64,000 bases of DNA, from NCBI GenBank assembly GCA_951406725.2, contig OX597838.1:34534001-34598000 (forward strand), written 5' to 3'. Below are positions 1 through 64,000 of this stretch, piece after piece. This DNA is from Octopus vulgaris (lineage: Eukaryota). Under the pieces are notes generated by a model. That model was given only the letters and a program-made list of their open reading frames with translations, was not told the DNA's origin and searched no databases. The first letter of the stretch is position 1. The number at the start of each line of letters is the position of its first letter. Position numbers and translations under genes: made by a program.

Positions 1-83
1 CATTTTAGTAAATAAATAAATTGACATAATATAATGTCTAAATGTTGATGAACCACCTATTGATCCCCTCCGTTTTCTTATTG

Positions 84-84
<1 letters not shown>

Positions 85-150
<66 letters not shown>
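85..150. repeat. (CT)n(AT)n compound microsatellite
   Basis: Directly visible. Confidence 0.95.
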
Positions 151-153
<3 letters not shown>

Positions 154-1204
154 AAATAAAGATTCAGATAGAATCAGGTACATGAAAAGATATGCACCAG
201 GTAGAGTTGGATAAACCTGTGGTTCCGGCCTATGGTTGGTAAGTATCAAATAGGACATTCCGGTTGTGTACTCAGAGAAAACCAGCCCTGTGAGTATTTA
301 GCGCCTAGGGACTGGTCCAAAACATTCTCCCATTTCATAGTTGGCCTCAACAGACTTCAGCCACGTCCCTGCTGTATTCTTGGGATATTCTTTTGTTTGT
401 AAAATTACGTTTCATTTGATGTTTACGGTCCTTTGTAATGGAGCAATATTCTCATATTTGTATTAAATAGAGGTGTAAGAAATGTCTGCAATGACAATTA
501 TCCATTGTCTGTTGTTATTCATTTGATACGTGTCTGTGTGTCTTTGTGTCTGCGCTTGTCCCTCTTCACTACTTGACAATTGGTGTTAGTGTTGGTGTAT
601 TTACATCCCTGTAATGTAGCATAAAGAGATCGATAAAACAAGTACCAGGCTGTAAACATAGGCACTAGGGTTGATTTGTTTGACAAAGCCCTCGAAGATG
701 GTGTCTCAGCCTGACTGCAATCCAATGACTGATACAAGTAAAAGATAGAAGATATACAGGCAGAAGTGTGCCTCCCACAACTTTGCTTGTTTCATCAATT
801 CGTTGCTGTAGGAACAGGCATAGCTGTAGTAAGAAACTTGCTTCCCAACCACATGGCTCTGGGTTCAGTCCCGCTGCGTGGGACCTTGAGTAGGTGTCTT
901 CTACTAAAGCCTCAGGCCGACCAAAGTCTTATGCGTGGATTTGATTGACAGAATCTTAAAGAAGCCTATTGTATATATGTGTGTGAATATATATATATAT
1001 CCAAACATATAAGGAATGGCCATAATAAGACATCCGACTCACTAGAAAGAGCAGTTAAACTCCAAACCACTAATAGTTGTAATTCTGAAATGGAAAGAGA
1101 AATAAAAACGTTTACCCTCTCCTTTCTGGACTATGCATAGTTTCGGCAATCTTATGTAAATAAATTAAATATATATATATATAAAGGTTAGTAGAGTTAG
1201 TAGC

Positions 1205-2527
1205 CTTTCCTACGACAGAAAGCAATGATATTCCCCTATAGTTACCATAATCATTCCTGTTGCCCTTTCCTTTTCCCATTACTGTATCACTCCAGTCCTC
1301 AGGTACAGATTCACTGGCCCTTATCCTGCCAAACAAGGAGTGAAGTTGCTACAGAAGTTTCTCACCACCATGTTGTAACAACTCTGCATGTATGCCATCC
1401 ATGATCGGAGACTTCCCATTATTCATTCTTGAGACAGCCACCACAACTTCTTCCAACTTTGGTGGTTCTGCAAGAGCCGCCTTCACAGGTAATCCAGGGA
1501 TGAGATTGAAAACATCCTCACTAACTACAGACTGTTGACTCAAATGTTCATCAAAGTGTTCTTGCCACCTTCACAGAATTCCTTGTGAATCACGAAGAAG
1601 TTCTTTACCATCCCTGCTTCAAAGTGGTGTCACCAGAGAAGAAGTCGGTCCATAAACTTCTCACAAGAGACCATACAACAGCTTTGTGTTAATGGAATCT
1701 GACACCGCCTGTATCTCATCATCCTTCTTACTCCACCACGTATCCCTCGTCTGAGAGAGCCTCCATCTCACACATGATTTCACATCCTTGAGTTCCCTAT
1801 GCAACACTTCTCTCTCCTGTGGCTTTGCTGACAAATAAATCATCTATATGTTCATCATTTTCTTTGAACCAGTTTTGATGCTTTCTTTGTATCAATTCCA
1901 GAACTTTCTTGCCTATATCATAAACTGACTTTTTAAGAGTCGGCCAATCCTGTATCCACAACATTCATTTCTTCTAATTGCACCTAAGACAATCAACATT
2001 CAATCTTTTAGGCAGGGTAATACCTGCAGCCCGGATTTTACGTTTTGTGATTAATTTTACTTTTGTACGTACTAGGCGGTTGCCAGTCCAACACTCAGCC
2101 CCATGAAGAACACGAACACACTGTACATCTGGTCTGTCATGCACCCTAACAAGAATGTAATCTAGAATATGCCATTCTTTAGATGCAGTGTGCATCCATG
2201 TAGTCTTAAACTTATTCTTTTGTTGAAACATGATATTGGTCACACACAGACTCAGCTCCTCGCACGTCTGTGCAGAAGCATGCCATTACTATTACACTTT
2301 CCCACCCCATGCTTTCCAATTACAGTCCATGTGTTAAAATCACTCCCCACACTAGCATTAAAGTCACCCAGTACGATGACTATGTCTGCCCGAGGGGTAT
2401 TTCTTATAACACCCTTCAAAGCATGGTAGAAAGAAAATTTTTTTTATCAGTAGAGCACATAGTTGAAGCATACACACTCACCAAGGTCACATAATTTCCT
2501 TTAATCAAAGGAATTCTCATGGACATA
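1205..2527 (-). mobile_element. Degenerate RTE-clade LINE fragment (endonuclease to start of RT)
   Basis: Frameshifted minus-strand peptides LGDFNA.VG, TWMH..SKEWHILDYILVR and NYRGISLLSVVGK, collinear with the LINE at 24-27.8 kb. Confidence 0.9.
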
Positions 2528-2839
2528 AGACGCACACACAAACACACACACTGTAATAAAATGCTGAAAATACGTCAAAGAAAATAATTCACACAAAAAA
2601 ATGTCACAAGGAAAGCGGACAAAAAGGCCACAGGAAAACTTCGAAAAAGTTCAGATTGTGGGAGTATGTCTGTGTGTGCATGTATGTGTGTGCTTCTTTA
2701 TTTCTTTACTTCATTTCAGAGATGGAATAAAACGCTATTTTTTTTTCGTCACATGAGCATTACCACGATATAAATTGTATTGTCACTTTGTTAGCTTTTA
2801 ATGAAGCGACTTCTAATATAATTTGTCGAATTTCTCTGT

Positions 2840-3075
2840 TATCACGTGGCTTTCGTTTTATTACATAGTTTTTTTTTTAATGAATGCTGTATGAGATGGT
2901 GGTAGAGGAAGAAGAAATGAGCGGCGGCGGTGGCAGTGGGGTTTCTGTGATGAAGAAAGTTTGGCTGTTAGAATTTTCGCTTTCCTTCTCTACCACGTCA
3001 TTCACAGCTGAAACATTCTTGAACACGTGGCCACGACCACGTTGTCGAAACAAAATTCCGGTAACTTCCGGTTGC
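2840..3075. promoter_or_regulatory. Candidate promoter/enhancer with CCACG(T) cluster and tandem ETS-like TTCCGG
   Basis: CACGTGGC ~2842, CCACGTCA ~2992, CACGTGGCCACGACCACGTT ~3024 and TTCCGGTAACTTCCGG ~3056 in a locally CpG-rich patch; no linked exon identified. Confidence 0.3.
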
Positions 3076-3671
3076 TTCAATATTTTTTTTCTTCTTTTGT
3101 ATAGTTTTATTTCATTTTAGTTTAATTTTTTTTCTTACTCTGTTGTCTTGAGCACTGATTTCGTCAGACAAGAACTGAATAACTTCTTACTAAAAATAGA
3201 CATATTCCTCGCTACACCGATTCCTGTTGTTTTTTTTCCTTCTCTCACCCACGAAATTACCACATTCGTTTTAAGGCTCATAATGGCTATTTATTAAACT
3301 TGGTGATTTGTTTTAATGCATCGCCTGTTTGGACACAACCTTGGTTACTGCTTCTTTAGGCAATGGCTGCTTATTCCTGTCGAAAATAGATATCACTTTC
3401 CTTTCTCGTCTCGCATTCTCGTGAATATGATAACCATTTCGTAGCTGGTTCAGATAAGACGGTCTCGGCATGGTTGCTCGATGTGTTAGAAATAACAGCA
3501 AAATCACACTCTACTGCCTTTTATAAAGGGAAGGGTACATTGCATAATGGTACGTAATAAAAAAGAAAGAAGAAAAAAGATGGGTTAATCTCTACTGGAA
3601 TCAGGACCTCTGGGAGAAATATCGGTTTCAAATTTTGGCACAAGCCTAGCAACTTCGAGTGGGGGTGAGGG

Positions 3672-3844
3672 GTTAAGTCGATTACATCGATCCCAGTGCT
3701 CAACTGGTACTTATTTTATTGACTGCCAAAGGGTAAAAGGTAAAGTTAATCTCGGCGGAATTTGAACACAGAACTTACAAAGATGGACGAAATGGCGCCG
3801 AACATTTTGCCTGGCGTGTGAACGATTCTGCCAGCTCGCCGCCT
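3672..3844 (-). mobile_element. tRNA-derived SINE, family B (GGCGGCGAGCTGGCAGAA head)
   Basis: A/B-box-like head and GAGTTCAAATTCCGCCGAGGTCGACTTTGCC core recurring across the window (e.g. 5635-5845, 10430-10615, 13497-13728, 21486-21720, 36005-36395, 44680-44896, 51470-52080, 56600-56810). Confidence 0.85.
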
Positions 3845-6727
3845 TATCCCCTAGAGAAATATTACGAGACGTAACAAGGCTGCCTTCGGGCCCTTTACCT
3901 CTTCTCAGAAATCGAAGAAGTCGTAAGCCCCGTTAAAATTAAGGAAATTAAACCCAATACCATCTTATTCTTTGAATTTAGTGTTGGTGGAATATACACT
4001 TGGATATACTCTTTCGACTGAGCACACTGGGCAGATGCTCGGGGACCTCACGGATATAAGGGACCATTTCTCATCTATGTATGTTGTGACTTTCTGTTAG
4101 TGGCTGTTGGCCCCACATGCTGTGACATCTCCCGCGGCAACCTGGTGTGTTCAGCTACCGGTCTAAGCTCTGCTGCTCGTCAATCCGAGAAGAGCAATCT
4201 GTCAAAGTATTGCTCTCTCTCTCTCTCTCTCTCTCTGACAGGTTTATTGTGAAGCCTGTGACAGTGGAGACTTCTAGCGTACTCGGCTCCCGGACCATTT
4301 CACCGCCATCGAGGTGGAGATGGCTATTCGCAAGTGAGATTCCCGTGAATAAGAGTGGCCGTTCCAGTGCATATCCCTCGCTATCCTGGGATGGTCTAAA
4401 TTGCAGGAAATCTAGAGAACGCAAGAATCTCTGATTGGCTTGTTGTCTGTTTAGTGAGTTCTCTGAGAAACAGGCTAAACATACTGTTATTATTAAAAAA
4501 GAAAAAAGCTTGCTGCTGCTGCTTATTTACAATGAAAGTGTCACGAGTAGTTATAATTAGACTTGGTGGCAATTTAAATATGTAGCGGGAGAAATTGATT
4601 AGCAAACAATAATATGAAATGTCGGAGTCAGCAGTTGTAACGATAAAAATTTGTTGTTATAATTGCATACTGTAGGATGTGAAAGATGAACAATGCATGA
4701 AGATTTAAGAAAGTATTTATTTACCGTTACGTTGAAAAATACCATACCTCGACGGGCAGGTTATATCATCCGAGAGCATGCGAAAGAAAGATGTGGTAGA
4801 ATTTTTCTTTTTTTGCATAGTAGTAATCCACAGATAGCGATAGATGATGTTGTAAGAGAACAGTCTTAGAGCTAGAGAGAATTGTTGGGTGTTGTTGTCT
4901 CACAGTTGCTGACAATAAACTTCATTTCTCCCTCTGACCAAGGTTCTAACTGGTCAGACAGCCTTCGTTCTCATTGAGCCGTCACCATGTGAGTGGACTT
5001 GTTGAGTCGTCACCGACTGATTTTTGCTTGGGGTGTTCTTGCTTTTATAACTATCCAGAAGGATAGATATATCATTGAGAACAATAGATTTAGTTGGTGG
5101 TCTTGTTATCTCTATTCTAGCTTTTGGTGAAGTAGAAGAGGTTAGAAAGGGTCAAGTGGTGAAGACATTATTTCAGCCTAGCTAAAGGCATCTGGAAAAT
5201 GTAAAACTGCTGTCAGAGCAAAACCATTGTTACACCGTGGGAAAAGTTCTGTTGCAGTGTTAATTTAAATTTGGCTATGGTGGATCGAATCCACTTCATG
5301 CATGCAAGATTCACTACAGGATTGTTGAACGAACCACCCATGTTTCCAAGGGTGAATTATCCAAACCTCAAAGAATTCCTTTCAACACACAGCTATGATG
5401 CTCCCCCACTACTTCTAATCATGATCAGAGATGCATATATCGTCAGCCACTAAGGGACATGGTCAACTGGTTAAGGTCAAACAACTGACAAGCAAATCTG
5501 TGGTATTAAGCAGAATATTTGCTGTGGCCCATCTTTTATACCAAGACTAAACAATATACATGATAACACTTCCAATCAGTTAAGATCAGAAGCCATGAGA
5601 GCCACTGTCTGGTACTGCATCTATTATTATTAGGCTGTGGGCTGGCAGAATCGTTAGCACGCCGGGCAAAATGCTTAGTGGCATTTCGTCCGTCCTTATG
5701 TTCTGAGTTCAAATTCCGCCGAGGTCGACTTTGCCTTTCATCCTTTCGGGGTCGATGAAATAAGTACCAGTTACGCACTGGAATCGATGTAATCGACTAG
5801 TCCCATCCCCCAAATTTCAGGCCTTGTGCCTACAGTAGAAAGGATTTATTATTATTATTATTATTATTATTAGAGAGAGAAAGCGAAAGAGGGAGAGCGC
5901 AGTGGGTGGAGTGAAGAGAGAGAGAGAGAGAAACTGCCTCTACGACTGAATCGGAAGGCAAAGTTGACCTTGGCAGGATTTGAACCCAGGGTACACACGA
6001 CCGGAATGTCGCACTAACGTATAAATAGAATAAGCACACTTTTACTATTTATTTATGTTGACTCGTAGATTCTTTGTTTTTCCGTTAATTTCCGTTTAAA
6101 GCGGAAACAAAATTAGTCGCTGAGTTCAGTTTTTATCGTCTTCCTCCGTCTTCTCTGAATATTTAGGCGGCGATTTGCAAACAATATTCTCTTTATTTAG
6201 ACCACCAAAAGATGTCTTATGAATTAGGATTTCATGAGTACAAACCGAACAATTACTGGAAAGATCTGGAAATAAAACTATTGTGATGGTAGTGGCGGTG
6301 ATAGCGGTGGTGCTAGATGGGGTGGTGGCTTTAAATGAAGGTTGAGGTTGTGGTGGTGGCTGTGAGAGTTGAGTGTGATAACAGTGACGGAAGGGTACAG
6401 TCGTTGTGATGGTGGTGGTGGACTCGATGATGCGGGTAGCTGATGTGGTGATGAATGTGAGTGGTGGTTTTAATGAAGATGGCAGAAGTGACGTGGATAA
6501 TTGTGATGGTGGTTGTTAGAACGCGTTGGTTGGTGTATCGCAAACTGCATAGTTAAAGCGTGTATGAATGTGTGTGTGTGTGTGTGTGTGTGTGTGAGCA
6601 GTTAAATGTCGTATCACAGGATAAATGTGACGGAGAACGAACGATTATAGTTTATTTGTTACAGGTTTTAATGCGGTTCTTTTCTGTTCTTCGGTTGCCA
6701 ATTTTCAATCTCTTCAATTCCTGCTCG

Positions 6728-7350
6728 GGATCTTTACCTTTTGACCAACAGATTTAAAAAATAATTTTTTTGTAACTAAACACTTTCAAACTTCGGACAT
6801 TGGTAGAATGTGTCATATGAAACATCTTTTACTCATAGCATTTTTGAGAAAAAAACTTATATTTACGAAGATATTTCACGTTAAAGTAGTTCTATTTCGG
6901 TAATTTCAACCAATCAATGACGTGTATTCAGATGAATAAAATTACTGCCTTTGTTTGTCAACAACAACTATTGGCGGTGTATTTTTCATTTGTCACTGTT
7001 ATTTATGACAACTCTAGCCCTAAAACCTTAACCATAACACCCTAACCCTAAAACCCAAACCCTAAAAACCTAACCCTAAAACCTTAAAGCTAGGACCAGT
7101 ACAAACGCACGAACGATGTCATAAATAACAGTGACAAACGAAAACTACACCGCCGATAATTGTTGTTGACCAACTGATTGATTGAAATTACCGAAATACA
7201 AGAATTTTAAGGTGAAATATCTTCGTAAATATAGGTTTTTCTCAAAAATGCTAAGAGTGAAAGATGTTTTATATGACACATTCTACCAGTGTCCGTAGTT
7301 TGAAAGTGTTTAGTTACAAAAAATAATTTTTTAAATCTGTAGGTCAAAAG
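6728..7350. mobile_element. Foldback/MITE-like element with long inverted arms and degenerate (CCCTAA)n core
   Basis: Arm ~6738-7010 is the reverse complement of ~7118-7350 (CTTTTGACC...GGTCAAAAG); centre ~7017-7087 has CCCTAA/CCTAAAA units. Confidence 0.85.
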
Positions 7351-7793
7351 CTCGAATTGATTTCATATTCGGTGTAATGATATGGTTTTATATGCTAATC
7401 TCTGCTTTGAAATTCATTTTCACAATAAATCGGTAAATAAATGCTTAATCTGTAGAAGCGGTTGTGGCTGTAGAGAAATGTGCACAAGCGACGTATCAGT
7501 GTCTTAATTCACGAAGAGCCCTGCCTAAATAATGATATCTTTTCTCTTCTTCACAGCAAAGAAATATTTAAACAGGTTTGTTAATCCGCCTCATGGTCCC
7601 AGCGAACAAAATGGAAGGGGCGTTGTCCCGGAGTATGGCGTGGTAGATGCGCAGGAACAGCCACTCTGACTCACGGAATTGACACTTACGGATAGCTATC
7701 TCCGCCCCGATAGCGGTGAGCAGAGGTGTACTCCGTGGCCAAAGCCGCTATAATCTCTTAAAACGTCACCAAATTATACTAGATGCTTTAAAC

Positions 7794-7910
7794 CAGCGGT
7801 CCCCAAAACTTTTTTGCACCACGGACCAGTTTCATGCAAGACAATTTCCCCCACAAACTAGGGACTCGTGAGCATAACGAAACACAATAATGTGCATAAT
7901 ATATGAATTG
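7794..7910 (+). mobile_element. hAT/Charlie-like MITE end; inverted related copy at ~10050-10162
   Basis: CAGCGGTCCCCAAA...TTTTGCACCACGGACCAGTTTCATGCAAGAC resembles hAT-Charlie termini; reverse-complement match at 10100-10162. Confidence 0.55.
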
Positions 7911-7984
7911 ATTATTAGATTAAGGGTGCTGAAAAGTTCCTGGCTTAGGGTAAAAGAAAATACACACGGGAGGATCAGTTAATT

Positions 7985-8304
7985 ATTTTCTCTTGGCTTT
8001 ATTGAGAAAATTCCATGGTTTGTAAGATATTTGTTATTTTTTTTCTTCAATTTCTGCAATTTCAACCTATCAATTACGTCTATTGGGGTAAAAAAACATT
8101 CTGTGCCGTATGAATATGTCCCTCGTTTAAGAAACAGATTGGTTTATTCACATTTGTGAAGAAAAAAAGATACCCTTCCCCCACCCCTACCCTAACCCTA
8201 AAACAGATTGAAATGCAATAGATCGATACTAGGGTCATAATTATGGGTGACAATTTCATATGACACCGCAAGAAAAAAAACTGCCGTTCAAACCGAAAAG
8301 ATCC
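7985..8304. mobile_element. Partial copy of GGATCTTTTCGGTTTGAACGGCAG-TIR MITE
   Basis: Reverse-complement match to 11736-12030; ends CTGCCGTTCAAACCGAAAAGATCC; contains CCCTAACCCTAA. Confidence 0.85.
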
Positions 8305-8547
8305 CGATTTAGTCTTCGTTATACTTATATAAACAGTTTGTTTTTCCTTACACGGGAAATTAATCATCAGCTCTAGGAGCCCACTAATCTCTATAAGAAC
8401 GACGGTTCTCTACTGCTCTAGTCTCTACTGCTCTAGGTCTTTGGCACACGCCACTCGTCTCTGACAACGATATATCTAACACCGGCCAGTCTCCGCTTTC
8501 ATCTACACCAGACACCCGCCTACATCGTTGCTGTATGAACACTACCC

Positions 8548-8844
8548 TTGCCCTGTGAGAAAAGTTATGTTATACTGTACAACGGACAACATGAAAAACT
8601 TTATAATGAGATAGATTCGTGGGACAGAGCGATAAAAGTGAATATAACAGAAGTTGGGGGATTGCCCGAGTACATTTATTGTGCGGTGGCAGACTCAGAG
8701 TATCTTTCGAGAGTAAAGGATTATGAGGAGGACTTTGAGTGGTGGGTCAAGAAAATAAACACCAGCTCAATACCAGAACGGGTAAGCTATTTTGAACTTT
8801 TAAAGAAATTTAACTTAGACATTCTTCAGAAAGATGAAAGTTAG
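8548..8844 (+). other. Orphan 98-codon non-repetitive ORF, function unknown
   Basis: Globular-protein-like composition, but no in-frame ATG or clear splice sites; family not recognised. Confidence 0.25.
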
Positions 8845-8846
8845 CT

Positions 8847-8910
8847 GTTGCAAATAGTGTTTTCAATTGTTACAAATAGTGTTTTGAACTGTTACAAGTA
8901 GTGTTTTAAA
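8847..8910 (+). repeat. Three copies of a 22-bp tandem unit
   Basis: GTTGCAAATAGTGTTTTCAATT / GTTACAAATAGTGTTTTGAACT / GTTACAAGTAGTGTTTTAAA. Confidence 0.85.
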
Positions 8911-8919
8911 GAGAAGTAT

Positions 8920-9244
8920 GGCAATCTTACGGTTCTAGCATATTTTACGTCAACTGACCACGTATATTTGTCGATTTCCGTAAAAAACTTTTATCTTTTT
9001 ACATTTATTTTTTTACATATGGGGTTGGGAGGAAATGGGATCTTTGGGGTTAGGGTTAGGGTTAGGGTTAGGGTTAGGATTTGGGGTTAGGGTTAGGGTC
9101 CTAACCGTAACCCTAACCCAAAGATCCCATTCCCCCCACCCCCATATGTAAAAAAATAAAAGTTTTTTACGGAAATCGACGATCGTATATAAACAAATAC
9201 ACGTGGTCAGTTGACGTAAAATATACCAGAACCGTAAGATTGCC
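8920..9244. mobile_element. Palindromic MITE with head-to-head (TTAGGG)n/(CCCTAA)n centre
   Basis: TIR GGCAATCTTACGGTTCT...AGAACCGTAAGATTGCC; flanks AAGTAT/AAGTAG are a possible imperfect 6-bp TSD. Confidence 0.9.
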
Positions 9245-10690
9245 AAGTAGAAGTATTAACAGGTTCACCGAAGTCGCGCGGAGGTGGGGCCGAACGGCTT
9301 CATTTCATTTATCATTTTATCTTAATTCATCCTTTCCATCCGTGTTTTGTTTCTGTCCCCACCATGTGATGTCCCCTCTGTGTTAGGCCCTATGTGACTA
9401 ATAAAGAAAGAAAGTTCCTTAACTTCCTCGCTTCGCTCCCAAGCGACCCCCGGCATGCTGTTTTGCTCTATCGCGGTTTACGCTGGCCTCTCTCACACAA
9501 GAACATTCTTCTTCCATGGACCGCTGGCAGAATTGACCAAACTCAATGTCGTTATCTTCATGCTATCTAGAAACACTTCTATTAAGTTTTTTTCTCCGTT
9601 TTCAAAGTACAACTGATGTCTTCACGCATTCATTCATTTACTGTTAACACATTAGAAACATCTCTATAAAACACTACACATCTCTCAAGAACACAACTTA
9701 CCGCTTTAGAGGAAATCTTATGCAAGACATGAAAACTCTATGTAACCCTCTGCTGTTTGTCCATCTGTCTTTGTATACCAATTACTATTGAACGAACATA
9801 CAAACACAGTATCAACAAACCGCTACCGCCGACGTCGTCACTTCCACCAAACTGTGAACACTCCATTTGGCTATAGCTACACATTAGCTACGAAGTGTAG
9901 TGAACTCACCATACTAATGACCCTTAGACTGGTGATGAAATCACTAAAAAGGTATACTGAGAGTAAACAGCAGTGGTAAGAACTGAGCAAGAGAAAACCC
10001 CAAGCCTGGACAATAGTAGAAATACAGTATTTAATAAATGTAATGATTAAAGTTTATACACATTACTGTGTTTTGTCTCGCGCGTGATACCCCGATCTGC
10101 GGGAAAATGTCTTGCATTAAACCGGACCATGGTGCAAAAGAAAAAAACATTTGAGATCGCTCTTCTACTTTATTCAATCTGAACACTGAGATATGCCCGA
10201 CGCTAAACGATGTTTGTGTACACTGGACGACACTGTACCTATACTTTTCAATGGCGCACCCTCAAATTAAAAAAAATACTGTTTACAAAAATCTTACTGC
10301 AATACAAATTAGTGCCCACCTAGAATATTCTGCAGCTCCCACCCCCACCTCAGGAACCAAATGTTCTGAGCTCTTCACAGAAATAGAAAACATGTCGGAT
10401 GTGTTTGTGTCAATAGGAAGCATGGATATTTATTTCTTTATTGCCCACAGGGGGCTAAACACAGAGAGGACAAACAAGGACAGGCAAAGGGATTAAGTCG
10501 ATTATATCGACCCCAGTGATTTACTGGTACTTATTTAATCGACCCCGAAAGGATGAAAGGCAAAGTCGACCTCGACGGAATTTGAACTCAGAACATAACG
10601 GCAGACGAAATAGGAAGCATGTATATTATTGACCTTACGCAAACGATGCTACCTTCATGAACATTCAACAGAGGTAAAGAGAGCTTTGTA

Positions 10691-11081
10691 GTAGATCTTT
10701 CCGTCGATTTCCGTAAGAAAACATTTTTTTTACATATGGGCTTGCGGGAACTTTTGAAGTAATGAGAGCGAAAGAGACTAAGAGAAAGCGATTGTATGAC
10801 GAGGGAAGTTCTTTTGAAGTTACCGTGCATGGGAGCACACACACACTAACAGAAGCACTTCACTTACACAACATACTGTCTGTCTCCCACACCCCATCAA
10901 ACACACACACACACACACATGTCCATCAATGCTCCCATGCACGGTAACTTCAAAAGAACTTCCCTCGTCATACAATCGCTTTCTCTTAGTCTCTTTCGCT
11001 CTCATTACTTCAAAAGTTCCCGCAAGCCCATATGTAAAAAAAAAAAAGAAGTTTTTTACGGAAATCGACGGAAAGGTCTAC
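10691..11081. mobile_element. Foldback MITE with ~145-bp near-perfect inverted arms, TA-flanked
   Basis: TA|GTAGATCTTTCCGTCGATTTCCGTAA...TTACGGAAATCGACGGAAAGGTCTAC|TA; arms ~10691-10837 and ~10931-11081 around a CA-rich spacer. Confidence 0.9.
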
Positions 11082-11498
11082 TAGAGACGAAAGACCGCCG
11101 AGCTTTGTAGCTACAGTCAAAGGAAATGAATGCAAAGAAAACACTCTATGATGGTCAACGAGAAACGACAATCACCAAAAAATAAAAACTACAAATGTAT
11201 AGCAGTGATTCGAAACCGAATAGATACGCTGTCAGATCTCATAAGTGAACCACAAAAGATTCACGTGATCGGTTTAAACAACCAATCAGCATCACAGCAA
11301 GACAATTCAGGCAGCCGGTTCAGACAGATGACCAGGAAACTCCATCGCCACCAAGATAGCGCAATTGATTTCGGATATGATGTCCAACCGCACGTTCCCG
11401 TACCAATAGCTTACTGTAAGTCTCAGAGCATTATCTCTCTTCCAGTTTGTAATTATTTCTATCCTTAACTGCAAATGGTAACAATCAATTCAACTAGC

Positions 11499-12130
11499 GG
11501 ATCTTTTCGGTTTGAACGGCAGTTTTTAACAATTTCTAGGTAACTAAACACCTTTAAACTTCGTATACTGGTAGAATGTGTTTATAAAACATCTTTTTCT
11601 CTTGGCTTTATTGAAAAAATTCTATAATTTGTAAGATATTTGTTGTTTTTTTCTTCAATTTCTGCAATGCCATCCAATCAAATACGTCTATTGAGTTAAG
11701 AAGCATTCTGTGCCGTATGAATATGTACCTTGTTTGGATCTTTCCTGTTTGAACGGCAGTTTTTTCTAGCGGTGTCATATGAAATTGTCACCCATAATTA
11801 TGACCCTAGTATCGATCTATTGCATTTCAATCTGTTTTAGGGTTAGGGGTGGGGGAAGGGTATCTTTTTTCTTCACAAATGTAAATAAACCCAATCTGTT
11901 TCTTAAACGAGGGACATATTCATACGGCACAGAATGCTTTTTACCTCAATAGACGTAATTGATTGGTTGAAATGGAAGAAAAAATAACAAATATCTTACA
12001 AACTATAGAATTTTCTCAAAGGCAAGAGAAAAAGATGTTTTATAAACACATTCTACCAGTATACGAAGTTTAAAATTTTTTAGTTACCTAGAAATTATGT
12101 TAAAAACTGCCGTTCAAACCGAAAAGATCC
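11499..12130. mobile_element. Composite foldback: complete MITE (11736-12130) plus inverted partial copy (11499-11735)
   Basis: Three copies of the TIR GGATCTTTYCKGTTTGAACGGCAG (11499, 11736, reverse at 12107-12130); internal TTAGGGTTAGGG. Confidence 0.88.
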
Positions 12131-12407
12131 GAATGTCGTTGAAAAGAAGAATCGTAAGATTGATTCTTCAAGTCGAGCCAACCGGCAGGAGACCTAAGGG
12201 TGGATGAAGAACGGGGTGGTTGGATAATATCCATAGTCTCAGTTGGTCAAGCTTGGGAATCCAACCGGAAAGTCTAATGATGGTTGCTTCTGATAAGACC
12301 CTATGGAGGAGGTGCCTGAGGATTCTACTCTCAAGAATATCCCATGAATAGTGGACGGATGGATGGATTACTAATGTTTTAGAGGTAAGTGTAAAGAAAA
12401 TTTTTGA

Positions 12408-12649
12408 GGCGTAGGAGTGGCTGTGTGGTAAGTAGCTTGCCTACGAACCACATGGTTCCGGATTCAGTCCCACTGCGTGGCACCTTGAGCAAGTGTCTTC
12501 TACTATAGCCTCAGGCCGACCAAAGCCTTGTGAGTGGATTTGGTAGACGGAAACTGAAAGAACCCCGTCGTATATATGCATATATGTGTGTTTGTTCCCC
12601 CGCAACATCGCTTGACAACCGATGCTGGTGTGTTTACGTCCCCGTAACT
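12408..12649 (+). mobile_element. tRNA-derived SINE, family A, 3'-truncated
   Basis: GGCGTAGGAGTGGCTGTGTGGTAAG head, GGTTCAGTCCC-like B box and GGCACCTTGRGCAAGT CORE-like motif. Confidence 0.88.
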
Positions 12650-12654
12650 TTGCT

Positions 12655-13075
12655 GATCTTGCTAACATCCTCCACAGGTGACCCCTCGATTGTAATTGGC
12701 TCTTCCTGCTTGTTGTTGATACGCAGCACTTTTGTCTTTTCCCGGCTGATCCTCAAGCCCATTCGCCGTTAAGTTTCTGTCAGGTGTTCTACCTTGTCTT
12801 GCAGGCGATGTGACAGCAGCGCGAGACCATCTGCCTAGTTCTAGTCCTCTAGCTTGTTCATCAGTGTCCAATGAATACCTTTCCCAGCACGACGAGGAAC
12901 AGGAGCGGTGACAACAAACAGCCCTGTCTGACTCCCGTGCTGACTCTGAATTCCTCCGACAATCTCCCAGCATGGATGACCTGGCAAAAAAAACTCCTCG
13001 TAGAGTAATCAAATAATGCCCACGATCTTCTCTGGCACACTATAGTGCCGTAAGATGTCCCAGATTGTCTACCTG
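12655..13075 (-). mobile_element. RTE-like reverse transcriptase fragment (pseudo)
   Basis: Manual minus-strand translation gives IWDILRHYSVPEKIV...STGVRQGCLLSPLLFLVVL...ADGLALLSH...GLRISREKTKVLRIN, with stops. Confidence 0.85.
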
Positions 13076-14203
13076 TCCATTTAGTTGAGTTTCCCTAATT
13101 TCATATCGTGTGCCATTTTTCCCTGACCCAGGCGAGGCAGGCAACGGCCATGTTCGGATGGTTCTTTTACATGCCACCGTCACTAGTATCACAACTGCAA
13201 TTTCCATTGATTTTTGACCGATTTCGATTTTCCCATTAAAAAACTGCCATTAAATAATTTTTGACAAGATGTTTTAAATTTTTCTGACGTCTAAGAATGA
13301 ATATCGATGTGTATAAGTCTTTCCCCAAATATAATCCAGAATTGAAGAGGCAGGTTTATCTTATCTTACTCATTTTGCCCCAGCTAAATTTTTCTTTTAT
13401 ATGCTCAAAGAGAACGGTTGTAATTTCCTGAAATGTTCTAAATATATTATAGTGTTTTTATTGCATTTAGCGAAGGTCGTTTGCTCAGCTGATATATATT
13501 TCTTTACTACCCACAAGGGGCTAAACACAGAGAGGACAAACAAGGACCGACAAACGGATTAAGTCGATTGCATTGACCTCAGTGCGTAACTGGTACTTAA
13601 TTTATCGACCCCGAAAGGATGAAAGGCAAAGTCGACCTCGGCGGAATTTGAACCCAGAACGTAACGGCAGACGAAATACGGCTACGCATTTCGCCCGGCG
13701 TGCTAACGTTTCTGCCAGCTCGCCGCCTCATATATAGCTGATATAGTTTTTGTAAGGTTGTGACCATTTGTAAAAAATATTTTTCTCTCAAAGTCAAAAA
13801 TTCAGTAAAAACTCCTTATCGTGGCCCCCCACCGTCTCCATTTTTCAGAAGGTTATGAGGAGAGACAAAGTCAATAGCGGGGGGTGAGGTTACACTTTTG
13901 CATTAATTCTTTCGAAGAATTTGACTTCAATTGAATATATTTTACATAAAAGCTAGCATTCAAAGAGAGAAGGAAAATAAAAACTATTTGAATTAAAATT
14001 TTTTATCGCTCTGCCGTCAGCAAAGCGGCAGGCACTAAATAGAACTAATAGCAAATTAATGTAAATATATACACAATACGACCACGAACACACATCTATC
14101 TGAACACACAGACTTCGTTGTCTCAATTGCTCATTTAAGTTCCACCGATGTCTCTGACTTGCTTTGTACAAATATGTCTGTCTCTTCGCCTGTCTGTCTG
14201 TTG

Positions 14204-14444
14204 GTATGTATGTATGTATGTGTGTGTGTGTCTATGTATGTATGTATGTATGTATGTGTCTATATATGTATGTATGTGTCTATATAAGTATGTATGTATG
14301 TATGTGTCTATGTATGTATGTGTCTATATATGTATGTATGTGTCTATATATGTATGTATGTGTCTATATATGTATGTATGTGTCTATATATGTATGTATG
14401 TGTCTATATATGTATGTATGTATCTATATATGTATGTATGTATC

Positions 14445-14475
<31 letters not shown>

Positions 14476-15090
14476 CTATCTATATATGTATGTATGTATG
14501 TATGTGTCTATATATATATGTATGTATGAGTATAGTGTGTGTGTATGTATATGTGTATGTATGTGTTTGTATGTATGTATGTGTGTACGTATGCAAATAA
14601 TGTAGGTGTGTGAATGTATGTATGTGTTTGTCTATATATGCGTGTGAATGTATCTCCCTACGTGTATATGTTTGTGTATGTGTATATATGTATAATGAGT
14701 ATAGTGTGTGTGTATGTATGTTTAATGAGTATAATATGTGTGTGTATGTATGTGTATGTATATATGCATGTATGTATGTACAATAAGATGTGTCTGCCTG
14801 TATGTATGTGTTTGTGTATGTCTATGTATGTATGTATGTGTGTGTGTACGTATGCATACATGTAGGTGTGTGTATGAATGAATGTATGTATGTAAGTATG
14901 TATGTGTTTGTCTATATATGTGTGTCTGCCTGTGTGTATGTGTTTGTGTATGTGTCTATATATGTATGTGTAGCGTAGTCGTCACTACATATGTATGAGT
15001 ATAGTGTGTGTATGTATGGATGTATCTATGTATATATGTGTGTGCAATAAGTAGATATGTTTGCCTGTATGTATGTGTGTTTGTGTGTAC
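14204..15090. repeat. (TATG)n/(TG)n compound microsatellite with ~20-bp higher-order unit
   Basis: TGTCTATATATGTATGTATG repeated at 14321-14420 and degenerating outward. Confidence 0.95.
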
Positions 15091-15794
15091 GTACGTACAT
15101 ATCTTATACTGTCCTCCATTCGCCAACGAAGCCATAAAATAAATTGCTTTAATTAACCAAATATAATTGGGGGGGAGTCGGTTTAACACGTCGACACGTC
15201 GGATCAGTGATATTGTTTCAATTCCCCCGAGAGAGACTGAATGCTAATCATCCGCCCCAGTTTAATTTCTAGATTACGAATATTTAACGTTTTATGAACG
15301 GTACAAACAAGTTCGCGAAAGAAAGCTAAACAAGGAGAAAAGAAAAAAAAAAAAGAAGAAAAACAAACACTTGCTGAGGCAAAGAATTTTGCTGTAGAAG
15401 CATCCACGTCACAGAAAGTGACGTCTTCTTCCTTGATATCCTCGCCCTATTTTCGACATGTACAAGATATGTATGCGTCTAAAGACGGGCGTAACTCCGG
15501 CGGATGTAAAGTGGTTTAATAATGGTATGCTGTCGTCTAGAGGCGCATCCCAACAGCATAGCATTGGGAATACCCATGTTTTTCCACGTTCACAAGCATT
15601 TTAAGATCTATTTATCAATCTAAGATCTGGTCTTTTCTTTTACATACTTCCATCTGTAATAACTATAGAAGTGTGCTCCTTACCACAGACTTTTTTCGTC
15701 TGAACTTTCTTCGGGGGTGGGGATGGATAATTCTGAATGAATTTTTCTACAACTACCCTTCGGCTGGTGTAGCTTACAATTATGCAGGAATTTG

Positions 15795-16211
15795 GGGTCT
15801 TTTCCTTTTGGACGGCAGTTTTCAACACAATTTCTAGTCAACTAAACACTTTTAAACTTCGTATACTGGTAGAATGTGTCAAAATAAAACATTTTTTTTC
15901 TTTTGGCTTTCTTGAGAAAATTGTAATTTGTAAGTTTAACGTAGTTTAATTTTTCGAATTTTAACCAATCAATCGCCTCTATTGAGCTAAAATCACTTGC
16001 TGCGTCTTGCTGGTGTGCTTACGCCCCTGTAACTTAGCGGTTCGGCAAAAACAGACCGATAGAATAAGTACTCAGCTTACAAAGAATAAGTTCTGGGGTT
16101 GATTTCTTCGGCTAAAGGTGGTGCTCCAGCATGGCCACAGTCAAATGGCTGAAATAAGTAAAAGAGTAAACTTTGAATTTTCGAAAATTGGCAGCCAGAT
16201 TGAAAAGATCC
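15795..16211. mobile_element. Older GGATCTTTTC-TIR family MITE interrupted by a SINE A 3' half (~16008-16167)
   Basis: GGGTCTTTTCCTTTTGGACGGCAG...GAAAAGATCC; subterminal sequence shared with 11499. Confidence 0.7.
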
Positions 16212-16462
16212 TCACAATTTTCCAAAAGCTGCATTTGTGTTTCCCATACATGAGAACACTTCAGTATCAATGCCAGCATTTGAGGATTGCGCAGCTCAAC
16301 TTACATTGTACATACTTTGCACGGGTATCCTTGATCCAGTTGGCGCAGTACTTCTGTTTTTACAGTGTTGATAGCGAGGTCAAAGTTGTTGCACACTTTT
16401 AAGATTTGAACAACACATATGCATCTATAAATTTATTTTGTATAATTAAATCGAAATTGAAC

Positions 16463-16843
16463 CTGGCACGTAACAAGCGCTATCCGAATCGTGGCCGATA
16501 CCAGCACCGCCTTGACTGGCTTCCGTGCCGGTGGCACGTAAAAAGCATCATTCGAATCGTGGCCGATGCCAGTGCCGTCTTGACTGGCTTCCGTACCGGT
16601 GGCACGTAAAATGCACCAATCCGATCGTGGCCGTTGCCAGCCTCGCCTGGCACCTGTGCAGGTGGCACGTAAAAAGCACCCACTACACTCACGGAGTGGT
16701 TGGCGTTAGGAAGGGCATCCAGCTGTAGAAACACTGCCAGATAAAGACTGGAGCTTGGTGCAGCCTTCTGGCTTCCCAGATCCCCCGGTCGAACCGTCCA
16801 ACCCGTGCTAGCATGGAGAACGGACGTTAAACGATGATGATGA
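16463..16843 (+). mobile_element. Retroposon family C with ~60-bp internal repeats and (GAT)n tail
   Basis: GGAGTGGTTGGCGTTAGGAAGGGCATCCAGCTGTAGAAAC core and GGACGTTAAACGATGATGATG tail; other copies at 18696-19075, 33800-34835, 35130-35357, 44955-45228, 46274-46600, 47405-47640, 55690-55942. Confidence 0.85.
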
Positions 16844-16989
16844 ATTATATTTGTGATGTTGTTTTTTTTGTGCATGTGTGGAAAACAAAAGCTTTTATAA
16901 TCCTTTCCACTGTAAGCACAAATGCCTGAGATATTTTTTTTTGGTGTGTGTGTGAGATATCGGCACCAGTACTCGCCACCATTATGATC

Positions 16990-17258
16990 CTTCTTCTTTC
17001 TTCTTCTAGCATTCAACTGGGGTGGGTTGAGCTGGCTTCCTTCATCCTCAATACTGCATCTCTCGCAAACGCCGACCAGGCCGGGCAATTTGAAGCTAAC
17101 GACTGCATGATCTCCAACCACTCCTTATTCCATTCCAGCGTCGAACGCCGTAGATATGGGGGCCTGGGTTGGGTTCCAGATCAGCCTTGACTGTCATCAG
17201 CCAGATTTTTCGTTGTCCACCACATCGCTCTCACCAACCCTGAAGGGGAGCTGGGGGA
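16990..17258 (-). mobile_element. RTE-like LINE 3' end with (AAG)n tail
   Basis: Minus translation GGQRKIWLMTVKADLE...GP..YGVRRW...EWLEIMQSLASN..AW, typical of an RTE C-terminus. Confidence 0.7.
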
Positions 17259-17366
17259 ATTGCTTTGTAGATGAATTCTCCTTCAAATATTCCCCTTCTT
17301 CTTCTCCGCCTCCTTCTCCTCGGCATCGCCGTCATTGTCATCATTGTCGTCGTCGTCATTTAAATT

Positions 17367-17769
17367 CTCTTTACTCTTTTGCTTCAGTCATTTGACTGCG
17401 GCCATGCTGGAGCACCGCCTTTAGTCGAGCAAATCGACCCCGGGACTTATTCTTTGTAAGCCCAGTACTTATTCTATCGGTCTCTTTTTGCCGAACCGCT
17501 AAGTGATGGGGACGTAAACACACCAGCATCGGTTGTCAAGCAATGCTAGAGGGACAAACACAGACACACAAACATATACATACACATACATATATATATA
17601 CATATATACGACAGGCTTCTTTCTGTTTCCGTCTACCAAATCCACTCACAAGGCTTTGGTCGGCCCGAGACTATAGCAGAAGACACTTGCCCAAGGTGCC
17701 ATGCAGTGGGACTGAACCCGGAACCATGTGGTTGGTTAGTAAGCTACTTACCACACAGCCACTCCTGCC
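17367..17769 (-). mobile_element. Full-length SINE family A
   Basis: Complete head to GTAAAAGAG-type tail; other copies at 22240-22570, 37255-37628, 44010-44395, 48029-48423, 48797-49200, 50916-51324. Confidence 0.92.
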
Positions 17770-18105
17770 TATTGTTGACTATTTCTTTCAAATGTGGCGG
17801 AAAGTGTAACGGAGCAAAAACAAAATTAAATGTTCACAATGCTCCAACCTTGAATTTATTTTTAATACAAATTCACCATTAAAAATTGTGAAGTCTCTCT
17901 CTCTCTATCTGTCCCCCTCCCCTCCTCTCATGTATATCCAATTCTAATTCAGTTTCCATGCCTGGTTTCCTTTGTCCTTGTTGAGAGATAGATTGGTATG
18001 TATGCATGTATGTACGTGTCATTATTCAGTTTATTTCAAGATTTCTTGCCAATAAAGAGCTGGTTTCTAACCGAGATCCAAGGCTCCTTCATTGGAATTT
18101 CAACA

Positions 18106-18431
18106 TGAACAATGGGGTATTTTTGTATGTATGTATGTACTAGCTGTTGGACCCGGCATTGCGGTTCGGCAAAAGAGACCGATAGAATAAGTACTAGGCT
18201 TCCAAAAAATAAGTCCTGGGGTCGATTTGCTCGACTAAAGGTGGTGCTCCAGTATGGCCGCAGTCAAATGAACAATGGGGTATTTTTGTAAGTATGTATG
18301 TACTAGCTGTTGGACCCGGCGTTGCAGTTCGGCAAAAGAGACCGATAGAATAAGTACTAGGCTTCCAAAAAATAAGTCCTGGGGTCGATTTGCTCGACTA
18401 AAGGCGGTGCTCCAGCATGGCCGCAGTCAAA
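18106..18431 (+). repeat. 163-bp tandem duplication of a chimeric repeat junction
   Basis: TGAACAATGGGGTATTTTTGTA...GCAGTCAAA at 18106 and again at 18269. Confidence 0.9.
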
Positions 18432-19159
18432 TGACTGAAACAAGTAAAAGAGTAAAAGAGCATATTTTTACTTTTCCACTCAGAGATTGTATTTGTAATA
18501 TGTGGTTAACCGGTTGCTTTCTGTTTCAGAAAATCCTAGCTTTTCCAGATTACCAATTAGGCATTTGTTAACAAAAAATTAATTGCAACAGTTGTTATTG
18601 GCCTAAATGTGAATTTATCTATAAAGTATAGAAGCTGAAGGCTTCAAAGCAATTATCCGTAGTTATCCTCTTTCGGCACCTTTTGGTTATCTCAACATCA
18701 TCATCATCGTTTAACGTCCGCTTTCCATGCTAGCATGGGTTAGACGGTTCGACTAGGGTCTGGGAAGCCAGGAGGTTGCACCAGGCCCAGTCTGATCTGG
18801 CAGTGTTTCTACAGCTGGATGCCCTTCCTAATGCCAACCACTCTGTGAGTGTAGTGGGTGCTTTTTACGTGCCACCGGCACAGGTGCCAGGCGAGGCTGG
18901 CAACGGCCATGATCGGTTGGTGCTTTTTACATGCCACTGGCACGGAGGCCAGGCGAGGCAGGCAACGGCCATATTCGGATGGTTCTTTTACGTGCCACCG
19001 GCACTGGTATCACAACTGCAATTCCCATTGATTTTTGACCGATTTCGATTTTCCCATTAAAAAACTGCCATTAAATAATTGGATTATCTTCCCACTAAAA
19101 AAGCGAGTTAATGTGGTAACAAGAGATTGGATTAAAAGAATTAGATCCTTTTGATTCAA

Positions 19160-19352
19160 TACACATACATATACACACATACATATATACACATGTACAT
19201 ATATACACATATACATATATACACATATATATACATACACATATATACACACATATATACATACACATATATATATACACACATATATATATATATATAT
19301 ACACACATATATATATATATACACACACATATATATATACACACATATATAA
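19160..19352. repeat. (AT)/(AC) microsatellite
   Basis: Directly visible. Confidence 0.95.
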
Positions 19353-19768
19353 TCCATACAGTTATCCGAAGGGTTTCTAAACGGTTATAATTTTGGTAGA
19401 GTGATCCCCTTTCCTCATACTTTGACCTTGTTAAAGAAGATATGTGTCACTGTAAAGCTACTGCAAAATTCAAATTTAGGCTCAGTGGAGATTTGAAAAG
19501 GAAGATTTCGAATAACCTGATTATTTGAATGCATAATTGATCAGGAAACGTAAAATTGATTGTATGCATATATGTATATATATGTATATATGTATATATA
19601 TATGTATATATATGTATATATATATGTATAAACAATTCATAAATAAGGGCAAACGAAAAAATTTCTAATGCCAAATATACCGAAAAATTGGACATATTGT
19701 CCATTAACCATATAATTTTTTCACAAAGAATTTTTTCAGTAAGAATCTCATTTATTTCTTTGCCACAT

Positions 19769-19828
19769 TTATCACTGACGAAGAGAGGGCTGTTATGAGC
19801 TAACCCTGAAATCGGTCCGATATGGTAA
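19769..19828 (+). ncRNA. Type I hammerhead ribozyme motif in a Penelope-like remnant
   Basis: Stem I TTATCA/TGGTAA, core CTGACGA 19775-19781, imperfect stem II 19782-19807, GAAA 19808-19811, palindromic stem III TCGG-T-CCGA, cleavage triplet ATA. Confidence 0.7.
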
Positions 19829-20451
19829 TAATGGAATTTGTTAGAAATTTCTGTCGACCTTTTTTCGAGTAGCGTGCGTATTGTGAAAAAATTATATGGT
19901 TAATGGACAATATGTCCAATTTTTCAGCATATTTGGTATTAAAAATTTTTTTGTTTGCCCTTATTTATGAATTGTTTATAAATTTAACCATTAAAGATAT
20001 ATTTGAATGCATAATTGATCAGGAAACGTAAAATTGATTGTATGCACATGTACACACAGTATATCATCATCATCATCATCAGTTTATGTCTGTTTTTTCA
20101 TGCTTGCATGTGTCAAGCACATTGACTCGCCACATATTGCAGTCGTTTGTAATCTTTCAACACTTCTTTTGTCTTCAGCCATAGGCTTTTCCTATTTGAA
20201 TTGTTTGGCACTATACACACGCACGCACACACACACACATTTATACAAACATTCAAGGCAGAACAAGCGTGCATGGTCCAGTGGTAAGGGTGTTACAACC
20301 ACGATCACGAGATCGTGGGTTCAATACTCGGATCGGGAAATGCGTTGTTTTCTTGAATAAAACATTTCATTTCACTTTGTTTCTGTGGTTACTTTGACAC
20401 CTGACGTGCGACACACCGCGCACCTGTTCAGGCAATATCGATTTGATGGAA

Positions 20452-21065
20452 GGTGGCGAGCTGGCAGAAACGTTTGCACACCGGGCGAAATGCGTAGCCG
20501 TATTGCGTCTGCCGTTACGTTCTGAGTTCAAATTCCGCCAAGGTCGACTTTGCCTTTCATCCTTTCGGGGTTGATAAATTAAGTACCAGTTACGCACTGG
20601 GGTCGATATAATCGACTTAATCAGTCTGTCTGTCCTTGTTTGTCTCCTCTGTGTTTAGCCCCTTGTGGGTAGTAATGAAATAGAAATAGGTATTTCACCT
20701 GTCTTTACGTTCTGAGTTCAAATTCTGCCGAGGTCGACTTTACCTTTCATCCTTTCGGGGGTCGATAAATTAAGTACCAGTTACGCACTGGGGTCGATAT
20801 AATCGACTTACTCAGTCTGTCTGTCCTTGTTTGTCTCCTCTGTGTTTAGCCCCTTGTGGTTAGTAAAGAAATAGAAATAGGTATTTCACCTGTCTTTATG
20901 TTCTGAGTTCAAATTCTGCCGAGGTTGACTTGGCCTTTCATCCTTTCGGGGTCGATAAATTAAGTACCAGTTACGCACTGGGGTCGATATAATCGACTTA
21001 ATCAGTCTGTCTGTCCTTGTTTGTCTCCTCTGCGTTTAGCCCCTTGTGGGCAGTAAAGAAATAGG
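20452..21065 (+). repeat. Tandem array (3 units) of SINE family B
   Basis: One head followed by three ~190-bp body units. Confidence 0.92.
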
Positions 21066-22073
21066 AAGGAGGGTGTGAGCTAATGTGTTGTACAAACATA
21101 TATGTTCACCATAAACAAATCAACCGTGCAGGTTATTTCAACAAGAAATTGTAGAACTGTCTTTCTCGAAATCAGGAGACAACCAGCTTATGTGGCCATG
21201 AACTTGCACTGTGGAACTGCAGTCCCCCACTCCTATTTCCACTTGATATTATCAATAACATTCTGTATAATGAGTCCTTTTTTGTTTAATTCTCTCTTTA
21301 ATCCTTGTACATTATATAATCCTTAAGCTTAATGTCAGTAGCCATCCCCTAGTTTGTGAAAAAAATACAAAAATTCTTGTATAGAACTGTTGTGCACATG
21401 CTCACATGTCTGAGATAGGAAGCTGCACACTAGGGAGAGAGAGCACTGTGGTTCACGCAGTGTCAATCCTGGTGTGCTGGTGAAAGGCGGCGAGCTGGCA
21501 GAAGCGTTTGCACACCGGGCGAAATGCGTAGCCGTATTGCGTCTGCCGTTACATTCTGAGTTCAAATTCCACCTAGGTCGACTTTGCCTTTCATCCTTTC
21601 GGGGTCGATAAATTAAGTACCAGTTACGCACTGGGGTCGATGTAATCGACTTAATCCGTTTGTCTGTACTTGTTTGTCCCCTCTGTGTTTAGCCTCTTGT
21701 GGGTAGTAAAGAAATAGGTAGTGTTTCTTTTTGACTCCGCACATGTTGTGCTTAAAAACATGTTTATATTCTTGAATGTGACAAAGTGTAGAATTAGAGT
21801 ATTATCCTGCTTCCAGCTACAGTGTTACTGCCAGAATTTGAAAAATATTTACAGAATATTAAAACAAAGGCTAAATATGATCTGAAGCAGCACCCCCCAC
21901 TAATTTTATCTATGAGCCACCACTGCTGGGAAGTTATATTGTCTTAAGTGTTAAAGACAATGTTTGTCGGCCATGCTCGTGCTGAAATTTAAAATTAATA
22001 AAATCTTGCACAGCAATTTAAAATCAAGAAATTTGAAGTCAATGACAACTGACCTCAATGAGGTGCAAGTAAT

Positions 22074-22156
22074 GCCGGTGAGAGTATTTGGCTTTTCCAA
22101 CGCCTTAGCAATGCCATTGCCCATGATAATGCAGTGAGCGTGGTAGCTTGCTTCAG
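22074..22156 (+). mobile_element. Possible CRE-like (restriction-like endonuclease) retrotransposon C-terminal relic
   Basis: Translates AGESIWLFQRLSNAIAHDNAVSVVAC, resembling the LFQRLS.A.QRGNA.S motif; very short. Confidence 0.5.
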
Positions 22157-23322
22157 TAGGTTCCATTGAACCTTGTGGTGTGCGACCAATTGAATCACTT
22201 GGTGTTTTTTTTCTTTTCTTGCCCACCCCCTTTTTATTTTACTCTTTACTCTTTTACTTGTTTCAGTCATTTGACTGCGGCCATGCTGGAGCACCGCCTT
22301 TAGTCGAGCAAATCTACCCCGGGACTTATTCTTTGTAAGCCCAGTACTTATTCTATCGGTCTCTTTTGCCGAACCGCTAAGTGACGGGGACGTAAACACA
22401 CCAGCATCGGTTGTCAAGCAATGCTAGAAGGACAAACACACACACATACACATATATACATATATACGACGGGCTTCTTTCAGTTTCCGTCTACCAAATC
22501 CACTCACAAGGCATTGGTCGGCCTGGGGCTATAGTAGAAGACACTTGCCCAAGATGCCACGCAGTGGGACTTATTTATTTTTCTTCTTTGTCATTCTTTT
22601 GTAAAATAAATTCCTGTCCATATTTCGATTGAAAATAAAAGAATCATAATTGATAAAAAAAATTAAAGAAGACAATTTTCACAACCACAAAATAAATAGA
22701 TAACTGCTTGCACGACAGAGCTAAGTTTTTAACCTACAAAGCAAAGCTGTTCAGAGAGCAAGTTCTCCTGCTTTGCAACGTCATGAGAGTAATTTCAGAA
22801 TTTTCTTTTTCCTAGAGTAAAAGATGTCTAAACAGAACCCACGAGTCTCTCACTGCCACCTGTTGGACAGGCATTGACTCTATTGATTCACCTGTTCTTT
22901 GCACATTTTGCTTTTCATGCTTTGGGGTGGGGACGAAAGCCATTATCTTTAAGAAGCATACTCGGTCGGGTTGCTAGTTCAGACACCGACAACCTGACCT
23001 TGCAACAAGTTGTACTGGGTAAGGTGTTATCAGTAGCACTAACAATGGCCTGAACATTCACATACACACACATACATACACACACACACGTATACTATGA
23101 TATATTTATACATAATATCAATTTCAAATTTTGGTTCAAGGCTAACAAGTTTGTGGGAGGGAGTATGTCGATTATATCGACTCAAATGTTTAACTGGTAC
23201 TTATTTTGTCGACCCTGAAAGGATGAAAGGCAAAGTTGACCTCAGCGGAATTTGAACTGATGATGTAAAGATGGATGAAATACCTATTTCTTCGCTACCC
23301 ATACAGCCACTCATACGCCTAT

Positions 23323-23373
23323 AAAAAAATATGGAACGCTTCATGAATTTGCGTGTCATTCTTGCACAGGGCC

Positions 23374-23413
<40 letters not shown>

Positions 23414-23429
23414 ATTGCCAAAGTAATAC
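23323..23429 (-). pseudogene. U6: U6 snRNA pseudogene, full length
   Basis: Minus strand reads ...ACATATACTAAAATTGGAACGATACAGAGAAGATTAGCATGGCCC-TGTGCAAGAATGACACGCAAATTCATGAAGCGTTCCATATTTTTTT; ACAGAGA box intact, but CpG-type transitions, a 1-nt deletion and no clear upstream TATA. Confidence 0.92.
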
Positions 23430-24058
23430 ATACCTGCATGCACAGATGTTAACATAAGCTGAAAAGCAGTGAAAAAGAGAATACCTATGCTGAACTATTG
23501 AGAAATCTGCAATTATTCTATCCTGATTACAAGTTCAGGTTTATACCTGTAATTATTGGAGCACTGGGATATGTAACTCACAGCCTAAATACCAAAATTT
23601 GAGAAATTAGGTGTCTTAAAACCAGAAATGAGAAAGCTGATTCGAAGACAACAGACCCAAGCCATCACTGGAACTGTAAAAGTCTAAAACTTTCCAGAAG
23701 TTTATCATTTAAGTCTAGATATGTAAGTATATGCATGAGAATTCATACATAAAACAAAACATACAAATCTGCATGTATACATACATGCATACATACATAC
23801 ATGCAAAAATACCTTGTTGATGTTGAGATTCCAATGAAGGAGCCTTCGATCTAGGTTAGAAACCAGTTCTTTCTCTATTGGCAAGAAATCTTGAAATAAA
23901 CTGAACAATGACATACACACATTTTTGAGTTTTCTTTCTCGCACTTGTTGTTCGTACACATACACACACAAATATATATATATGTATATATATACAAATA
24001 TATGTATGCATACGTATATATATATATATTTATATATATGCACAAACACATACATACA

Positions 24059-27000
24059 TTCATACATACATACATACATACATAATGGCCGTCCACTCGT
24101 GACCGAGGAAGACCATTGCCGACCTTCAGGAACATTGTGCGCTCTAGGACTAACTTACATTTTGCATTTGTGGCTCCGTTGGTGGCTAATGAGCCCTGCT
24201 CTTGACAAGCATACACGACTGCAAACATTGCAGACCAAGCTTTCCCCATTCACTATACGAGCCGTGCGCTTTCGCGCAGCTCGCTTAAGTTCTTCATGCT
24301 GGATATGTGCTCTCTCAAAAGTGTCGATCCCCTCCTTAACCTGCTTCCTCCATCTGTGGCAATGACAGGCATTGTTCTCCCAGTCAGTGTTCTGCATATC
24401 ACAGGCCTTTAATGAGGACTTGACACAGTCCTTAAATCGCAGCCTTGGTTTCTGCTGGAGTCTCCTTCCATTCACAAGTTCTCCATAGAGCATCTGCTTA
24501 GGAATCCTGCTATCCTTCATTCTAATAAGGTGTCCAGTCCAACATAACCGGTACCTGTGCATCATCGCCTCAATACTCAAGATATCAGCTGTCCTCAGGA
24601 CCCGTGTGTCTGGAATTTTTGAGGTCCAGCCAACATTGAGAATGTGTCTGAAACATCTCTGATGAAAGCGTTCAAGGGCCCTTACCTGATGTTTGTACAG
24701 AGTCCATGTCTCACATGAGTAGAGGAGCGATGTCAGTACATATGCGCGGTACACAGCAACCTTTGTTTGCCTTGCGATGCCATGTTGGTACCAGACATGA
24801 GACTGAAGAGACCGGAAGGAATTAGTTGCTCTCTGCAACCTGAAAGATATTTCCTCATTCAGGGAGCAAGAACGGCTGAGTGGGCTGCCCAGGTAGACAA
24901 ACTTGTCTACTACCTTCAGAATTGTTCCTTTAACCAAGATAGCTGGTTCCATATATGGATTTCCTGGTGCGGGCTGGAACATTACAACAGTCTTGTCCAG
25001 GCTAATGCTGAGTCCAAATGCCCTGCAAGAAGCAGAAATGTAATTCATGAGTATTTGCATGTCATCCACTGTATGAGTGACTAAGTCACAGTCATCTGCA
25101 TAAAGGAGATCACGAATAATAGACTAGGAAACCTTTGAATTGGCAGCAAATTGGCGAAGATTAAGGAGGCGGCCAGAAGATCAGTATCTGACATATATTC
25201 CCAGAGAGCTAACCTTAGCAAAAGCATGAGTAGAAGCAGCAGCAAAGTACAAAGAAAAGAGAGTTGGGGCAAGGATGTTACCCTGCTTGACACCATTCTC
25301 TACAGGAATGGGTCCCACCATGGCTCCACCAACATTGACCCAAGCCTCCATCCCATCATGAAATGATTTAATTATAGATACAAAGTGATCCGGACATCAA
25401 AGTTTGCCAAGTATTTTCCATAGAAAGGCCCTATTTACAGTATCAAAGGCCTTTGTTAAATCAATGAATACCTGGACAAGATCCATATTCTGCTCATAGC
25501 ACTTCTCCTGCATCTGTCTTGCTGTGAAAATCATATCCATTGTCCCTCTACCAGATCGGAAGCCACATTGAGATTCAGATAGGACATCATTTACGAGACA
25601 CCCATTCAGACGGGTAAGAAGAATATTTGCCAGAACCTTGCCAGCAGCTGATAGTAGAGCAATACCTCTGATGTTACCACACATTGTTCTGGCTCCTTTT
25701 CCGTTATATAGAGGAAGAATAATTGCATCCTTCCAGTTCTTAGGGATTGCACCATCCCTCCAGACTGCACTAATAAGTTCATGAAGGGACTGTGTGATGC
25801 AATTACCACCAAATCGCAAGACCTCAGCACAAATTCCATCCTTTCCAGGTGCTCTACCAAGATTCAATTTACTTATTGATGTCATTACTTCATCTGTTGA
25901 GGGCAAAGAGTCTAAGGAGCCAATGATAGGTCTTTGTTTCATAGTATCAATCACTGTTTCATCCACAACTGACTCATGATTTAGGAGTTCAGAGAAGTGT
26001 TCGATCCAGTGACCTGTGATTTCTGTTGATTTAGTAAACAGAGTGGAAGACTCCTTGGAAAGCAAAGGAGCTGATGTGGAGCTCTTAGGTCCATAAGCTC
26101 GCTTCATAAGATGGTAAAGCTTCTTGCTGTCATTTGCATCAGCAGCAGCCTGAACATCACGAGCAAGATCCTCCCACCAAGTGTTCTGCATCTTCCTGAG
26201 AGATCACTGCAGTAGTGATGTTACACTGTTATAGTGGGCAAGTACTAGACTTCGCTGCACAGTAGATAGTTCTCTGTGCAGTCTCTGTGTCTGGCAGTAA
26301 CATACCCCAGTGTTTCGGCTGCACATTGAACAACCTAGTCTCGAAAATCTTCCCATGCTGCAGCAGTTTCAATGCTGGACAAGTGAGTCTGAAGCTCTTT
26401 CCTAACCACAACATCATATACCTTGTGGACATTTAGACGGCAAGGAATGCTGACTGGTCCTCTTCTCTCTTCACCCTAATCACCATTCGGAACTTTGCTC
26501 GCACCAGACTGTGATCTGTCCAGCATTCTGATCCATGCAAGGACAAGACATTACAAATGTCATAAATGTCACGCTTGCAGATGATGACATAATCCAGCAA
26601 GTGCCAAACTTTGGACCTTGGATGCATCCATGTTGTTGTGTGATCACCTTTGTGCACAAAATGAGTGCTTGCAATGTAAAGTCCATGTTTTTCGCAAAGC
26701 TCCAGTAGCATGAGACCATTGCTATTCATTTTCCCTACTCCAAAATGTCCTAGAGAGTTCCATGTTTGCCAGTCTGTTCCAACCCTGGCATTAAAATCCC
26801 CCAGTAGAATGACTTTATCAGAATTGGGGATTTTTCTAAGTATGGCTCTCAGCTGGGTATAAAAGATTGTTTTATCTTCATCACAGCTAGTGAAAGTAGG
26901 TGCATAGGCACTTATTAGAGTAGCAAACTGCTTACCTTTCAAGTGCAACCGTAGCGTCATTATACATTCATTTATAGGAACAGGGAGCTCTTCCAACTTC

Positions 27001-27801
27001 TTAAGGATATCAGATCGGACTGCAAAACCAACACCAGCCTCTCTGTGCTCCTCCTCCTGCCTTCCTTTCCAAAACAAGGTGTATCCACCTCCTACTTCCT
27101 CAAGCTGACCATCACTTTCTATACGAGTCTCTGAGAGTGCAGCTATATCAATTTTATAATGGTTCAGCTCACAAGCAACAAGTGCAATGCGTCTTTCAGG
27201 TCTGCAATCACTCTTGTTGTCCAACAGAGTGCGCACATTCGAGCTCAGGGTGGAAATTCGTCAGTCGCGCTAAACTGACCAGATATGGAAAGACAGGCAA
27301 TTTTTGGTTCACCTTTTCTAGAACCTCCCCAGTCTCCGGGTGAGCAGTGCGCTCTCCAAATGGAGCTGCTCAGACACCCATGGTGCCAATATGAGTTGCA
27401 GGCTCAGGGATGTGGGAGCGCCGTGATCTCTAGCACAAACCAAAGATCCCCAAAATGTCCAATGCCATTCCCTGCATATCTGGTTTTGTATCAGAGTGAC
27501 CTTCTCCTAGAGACATGCTTTAACAAACACTGAGGGGCGCCTCACTCCCAGAGGTCTTTCGGCATGCCGGACACCACCCCGGAATTTCTGCGTACCCGTG
27601 CTAACATTTATTGGATGGCCGTTGACTCTCAAGAGGTCCTCTGCCCTTTGACGGGTTTTATTTTCATCCTGCAGGGTGTCCAATAAACACCCTCCTCACC
27701 AAGCAAGCTTGGTGGGGTTGCCGGTTTAGTTGCTGACGACCCGACCATGCAACAGGTTCTACTGGGTTACATGTTACCAGTAGCACTCGAAAGTGACCTG
27801 A
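24059..27801 (-). mobile_element. Near full-length RTE-clade LINE (APE endonuclease + RT + C-terminal C2H2 finger), frameshifted
   Basis: ORF pieces 26433-27236 (ALSETR, LGDFNARVG, WTDH), 25397-26191 (ESQCGFR..RGT.DMIF, FIDLTKAFDTVNR), LYADD near 25091-25105 and 24155-25069 ending CNVC..HQRSH; (TATG)n tail; 18-bp TSD CACAAACACATACATACA at 24041-24058 and 27802-27819. Confidence 0.96.
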
Positions 27802-28083
27802 CACAAACACATACATACACACATACATACACACATACATACATACACACACACATACAGTTCTTTAATAAGAATAGTATTGACAATTACTTCGAAATTT
27901 CAGCTTACTAAGCCATCCCCGTACAGCCCAATGCCGGTTGAGTAGGTGGAACTTCGAAGTCACTGTCAGTACTATTTTTGTTAAAGAATAATAGATTTGT
28001 GCTCTACAAAAATTAAGTAATCTTTCGGTGTAATGTAATTGTTTTTATTATAACTTAGCATAAAAAATAAACCCTAATGTGTG

Positions 28084-28118
<35 letters not shown>

Positions 28119-28399
28119 TCGTTCACTTGACCGGCGGAAATCTTTTCAAAGTTGAAAAAACTTATTAATTACTCATCACCGGGTATGTGGCACCGGCTTG
28201 TTGATTTCATCATTCGCATCTTGTAAATTTCTACAAAATCAAAAAATAAAATTCTTTTAATTCATATCAGAAAGTTCTATTCCTTTCAATTCTCTTTCCA
28301 TTCCCACCCACTTCCTTGAAAAAACAGCCAGAAACTTTACTGTGTCTGCAACTTGCCCGGTTCAAATTTCATACGCGTAATTCTTGCGGACGACTACCG

Positions 28400-28565
28400 G
28401 CAGCCACGTTGACAAAATTCCCATTGGTCCTTTCTGGTCACGTGCTGGCGAACGGTGCGTTTCGATTGGTGCGTTTCTCCCCGTTCACAATATCAAGAGC
28501 CGAAGCCATTGAGAAAGGCCGAACGTTTCCTTTATAAGTGGGTGAGTATAAAAGCAACGTGGCAT
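28400..28565 (+). promoter_or_regulatory. Probable promoter of the calumenin-like gene
   Basis: TATAAAAG 28547-28554, inverted CCAAT boxes 28423 and 28465, GTCACGTG 28437, GCCACGT 28403 and inverted at 28557; CpG-rich. Confidence 0.65.
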
Positions 28566-28579
28566 TCTTGTCCCGATTG

Positions 28580-28744
28580 CTTCACTGTTTAATTGTTTAT
28601 TTTATTTCTCTCCCCTTCTCTCTATCCGAGAAGTGCCGAGTGTCGTTTTCGCTTTAAATCGCTTGACATTTGCAAAAAAAAAATTGGACCAAAACATTTT
28701 GCTTCCATTCGCTTCCAAAAGGATCTGTGATTATTCGTGAAACA
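28580..28744 (+). other. CALU: Probable non-coding exon 1 (5' UTR) of the calumenin-like gene
   Basis: ATG-free segment downstream of TATA ending at donor GTGAGT (28745); splicing to 37103 gives ACA|ATG. Start position approximate. Confidence 0.55.
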
Positions 28745-28997
28745 GTGAGTACGCCTATAAAGTTATATACACAGACACATACATACATGCATATATTACA
28801 TTTATATACCTATTTCTTTACTCACACACACCGATGCATCTTTGTATTCGTTAGATGCTTTAATCCGTCAGTTTGTGTGCAGAACCCTCAGAGATAGCCG
28901 AAGAGTCAAATGAAGATCCGCTTCTCGAAGAACCAAATTGCCAAAATCTTCCTCAAACCATATACACTGCTTGAAAGAGAGGGCATATACGATAATG

Positions 28998-28999
<2 letters not shown>

Positions 29000-29043
<44 letters not shown>

Positions 29044-29092
29044 GTATGTATGTATGTGTGTGTGTATGTATGTGTGTTTGTGTGTGTATGTA

Positions 29093-29127
<35 letters not shown>

Positions 29128-29210
29128 ACGTGTGTGTGTATGTGTATATATGTATGTGTATGTATGTATGTGTACGTATGTATGTATATATGTACATGTA
29201 TGTATATATG

Positions 29211-29262
<52 letters not shown>
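29000..29262. repeat. (AT)/(TATG)/(TG) microsatellite
   Basis: Directly visible. Confidence 0.95.
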
Positions 29263-29263
<1 letters not shown>

Positions 29264-29815
29264 TTAAGGTAGAGGAAATGGCTAAGGTTCTTTGGCTGCT
29301 ATTTCTAAACTTCGGTATTATGTGGTTAAAGCAAATCTTTGCTGAACCCTATTTATAAAGTATTTAGTTTACCGGGAAATGGTCCTTTTTTTCATGCCGA
29401 ATTCTACTTGGTGAAATTATTGATTTACTTATAAATCACCGTGACCGACCTGGCTATCAGATGTTGCTACACATCGCTAGTCACAATGCGCTTCGCATTG
29501 TTTTAGCCTTCAAATGACGCCACCCCGCTGACCAAGCGAGCAGGCCAATATATATATATATAATATACATATAACATATATATATATAATATATATATAT
29601 GTGTGTGTATATGATAAAAATAATCATAAAAGGCGAGATGATCGCAACTATGTCTTGCTCGATGACGGCTTAACTGTGCCTAAACAATTACTCCCCCAAG
29701 AATTTCTTTTTTCGGAACATTGGATCTCGAACCACATCACATAAAGCTATGTATATAAATAGTTGAATTGAAAATCACTTTTAGATAGAAAAAAAAATCG
29801 AAGGCTGCTGTTTTG

Positions 29816-29846
<31 letters not shown>

Positions 29847-32818
29847 CCAATATATATATATATATATAATTTTCGTAGAGTGGGTGTAGAATATAATTTG
29901 AATATTTATTCATCATTTATATACATTAGAGTGTATAAACTAAAGAAAAATATAAATAAATACCTGAGGAGTTTATTTCTTAAGCTAATGACTTATTTTG
30001 TCCTTACTCGGTGTTTTTCAAAATTAACCTGTATCCAACCATTCTATTAAGATATTTCTTACATTTTGCTTTGAAAACTTTTTGTGTGTGTGTGTGTGTG
30101 TGTGTTACTTTCTCTAAGCTTCGTTTTCTGTTTAACCTACCATTTGGCATTCAGAAAAGTTTTTAGATAAATTTGGCAATCTGCTCTTAGTCGCACCTTC
30201 ATCGTTTCGCTGATGCTTGTCTTGGAGTCTGATGCAAGAAGGAGTTTCATCAATATCATCTTAACTCTCTCATCTCTAAAAATCAGAAACTTTTCTTATT
30301 CTCCTTTTAAAAATTCCATAATATTCCATTGTAAACTATTGTTCATTTTCCATCCATTTTCTATTATATTCTAATAATATAAAAATTTTTAATACTTTTT
30401 AGCTGATGAATAAACTTTGTAAAATATTTTGGCGAAATAGCCGCTATTCTTACTATATTAAAAAACTTTTTCTTTGTACACTTTTTGGTCTTACAAAATT
30501 CTCTCTCTCTTTCTCTCTGCGCTCTTGAACTATATTTAGTGTAGTTTGAGCGAAAGTATCCATTTTCTTGAAAATTTTGCGGACATTCCAGAGGTGGAGG
30601 CGCACTTGTGTTAATTAGGCCTCTTTTTCAAAGATGTACCAACCATGACCCCCCCCCTGTCTTTTGGGAGAGGTGGGAGGTTGGGTCCTGCCCACCCAGG
30701 ACTACATCCCCTAATATGTCTTTTCTAAAATGCTAGGTGTATGATGTGAGAGATTTGGCTGTCATTTCTAGTAAGTCGAGCCATTAGATGTAAGTATATC
30801 TTAAAAAGAAGAAGAAAAAATCTTACTAATTTGTTAACTCTGATTTCTTCAGACTTGTGAAATATATTCAAAAAGCAGAATCTAGAGATAGTGGAAAATT
30901 ATAGTCTTCTTTGGTGATATTTCTGTATGGCAGCTTATCCCGAAAAATTGCTTACTGACATTTGAAATCTCAATATCAATTATTGTCTGTTATAAACATA
31001 CACACATGGTGTTAGACGAATGTGTTGCTATAATCATAACATGCTTTGCTTAATCCACTCTGGCTCGTCTTCAGATCGAATCAAGGATAGAACTGCTATG
31101 TCGGCTTTCTGCTTACTAGAAATAGCAATTATATCTCCCTCAAGTCGCATCCTGTCGACTTCACGAAATATATTGAGAATACTCTTTATTGTATGAATAG
31201 TCGGTCATTATCTATGATATCCAAATGCGTTCTCAGTAAAGTATAATTTGATATGACAGTCTATATTTATTTAGTGATGTTTATAGACTCAAAGAAAAAA
31301 AAATGCGATGCGGTGTAACAGTGAAGAATCGACAAATAGAATCCCTGATGTACAAAAGATAGGATGATCACGGTTGTGACATCTTTGATCCTTGGATCGC
31401 TCGATAGTGGTTGAGCTGAGGATAACAACCCTTCTGAAGTTGGCGCCCGATTTGAGAAGCAATATCCGTAGAAGTGGAGTCGCTGCCCTAACTGGGGCCA
31501 AGTTGAAGAAAGAGTAGCAAAATTCTCTTTGCATTTACGTGGCACTGTCTAAAAAGGGAGGGGCGGGAATGGTAGATTGGATAATGGAGTTCTAGATATA
31601 TATAAAAAGGCGGAATGGTTTGATCGAGGAAACTCAACTTGATCACTCGATCTGCTGCCACCAGATCTTTAAAAAGGAATTACATTTTGGATAATGTAGT
31701 TCTAGATAAAGCACTCTAATAAATATATCTGGGCGGTGACCATGGGCTGGAACGAGATAAAATTATTAAGAACTAAATAACAAATCTCGTTATACTTAAA
31801 TTTATAGAACTCTAACGGTCTTCATTTATTTACAAGATAAACGTTTTTTTTTTATGTTGTTAAAATCTAATTTTTGCTGTTCATTTAAATTTTAATACCA
31901 ATTCCTAAATAAGTTATTAACAACAGTAACACTAATAACTAATTAGTTAGAACGCAAATGTTTTCTGCAAATTCAATTTCTTGTTTCTTTTTGAGATGTG
32001 TTTTTATACCTTTACGTAAATTGAATTCCTATCTTTTTATTACGATTGTCATTTAAACCTGCTTTTCATTCTCCGTTTCTGGCCTATCAATTTTTCATTT
32101 TACACTTTCATACAAACATGCTGCCGTCTGAAATGTCATCTATATATGTATAAGGTACCAATCTAAATGTAAAATTCATCGAGACACTACTTCGTTGATT
32201 CCACAGAATTTTGACGATTTTTTTCGCACGTTGCTTCCATAGAATTTTGACATTGCTTGTTTTTGCACGATTGAAAGGGTGAGAGCGCCTGGACAGACTG
32301 CATTTAGACCAATGCACACACCCATTGCGGATGGGCTTGGCTGGAGCATTTTTTTTTTACCATAGGCCTGCCCAATCTTGGCTGACCTGGGGTTAAAGCA
32401 ACATCGACATTGAGTGAACGTAGTAGCTGTCAGAATTGAAGCCAATTAAGTGAAGGAAAAAATATTTTTTTGCTTCAATTATGCAATTAACTAAGAGAAA
32501 TATTAATGATTAATTTTTTTCTGTACAGTTTCTTCTTAATGGCTTTCTGAGAGAATCTTTCAACCACTTTGACGTCATACTCAGTGCCAGCCACACGAAG
32601 ACCTGAAGTGTACTTGTGTGTGTGTGTGTGTATCATCTGTCAACATTTCTTCGTGTTGAATTCTAAACTCGTGGGAATTGGGTCAAAGCTTGGTGACTGT
32701 GTTCTTTGACAACTGTGTTTCGTCTAGATCATCATTTCTTCTTTTTCGAACTATGCTCCATCTCTAACTAGCTGCTGATAGCAGAGGAGTCCTCTAAACC
32801 AGACACGGGCAACTTTTT

Positions 32819-32854
<36 letters not shown>

Positions 32855-33240
32855 CCTTCGAGAAGCGGGCTGCATGCGACATTGATCATCATCAGTCGGG
32901 GTCACCTTATTAAAAAAAAGAATTTTGAGTAATTTTTCGTTAGACGTGCCATTCAGAAAGTCCCGTGGGTCGAAGGTTATCCATGGCTGCTCTTAGCAAT
33001 CTTGCTTCACCTACTAGAAACAGCAGCTATATATCTTTCAAATTTTATCCATCTTGAAAAAAAAAACACATTGGATAATGTTATCGTTGGTATACAAAAA
33101 GAAAAAGAAAAGAAAAAGCTGACCAATGGCTAAGCAATAATATTGTGCAACTTTGTGAAACCTTAAAGTAAAAAGAATAAGAATTGGTATGGTTTCAAAA
33201 TTAGCTGAAGCTGCTTTATATATAACCATTTTCTCACACC

Positions 33241-33288
33241 GTCTCTGATGAAAGGATATATAAAATATCTTGGAAACAGCTCTAAGAC
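33241..33288 (+). ncRNA. Degenerate type I hammerhead motif, Penelope-like terminal repeat
   Basis: GTCT-CTGATGA-(AGGATAT/ATATCTT stem II)-GAAA-CAGCTC-TA-AGAC; mismatches at the base of stem II and in stem III. Confidence 0.55.
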
Positions 33289-33531
33289 CTTCTATTTATA
33301 AATGTTCTGAAATCTCTCGCAACCTTGGATTTTTATCTCATTCTGTTAATTTTTTTATATATATACACATGCTGATATATGACCTACATTGGACTCCTCA
33401 TTCGCATAATCACCGAACATGGAGCTTAACTATAGTCTGTCTATAGCACTTACTCAGCATTACCTGACACCTTTGGGTCTTATTGATTCCCATTACCTCT
33501 CATAACTATATATATATATATATATATATAT

Positions 33532-33775
33532 CACCTTGACTGACCAGTCCATTAGGCGTCCATGTGACACCGCTGGTCACAGCACACTGTCCACTCCTCT
33601 CTGGATCGCGCCTTTCTCATCCACGTGATCCCAATCATCCTCCTGAAATCGTAACTCCACCGTTGGAGGCCTTCCGAGTGGTCGTTTCCGCTTGCGCGGG
33701 TACCACTCGACAACTGCGCATGTCTACCGATTATCTGTGAGCCGGGCGATGTGTCCAGCCCATCACACAGCAAGT
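33532..33775 (-). mobile_element. RTE LINE 3' fragment between (TA)n tracts
   Basis: RWSYDFRRMIGITWMRKARSREEW C-terminal motif, preceded in another frame by W.PRKRKRPLGRPPT. Confidence 0.8.
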
Positions 33776-36609
33776 TTAGATATATATATATATATGCCAT
33801 AATCATTGTTTGTCTTTTTCATGCTCGCATGGGTTGGACGATTTGACATGGAGTTGGCCAGCCTGGGAGCTGGGCATGGTTTCTACAGCAGGATACCCTT
33901 CCTAACGCCAGCACACTTTACAAAGTGTGCTGGTTGCTTTTTACATGCCACTGGCATGGGTACGTTTACGCACCACCAGCATGGATGCATTTATGCAACA
34001 CTGGCATAGGTGCATTGTATATGACACTAGCACTCGCAAAGGTCAAGCCTGCAATGTATGGAAGATAGTGATTTTACTTGGTTTGACATGTTTTTTCAAG
34101 AACAGCAAATTGTCACAACTCCTGACCCCTTGTCATTTCCTCAGAAAGGCCCAGTGCAGTAGAGAGGACCTGTGGAAGAGGTAGACCCAGAGAAACCTAG
34201 GATGAGGTAGTGAAGCACGATCTTTGAACATTGGGTCTCATGGAGGTGATGACAAGTGACCAAGACCTTCGGAGTTAGGCTATCCTTGAGAAGACCCGGC
34301 AAGCCAAGTGAGACTGTAACCATGGCCTGTGCCAGTGCAGCATAACCAGACCATTTAAGAGTACCTCTTCAATCATTGAGCAATAAACTGCGCTTGCGAA
34401 GACCTGTTGAGTCAAGTGAAGTCATTGTCATGACCGATGACAGTATCACCTGATTGGCATCCATACCAGTGGCACGTGAAAAGCACCATTCAAGTGTGGT
34501 CGATGCCAGTGCCAGCTGACTGGTCCTGTGCCGGTAGCACATAAAAAGCATCATTCAAGCGTGGTCATTGCCAATGCCACCTGACTGGCTCCCCTGCTGG
34601 TGTCATGTAAAAAGCACCATTACAGCGTGATCAATGCCAGTACTGCCTGACTGGTCCTCATGCTGGTGGCACATAAAAAGCACCCACTACACTCTTGGAG
34701 TGGTTGGCGTTAGGAAGGGCATCCAGTTTTAAAAACTTTGCCAGATCAGATTGGAGCCTGGCGCAGCCTTCTGGCTTGCCATCCCTTAGTCAAACTATCC
34801 AACCCATGCCAGCATGGAAAGTGGATGGCAAATGAGGATATATATATATATATATTAATTGCTGGTGGGGACATTGTATTTCATTATGCATCTGTAATAT
34901 ACTACCAAGTATGTTTTTATTATGGCTGGCTTCCAACCTGGGCTGCAGCAACAAAGTTCATCCACCACACTTCTCAGTCCATCATCACTGCCTCAAGGTC
35001 CTGGATGCATTAATTCCAGGTCAGTGTCTACAACTGAGTTATCAATGTGTGACAGTGTTTTCCTCTGCTTACACCATCACGAAGTGGGTTCCACCACACA
35101 CACTTGGAATATACTGTGCTTGAGAAGGAAGATCTATCAAGCTGAGTGAAATCGTAGCCATGGCAGATACTGGTGCCACACAATTGACACGTAAAAGCAC
35201 ACATTGCACTCTCGGAGTGGTTGGCATTAGGAAGAGCATCCAGCTGTAGAAACACTGCCAGATCAGACTGGAGCCTGGTGCAGCCCCTCAGCTTACCAGC
35301 CCTGGTCAAACCATCAAACCCATGCCAGCATGGACAACGGATGTTGAATGATGATGATATATACATGTACATACATACCTATATAAGTGTGTGTGAAGGT
35401 GCACAGATGTTGCATTTATGATCACAAAACCATGAATTTCAATTCCTAGACTAATGATGCATGCTATCTATTACAAGACAAGTGAACATGAGAAGTTCCC
35501 GTGAATGGTGATAGTAGTGGAAATTTCTTGTTGGGTGAGGATTTGATCATCATATATATCATAGACTCACCCTTATGAGCATTCGGCAAGAAACTGCTGA
35601 ACAACTACACAGATGATTTGTTTATAGTGATCAAATGTTTGTGTCCACATAAGCTCACTCGCTCCGTCAAATTGACATTACCTGTACAAATGAACTGAGT
35701 GCCACAACTCAGATGACGGAATGATCACCAAGCAATGTAAAATGATGTGCTTTGCTCAAGAACACAACGCCATGCCTGGTCTGGGAGTCAAACCCCTGCT
35801 CTCACAATCATGAATGCAACACCCTAACCACTAAGCTATTAAGGACTGGAACTTACAATTTCCTGTAAGTCAGACCACCTCATGGTCCCAGCAGACAAAA
35901 TGGAAAAGGTGTTGCCCCAGAGGATGGTGTGGGAGATGCACTGGACTAACCACTCTGGCTTCCAGGGTTTGTACTTGTGGACATCTCCACCCCAAGATCA
36001 GTGGGTAATTGGTACTTATTTCATCAACCCTGAAAGGATGAAAGGCAAAGTTGACCTCAGTGGATTTTTGAACTCAGAATGTAAGGATGGATGGAATGCT
36101 GTGAAGCAGTTTGCCCAACATTCTAACTATTCTGCCAGCTCACTGCCTTAATAACAATAATAATAATAATAATAACAATCCTTTCTACTATAGGCACAAG
36201 GCTTGAAAGTTGGGGGAGAAGGATAGTCAATTACATCGACCCCAGTGTTTCACTGGTACTTAATTTACGGACCCTGAAAGGATGAAAGGCAAAGTCAACC
36301 TCAGCAGAATTTGAACTCAGAACGTAGCAATAGACAAAATACTACTAAGCATTCCGCCCAGCATGCTAACAATTCTGCCAACTTGCCACCTTATAATAAT
36401 AATAATAATAATAATTATAAAACCGGTATCGAGCAAGAAATTTTTGAAAGAGGGAAAAATTGTTCATTTTGACACTGGTTCTATTTTGTTGAAGTGTCAT
36501 AGGTTTAAAACCATGAAAATCTAAAAGGGTACAGTTATTTATATGAATAACAATACTGATTGGTAACTGTGGAAAGACAAAAGGGACAGTCAGCCTCTAA
36601 TTTAAAAAA

Positions 36610-37060
36610 ATAATAATAATAATAATAATAATGAAATTATTGTATACAGTGCTCAGGTGCACCACAACTTGTCAGAAAGTGCATATAAATTATATGCAGT
36701 AATGTACAAATGTCTGGAAAGCGAACAATGTATGAGTCAGATACATGCTTGCGTGTGTATGGAGGGGAGGAGAAAATCAGGTGTAGTGTTGGCGAATCTC
36801 AGAAAGCATGGAAGTTTTGAAGGATGCAGTGCTCCGACAACTAACAACTGATGACGGCAGTTTGTTCCATGCTTCAGCAACTCTCAGCGTGAAAAAAATG
36901 TTTCCTAAAGTTATGGGAGCTGTGCTGTTTTCTGACTTTGTAAATATGTCCATGTGTGTCAGACGGGTGGAGTTCGAAAAGGTGCTTAGAGTTATTGTTT
37001 GTAAGATGGTTGATAATCTTATGGGTGTCTGCCAAGTCAGCTGCCAGACGTTGGAGTGTT
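36610..37060 (-). mobile_element. CR1-like LINE 3' fragment with (TTA)n tail
   Basis: Minus translation HGHIYKVRKQHSSHNFRKH/FFTLRVAEAWNKLPSSVV...SFK with one frameshift. Confidence 0.8.
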
Positions 37061-37102
37061 CACATATCTGATATGTTCTTTTTGTCTTTTCTCTATTTTC
37101 AG

Positions 37103-37216
37103 ATGTTGTCTAGTCAGGAAATAATGAAGTACTATTCATTTTTTTTGACAATTTTTCTCTTTGCTACTACATTATGTTCCACTATTCCTAAACCAAAAGA
37201 CAGATCCATTGACAAG
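37103..37216 (+). CDS. CALU: Calumenin-like coding exon 1 (signal peptide)
   Basis: ttttcAG|ATG; MLSSQEIMKYYSFFLTIFLFATTLCSTIPKPKDRSIDK|GTAAGT; 114 nt, phase 0. Confidence 0.85.
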
Positions 37217-39064
37217 GTAAGTGGTTTTTGTTATAAAAAAAGTTTTATCGGCACAGGCGTGGCTGTGTGGTAAGAGGTTTGTTTCCCAACCATATGGTTC
37301 TGGGTTCAGTCCCACTACAAAGAATCTTGGGCAAGTGTCTTCTACTATAGCCTTGGGCTGAACAAAGTCTTGTGAGTAGATTTGGTAGACAGAAACTGAA
37401 AGAAGACCCTTGTGTGTGTATATGTTTGTGTCTGCTTTTACCCTCAAAATAGCTTGACAACTGATGTGTTTACCTCCCCGTAACTTAGGAGTTTGGCAAA
37501 AGAGACCAATAGTGTAAAGTACTGGGCTTAAAGAATAAGTCCTGGGGTTGATTGCTTCGACTAAAAAACCCTTTAAAGCCATGCTCCAGCATGGCCACAG
37601 TCAAATGACTGAAGCAAATAAAAGAATAACTCTTTAGCATTCAGATTATTTTGTCAAACACATTCCTTATTTTTCCAGATTGGTTTGCATTAATCCTGCA
37701 TTATTTCATAGCTTTGAGATTTCAATGATGTTGTTGTATATCATTATGATGACATTGCATGGTAAGTGTGAGAGGCCGAATCTGGTCAGTTTGAACATAA
37801 AACATAGAATATTTGGGTCGGATGGGGCCAGTTTAAAAGCCAAAGGGTCGATTCTTTTTGTAGCTTTGTTAGGCGACATTAACGACTTTATGGCAACTTT
37901 CAGATTGGTTGGGAATAAGGAAGGTGTTAGGGACCTGATCTGATGTATTGCAACAGCGTAGACTTGGCTAAAGACCCCCAACAACCAGATGGTCAGTCAA
38001 ATTGGATGTGGCTGTGTGCTTAGAAGTTTGCTTTCCAACCACATGGTTCCAGGTTCAATCCTACATTGTGGTATCTCAGGCAAGTGTCTTGGACCAACCA
38101 AAACCTTGCAAATAAATTTGGTTGGCCAAATCTGAAAGAAGCCTGTCGTGTGTGTGTGTCCTTTCCTGAACATCACATGGTAGTTCTAAATGAATGTTAC
38201 CATAATATATATTTCTTTACTACCCACATGGGGCTAAACACAGAGGGGATAAACAAGGACAGACAAAAAAAATAATGTTAGTCATCGTCCCTGGGTGGGT
38301 ATGAAGCACCAACCTTTCGGTTAACAGCTCAACGCGCTAACTGATTGCGCCATAGAGACCGACTGTTACCATAATATAAGTGGTGTCCTTCATTTCAAAT
38401 CTTTTGTGCAAATATCTCTGGTCATGGGGAAATGTTACTTTACTTGGAAACAGGTAAGGGTTGGTAACAGGTAGGAGATCCAGCTGTAGAAAATCTGCTT
38501 CAACGAAAATTTCATCCAACCCATGATGGCATGGAAGAGAGGAAACTCTGATATCCGCTGTATCTTTTAAATTTTCTACTACTACACCATGTACACACAT
38601 GCACACCTTTTAATTTGGATGTTAGCTTAGGTAGATGAGAATTGCAAGCCTAGATTTCACTTTTCTTAATATCACCTTATATAATTATAAAGCAGTTGGA
38701 ATAAACTTTGCTGAGAGAGAAGCAGGTTTAACCCTTTCAATACCAACCCGGCTGAAACTGGCTCTGAGGACAAATGTCTTGTTTTCATAAGTTTTGAATT
38801 AAAATCTTTCACCAAACCTTAGTCACAATTTATGTTCCTAACATTAGGTGAATGATAGCTAAGTTATTTTACAAAATTCTTTGTTATATTTAAAATTAAT
38901 TGAAAGAAACACAGAGCATCTCAAAATAAATACAGTAACGAAAGGGTTAAACTACTTTCTGCTAGGTTATGATTCCAAATAACTTAATCATTTGGCTACC
39001 ATCATGGGCACCATTGATCACTAAATCTGATTTATTTTTAAATATACTTGTCTCTGGTAAAAGT

Positions 39065-39345
39065 ATGTGGCCTAGTGATTAAGGTGTAGCTCTTGAAATC
39101 GCAAGATCATGGTTTCAATTTCCAAACTGGCAGTACATTGTGTTTTTGAGCAAAGCATTTCATTTCACATTGCTCCAGTCCACTTGGCTGTAAATGGGTT
39201 ACCCTGCAACTGATTGTTATCCCATTCAGGGGTAGCGTTGGCCTACCTGCCTAGCCATTGGGGTGGCATCATTCGAAAGCTCCAACAATGTGAAGAAGCA
39301 CATTGTAACCAGCAGTGTGTAACCACATCTCATAATCTGTTTGAT
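39065..39345 (+). mobile_element. tRNA-derived SINE family D
   Basis: GTGGCCTAGTG..TAAGGTG head and TTGAGCAAAGCATTTCATTTCAC core; related copies at 45730-46010, 29436-29548 (-), 39350-39597 (-). Confidence 0.7.
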
Positions 39346-40371
39346 ATTTATCTATAAAGGTAAAAGGTAGTTAGCTTCTTGAGTCCTGCTGATTCATAAG
39401 GGCCAGTTTCCATGGCATATATAATCCCCACTTGGAGGGGCCACTGGTCCATTGTACGATTACTCATTTTTGCCAGCTGAGTGGACTGGGGCAATGTAAA
39501 ATGAAGTGTTTTGCTCAAGAACACAACACGTCTCCTGCTCCAGGAATCAAAGCCACAACATGAGTCCAACACCCTAACCACTAAGCCACACGCCCCCGTA
39601 ATATTTATCTATGACCTTGTACCAATGTTAGAAAGTTGTCAGAAATGGTTGAGCACTTGAGTTAGTGTTTTACAATAGCCATTGGTCAGTGTTGCTCCAC
39701 TGGGCTTACAATTTAAAGATGTTGCAGGAATGACCATCCCATCTTGATTTCAAATCTAATGTACAGAAGACTATATTGTTCAATGCATTCTTCCTTTTTT
39801 AAAATAAGGTGAAAATTCTGGGTGATTTGATTACTATCTCTAAAGAGCTGAGTGATCATGTAAGGCTGCTGCCCCTATTGGCTTTTGATGTTGTTTATGT
39901 TATTGTTGATATTACTCAACAGAGCGTGACATCTTTATTATCTGGTCTTCATTTTCTGACCAGACATGTCCACCACTCTCTTTCAATTCCGCTAACAGCA
40001 TTTCGACCACTAAACCCTTAAAAGAAAAACCTATGTCGTACAATGGCATTTCTATTCCTCTACCAATTTCAAGACCTTTTGTTTTGTCTGCTATTTCTAA
40101 TATTACCGAGATGAGTAAGGTAGCAAGCTGGCAGAATTGTTAGCATGCCAAACAAAATGCTTAAGAGCAGTTCATCTGTTCTGAGTTCAGATTTCACTAA
40201 GGTCAGCTTTGCCTTTCATCCTTTCAAGTTTGATGAAATAAGTACCAGCTAAGTATTGTGGGTCAATGTGGTAGATTTTCTTATGGTAGAGAAATAGTGA
40301 GTTTTGGCTGCTATTTCTAAATTTCAGTATGTAGTGAAGCAAATTTCTTTGCTGAACCCGAATTATTATAA

Positions 40372-40411
<40 letters not shown>

Positions 40412-40691
40412 TTGTGTGTATATATTTATATGTGTATGTGTGTGTATGACGAGCTTCTTTCAGTTTCCCTCTACCAAATCCACTCACAAGGCATTGGTCA
40501 GCTTGGGGCTACAGTAGAAGACACTTGCCCAAGGCGCTGTGCAGTGGGACACTAAATCCAGAACCATGTAGTTGGGGGAAGCAAACTTCTTACCATATAG
40601 CCATGCCTGCTCAGTAGATATTTTATTTTGTTACTCAATGGCTTAATAGATATTTTCACCATTTTGAATATAGTTATTAGGTGGTATAATG

Positions 40692-41385
40692 GAATTCCGC
40701 CGAGGTCGACTTTGCCTTTCATCCTTTCGAGGTTGATAAATTAAGTACCAGTTACGCACTGGGGTCGATGTAATCGACTTAATACCTATGTCTGTCCTTG
40801 TTTGTCCCCTTGTGTTTAGCCCCTTGTGGGTAGTAAAGAAATAGGTATTTCATCTGTCACTACGTTCTGAGTTCAAATTGCACTGAGGCTGACTTTGCCT
40901 TTCATCCTTTCGGGGTTGATTAAATAAGTACCAGTTACGCACTGGGGTCGATGCAACCGACTTAATACCTATGTCTGGTCCTTGTTTGTCCCCTTGTGTT
41001 TAACCCCTTGTGGGTAGTAAAGAAATAGGTATTTCATCTGTCACTACGTTCTGAGTTCAAATTGCACTGAGGCTGACTTTGCCTTTCATCCTTTTGGGGT
41101 TGATTAAATAAGTACCAGTTATGCACTGGGGTCGATGCAATCGACTTAATACCTATGTCTGGTCCTTGTTTGTCCCCTTGTGGGTAGTAAAGAAATAGGT
41201 ATTTCATCTGTCACTACGTTCTGAGTTCAAATTGCACTGAGGCTGACTTTGCCTTTCATACTTTCGGGGTCGATTAAATAAGTACCAGTTATGCACTGGG
41301 GTCGATGCAGTCGACTTAATACCTATGTCTGTCCTTGTTTGTCCCCTCTGTGTTTAGCCCCTTGTGGGTAGTAAAGAAAAAGGTA
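40692..41385 (+). repeat. Tandem array (~4 units) of SINE family B body
   Basis: ~180-bp units ending GTGGGTAGTAAAGAAATAGGTA. Confidence 0.92.
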
Positions 41386-41482
41386 TAATCTCTTCCTTAT
41401 GGAAGGAAGTGTGATGTTGTGAGCACACAGTCTTTGGTTTCTGTCTTTAACATTTTTGCCTCTTCTATTTGTGTTTACACAG

Positions 41483-41613
41483 AAATTGAGTGATTTAGAT
41501 CATGAGACCAATGGCATTCACAATCCCGATTACGACCATGAAGCAATCTTGGGAAAAGACGATGCCAAAGATTTTGACCAACTTTCACCAGAACAAAGCA
41601 AAGAGAAATTAGG
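41483..41613 (+). CDS. CALU: Calumenin-like coding exon 2
   Basis: [44 protein letters not shown] matches the CREC YDHEAFLG..FDQL.PEESK.RLG motif; AG/GT boundaries; 131 nt, phase 0 to 2. Confidence 0.95.
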
Positions 41614-41711
41614 GTAAGCTGATATTTTCAATTTGTTCAACTTCGTTACTGTCTTTGATCGTCGACAAATGTGTTTTTTTTCTCTCTTGTGGTGAATGCA
41701 ACTCTTTGTCA

Positions 41712-42230
41712 CTGTTGCCGCTGCCACCACCACCACCATGATCTTCATCATCACCATCATCATTGCTGCCACCATCACCACCACCACCACCACCACCACC
41801 ACCATCATCACTGCCACCATCATCACTGCCACCACCACCATCACCACTGTCACCACCACCACCATCACCACTGCCAACACCATCAAAACCGCCACCACCA
41901 CCATCATCACTGCCACCACCATCATCACTGCCACCACCACCATCACTGCCACCATCACCACCATCATCACCGCCACCACTGCCAACACCATCATCACCGC
42001 CACCACCACCATCATCACTGCCACCACCATCATCACTGCCACCACCACCATCACTGCCACCACCACCACCACCATCACTGCCACCACCACCACCACCACC
42101 ATCATCACCGCCACCACCACCATCATCACTGCCACCATCACCACCACCATCATCACTGCCACCACCACCATCATATTTACCACCACCTTCTTCATCATCA
42201 TCATTACCATCATTTTCATCTTCATCATTA
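41712..42230. repeat. Intronic (CAC/CAT)n trinucleotide-based minisatellite
   Basis: CATCACTGCCACCACCAC-type units. Confidence 0.95.
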
Positions 42231-43599
42231 TTATTTAACCCTTTTGATACCAGTCCACCTGAGACCACTCTTGGTTGTATGATACAAATTGTAAACTGAT
42301 CTAAATGGAAAACTTCCAACAAAATTCCATGTTGGTTTATGTTCCAAATAGCAGCTAAAATAGTGATCAAGTTATTCCACTAAATTCTTCATTATTTTCA
42401 AAATTAATTGAAACAGAGATGGTGCATTTCTGCAGAAATGTTAATGAAAGGGACAACATCCATTTTTTAATTCTGGCATGGATTGGATGGATTGACAAGG
42501 TCTGGCGAATCCCAGAGCCGTGTCAAGTTCCAATGTCGGTGTTGGTATGGTTTCGGTGGCTGGATGCCCCTTCTAACACCAACCAGTCAATTCAGTGTGT
42601 TCTCAGTGATTTTTTTTTTTCATGCCACTGGCACTGGTGAGGTCACCAAACACTTTCAAGATGAGAAAATGGAAAACAGGAAAAGCTCCATGAACTAAGT
42701 TGAGGAAATATTTGAGAGAGGGCACAGTGGTTCTGTGCCAGGTTTTGAGAGGCTCCAGTATGATAGAGGGACAAGTGCAGGTGATTTGCTACAGAAGGGA
42801 TACATGCAGTGATGGATCAGTCCTGAGCATTGCAAGTTGTCTGTCCTCTCTCGGTTCTTTGTCATTTATTCTTTAACCCTTTAGTGTTCAGATTATTCTA
42901 TCAAGCATAATGCTTATTGATTCCCATTGATTTGAATTAATCATGCATTATTTCATATCTTCAAGATCTTGATGGTGTAATTACTTAATGTAGAATAACA
43001 TTGTAGGGTAGGTGTGAGAGCCTGGATCTGGTCAGTTTGAATATAAAACAGATTAACTATTTTGGCCAGATATGGCCGGTTTAAATACTAAAGGGTTAAA
43101 ACTCAGCACCTTGAGATCAGCCATCACCACTTCATCCCATGTGTTCCTGGGTCTCCCTCTTCCACAAGGTCCGACTAGCAGTTATTCATGCAACTGTCAT
43201 CCATGCACATCACGTGACCAAACCAGTGTTGTCCTCTCTCTTGCACACTACATCCTGATTCCTCTTACGTCCAGTTATTTTTCTCTCAATACATTAGCAC
43301 TTTGTCACGCATGCACACATGCAGCATATTGCTGTGTTCATCATCTGCTACTGATTCCCTGCTACTCCTGGCAGTTTTGCTCCACTCAGGCAACAACCCT
43401 CCAACCCGTAGGTCTGTTTTGGGTTGTCATTGCTGGTGAGGTTTTTACAAAGTTGAAGTGCAAATCTTACCTTAACATCTTTTAATCAACTTTTATGACA
43501 TGCTGAGGAAACATTAAGCCTATTCTTTGACGTAGCAGTCCCCACACAGCACAGCAAATTCATTGCATTTTTTTTATATTGTTCCTTTTGTTCATTTAG

Positions 43600-43796
43600 A
43601 AAAATTGTTGACAAAATGGATAAAGATCGCGATGGTTATGTTACCGAAGAGGAACTGAAAAATTGGATTAAATATGTCCAGGATAAATACATCGTCAATG
43701 ATTCAAATGAACGCTGGAAAGACTATGAATTTCTGGACACTGATAAACTGGACTGGGAAACATTTAAAAAGAAAACCTATGGATTCACAGAAGAAG
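43600..43796 (+). CDS. CALU: Calumenin-like coding exon 3 (EF-hands 1-2)
   Basis: KIVDKMDKDRDGYVTEEELKNWIKYVQ...LDWETFKKKTYGFTEE; 197 nt, phase 2 to 1. Confidence 0.96.
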
Positions 43797-44120
43797 GTAT
43801 TTACATTGCTCTGTCGTTTTACAGTCTTCCACCATTCTACTAGTTTCAGTCTTTTACCTATTACTTGGTTCCAGTCATTGGACTCTGCTCTGGCAGAGGT
43901 ACTGATAATGTCTAGGGCAGTGGTTTTCAACCATTTTTTGTCTGTGGATCCTTGTGGATTTTTTACCAATGGTCCCCTTCTCATTTTACTTGGATGAACC
44001 CTCCCAGTCATTCAGGTTCTGGGTTCAGTCCCACTGCATGGCACCTCAGGCAACTGGTTTCTTTCTAAGCTTTGTGAATGGATTTGGTAGACAGAAACTG
44101 CAAGAAGCCCATTGTGTGTG

Positions 44121-44161
<41 letters not shown>

Positions 44162-44470
44162 GTAAATACACACACACATTTATGTGTGTCCGTGTGTCTG
44201 TTTGTCCCCCCCCCTCCTCCCATCACTTGACAACTGATGTTGGTGTGTTTACTTCCTTGTAACTTAGTAGTTCAGCAAAGGAGACTGATAAGTACCAGGC
44301 TTAGAAACAATAAGTCTTGGGGTCGATTTGTTTGGCTAAAACCCTTCAAGGCAGTGCTCCAGCATGGCTGCAGTTCAATGACTGAAACAAGAAGGAAAGG
44401 ATAGGGTGCAAGGCACGGCTGTTTTTGCTTTTGTGTTCACCGGTTAATTAAGTCCTTTTTCTACATTCAG

Positions 44471-44637
44471 ATATTAAACCAACCGACGAGAAAGCTGTCT
44501 ACAAAGAAATGATCACTCGTGACAAGAGGCGGTGGGCCTACGCTGACTTGGATAAAGACAACCACTTAACTAAAACTGAATTCATGCACTTCCTCCATCC
44601 AGAAGAAGCTGACCACATGAGAGACATCGTTGTTTTG
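44471..44637 (+). CDS. CALU: Calumenin-like coding exon 4 (EF-hand 3)
   Basis: YKEMITRDKRRWAYADLDKDNHLTKTEFMHFLHPEEADHMRDIVVL; 167 nt, phase 1 to 0. Confidence 0.96.
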
Positions 44638-47600
44638 GTAAGACACTTTGATAGTATGGCAAATGTGGTTTAGGGCGTGTCGGCGAGCTGGCACAAACGT
44701 TAGCATGCCGGGTGAAATGCTTAGCGGTATTTCGTCTGCGTTACGTTGTGAGTTCAAAATCCGCCGAGGTCGACTTTGCCTTTCATCCTTTCGGGGTCGA
44801 TAAATTAAGTACCAGTTACGCACTGGGGTCGATGTAATCGACTTAATACCTATGTCTGTCCTTGTTTAGCCCCTTGTGGGTAATAAAGAAATAGGTTTAG
44901 GGTGTGTCTATCTGGGAGAGGTTGGTCACAAGAGAAATATTGTTTTAGTTGTATGCCAGCGCTGCCTTGGCTGGCTTCTGTGCCGGTGGCACTTTAAAAG
45001 CACCAGCTGATCATGGCCGATGCTGGACTCCCCTGGCACCTGTGCAGGTGGCACGTAAAAAGCACCCACTACACTCGCGGAGTGGTTGGCGTTAGGAAGG
45101 GCATCCAGCTGTAGAAACTCTGCCAGATTCAGACTGGAGCCTGGTGCAGCCCCTGGCTTCCCAGAAGCCCGGTCGAACCGTCCAACCCGTGCTAGCGCGG
45201 AAAATGGACGTTAAACGATGATGATGATATAAATTCCACCATGGATCTATAGAGTATTGACTTCTCACTGGAAAACATACCTACGCCAAGAGGTCTTTGT
45301 TTTTTGTGATTTTGTAATTGGCTGATGATGTGCTGTGATCATTGAATGCCCATGGGATTTTGCACCTAGGAAGTTCCCCTCCGAGGCACAAATCTGGGCA
45401 ACGGTGTTTGTGGAAGACCAGCAGTGGCCCATGCATACCAGCCTCCCCTCTCCATGCCACCAATGTTATTCAGGAGAAAGGCAAAGGCCAATACAGCTGG
45501 GCACCAGTGGAGTGAACTGGAGCAACGTGAAATGAAGTGACTTGCTCAAGAACACAACACACAACCCGATCAAGGATTTGAACTCATAACCTCATGACTG
45601 TGAGTCTGACGCTCTAACCACTGAGCAATGCTCCTCCACTTTAATATACTTGGAAGTATATTATGGTTGCTAAAGGAAATATGGTGTCCCTACCAGCAAT
45701 TAATATAATTATATATATATATATTGTAAAGGTACGTGGTTCAGTGGTTAGGGTGTTGCAGTCACAATCACAAGGTCATGGTTTCAATTCCCACCCAGGT
45801 CAGTAGTGCATTGTGCTGCTTGAGCAAAACACTTCATTTTGCGTTGCTCCAGTCCCCTCAGCTGTAAATGGGTAACACTGCAATGAACTGACCTTCTGTT
45901 CAGGTGGAATGTTGGCCTTAACCAGCAGAGTATCTTCTGAAAACTACAACAGTGCAAGGAAGTGTATTGTGACTAGCAGTGTATAACAACATCCAATTGC
46001 CTGGTTGATACAGTAATATATATATATATATTGCTAACCGTCACCATAAGGTTAGGATATCGTCTTTCTAACTATGTGGTTGCGAGTTCGATCCCGTTGT
46101 GCAACACCTTAGGTAAGTGTCTTCTGAGTTGATCAGTATCTTGTGACTGGAATTTGGTGACGGGAAATTGTTCTGAAGCCTGTTATATATTTGTTTGATT
46201 ATGTTTGTGGTGTAGTTACCAGTGTATCTTATACTGTCAAATAGATTGCTTGTTTATTCACATTATTTGACTTCATCATCATTTAATGTCCGCTTTCCAT
46301 GCTGGCATGGGTTGGACGATTTGACTGAGGACTGGCGAACCAGATGGCTTGCACCAGGCTCCAATCTGATCTGGCAGAGTTTCTACAGCTGGATGCCCTT
46401 AATGCCAACCATTCCGAGAGTGTAGTGGGTGCTTTTATGTGCCACCAGCATGAGGGCCAGTCAGGCGGTATTGGCAACGGCCACGCTCAAATGGTGTTTT
46501 TTACGTGCCACCTGCACAGGAGCCAGTCCAGCGGCACTGGCAACAACCTCGCTCGAATGTTTTTTTATGTGCCACCGGCACAAGTGCCAGTAGGGTGACG
46601 CTGAACTTAATCATGCATCTTCAAGTTTTCGATTCTGTGATTGTTAATTTTTAGAATGTCATTGTGATTTTTAGGATGACAGATGTGATAAGTTGGACCT
46701 GGTCATGCATGGCTGGTTTAACCCTTTAGCATTCAGATTATTCTGCCAAATGAAATGCTTATTTGTGCACATTGTTTTGAATTAATCATGCATCATCTCA
46801 TAGCTTCATGATCTCAGCGATACGCGTGTTTTTAGAATGACATTGTAGGGAGATGTGATATGTTAGGTCTGGCCAGGTGTGGCTGGTTGAACAATTTAGT
46901 GTTGAGATTACTCGCCAGTGCTGCAGGTGGCACATAAAAAGTATCATTTGGGCGTGGCCGTTGCCAGTTCCACCAAACTAGCCCTCGTGCCTGGGGCACG
47001 TAAAAGCACCCACTACATTCTCGGAGTGGTTGGCATTAGAAAGGGCATCCAGCTGTAGAAACTCTGCCAGATCAAATTGAAATTTGGTTCACCAGACTTC
47101 AGTCAAATCGTCCATGCTTGTGTGTCCTCTGCATTCTTACGTGTGCTTTACTAGGTGTGTTATCATCACAGTCATTTAGCGTCTGCTTTCCATACTGGTA
47201 TGGGTTGGATGGTTTGACTGAGAGATTGCTAAACTGGAGAGCTGCACCAAGTTCCAGTCTGATTTGGCATGGTTTCTATCGCTGGATGCCCTTAACTAAC
47301 ACCTACCACTTCAAGAACGTAATGAGTGCTCTTATGTGCCAGTTGCGTGACACCGGCATTGGCTACAACTACAATTTTACTTGGTTTGACAAGGTTTCTC
47401 AAGCACATCATCATCATCATCATCATCATTTAGCGTCCGCTTTCCATGCTAGCATGGGTTGGACGGTTCGACCGGGGTCTGGGAAGTCAGGAGGCTGCAC
47501 CAGACTCCAGTCTGATCTGGCAGTGTTTCTACGGCTGGATGCCCTTCCTAACGCCAACCACTCCGTGAGTGTAGTGAGTGCTTTTTACGTGCCACTTGCA

Positions 47601-47868
47601 CAAGTGCCAGACGAGGCTGGCAAACGGCCACGATCGGATAGTGCTCCGTTGAAAGCACCATCTGATCGTGATGTATTGCTAACAGTCTCGGTCACTTATC
47701 ATCACCTCCATGAGGTCTGATGATTGGAGGGTGATTTTTTTACGTGCCAGTTACACAAAACTGGCATCAGCCATGACTATGATTTCACTTTCATGTAATT
47801 GGGAATTTTCATAAATCTGACCGTCTATGATGTAGTACTTTATTTAATAATCTTTTACTAAATTCCAG

Positions 47869-47929
47869 GAAACCCTCGAAGACATCGACAAAGATAAAGA
47901 TGGAAAAGTCAGTCTTGAAGAATACATAA
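47869..47929 (+). CDS. CALU: Calumenin-like coding exon 5 (EF-hand 4)
   Basis: ETLEDIDKDKDGKVSLEEYI; ccAG|...|GTAAGT; 61 nt, phase 0 to 1. Confidence 0.96.
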
Positions 47930-47980
47930 GTAAGTTTCTTTATTATTGAATTATTATTGAATTTTGAAATGATTAATATA

Positions 47981-49386
47981 CAGGGTTGGTCAAAAGTCAC
48001 CCAACAGTAAATCAAAATTCCATAAATAGGCAAAGGAGTGACTGTGTGGTAAGTAGCTTGCTTACCAACCACATGGTTCTGGGTTCAGTCCCACTGCATG
48101 GCACCTTGGGCAAGTATCTTCTACTATAGCCTCAGGTTGACCAAAGCCTTGTGAGTGGATTTGGTAGATGGAAGCTGAAAGAAGCCCGTCATATATATGT
48201 ATATATATATAATGTTTGTGTGTCTGTGTTTGTCCCCCCAACATCACTTGACAACCGATGCTGGTGTGTTTACGTCCCCGTAACTTAGTGGTTCGGCAAA
48301 AGAGACCGATAGAATAAGTACTAGGCTTACAAAGAATAAGTCTTGGGATTGATTTGCTCGACTAAAGGCGGTGCTCCAGCTGGCCACAGTCAAATGGCTG
48401 AAACAAGTAAAAGAGAGTAAGAGTAAATACGTAACATGTAATGAAACTCTCACTGGCGGTAACTGTTTCGAAACGCTGAATGAGTGTCTTTCTGCAGTTT
48501 GTGTGACTGGCCAGAATTTAATACTTTGCTGTTTGTGCAAGGTGGTGTGCGTCCCCATTATGCCAAAAAGGTACATGATCTGTGAGACACTTTGCCTGCA
48601 GGTTGGATTGGACATAGAGAGCCTATTGAATGGGATCCACATTCGTGTAACCTCACACCAATGGATTTTAGTATTTGGGGAATGATGAAAGATCAAGTTT
48701 TTAATAGAAAACCAAGGACTCTAGCTGAGTTGCAAGTTGCCATAGCAACTGAATTTGAACTAATTAATGCAAAATAAGGTACTTTGTCATACTATACTCT
48801 TTACTCTTTTACTTGTTTCAGTCATTTGACTGCGGCCATGCTGGAGCACCGCCTTTAATCGAGCAACTTGACCCCGGGACTTATTCTTTTGTAAGCCCAG
48901 TACTTATTCTATCGGTCTCTTTTGCTGAACCGCTAAGTAACGGGGACATAAACACACCAGCATCAGTTGTCAAGCAATGCTAGGGGGACAAACACACACA
49001 CACAAACACACACACGCATATATATATATACATATATACGACAGGCTTCCTTCAGTTTCCATTTACCAAATCCACTCACAAGGCTTTGGTCGGCCCGAGG
49101 CTATAGTAGAAGACACTTGCCCAAGATGCCACGCAGTGGGACTAAACCCGGAACCATGTGGTTGGTAAACAAGCTACTTACCACACAGCCACTCCTGCAC
49201 CTATCTGTAATTCTGTTTTGACTCGAATGGAAAAACGTGTCGCTCAAGAAGGACTTCAGTTTGAACAATTTTTCATGATGTTTCATATTTAGACGCTTGT
49301 ATTAAATTCATTCAGTTGTCAAACACAAATAAATCTAGGAATTAAATGGTTTTGATTTACTGTCAGGTGACTTTTGGCCAACCCTA
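47981..49386 (+). mobile_element. Deleted Tc1/mariner (maT/rosa-like) transposon with two nested SINEs
   Basis: TA-flanked TIRs CAGGGTTGGTCAAAAGTCACC..ACAGTAAATCAAAA / TTTTGATTTACTGT..GGTGACTTTTGGCCAACCCT; transposase relic WIG...EWDPHSCNLTPMDFSIWG (WPPRSPDLTPLDF-like) at 48592-48777. Confidence 0.9.
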
Positions 49387-50541
49387 TATGTAAAGAAATC
49401 TTTTATTGTTGAATAAGCTTATTGTAAAGTTCTGTTGTAGCTGCTAACGGCCACTCAAGCCCATTCTGTACTCTTATCATTGTATTGAGTAATCTAATTT
49501 CTAATTTCTGATCATAACTTTGGTCCACTCCTACCACTGTAGAAAATAATATAGTTTCCAGGAATTATTTTGGTCTAAACTGCTGTAATTATATCTTTAA
49601 TCCATGCTGTACTTCTTTGCTCGTGTATACAGCTGAGTAGCAGTGATAAAATTCGAGCCTACATGGCTTTGACACCTTTGTGACTTGAAAACAAAGATTT
49701 CATGAAGGTTGTAGTTTTGCCGAAACAACCTTGAGTCCTACCTTCTCAATTATTGACTCTTTGAGCATTGTGCTTTAGAGAAAGATGAATTATTGGTCAA
49801 TAACCCAAGCTGTTTTTTTTTTATAAATTGCTTGTACTTCTTAAAGACAACAGGTTATAGAAAACTGCATGAACTTTGCTGTTGCGTTAAGTCATGCATT
49901 TGCAAGGCCCAAGATGTTATGAAATTTAATATTGTAACAATTGTTAAAAAACAGGGAACAGTTTTTACATTCTGAGTTCAAATTCTGCCAAAGGCAACTT
50001 TGACTCTCATCCTTTTGAGGTCAATAAAATTAACACCTGGGGGGTCAATGTAATTCTACGAAATTGCTGGCCTTGTGCCAAAATTTGAAATCAATATTGT
50101 AACAGTAGTTTCGCATTTATTGGAGCCTAAGATGTGAAATTTAATAGTGTGATGGTAGTTTTACGTCTGTGAGGACCCAAGATGTTATGAAATGTTAACA
50201 AAAAGACTCTTTCGTTTGTTTTCTTTTTAAACAAATTATTCCTTCAGCTAATTCATTTGTTTTGTACATATTTTGAACAGTTTGAGACAAACAAATATTT
50301 AATGCTGTATTTACAACGTTCTGTATAGTTTATAAAATTCCACTTTGTCACTTGTGCATGCAATTCCAGCAGGTTTTCTAACTCACTAAACTTACCAATA
50401 TTCCAACAGACAAAACTGAATATTCTGGAATTTGTTTTTCTTTTCGAAATGTCTTGCCAAGGTTTGGTCATGCTTAGCAAGTTAAGTGATAGTTACTACC
50501 ATTTGTATTGAACTATTTCCTAGTATTAATATTTACAGGGT

Positions 50542-50845
50542 GAAGGCACATGGCCTAGTGGTTAGATCAACGAGATCGCGATCGAGGGATCGCAGGTTCG
50601 AATCTGAGACCAGGCGACGTGTGTGTTTATGAGCGAAACACCTAAGCTCCCCGTGGCTCCGGCAGAAGGTAATGGCGACGAACTTCCGCTGACTCTTTCG
50701 CCACAAATCTCATTCTTTCCTCCTGCATCTTGCAGCTCACCTGTGATGCACCGGCGCCCCGTCCAGGTGGGGAACCTATGTGCCAAGGAAACTGGGGAAC
50801 TGGCCCTTATGAGCCAGGCGTAGCTTGAGAAGGAACAAACAATAT
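50542..50845 (+). mobile_element. tRNA-derived SINE family E; related copy at ~60996-61375 (-)
   Basis: TGGCCTAGTGG A box, GGTTCGAATC B box, shared GAGCGAAA.CACCTAA..GCTCC.CG.GGCTCCGGCAG. Confidence 0.75.
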
Positions 50846-51074
50846 TTACAGGAATGTGAGAGCAAAATGTCAAACGTATTGCTGTGTTCAACAGCTAAAC
50901 ACGGTACTAAACACAGGCGCAGGAGTGGCCGTGTAGTAAGTAGCTTGCTAACCAACCACATGGTTCCAGGTTCAGTCCCACTGCGTGGCATCTTGGGCAA
51001 GTGTCTTCTGCTATAGCCGGGCCAACCAATGCCTTGTGAGTGGATTTGGTAGACAGAAACTGAAAGAAGCCTGT

Positions 51075-51127
<53 letters not shown>

Positions 51128-53148
51128 TTGTCCCCCTAGCATTGCTTGACAACCGATGCTGGTGTGTTTACGTCCCCGTCCCTTAGCGGTTCGGCAAAAA
51201 AGACCGATAGAATAAGTACTAGGCTTACAAAGAATAAGTCCTGGGGTCGATTTGCTTGACTAAAGGCGGTGCTCCAGCATGGCTGCAGTCAAATGACTGA
51301 AACAAGTAAAAGAGCAGAAGAGAGTACTATGGTCAGCAGTAACTAAAGGCAATACTACGGTCGGTAGTAACTAAAGCATAGTGTTGTGTTGAATAGTAAC
51401 AGCACTCTGCAGTGTTGCTAATCATGTCTACAAATGGCATCATTAGAGAGAGAGAGAGGCTACGTCAGCAAGCTGGCAGAATCGTTAGTGTGCCAAACAA
51501 AATACTTAGCGCCAGTCCTTCCAGCTTTGTTCTGAGTTCAAATCCTGCCGAGGTCAACTTTGCCTTTCATTCTTTCGGGGCTGATAAAATAAGTACTGTT
51601 TGAGCACCGGGGTCTCTTGTAATTTATTATCCCCTCCCTCGAAAATTGCTGGCCCTGTGCCAGAATTAGAAAGAACTCTAGAGTGGGGCCTGGGCATTTA
51701 ACTGGCAGAATTGTTAGAACATCAGACAAAATACCTTGTGCTGTTTGTCTTGGTTCTTTACATTCTGAGGTTGATTTTTCCCTATTAATGTAATACTATA
51801 TTATATTATACTGACTGACCCCTGTTTCCTTAAATTTTCTGGTGTTGTGCCTAAATTAGAAAAAATTGTTACAGAGACACTAAGGCAGAAAGCTGGCAGA
51901 ATCGTTAGCACATTGGGCAAAATGCTTAGTGGCATTTCATTGGTTTTTACGTTCTGAGTTCAGATTCTGTTGAGGTTGACTTTGGCTTTTCATTCTTTTG
52001 AGGATCGGTAAAATGAGTACCAGTTGAGTACTGGGGTCAATGTAGTTGACTTGACTCTTCTGCTGGTCTGGTGCCAAAATTTGAAGCCAATATTACACAG
52101 AGACCCTAAACTTATTGTTGGCAGTTGTTCCTCTTCATGATTGATGTTGGCTGTGACATGTTACAGAGTGAAATACTTGATCTAAAATTATGACATGAAG
52201 TTCAGCCGACAGAAGCCCGTGAGAGAACCTTTTATGTGGCCTCTATGCCTGCTAGAAATAGCAGCTGAATGGCTAATGTGTACAGTTTCCTTCATACCAT
52301 GTTAATTAGTTAAGGCAGCTATGTTAGTGTCTTGCATATGCAAGTAGGTTTCTATCTAAAGAAGGTCAACCTTTATCTAACTGTTGCAGATCCTTACTGC
52401 AAGTTTGGACCCTGATTTTGAATGACCTTAAATGGATTGGCTAAATTGTTAAGTACGTCAGAAAAAGAAGCTTTGCAGTATTTGTTCCAGCTCTTTATAT
52501 TCTGAGTTCAAATCCTGTCTAAGTCAACTTTGCCTTTCATCCTTTCGGCTAAAATATATATAGCAGTCTGGAACTGGAGTCAAAGTTACTGGTTTTCTGC
52601 TTAAGTTAGAAACAAAATATTTGGCACATAAGTTCAAATAATAGGAATGGTTTCATTGGTCTTTACTGAGTTGTTATGATTTTTTTATTATTATTATTGT
52701 GTTATTACTTTGCTTGGGAGACTGGCAAGAGTTGGCATTTGGCCACATAAGATCTGCCTCAGTAAACTCTGTCTGACTCATACAAGTGTGGCAAAGTGGA
52801 TGTTGAGACAGTGATGATGTGTTCTCGTCTACTTGATGTCTGTGACGTAATTTAACAACTAACACCTGACCCTTGTAAGCATTTGGATCAAGTCTCTTTC
52901 CTGAGGAGCACTTGGTATCTTGATGCAGCAATCTACAAATTGTGGGTTCTTCCTCTTGCTCTCAAAGGCCCCTTAAAAGTCCCTACTGATTGAGGCCTCT
53001 CCTACTCTAACCTATGCCATATAAAAAGATAAATACATCACCTTCGTTTAATTATGTTCCTCCCTTCTACTAATGTAACAGTGACAAAGTTGTTTGGTGA
53101 AATTGTAATAATTCTACTGTTAATTGGAATGTTAACTTACGTTCATAG

Positions 53149-53360
53149 CTGATATATACGGAAATGAAGATGAAGATGATGAGGATGAAGATGACCCAGA
53201 TTGGGTCAACGAGGAAAAGGAGCAGTTCCACAATTTCCGTGATAAAAACAAAGACGGCTTCTTGGACAAAGCCGAGGTGACAGAATGGTTGATTCCCGAG
53301 GAGTTTAATCACCTTGATACTGAAGTATCTCACCTTGTGAGGACGTCTGATGTGGATCAG
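53149..53360 (+). CDS. CALU: Calumenin-like coding exon 6a (alternative, acidic; EF-hand 5 and start of 6)
   Basis: Open frame TDIYGNEDEDDEDEDDPDWVNEEKEQFHNFRDKNKDGFLDKAEVTEWLIPEEFNHLDTEVSHLVRTSDVDQ; AG/GT boundaries; 212 nt, phase 1 to 0. Confidence 0.9.
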
Positions 53361-53398
53361 GTGTGTAATAGAGCATTGCCGGTGCAATGCATGAGAAA

Positions 53399-53867
53399 CT
53401 GCTCAACAAACTTATAGAATTTTAACACTTCGAGCCTATTTCATGTAGAAAGTAAAGCAGTGTAGCAGAAAGCTGATGACGGTTCGTCTCTTGTGATTTC
53501 TTCCAGTTCCCCAAAAAAAAGACAGATCTGGAATCAATCATTTCATACCTTTCCTCTTGTGGCACTTATCTACCAGACATTTTACTGCTGACTTTTTTGA
53601 TAAAATAGACAGAACCTCAAGAATATAACACATGGCCATTGAAAGGATTGTGCAAAGAGAACTAATTATTTTTTTATTTATGTCAACATTAGCTTCTCGT
53701 ACAAGGTTGCTAAATTTACTATTGTCTTCTCAATCTATTTGTAAAATTAACTGAATTTTGTATAAAAATTTGAAAATTTTCTTCTCTGAAATATATATAT
53801 ATATTTATATATACATTTCTTTTAAAAAAAATTGAAGTATTGTGTATTCAATGAGTTTGTTGAGCAG
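53399..53867 (+). promoter_or_regulatory. Long-range intronic RNA stem between duplicated exons
   Basis: CTGCTCAACAAACTTAT (53399-53415) pairs with ATGAGTTTGTTGAGCAG (53851-53867), 16 Watson-Crick pairs plus 1 G-U; function inferred. Confidence 0.65.
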
Positions 53868-53922
53868 ATATTTTGACTTGATTTTTTGACGTATGTTTTG
53901 ATGACGGCTTTGCCATTTGTAG

Positions 53923-54125
53923 GTGACATGTGGCCCGGGGATAAGGAGGGAGAGCCAGAACCCGATTGGGTTAAAGGTGAGCGCGAGCAGTTCTCCAACT
54001 ATAGAGACAAAAATGGTGATCATATGATGGACAAAGCGGAAGTGAGGGAATGGCTTCTTCCCTCTGATTACGATCATTCAATTGCCGAAGCAAGCCATTT
54101 AATTTATGAGTCAGATAAGAACAAG
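53923..54125 (+). CDS. CALU: Calumenin-like coding exon 6b (alternative, canonical-type)
   Basis: [68 protein letters not shown]; 203 nt, phase 1 to 0. Confidence 0.95.
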
Positions 54126-56103
54126 GTTTGTAACAGTGAACACTACTGCTTGTCCTTGCCCTTGTTTTAAGGTTTTGTGGTTGCACTTAACTGAAAGCAG
54201 GCTGTTTATTGTTGTTTTAATGTGTTTTCTAATTCTGTTTTCTCTCTCTTCACTCTAACTCTGTAACAATCTTTCTCACTCTCCTCTCCGTCTTTGAGCT
54301 ACTCTGCTATGTTATTTCATGGAATTCATAATAATTAATCGCTCTCTATTCCCAAGCTGACAAAATCTTTAGCATGTCAGGTAAAACGCTTCAAGGCATT
54401 TCTTGTGGCTCTGTGCTCTGAGTTCAAATGCTACCCAGGTCAACTTCACCTTTCATCTCGCGGGGGTCAGTAACCAGCCTTATGAATCCCGAGTTCAAAA
54501 ACTAAAAAAAAAAAAAAAAATTTGGCCCTTTAGCATTCAGATTACTCTGTCAAATGTAATGCTTATTGATTCACATGGTTTTGAATTAAACATGTAATAT
54601 CTCATAGCTTTGAGATTTCAATGATGCAATTTGTTTATTTTAGAATGTAGGGCTGGTGTGAGAGATCAGATCTGTCCAGTTTGAACATAAAACAGGTTGA
54701 ATATTTTTTTGGCCTGATATGGCTGGTTTAAATGCTGAAGAGTTAAACTGCTTTTGGCAGTATAAGGGCCAATAGTATTTAGGGTTTTTTTTTTCCTCTG
54801 TAAGAAAAATGAATTACCTTTGAAAAATCTCTAATATTTAAAACCTTTTTTTCATATTCTATTTCATGAAATTCCATTAACAGAAAAACTCCTTTAGATT
54901 TATTTTCTTCTGATGTTGTCTCTCCTTGCATTTTCTTTATGGTGTTGGTCTCCTTGGTGAGCTTTGTTTGTTACCCTATATATTGTGTGTGTGTGTGTGT
55001 GTATGATAATTAGAGCACATGGCCTGATGGTTTAGGGTGTCACATTCATAACCACAAGGTTGTGGTTTCAATTCTTCAACTGGGTAATGCGTTGTGTTCT
55101 TGAGCAAAACAGTTAATTTCATGTTACTCTGCAATCACTTCAACATTTGATGTGTGGGAAACCACGGCCCCTGTACAGGTAATGTTCATTTGGAAAAAAA
55201 GGGAGTGAGGGTTAAAATTGCATATATTATGAAACTTCTCATGTTGAACTTGTGCATGCTAATGGATTATATATTTACTCCTCACTAGACACACACACAT
55301 TGGCGTTTACTGATGTGACACCTGAATTTTTCTACACCAGAAGAATTTCAATCTTATTTAAGGCTACAATTCAAGAGGGTATTTAGCTTTAAGGACTGGA
55401 CTTGCTCCATCTTTCTACTCTTCTGGGACCTTAACTCTTTTGGTACCAAACTGTCAAAGACTGCCCTTCATTTAATGTTACAGACTCTAGGTTTTAAAGG
55501 GATCTAAATTTCCTTTTAAATTTTATGTTATATTATGTTCCAAAGATAATTATTTTTAATATTATTTAAAAAATTGACAGACAAACTGTATATTAACTGA
55601 AATATGATAAAAGGGTTGGGCCTCACTGGCTGAGGTGTTGGGGTTTGCTGTGCTTGAAAAGACACGTCAAACTAGATAGAATTATGATCATCCATACATA
55701 CAGGCATGCCCTTTGCAGGTGCCATGTGAAATGCACTACATATTGGTGCTGCGTAAACACACTTGTGCTGGTGGCATGTAAAAAGCACCCAACACATTCT
55801 GTGAATTGGTTAGCATTAGGAAGGACATCCAACTGCAGAAACCATGCCAAAACGGCTGGAGTCTGGACAGCTGCCCAACTCGTGTCAAACTCTCCAACCC
55901 ATGCCAGCATGGGAAATGGACATTAAATGATGATGATGATGATCTATATGGCTGTTCAGTTTCCAAAGTGTTAAACTGATCATGCCCCTTTTATTCAGGG
56001 GAGTAGAAACTTAAAGAAATTCATTGTTATGTAATGTATAATTAACCATTTCCAGCTCAGCTTGTCCAAAGATTATATTTCTGTTTTTTCTTTCTCTTTA
56101 CAG

Positions 56104-56208
56104 GACGGTAAATTATCCAAAAATGAGATCCTGGACAAATACGATCTCTTTGTTGGCAGCCAAGCTACGGATTTTGGTGAAGCTTTGAAGTCTCATGATG
56201 AGTTTTAA
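56104..56208 (+). CDS. CALU: Calumenin-like last coding exon with HDEF ER-retrieval signal
   Basis: [34 protein letters not shown]; joined CDS is 325 aa with 6b or 328 aa with 6a. Confidence 0.97.
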
Positions 56209-57379
56209 GCAGAATCTCTCAATTAGAATCATGTGTGAGAAGAAAGAGGAGGAGGAGGAGAAGAGAAAAATCAAATCAAAAAAAGAGAGAACCTCTAAGT
56301 CATCAATATTTGTATTTTTTTTTTTTTTTTTTGACTTTCCTCTCTGATAACATGAAGATGCTGACATATACTGGACTTAAGCTATGGTCACAAGACTTCT
56401 ATTGATGGCAATTGAATGGGTTTTTTTTGTTGTTTTTAAGGAACTGGTGCTGTACCTTATCTCATCTGGTTTTCACATCTACAATTGTAATTGCACATCA
56501 AATTATTATTACTGAGAACAACAGAGTTGGTAGAGTAGCAAATAATAATAATAATAATAATAATCATTAATAATTATTATTATTTTGAATATTGTATAGT
56601 GGTGTATTGGCAGAATCATTGGTATGTCAGACAGAATGCTTAGTGGTGTTTCTTCCGGTCTTAATGTCCTGAGTTCAAATTCCACCAAGGTTGACTTTGC
56701 CTTTCTTCCTTCTGGGGGTCGATAAAATTAAAATACCGGTCAAGCACTGAAGTTGATGTAATTGACGGCCCCTTTCCCCCCAAAAAAATTTCAGGCCTTG
56801 TGCCTATTGTAGAAAACATTATTTTGAACATTGTGCCAATATTAGAATACATTATTATTATTATTTTAATCATATTGGTGTGAACGGCAGAATTGATTGA
56901 ATGTAGAAAACAAACTGCTTTGTGGCGTTCAGTTACGTTCCTTTACATTCTGAGTTCAAACTCGGCTGAGGTCAACTTTACTTCTCATCCTCAAGGTATT
57001 AACAAAATTAATACCAGCCTAGTAACTGGGGTCAATATAACCAACTGTTGTACTTGCCCCCTAAAATACATGGCTTTGTGTCTAAGTTACCAAGTTATTT
57101 CCTTCTGCCAACTCCTGTCCTACAGTATAAGTCTGTGATCATGTGAACTAGCTAAGCTCTGATCCTTAGGGTTTTCCTTTTTTTTTTCTACGTATTTCAA
57201 TTTTCTTGCTTTTACTTCATGGAGTATCCATCAGTCATGCTTCATTGTAAATTAGCTGGGAAAACTGATAATTTTAGATTTAGTTTTGAAGCTATCTTGC
57301 ATTTTTATTCTCTCAGCTTAATCTAGTTTATATATATATATATATATATATATTCAATATATATAGGTGTGTGTGTATA

Positions 57380-57597
57380 CAGGTGCAGACGGTATATGAG
57401 GACATATTTATGGTTTTAGAAAAAAAAAGCTTATATAATAACAGAAAAAACTGTATTTTTTTTTAAATAACATAAACAAAGCTAAATTATCAATTTAATA
57501 ATTTCATTCAATAAACCCACCATAAGCTTCAATAACATGGGGTCGAAATCATTTACAAGCTTTGATTTACATGTCCTCAAATACCATCTGCACCCTG
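57380..57597. mobile_element. Tc1/mariner-type MITE in the probable 3' UTR
   Basis: TA|CAGGTGCAGACGGTATATGAGGACAT...ATGTCCTCAAATACCATCTGCACCCTG|TA. Confidence 0.85.
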
Positions 57598-58766
57598 TAT
57601 ATATATATATACACACACATGTGTGTATATGTACATATATGCATATATATGTGTATACATGTGTATATATATATATATACACACACACGTGTGTATATGT
57701 ACATATATGTGTATGCATGTATATATATATATATATATATATATATTGAATATATGTTTTTATTTTTGAGTTATTAGGTTATCTCCAAAATATTTAAATT
57801 TTTCATATCTATCTAGAAAAGAAACAAAGATTTATTTGTGGATAACCGGTTCTTTTATTATTACTTGCTATTTATTATTTCTATACTATATAGTATAAAA
57901 GCAAAAATTGGTAAAGGTTTTTAGACCTCAGATTGAAGTAGCTTTTGCTATATATATATATTTTTTTTAATTTCCTTTTGTATTTTCATTTTTCCCATTT
58001 CTCAAATTCAAAAAAAAAAAAAATTTTTTTTTCTCCTTCTTTTAATCCTGTAGTATTTGCATGAACAAAAAAAACAAAAAAGTATGTCAGACATTATTCT
58101 CCTATGCAGCCATTTATCATTTGTGTGTCTTGTGGACATATATATCTATACTAGAAATATCTTTTGGCTCTACTTGAAATTCTGCAAGCTTCATGACTGA
58201 TTCAGCATTGAGGAAAAAATTTAAGTATTACAAGGGTTTTGGGAGAGGGGGAAGAAATTTTTGTCAAAAAGCTTTTTTTTATGCATCCTTCGCTATCATC
58301 ACCCACCACCACCACCACAAGCATTTAATGTTCTTAAATTGTGTGTTCTTGTTTTGTGCCAAGTCAGTGAGCCCAAGTTTGATCAAAGGCCTTGACCATT
58401 CAGTCTGTTTTTTTTTTTTTTTTTTTCTTGTTCCTCCCTTAGTTTAGGACTGCATTATTTGATACGTCCTCTATTTAAAAATGATAGGGTGGTGTGGATT
58501 TGGCTGCAGTTTCTTGCATGTCAAGCAAATTTACGTACTGATTCCACTCATCTTCTTGTGTCAGTGTTTTGTGTTTCAACGGGTCCTAAAATCACAGCTG
58601 TTTTATCTGCCTCATCTCAACAGCTTAATTGAGGGCAGAATTGTTAACGACGTCTAATTGTTAATTACTCGTCTTCTTTCTGTGTTTATTATTAACACTA
58701 ATTACCCACCGACATTAACCATTCATCACACTACTTACCCTCCATTTTGACTTTTATTTTCTGTTT

Positions 58767-59018
58767 ATATATATATGTATAATGTGTATATATATATATA
58801 TGTGTATGTATATATGTATGTGTGCGTGTGTGTGCATGTATGTATATGCATGCATGCATGTGTATGTATGCATGCGTGTGTATGTATGTGTGTGTGTGTG
58901 TGTATGTGTGCGTCAGTGCGTGTGTATGCGTGCGTATGCATGCATGCATATGTATGTGTGTATCTGTGTGTATGTATGTATATGTATATATACATGTATA
59001 TATATTATATATATATAT
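58767..59018. repeat. (AT)/(TG)/(TGCA) microsatellite
   Basis: Directly visible. Confidence 0.9.
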
Positions 59019-59148
59019 AAAAGTAATGTTAGGCTTTTTCTTACATAACAAAAAATAAAATCTTTAAAAATTTATTTAAAAAAAAAAAGAATTTATTTTA
59101 TTTTACAACTTTTTTTTTCAAAGTTACACTTTCCTGTTTAAGGTTGAA

Positions 59149-59232
59149 AATAAAGTAGATTTTTTTAATTAAAAAAAAAACAAAACAAATTTGTCATATA
59201 TTGTAGTTTTTGTTATTTTTTCTTGTTGTTTA
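59149..59232 (+). terminator. Candidate polyadenylation signal
   Basis: AATAAA 59149-59154 (also 59054) followed by a GT/T-rich tract; common by chance in AT-rich DNA. Confidence 0.35.
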
Positions 59233-59933
59233 ACTCCAGGCCAGACACAATTGAGTAAATCCAGAAGCAGGCTTTCAACCATGATCATCATCTCTCTTTA
59301 TTTCAAGAATTGTGTGCACATGCACCTAGAAATAGCAGCTAAATTGCAAATGCTCAAAGCTTGCTATATTTTAGCCCTTTTGCATTCAGTTTACTCTATC
59401 AAATGTAATATTTATTTATTCACGTTATTTTGAATTAATCTTGCATTATTTTAGCATTGGTGTGATCATTTATTTTTAAAATGACATTGTAGGGTAGGTG
59501 TGAGAGGCTGGATCTGGCCAGTTTGAGGACAAAACAGAATATTCGGGCCTAACGTAACTGGTTTAAATGCAAAAGGGTTTTAAACAAAGTCGACATCCTG
59601 AATAATGTAAATCTTAGATAAATTGTCTGGGGAAACAAAACCGTGGGATGATCATGGTTGGAATGTCTTGATCAATCATTGGTGGGGCATGCATAGGGTT
59701 ATGCTGAACTTTTATACCTTTTGTACACAATGTTTAATATACCAATAGAGAAAAGGAACAATTTGAGAATGAGTTATTAAAAAAAAAAAATCCTTTACAT
59801 GTGGACAATTTTATCAAGTTTTGACACTTTAGAGACATCAAATCAGTTCATGTTCATTTCATTTTATTCATAAGATCTGATGTTACTAAAGTGGAGATAG
59901 TTTATTTTCTTCGATTTAGTAGTATGTAGGTAT

Positions 59934-60267
59934 GTTCTGAGTTCAAATTCCACCGAGGTCGACTTTGCCTTTCATTCTTTCAGGGTCAATTAAATAAGTA
60001 CCAGTTACGCACTGGTGTTAATATAATCGACTTATTCCCTTTGTCCTTTCTGTGTTTAGCCCCTTGTGGGTAGTAAAGAAATAGGTATTTCGTCTGGTGA
60101 TACGTTCTGAGTTCAAATTCCGCCGAGGTCGACTTTGCCTTTCATCCTTTCAGGATCGATTAAATAAGTACCAGTTATGCACTGGTGTTAATATAATCGA
60201 CTTATTCCCTTTGTCCTTGTTTGTCCCTTCTATGTTTAGCCCCTTGTGGGTAGTAAAGAAATAGGTA
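59934..60267 (+). repeat. Tandem dimer of SINE family B body
   Basis: Two ~170-bp units. Confidence 0.9.
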
Positions 60268-61859
60268 TGTATGTAATTACAAACGTGTGTGTGTGTGTAT
60301 ATTTAGTATAGAACTGGTCAGTACTGAAAGCAATGCCATCTTAATTCTTTATGGAGAAATAAACTGGAGACAGACCTATGTGTGCATCATCATTGTTCGA
60401 CCGTGGTCAAGACAATGGAATTTACCATGCTACGCCAGACTTCACGGTCCATCATGGCATTATGGAGGTCCTGTTGTTGGATGCCTGGAGATTACATCAG
60501 GGTAGGAGAGTGTGCGCCCTCTGGTATTGCGAGTAGATGGCTTCCAGAGGAGAAGAGTAGAAATTATCTCGTTTTCAGCTTTACAACAAATGTCCAGCAA
60601 ACTGGACTCTCCTACCTATGTGTGCAGGTGTGTGTCTAAGAGTGTTAACTCTTTTATCTCTGGCGACAGAACTGAATGGAATGTAAGTGAAGCTACAAAC
60701 AGGCAAATGAAGCCCTCACCAGAAAACTCATTATGCTAAAAATAGCAGCTAAAGGTCTGGTACACAGAATTATATTATTAAGATGACTTATGTGTTGCAT
60801 ACAATTTTTTACACTTTAAGTAAACGTTTTTAATAGAAAGGCAGAAGACACCAGAAGCAAAAATAAGGAATATTCACACAGTTAAATATATAAGTGTTCA
60901 GCATAATTTGTTACATAATCTTTATAATTAATAAACATGATGCTGAATAGAATAATTCCCTGTTTGAACTTTTTTAATTATAAATATGTGTGTGTAATGG
61001 GATGGAAGCACTCTGTCGGTTACGACGATGAAGGTTCCGGTTGATCCGAATCAACGGAACAGCCTGCTCGTGAAATTAAAGTGCAAGTGGCTGAGCACTC
61101 CACAGACACGTGCACCCTTAACGTAGTACTCAGGGATATTCAGCGTGACACAGAGAGTGACAAGGCCGGCCCCTTGAAATACAGGTACAACAGAAACGGG
61201 AGGTAAGAGTGAGAGAAAGTTGTGGTGAAAGAGTACAGCAGGGATCACCACCATCCCTGCCGGAGCCTCGTGGAGCTTTTTTAGGTGTTTTCGCTCAATA
61301 AACACTCACAACGCCCGGTCTGGGAATCGAAACCGCGAGTCCGCTGCCCTAGCCACTGGGCCATTGCGCCTCCACGTGTGTAATAGAAATCTATGGATGC
61401 ACAAAACAGAGAAAATGAAACAAGGACGACTTGTTCAGAAACACCCACGGGTGGGGAACAGCTTTCAAAAATAGCCCCCAATTGTTTTCCCCCCAACATA
61501 CCTATGTCCACGGAATCTACATAGTCCGAGGTATATTTGTAGAGAATTTCATTAAAAAATATCCATTTTCTTGAAGGTTAAGATGAATTGAAGTGGACTC
61601 TTGTGAATTTTCAGTAATTTTGGGAGGGAAAGTGTTTTAGGAAACACATTCCCTCCCAAAATTTTGTATATTCGGAATCTACATGATATAACACATATTT
61701 GTAGACAATTTCATTAAAAATATCTATTTTTTTTGGAAGTTACGGTCATCCGAAGTCGGGGGCACAGAAATCTGTAGTTATGCCAATTCAAAAACACGCC
61801 AACATTGGTTGTCAAGCGATGAGGGAGGAACAAGCACAGACATTCAAACACACATGCAC

Positions 61860-62530
61860 CCATACATACATACACACACACACATATATATATATGTATG
61901 TATATATATATGTGTATTTATATATATGTATGTATGTGTATATGTATGTATGTATATATATATATATATATATGTATGTATATATATATATGTATGTATA
62001 TATATATGTATGTATGTATATATATATGTATGTATATATATATATGTATGTATGTATGTATATATATATATATGTATGTATATATATGTATATGTATGTA
62101 TATATATATATATATATATGTATGTATATATATATGTGTATGTATGTATATATATATGTATATATATATATATATATGTATGTATATATATATATGTGTA
62201 AGTAAATATATGTGTATGTATATATATATATATATGTATATATATATGTGTGTATATATATATGTATATATATATGTGTATGTATGTGTATATATATATA
62301 TATATGTGTATGTATATATGTATGTATATATATATATGTGTATGTATATTTATATGTGTATATATGTGTATGTATATATGTATGTGTATATATATATGTA
62401 TGTGTGTATATATATATATGTATGTGTATATATATATATATATATATGTATGTGTATATATATATATACATATGTGTATATATATATATATACATGTGTA
62501 TATATGTATGTATATATATATATATACACA
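61860..62530. repeat. Long (AT)/(TATG) microsatellite (a second tract at 62895-63055)
   Basis: Directly visible. Confidence 0.97.
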
Positions 62531-62535
62531 AATAC

Positions 62536-62893
62536 TAGAACTGGGTGCCAAGGACTCCAAATTTGCCATCAAGATGTAGGACAAGATACTGCGATAGCCT
62601 GGGCTTCAGAGGTCCACAGCTCTTCAATATCCTCCCGAAGGACCTGAGAGAACTGCATGGGGTGGATGCAGATGACTTCAAAATAAAGCTGGACCTCTTC
62701 CTGTCATGTGTCCCAGATGAACCAACTTCACGGTAGGAGTTGCAGATGTGGGTAGCTACATCGAACTCTCTCATGCACCAAATGGCAATTGTTTAAAAAG
62801 CATTTGTGAAGTAAAATCACGTAGCAACACCGAATGGCGGTGCCCCAGCATGGCCACAGCTTGTGAGCTAAAACTAGATGAGATGAAATGAAA
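62536..62893 (+). mobile_element. CR1/L2-group LINE 3' fragment (ORF2 C-terminus and 3' UTR)
   Basis: [43 protein letters not shown] matches the FN.LP..LR...FK..LD.FL ORF2 tail motif. Confidence 0.75.
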
Positions 62894-62940
62894 ATATATA
62901 TGTATATATATATATATATGTATGTATATATGTATATATG

Positions 62941-62973
<33 letters not shown>

Positions 62974-62986
62974 ATATGTATGTATG

Positions 62987-63055
<69 letters not shown>

Positions 63056-63990
63056 CATCATCATCATCATCATCATTTAACGTCCGCCTTCCATGCTAGC
63101 ATGGGTTGGACGGTTCAACTGGGGTCTGGGGAGCCTGAAAGCTGCACCAGTCCAGTCAGATCTGGCAGTGTTTCTACAGCTGGATGCCCTTCCTAACGCC
63201 AACCACTCCGAGAGTGTAGTGGGTGATTTTATGTGCCACCGACACAGGTGCCAGACGAGGCTGGCAAACGGCCACGCTCGGATGGTGTTTTTTATGTGCC
63301 ACCGACACAGGTGCCAGACGAGGCTGGCAGACGGCCACGCTCGGATGGTGTTTTTTATGTGCCACCGACACAGGTGCCAGACGAGGCTGGCAGACGGCCA
63401 CGCTCGGATGGTGTTTTTATGTGCCACTGACACAGGTGCCAGACGAGGCTGGCAGACGGCCACGCTCGGATGGTGTTTTTATGTGCCACCGACACAGGTG
63501 CCAGATGAGGCTGGCAAACGGCCACGATCGGATGGTGCTTGTTACGTGCCCACAGCACGGAGGCCAGTCGATGCGGTACTGGCTACGGCCACGTTCGGAT
63601 GGTTTTCTTATGTGCCACGTGCCACCGGCACTGGTACCACAAAGATACAAATTCCATTGATGTTTATCTATTTTGATTTGTTTTGATTTGATTTACACTT
63701 GCCTCAACAGGTCTTCACAAGTGTCACAAGAAGGAAGGTATGCACAGGTGGACTGACTACGTCCCAGGTAGGGGCCATGGGTTATGGCCTGACTAGTCTT
63801 GCCGGGTCTTCGGATGGTGTATTTATGTGCCACCGACACAGGTGCTAGATGAGGCTGGCGAACGGCCACGATCGGATGGTGTTTGTCATGTGCCCAACGC
63901 ACTGACTACAGCACTGATGGATTTCTTGTGTGCCACAGGCACTGGTACCACAAGATACAAATTCCATTGATGTTCATCTATTTTGTCTAT
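63056..63990 (-). mobile_element. Retroposon family C with expanded ~61-bp tandem array (~63229-63540)
   Basis: About five copies of ATGTGCCACCGACACAGGTGCCAGACGAGGCTGGCARACGGCCACGCTCGGATGGTGTTTTTT, plus a further copy at ~63825. Confidence 0.9.
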
Positions 63991-64000
63991 TTTGATTTGA

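Follow-up and report, generated by a model that had tools for sequence, protein, structure and literature searches.

A predicted long-range RNA stem in the intron between two alternatively used calumenin exons of Octopus vulgaris

The window analysed here, a stretch of 64,000 nucleotides from the Octopus vulgaris genome, holds a calumenin/reticulocalbin gene with two homologous exons, 6a and 6b, and the intron between these exons is predicted to fold into a long-range stem. Folding models and comparison with relatives argue that the stem represents a real pairing potential and that it is probably functional. Our preferred reading, which we hold tentatively, is that of a cephalopod RNA bridge biasing the choice between 6a and 6b, with decay as a back-up. 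RNA structures that steer either/or exons are known; what is new is such a stem at the octopus calumenin pair.

Sequence similarity, Pfam and translations placed the host gene in the CREC family (calumenin/reticulocalbin), with multiple EF-hands and a C-terminal HDEF. Protein matches in Octopus agreed with the initial annotation, which had taken the host to be a mollusc: an Octopus vulgaris protein named calumenin-B-like isoform X3 mapped onto the window exon by exon, and an Octopus bimaculoides protein named Reticulocalbin-3 (P0002) showed 97% identity with exon 6b. Exons 6a and 6b stand in tandem, each runs from phase 1 to phase 0 and has its own GT and AG sites, and the two exons with their 562-nt intron are held within about 1 kb. 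Exon 6a encodes an acidic N-terminal tract, EF-hand 5 and the start of EF-hand 6. The features discussed below are the following.

37103..56208, forward strand: coding span of the CREC gene, placed by tblastn of P0128, by the 97% match of exon 6b to P0002 and by translations; the start boundary is approximate
47869..47929, forward strand: exon 5, constitutive, phase 1 at its end; joint 47929 to 53923 (GT..AG) in 4/4 runs, and the retrocopy
53149..53360, forward strand: exon 6a, 212 nt (3n+2); loose ends from 6a to 7 in X1 and X11, and retrocopy L002
53361..53922, forward strand: intron between the alternative exons 6a and 6b, 562 nt, GT..AG
53373..53390, forward strand: predicted 7-bp local hairpin between the 6a donor and the stem; probability ~1.0 with exons included
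53399..53433, forward strand: 5' arm, core 53399-53415 plus inner extension to 53433; from folds, kept in relatives
53832..53867, forward strand: 3' arm, inner extension from 53832 plus core 53851-53867; from folds
53868..53922, forward strand: stem-to-acceptor stretch, 55 nt, AG-free before the acceptor; from AG positions and the colinear fit of P0003
53923..54125, forward strand: exon 6b, 203 nt (3n+2), homologous to 6a (55% over 60 aa)
56104..56208, forward strand: exon 7 (last exon), coding part

Homology, phases, joints in RNA contigs and a retrocopy together bore out the earlier proposal that 6a and 6b form an either/or pair. Among the joints listed for RNA-type contigs, that of exon 5 with 6b was present in all four runs and that of 6b with exon 7 in three of the four. 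Among the loose ends listed, exon 6a continued into exon 7 in X1 and X11, with the letters of the parent gene at the junction. The retrocopy (L002; G000:C7:99815884-99819101, minus strand) is a processed, 5'-truncated copy on another contig, which comprises exon 5, 6a, 7 and ∼1.3 kb of 3' UTR and lacks 6b. It is 96% identical to the parent in 6a, where 7 of 212 bases differ, and it differs also just behind the junction; since the RNA junction carries the parent's letters, it was assigned to the parent gene and not to L002. The structure of this copy implies that germ-line cells contained the 6a isoform. No 6a-6b joint, nor any joint on the narrow stretch, was found among those listed for the four runs, three of them of RNA type (by record or by guess); as contigs lose rare variants and show presence but not absence, the missing 6a-6b joint is weak evidence. 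The unspliced 6a/6b intron was assembled at a depth of 12-18 in RNA-type runs. As far as contigs can show, 6a and 6b are used one at a time.

Inclusion of both exons shifts the frame, both being 3n+2, and introduces a stop 101 nt before the last junction, a distance that fits the 50-55 nt rule for nonsense-mediated decay. Decay following frameshift and early stop would thus provide a second route to apparent exclusivity. At the 6a donor (window 53361-53370), GT follows again at +3 and at +5, and splicing from the +5 GT would bring 6a and 6b into one frame. GT-Y/G-TGT is the sequence of each of the four 6a-type donors seen. A shortened 6a followed in frame by 6b is annotated in a Crassostrea angulata protein (P0010, calumenin-like isoform X3), which reflects either real double inclusion or a gene-model artefact.

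Pairing of 53399-53415 with 53851-53867 over 17 bp, reported in the initial annotation, was confirmed as 16 Watson-Crick pairs and one G-U (53413-53853). The two inner extensions proposed there, 53417-20/53846-49 and 53427-33/53832-38, were both present in the minimum-energy fold, which contained a further inner helix (53423-25/53840-42) and brought the total stem to 31 bp. Predicted probabilities were 0.99 for the 17-bp stem and 0.97, 0.92 and 0.66 for the inner helices, and the core stem kept its 0.99 whether the intron was folded alone, together with exons or at 20 C. The distances given earlier were also right: 435 nt are looped out, 38 nt separate the donor from the stem, and 9, 22 and 37 nt separate the stem from three TGAC adenosines.

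Shuffled sequence did not reach such a stem. The longest helix in 400 dinucleotide shuffles was 15 bp, so that 0/400 reached 17 bp, and the end-to-end duplex had an energy of -52.1 kcal/mol versus -30.9 +/- 4.3 in shuffles (0/1000). Comparison of the whole-intron fold with shuffled controls, proposed in the initial annotation as a check, pointed the same way with a z of only -2.13 (0/100). Real DNA of this genome is nonetheless well supplied with such stems: in the window, 14 of 113 tiles of 562 nt hold a stem of at least 17 bp, the 6a/6b-intron stem included; 12 of the other 13 tile stems have arms with at least three copies in the window. End-to-end duplexes that were equal or better occurred in 9 of 226 window tiles. 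Within 47930-56103, each arm is the other's best partner (-35.8 versus -20.1 and -24.8 for the next).

The hairpin at 53373-53390, absent from the initial annotation, is missing from the intron-only fold, and in the models it competes with looser pairing to the 6b acceptor region. Its 5' strand and the 6b pyrimidine stretch at 53907-53913 differ by one base and could compete for one partner, the long-range form being ∼13 kcal/mol worse in the model. An outer zipper seen in the intron-only fold (53368-93 with 53892-920) was discarded: it vanishes when exon sequence is included, and it loses two pairs with the letters of X20, a run from a related octopus, on the 5' side.

The arms were judged at the outset to be unlike any repeat elsewhere in the window, and the genome agreed that they are not a repeat family. 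The arm 17-mer has four exact matches in the 2.8-Gb genome (one for the reversed pattern used as control), of which two are the arms themselves and the other two share with the intron only a TA run. Terminal inverted repeats of a MITE, the origin that the initial annotation had named as fatal to its proposal, were not borne out: MITE or DNA-transposon ends were ruled out by the four exact arm matches, the lack of interior copies and flanks that differ between the two sides. When the whole region was searched against DNA by a method that skips very common words, no second copy of the intron appeared other than a TA-rich piece. Rfam gave no match over the intron, its two matches (E 2-2.5) lying outside the intron and far below gathering score. 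We also rejected a snoRNA reading, for which there was no Rfam match and whose box-C-like motif at 53474 does not survive in X20. In intron 3-4, inverted SINE-like arms were present in the end-only fold but absent from the full-intron fold, and were dropped as an in-gene counter-example. Elsewhere in the window, long inverted repeats at 19682-19925 and 10724-11043 (45 and 110 bp) are probably transposon ends; that at 19682-19925 has only its two arms in the window.

Conservation of the arms above intronic background, as anticipated in the initial annotation, was found for the 5' arm relative to the looped-out part (X20, P0123 and P0124). The comparison stopped short of the 3' arm, as the X20 contig does not cover 53745-53909 and X12 does not cover the intron, and none of the 151 exon-6-like proteins examined has a cephalopod leader reaching it. 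The exon 6b of X20 carries both residues that separate P0002 from the window there. Over 53332-53738, X20 departs from the window at 44 letters and has 38 gap letters; the displayed changes, 35 of these 44, end at 53660, and the remaining 9 were assumed to lie beyond. None of the 31 paired 5'-arm bases is changed, versus ∼40 of 256 aligned loop bases (Fisher p 0.012); the contrast has p 0.052 when a badly aligned 36 nt is left out, and p 0.15-0.23 for the 17-nt core alone. All four changes within 53361-53448 fall on bases that are unpaired in the hairpin-plus-stem model (p 0.053), and the single change within the hairpin falls in its loop.

A second view was provided by predicted proteins whose reading continues out of exon 6a into the intron, a comparison blind to third codon positions. 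One of them, P0123, is sister to the window's 6a, comes from an octopod more distant than X20 and differs at 10 of 70 residues in exon 6a. Where it reads on into the intron, 17 of 19 codons match, including all 7 codons over the 5' arm, and it ends at the same stop; the probability of this match would be 0.06 at an assumed neutral divergence of 15% and 0.0004 at one of 30%. In P0124, which is cephalopod-like and still more distant, the last five codons fit 53395-53409 with one change, a C to T at 53407 that would leave a U-G wobble pair. A fit of this quality occurred in 2/300 shuffles, in 0/∼300 window pieces and, in a parallel test, in 1/72 unrelated leader peptides; every other site in the intron needs at least 4 changes. 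Chance is ∼1 in 70 to 1 in 150. The arm starts at +39 from the donor in the window, at +39 in P0123 and at ∼+44 in P0124.

On the acceptor side, P0003 extends 19 codons upstream of exon 6b; it lines up colinearly with 53868-53924 and is identical over the final six codons. The fit requires 15 minimal changes against a null mean of 29 (0/3000), and the distal 13 codons alone are equalled in 214/5000. P0123 likewise retains the 27 nt that precede 6a (window 53124-53150), matching at 7 of 9 residues; sequence next to alternative exons is often conserved as a protein-binding site. Coding read-through of 6a was rejected as the cause of conservation. The three changes of X20 in that region are two replacements and one silent change, and the P0124 tail differs in frame, so the constraint looks to be on nucleotides. 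A Fox site was likewise rejected as the conserved partner, the TGCATG at 53388 being changed at 53393 in X20 and P0123, and the donor-covering partner described below (53876-84) is not evidently kept in P0003. No compensatory change was seen in the comparison between species, which covered the 5' arm; pairing is the putative cause of its conservation.

Both exon copies were found in gene models of Ylistrum, Solemya, Elysia, Crassostrea and the annelid Ridgeia, and two tandem copies in 3 of 60 metagenome loci (L012, L020 and L030), the rest being spliced, single-copy or too short. In a 28-row tree, which omits L020, L030 and most unnamed matches, the nine first copies formed one group (SH-aLRT 92, not starred); in a 48-row tree, with two named rows skipped, the first copy of L020 sat among second copies. 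A duplication in octopus only was rejected (p-AU 0.0006), but one in cephalopods only was not (p-AU 0.078). Judged by these sequences, the exon pair appears to be ancient and lophotrochozoan, and no traceable stem is as old as the pair. Outside cephalopods, L020 and L030 lack a duplex at the same distances (p 0.88 and 0.41). A weak duplex was detected in L012 (-25.1 kcal/mol, p 0.034, outer pair +40/-61), with a probability of 0.13 or 0.00 in full folds; one of 18 control introns scored p 0.006, better than L012. Control L049:580-2454 is a constitutive intron of a single-copy orthologue, with an end-spanning stem of short tandem repeats (p 0.006). In L030 (4605-4804), the 6b-type exon contains two in-frame TAG stops and the 6a-type exon is open, from either the loss of one exon or an assembly error.

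The initial annotation had read the stem as a steric device that prevents 6a-6b joining. Stem and hairpin would shorten the path so far that U1 and U2, bound at the 6a donor and the 6b branch point respectively, cannot cooperate; stem plus donor-side hairpin would then form a virtual mini-intron whose ends are not engaged together, and folding would enforce either/or use in cephalopods, in place of competing selectors or a distant branch point. A study of Dscam exon 17 reportedly combines steric hindrance with RNA structure. We consider steric exclusion doubtful here, mainly on distances. Candidate branch adenosines are 53876, 53881, 53889, 53901 and 53904. The last two are favoured: they sit at what we take to be the usual branch-point distance from the acceptor, and only they can be A in P0003, if it is colinear, 53876, 53881 and 53889 not being kept. 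Linear distances from the donor are 516-544 nt, the nearest upstream AG is at 53866, and the AG-free zone measures 53 nt. After folding, effective distances become 47, 52, 60, 72 and 75 nt, respectively, or 31, 36, 44, 56 and 59 nt with the hairpin collapsed.

According to the available parts of PMC5740500 and PMC7969005, the steric limit from donor to branch is ∼50 nt. The adenosines named in the initial annotation give 47, 60 and 75 nt, so that only 53876 falls under 50, and those kept in P0003 lie above the limit at 72-75 nt (56-59 nt with the hairpin). Modelling of the yeast A complex accepts a linker of 42-85 nt, at least 10 nt from the donor and at least 20 from the branch point (PMC12350175, accessible sections); this geometry is found for 53889, 53901 and 53904, not for 53876 and 53881. 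By these models the geometry appears permissive for splicing at the likely branch points, and the stem is probably too loose to block 6a-6b joining alone. A block would explain why contigs of three RNA-type runs contain no 6a-6b joint despite the intron depth of 12-18, but this absence carries little weight because contigs drop rare variants. The spacing of the 5' arm looks held (+39, +39, ∼+44), the 55 nt behind the 3' arm are colinear in P0003, and L012 has its weak duplex at +40/-61, all of which would suit steric exclusion, as would the 31-59 nt reached with the hairpin collapsed; against it, the kept 53901/53904, at 72-75 or 56-59 nt, stay within the 42-85-nt window that the accessible yeast work allows (PMC12350175), and two other animals keep the exon pair without a stem.

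An RNA bridge is the account that we tentatively place first, while granting it slightly less than an even chance. By looping out 435 nt, the stem would bring the stretch behind the 6a donor beside the 6b branch/acceptor stretch, and the two joined stretches would act as one control unit biasing the choice of 6a or 6b. Stem formation in vivo is predicted from the folding models. With the stem formed, short pairings are predicted to mask one of two sites, the 6a donor (53354-62 with 53876-84) or the branch/acceptor region of 6b. In the best fold with exons, the stem is extended via a three-way junction and the 6a donor is paired with 53876-53884; in an alternative state that lies ∼5.6 kcal/mol above it, the branch and pyrimidine region of 6b is covered instead. 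Proteins could tip the balance between donor-covered and acceptor-covered states by tissue, and nonsense-mediated decay would remove the rare 6a+6b product. The donor-covering helix had a probability of 0.91-0.96 with the stem in four contexts holding 6b sequence, and of 0.22-0.44 in three of these four when the arms were forced open. Forcing the arms open changed the overall openness of donor, branch and acceptor little (∼2 kcal/mol at the donor), and helices are predicted over the branch region of the constitutive intron 3-4 too, so the masking predictions are soft.

The bridge competes with the idea, to which we give the same low probability as to steric exclusion, that the pairing is incidental: protein regulators and decay would then produce exclusivity, and the 5' arm would be a protein-binding element by the weak 6a donor. 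Decay would be available for this, both exons being 3n+2 with the double-inclusion stop 101 nt before the last junction, and frameshift on double inclusion is a property of 60% of human clusters (PMC5740500, as far as its available text goes). The 14 window tiles, out of 113, that hold a stem of at least 17 bp, and an exon pair older than any traceable stem, also speak for this reading. However, 12 of the 13 other stems derive from repeated sequence, whereas the 6a/6b-intron stem is single-copy; the observed changes avoid paired bases; and chance would have had to place a near-perfect complement at the far end of the arm's own intron (0/400 shuffles).

Two further readings are less probable again. 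It is quite improbable that the stem is a zipper aiding 6a-6b joining, with unproductive splicing tuning the calumenin level, or an ADAR platform affecting splicing. Geometry fits the yeast definition for 53889, 53901 and 53904, and a GT lying four bases inside the intron would bring back the reading frame, but no 6a-6b joint was listed for the contigs. Cephalopods edit RNA heavily, which speaks for an ADAR platform; against it, the X1 contig has 0 other letters across the whole intron and X11 has 0 over the 5' arm. A-to-I editing in the stem, which the initial annotation had suggested looking for, was thus not detected as majority editing in X1 or X11, contigs being blind to minor editing. 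Very improbable indeed is a docking site of the Dscam, serpent or ATE1 type, in which one arm would pair either with the other arm or, in its place, with a selector from a flanking intron. The intra-intron helix R3R4 of ATE1 is half of such a pair, and a weak arm-like stretch exists before 6a (-13.1 kcal/mol), but no competitor within 47930-56103 comes within 10 kcal/mol of the stem, and neither the 200 nt upstream of 6a nor those downstream of 6b exceed shuffles in pairing with the arms (p 0.16-0.92). We rank the bridge ahead of steric block and incidental pairing alike, followed by zipper or ADAR platform and, last, docking.

At the mutually exclusive exons of FGFR2, both arms of the IAS2/ISAR stem reportedly lie in the intron between IIIb and IIIc; with this placement, FGFR2 would share with octopus a long-range stem with both arms in the intervening intron. 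In the available part of PMC2471395, the FGFR2 stem activates IIIb and represses IIIc. That stem was tested by mutation, in contrast to the octopus stem, which belongs to another gene in another phylum and is known from sequence and folds; and a Fox-type GCAUG lies by the FGFR2 stem, whereas the octopus TGCATG is present but broken in two relatives. Human ATE1 offers a second comparison (PMC7797038, partial text): R3, in the intron between 7a and 7b, pairs with R4 just before 7b and favours 7a. There R4 covers the pyrimidine tract and competes with R1, whereas in octopus 55 nt separate the core from the acceptor, and 47930-56103 offered its arms no R1-like competitor.

Vertebrate OGDH 4a/4b (PMC7969005) and 57 human clusters (PMC5740500) are described, in the sections accessible, as steric-hindrance pairs with distant branch points. 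OGDH resembles the octopus case in its either/or exons and calcium-related protein, and the ∼50-nt limit of such pairs was the model of the initial annotation. In the same sections, however, their branch point is 25-46 nt away from the donor along the linear sequence and the AG-free zone is long, versus more than 500 nt and a 53-nt zone in octopus. Yeast zipper stems (RPS17B and others; PMC12350175, accessible sections) likewise link donor and branch sides, with a linker of 42-85 nt, but they occupy constitutive introns and are mostly thought to aid splicing (RPL28 being an exception), whereas removal of the octopus intron means frameshift. The parts available of three reviews (PMC11802352, PMC7404189 and PMC10790352) list bridging, looping out and masking and do not describe exclusion by a structure-shortened intron; none of four steric-model terms was found in PMC4691838.

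In the literature searched (open articles mainly, with supplements and splicing databases outside the scope), we found no paper on the mollusc calumenin exon pair, and the available parts of PMC12070547 and PMC8373072 held nothing relevant to it; the event may be catalogued in supplements or splicing databases. The tested cases of structure-steered either/or exons that we found come nearly all from insects and vertebrates. If true, the octopus stem would be a compact mollusc case separating opposite predictions of one geometry, bridge or zipper versus steric block.

Vertebrate CALU is also a calumenin with two homologous either/or exons. Its pair, according to the available text of PMC4494069, encodes EF-hand 1, arose in jawed vertebrates and is ∼70 nt apart, in contrast to the octopus pair, which encodes EF-hand 5 and the start of EF-hand 6; these positions suggest that the octopus pair is a separate duplication. 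Present in bivalve, gastropod and cephalopod gene models and in those of one annelid, the pair would parallel the independent CALU EF-hand 1 pair. It swaps EF-hand 5 and the acidic tract of an ER calcium-binding protein, and the 6a and 6b isoforms may, from their residues, differ in calcium binding. Against the Pfam EF-hand, exon 6b alone gave no match and exon 6a gave weak matches. In the EF-hand 5 loop of octopus 6b (window 54009-54044), a His stands where relatives carry Gly.
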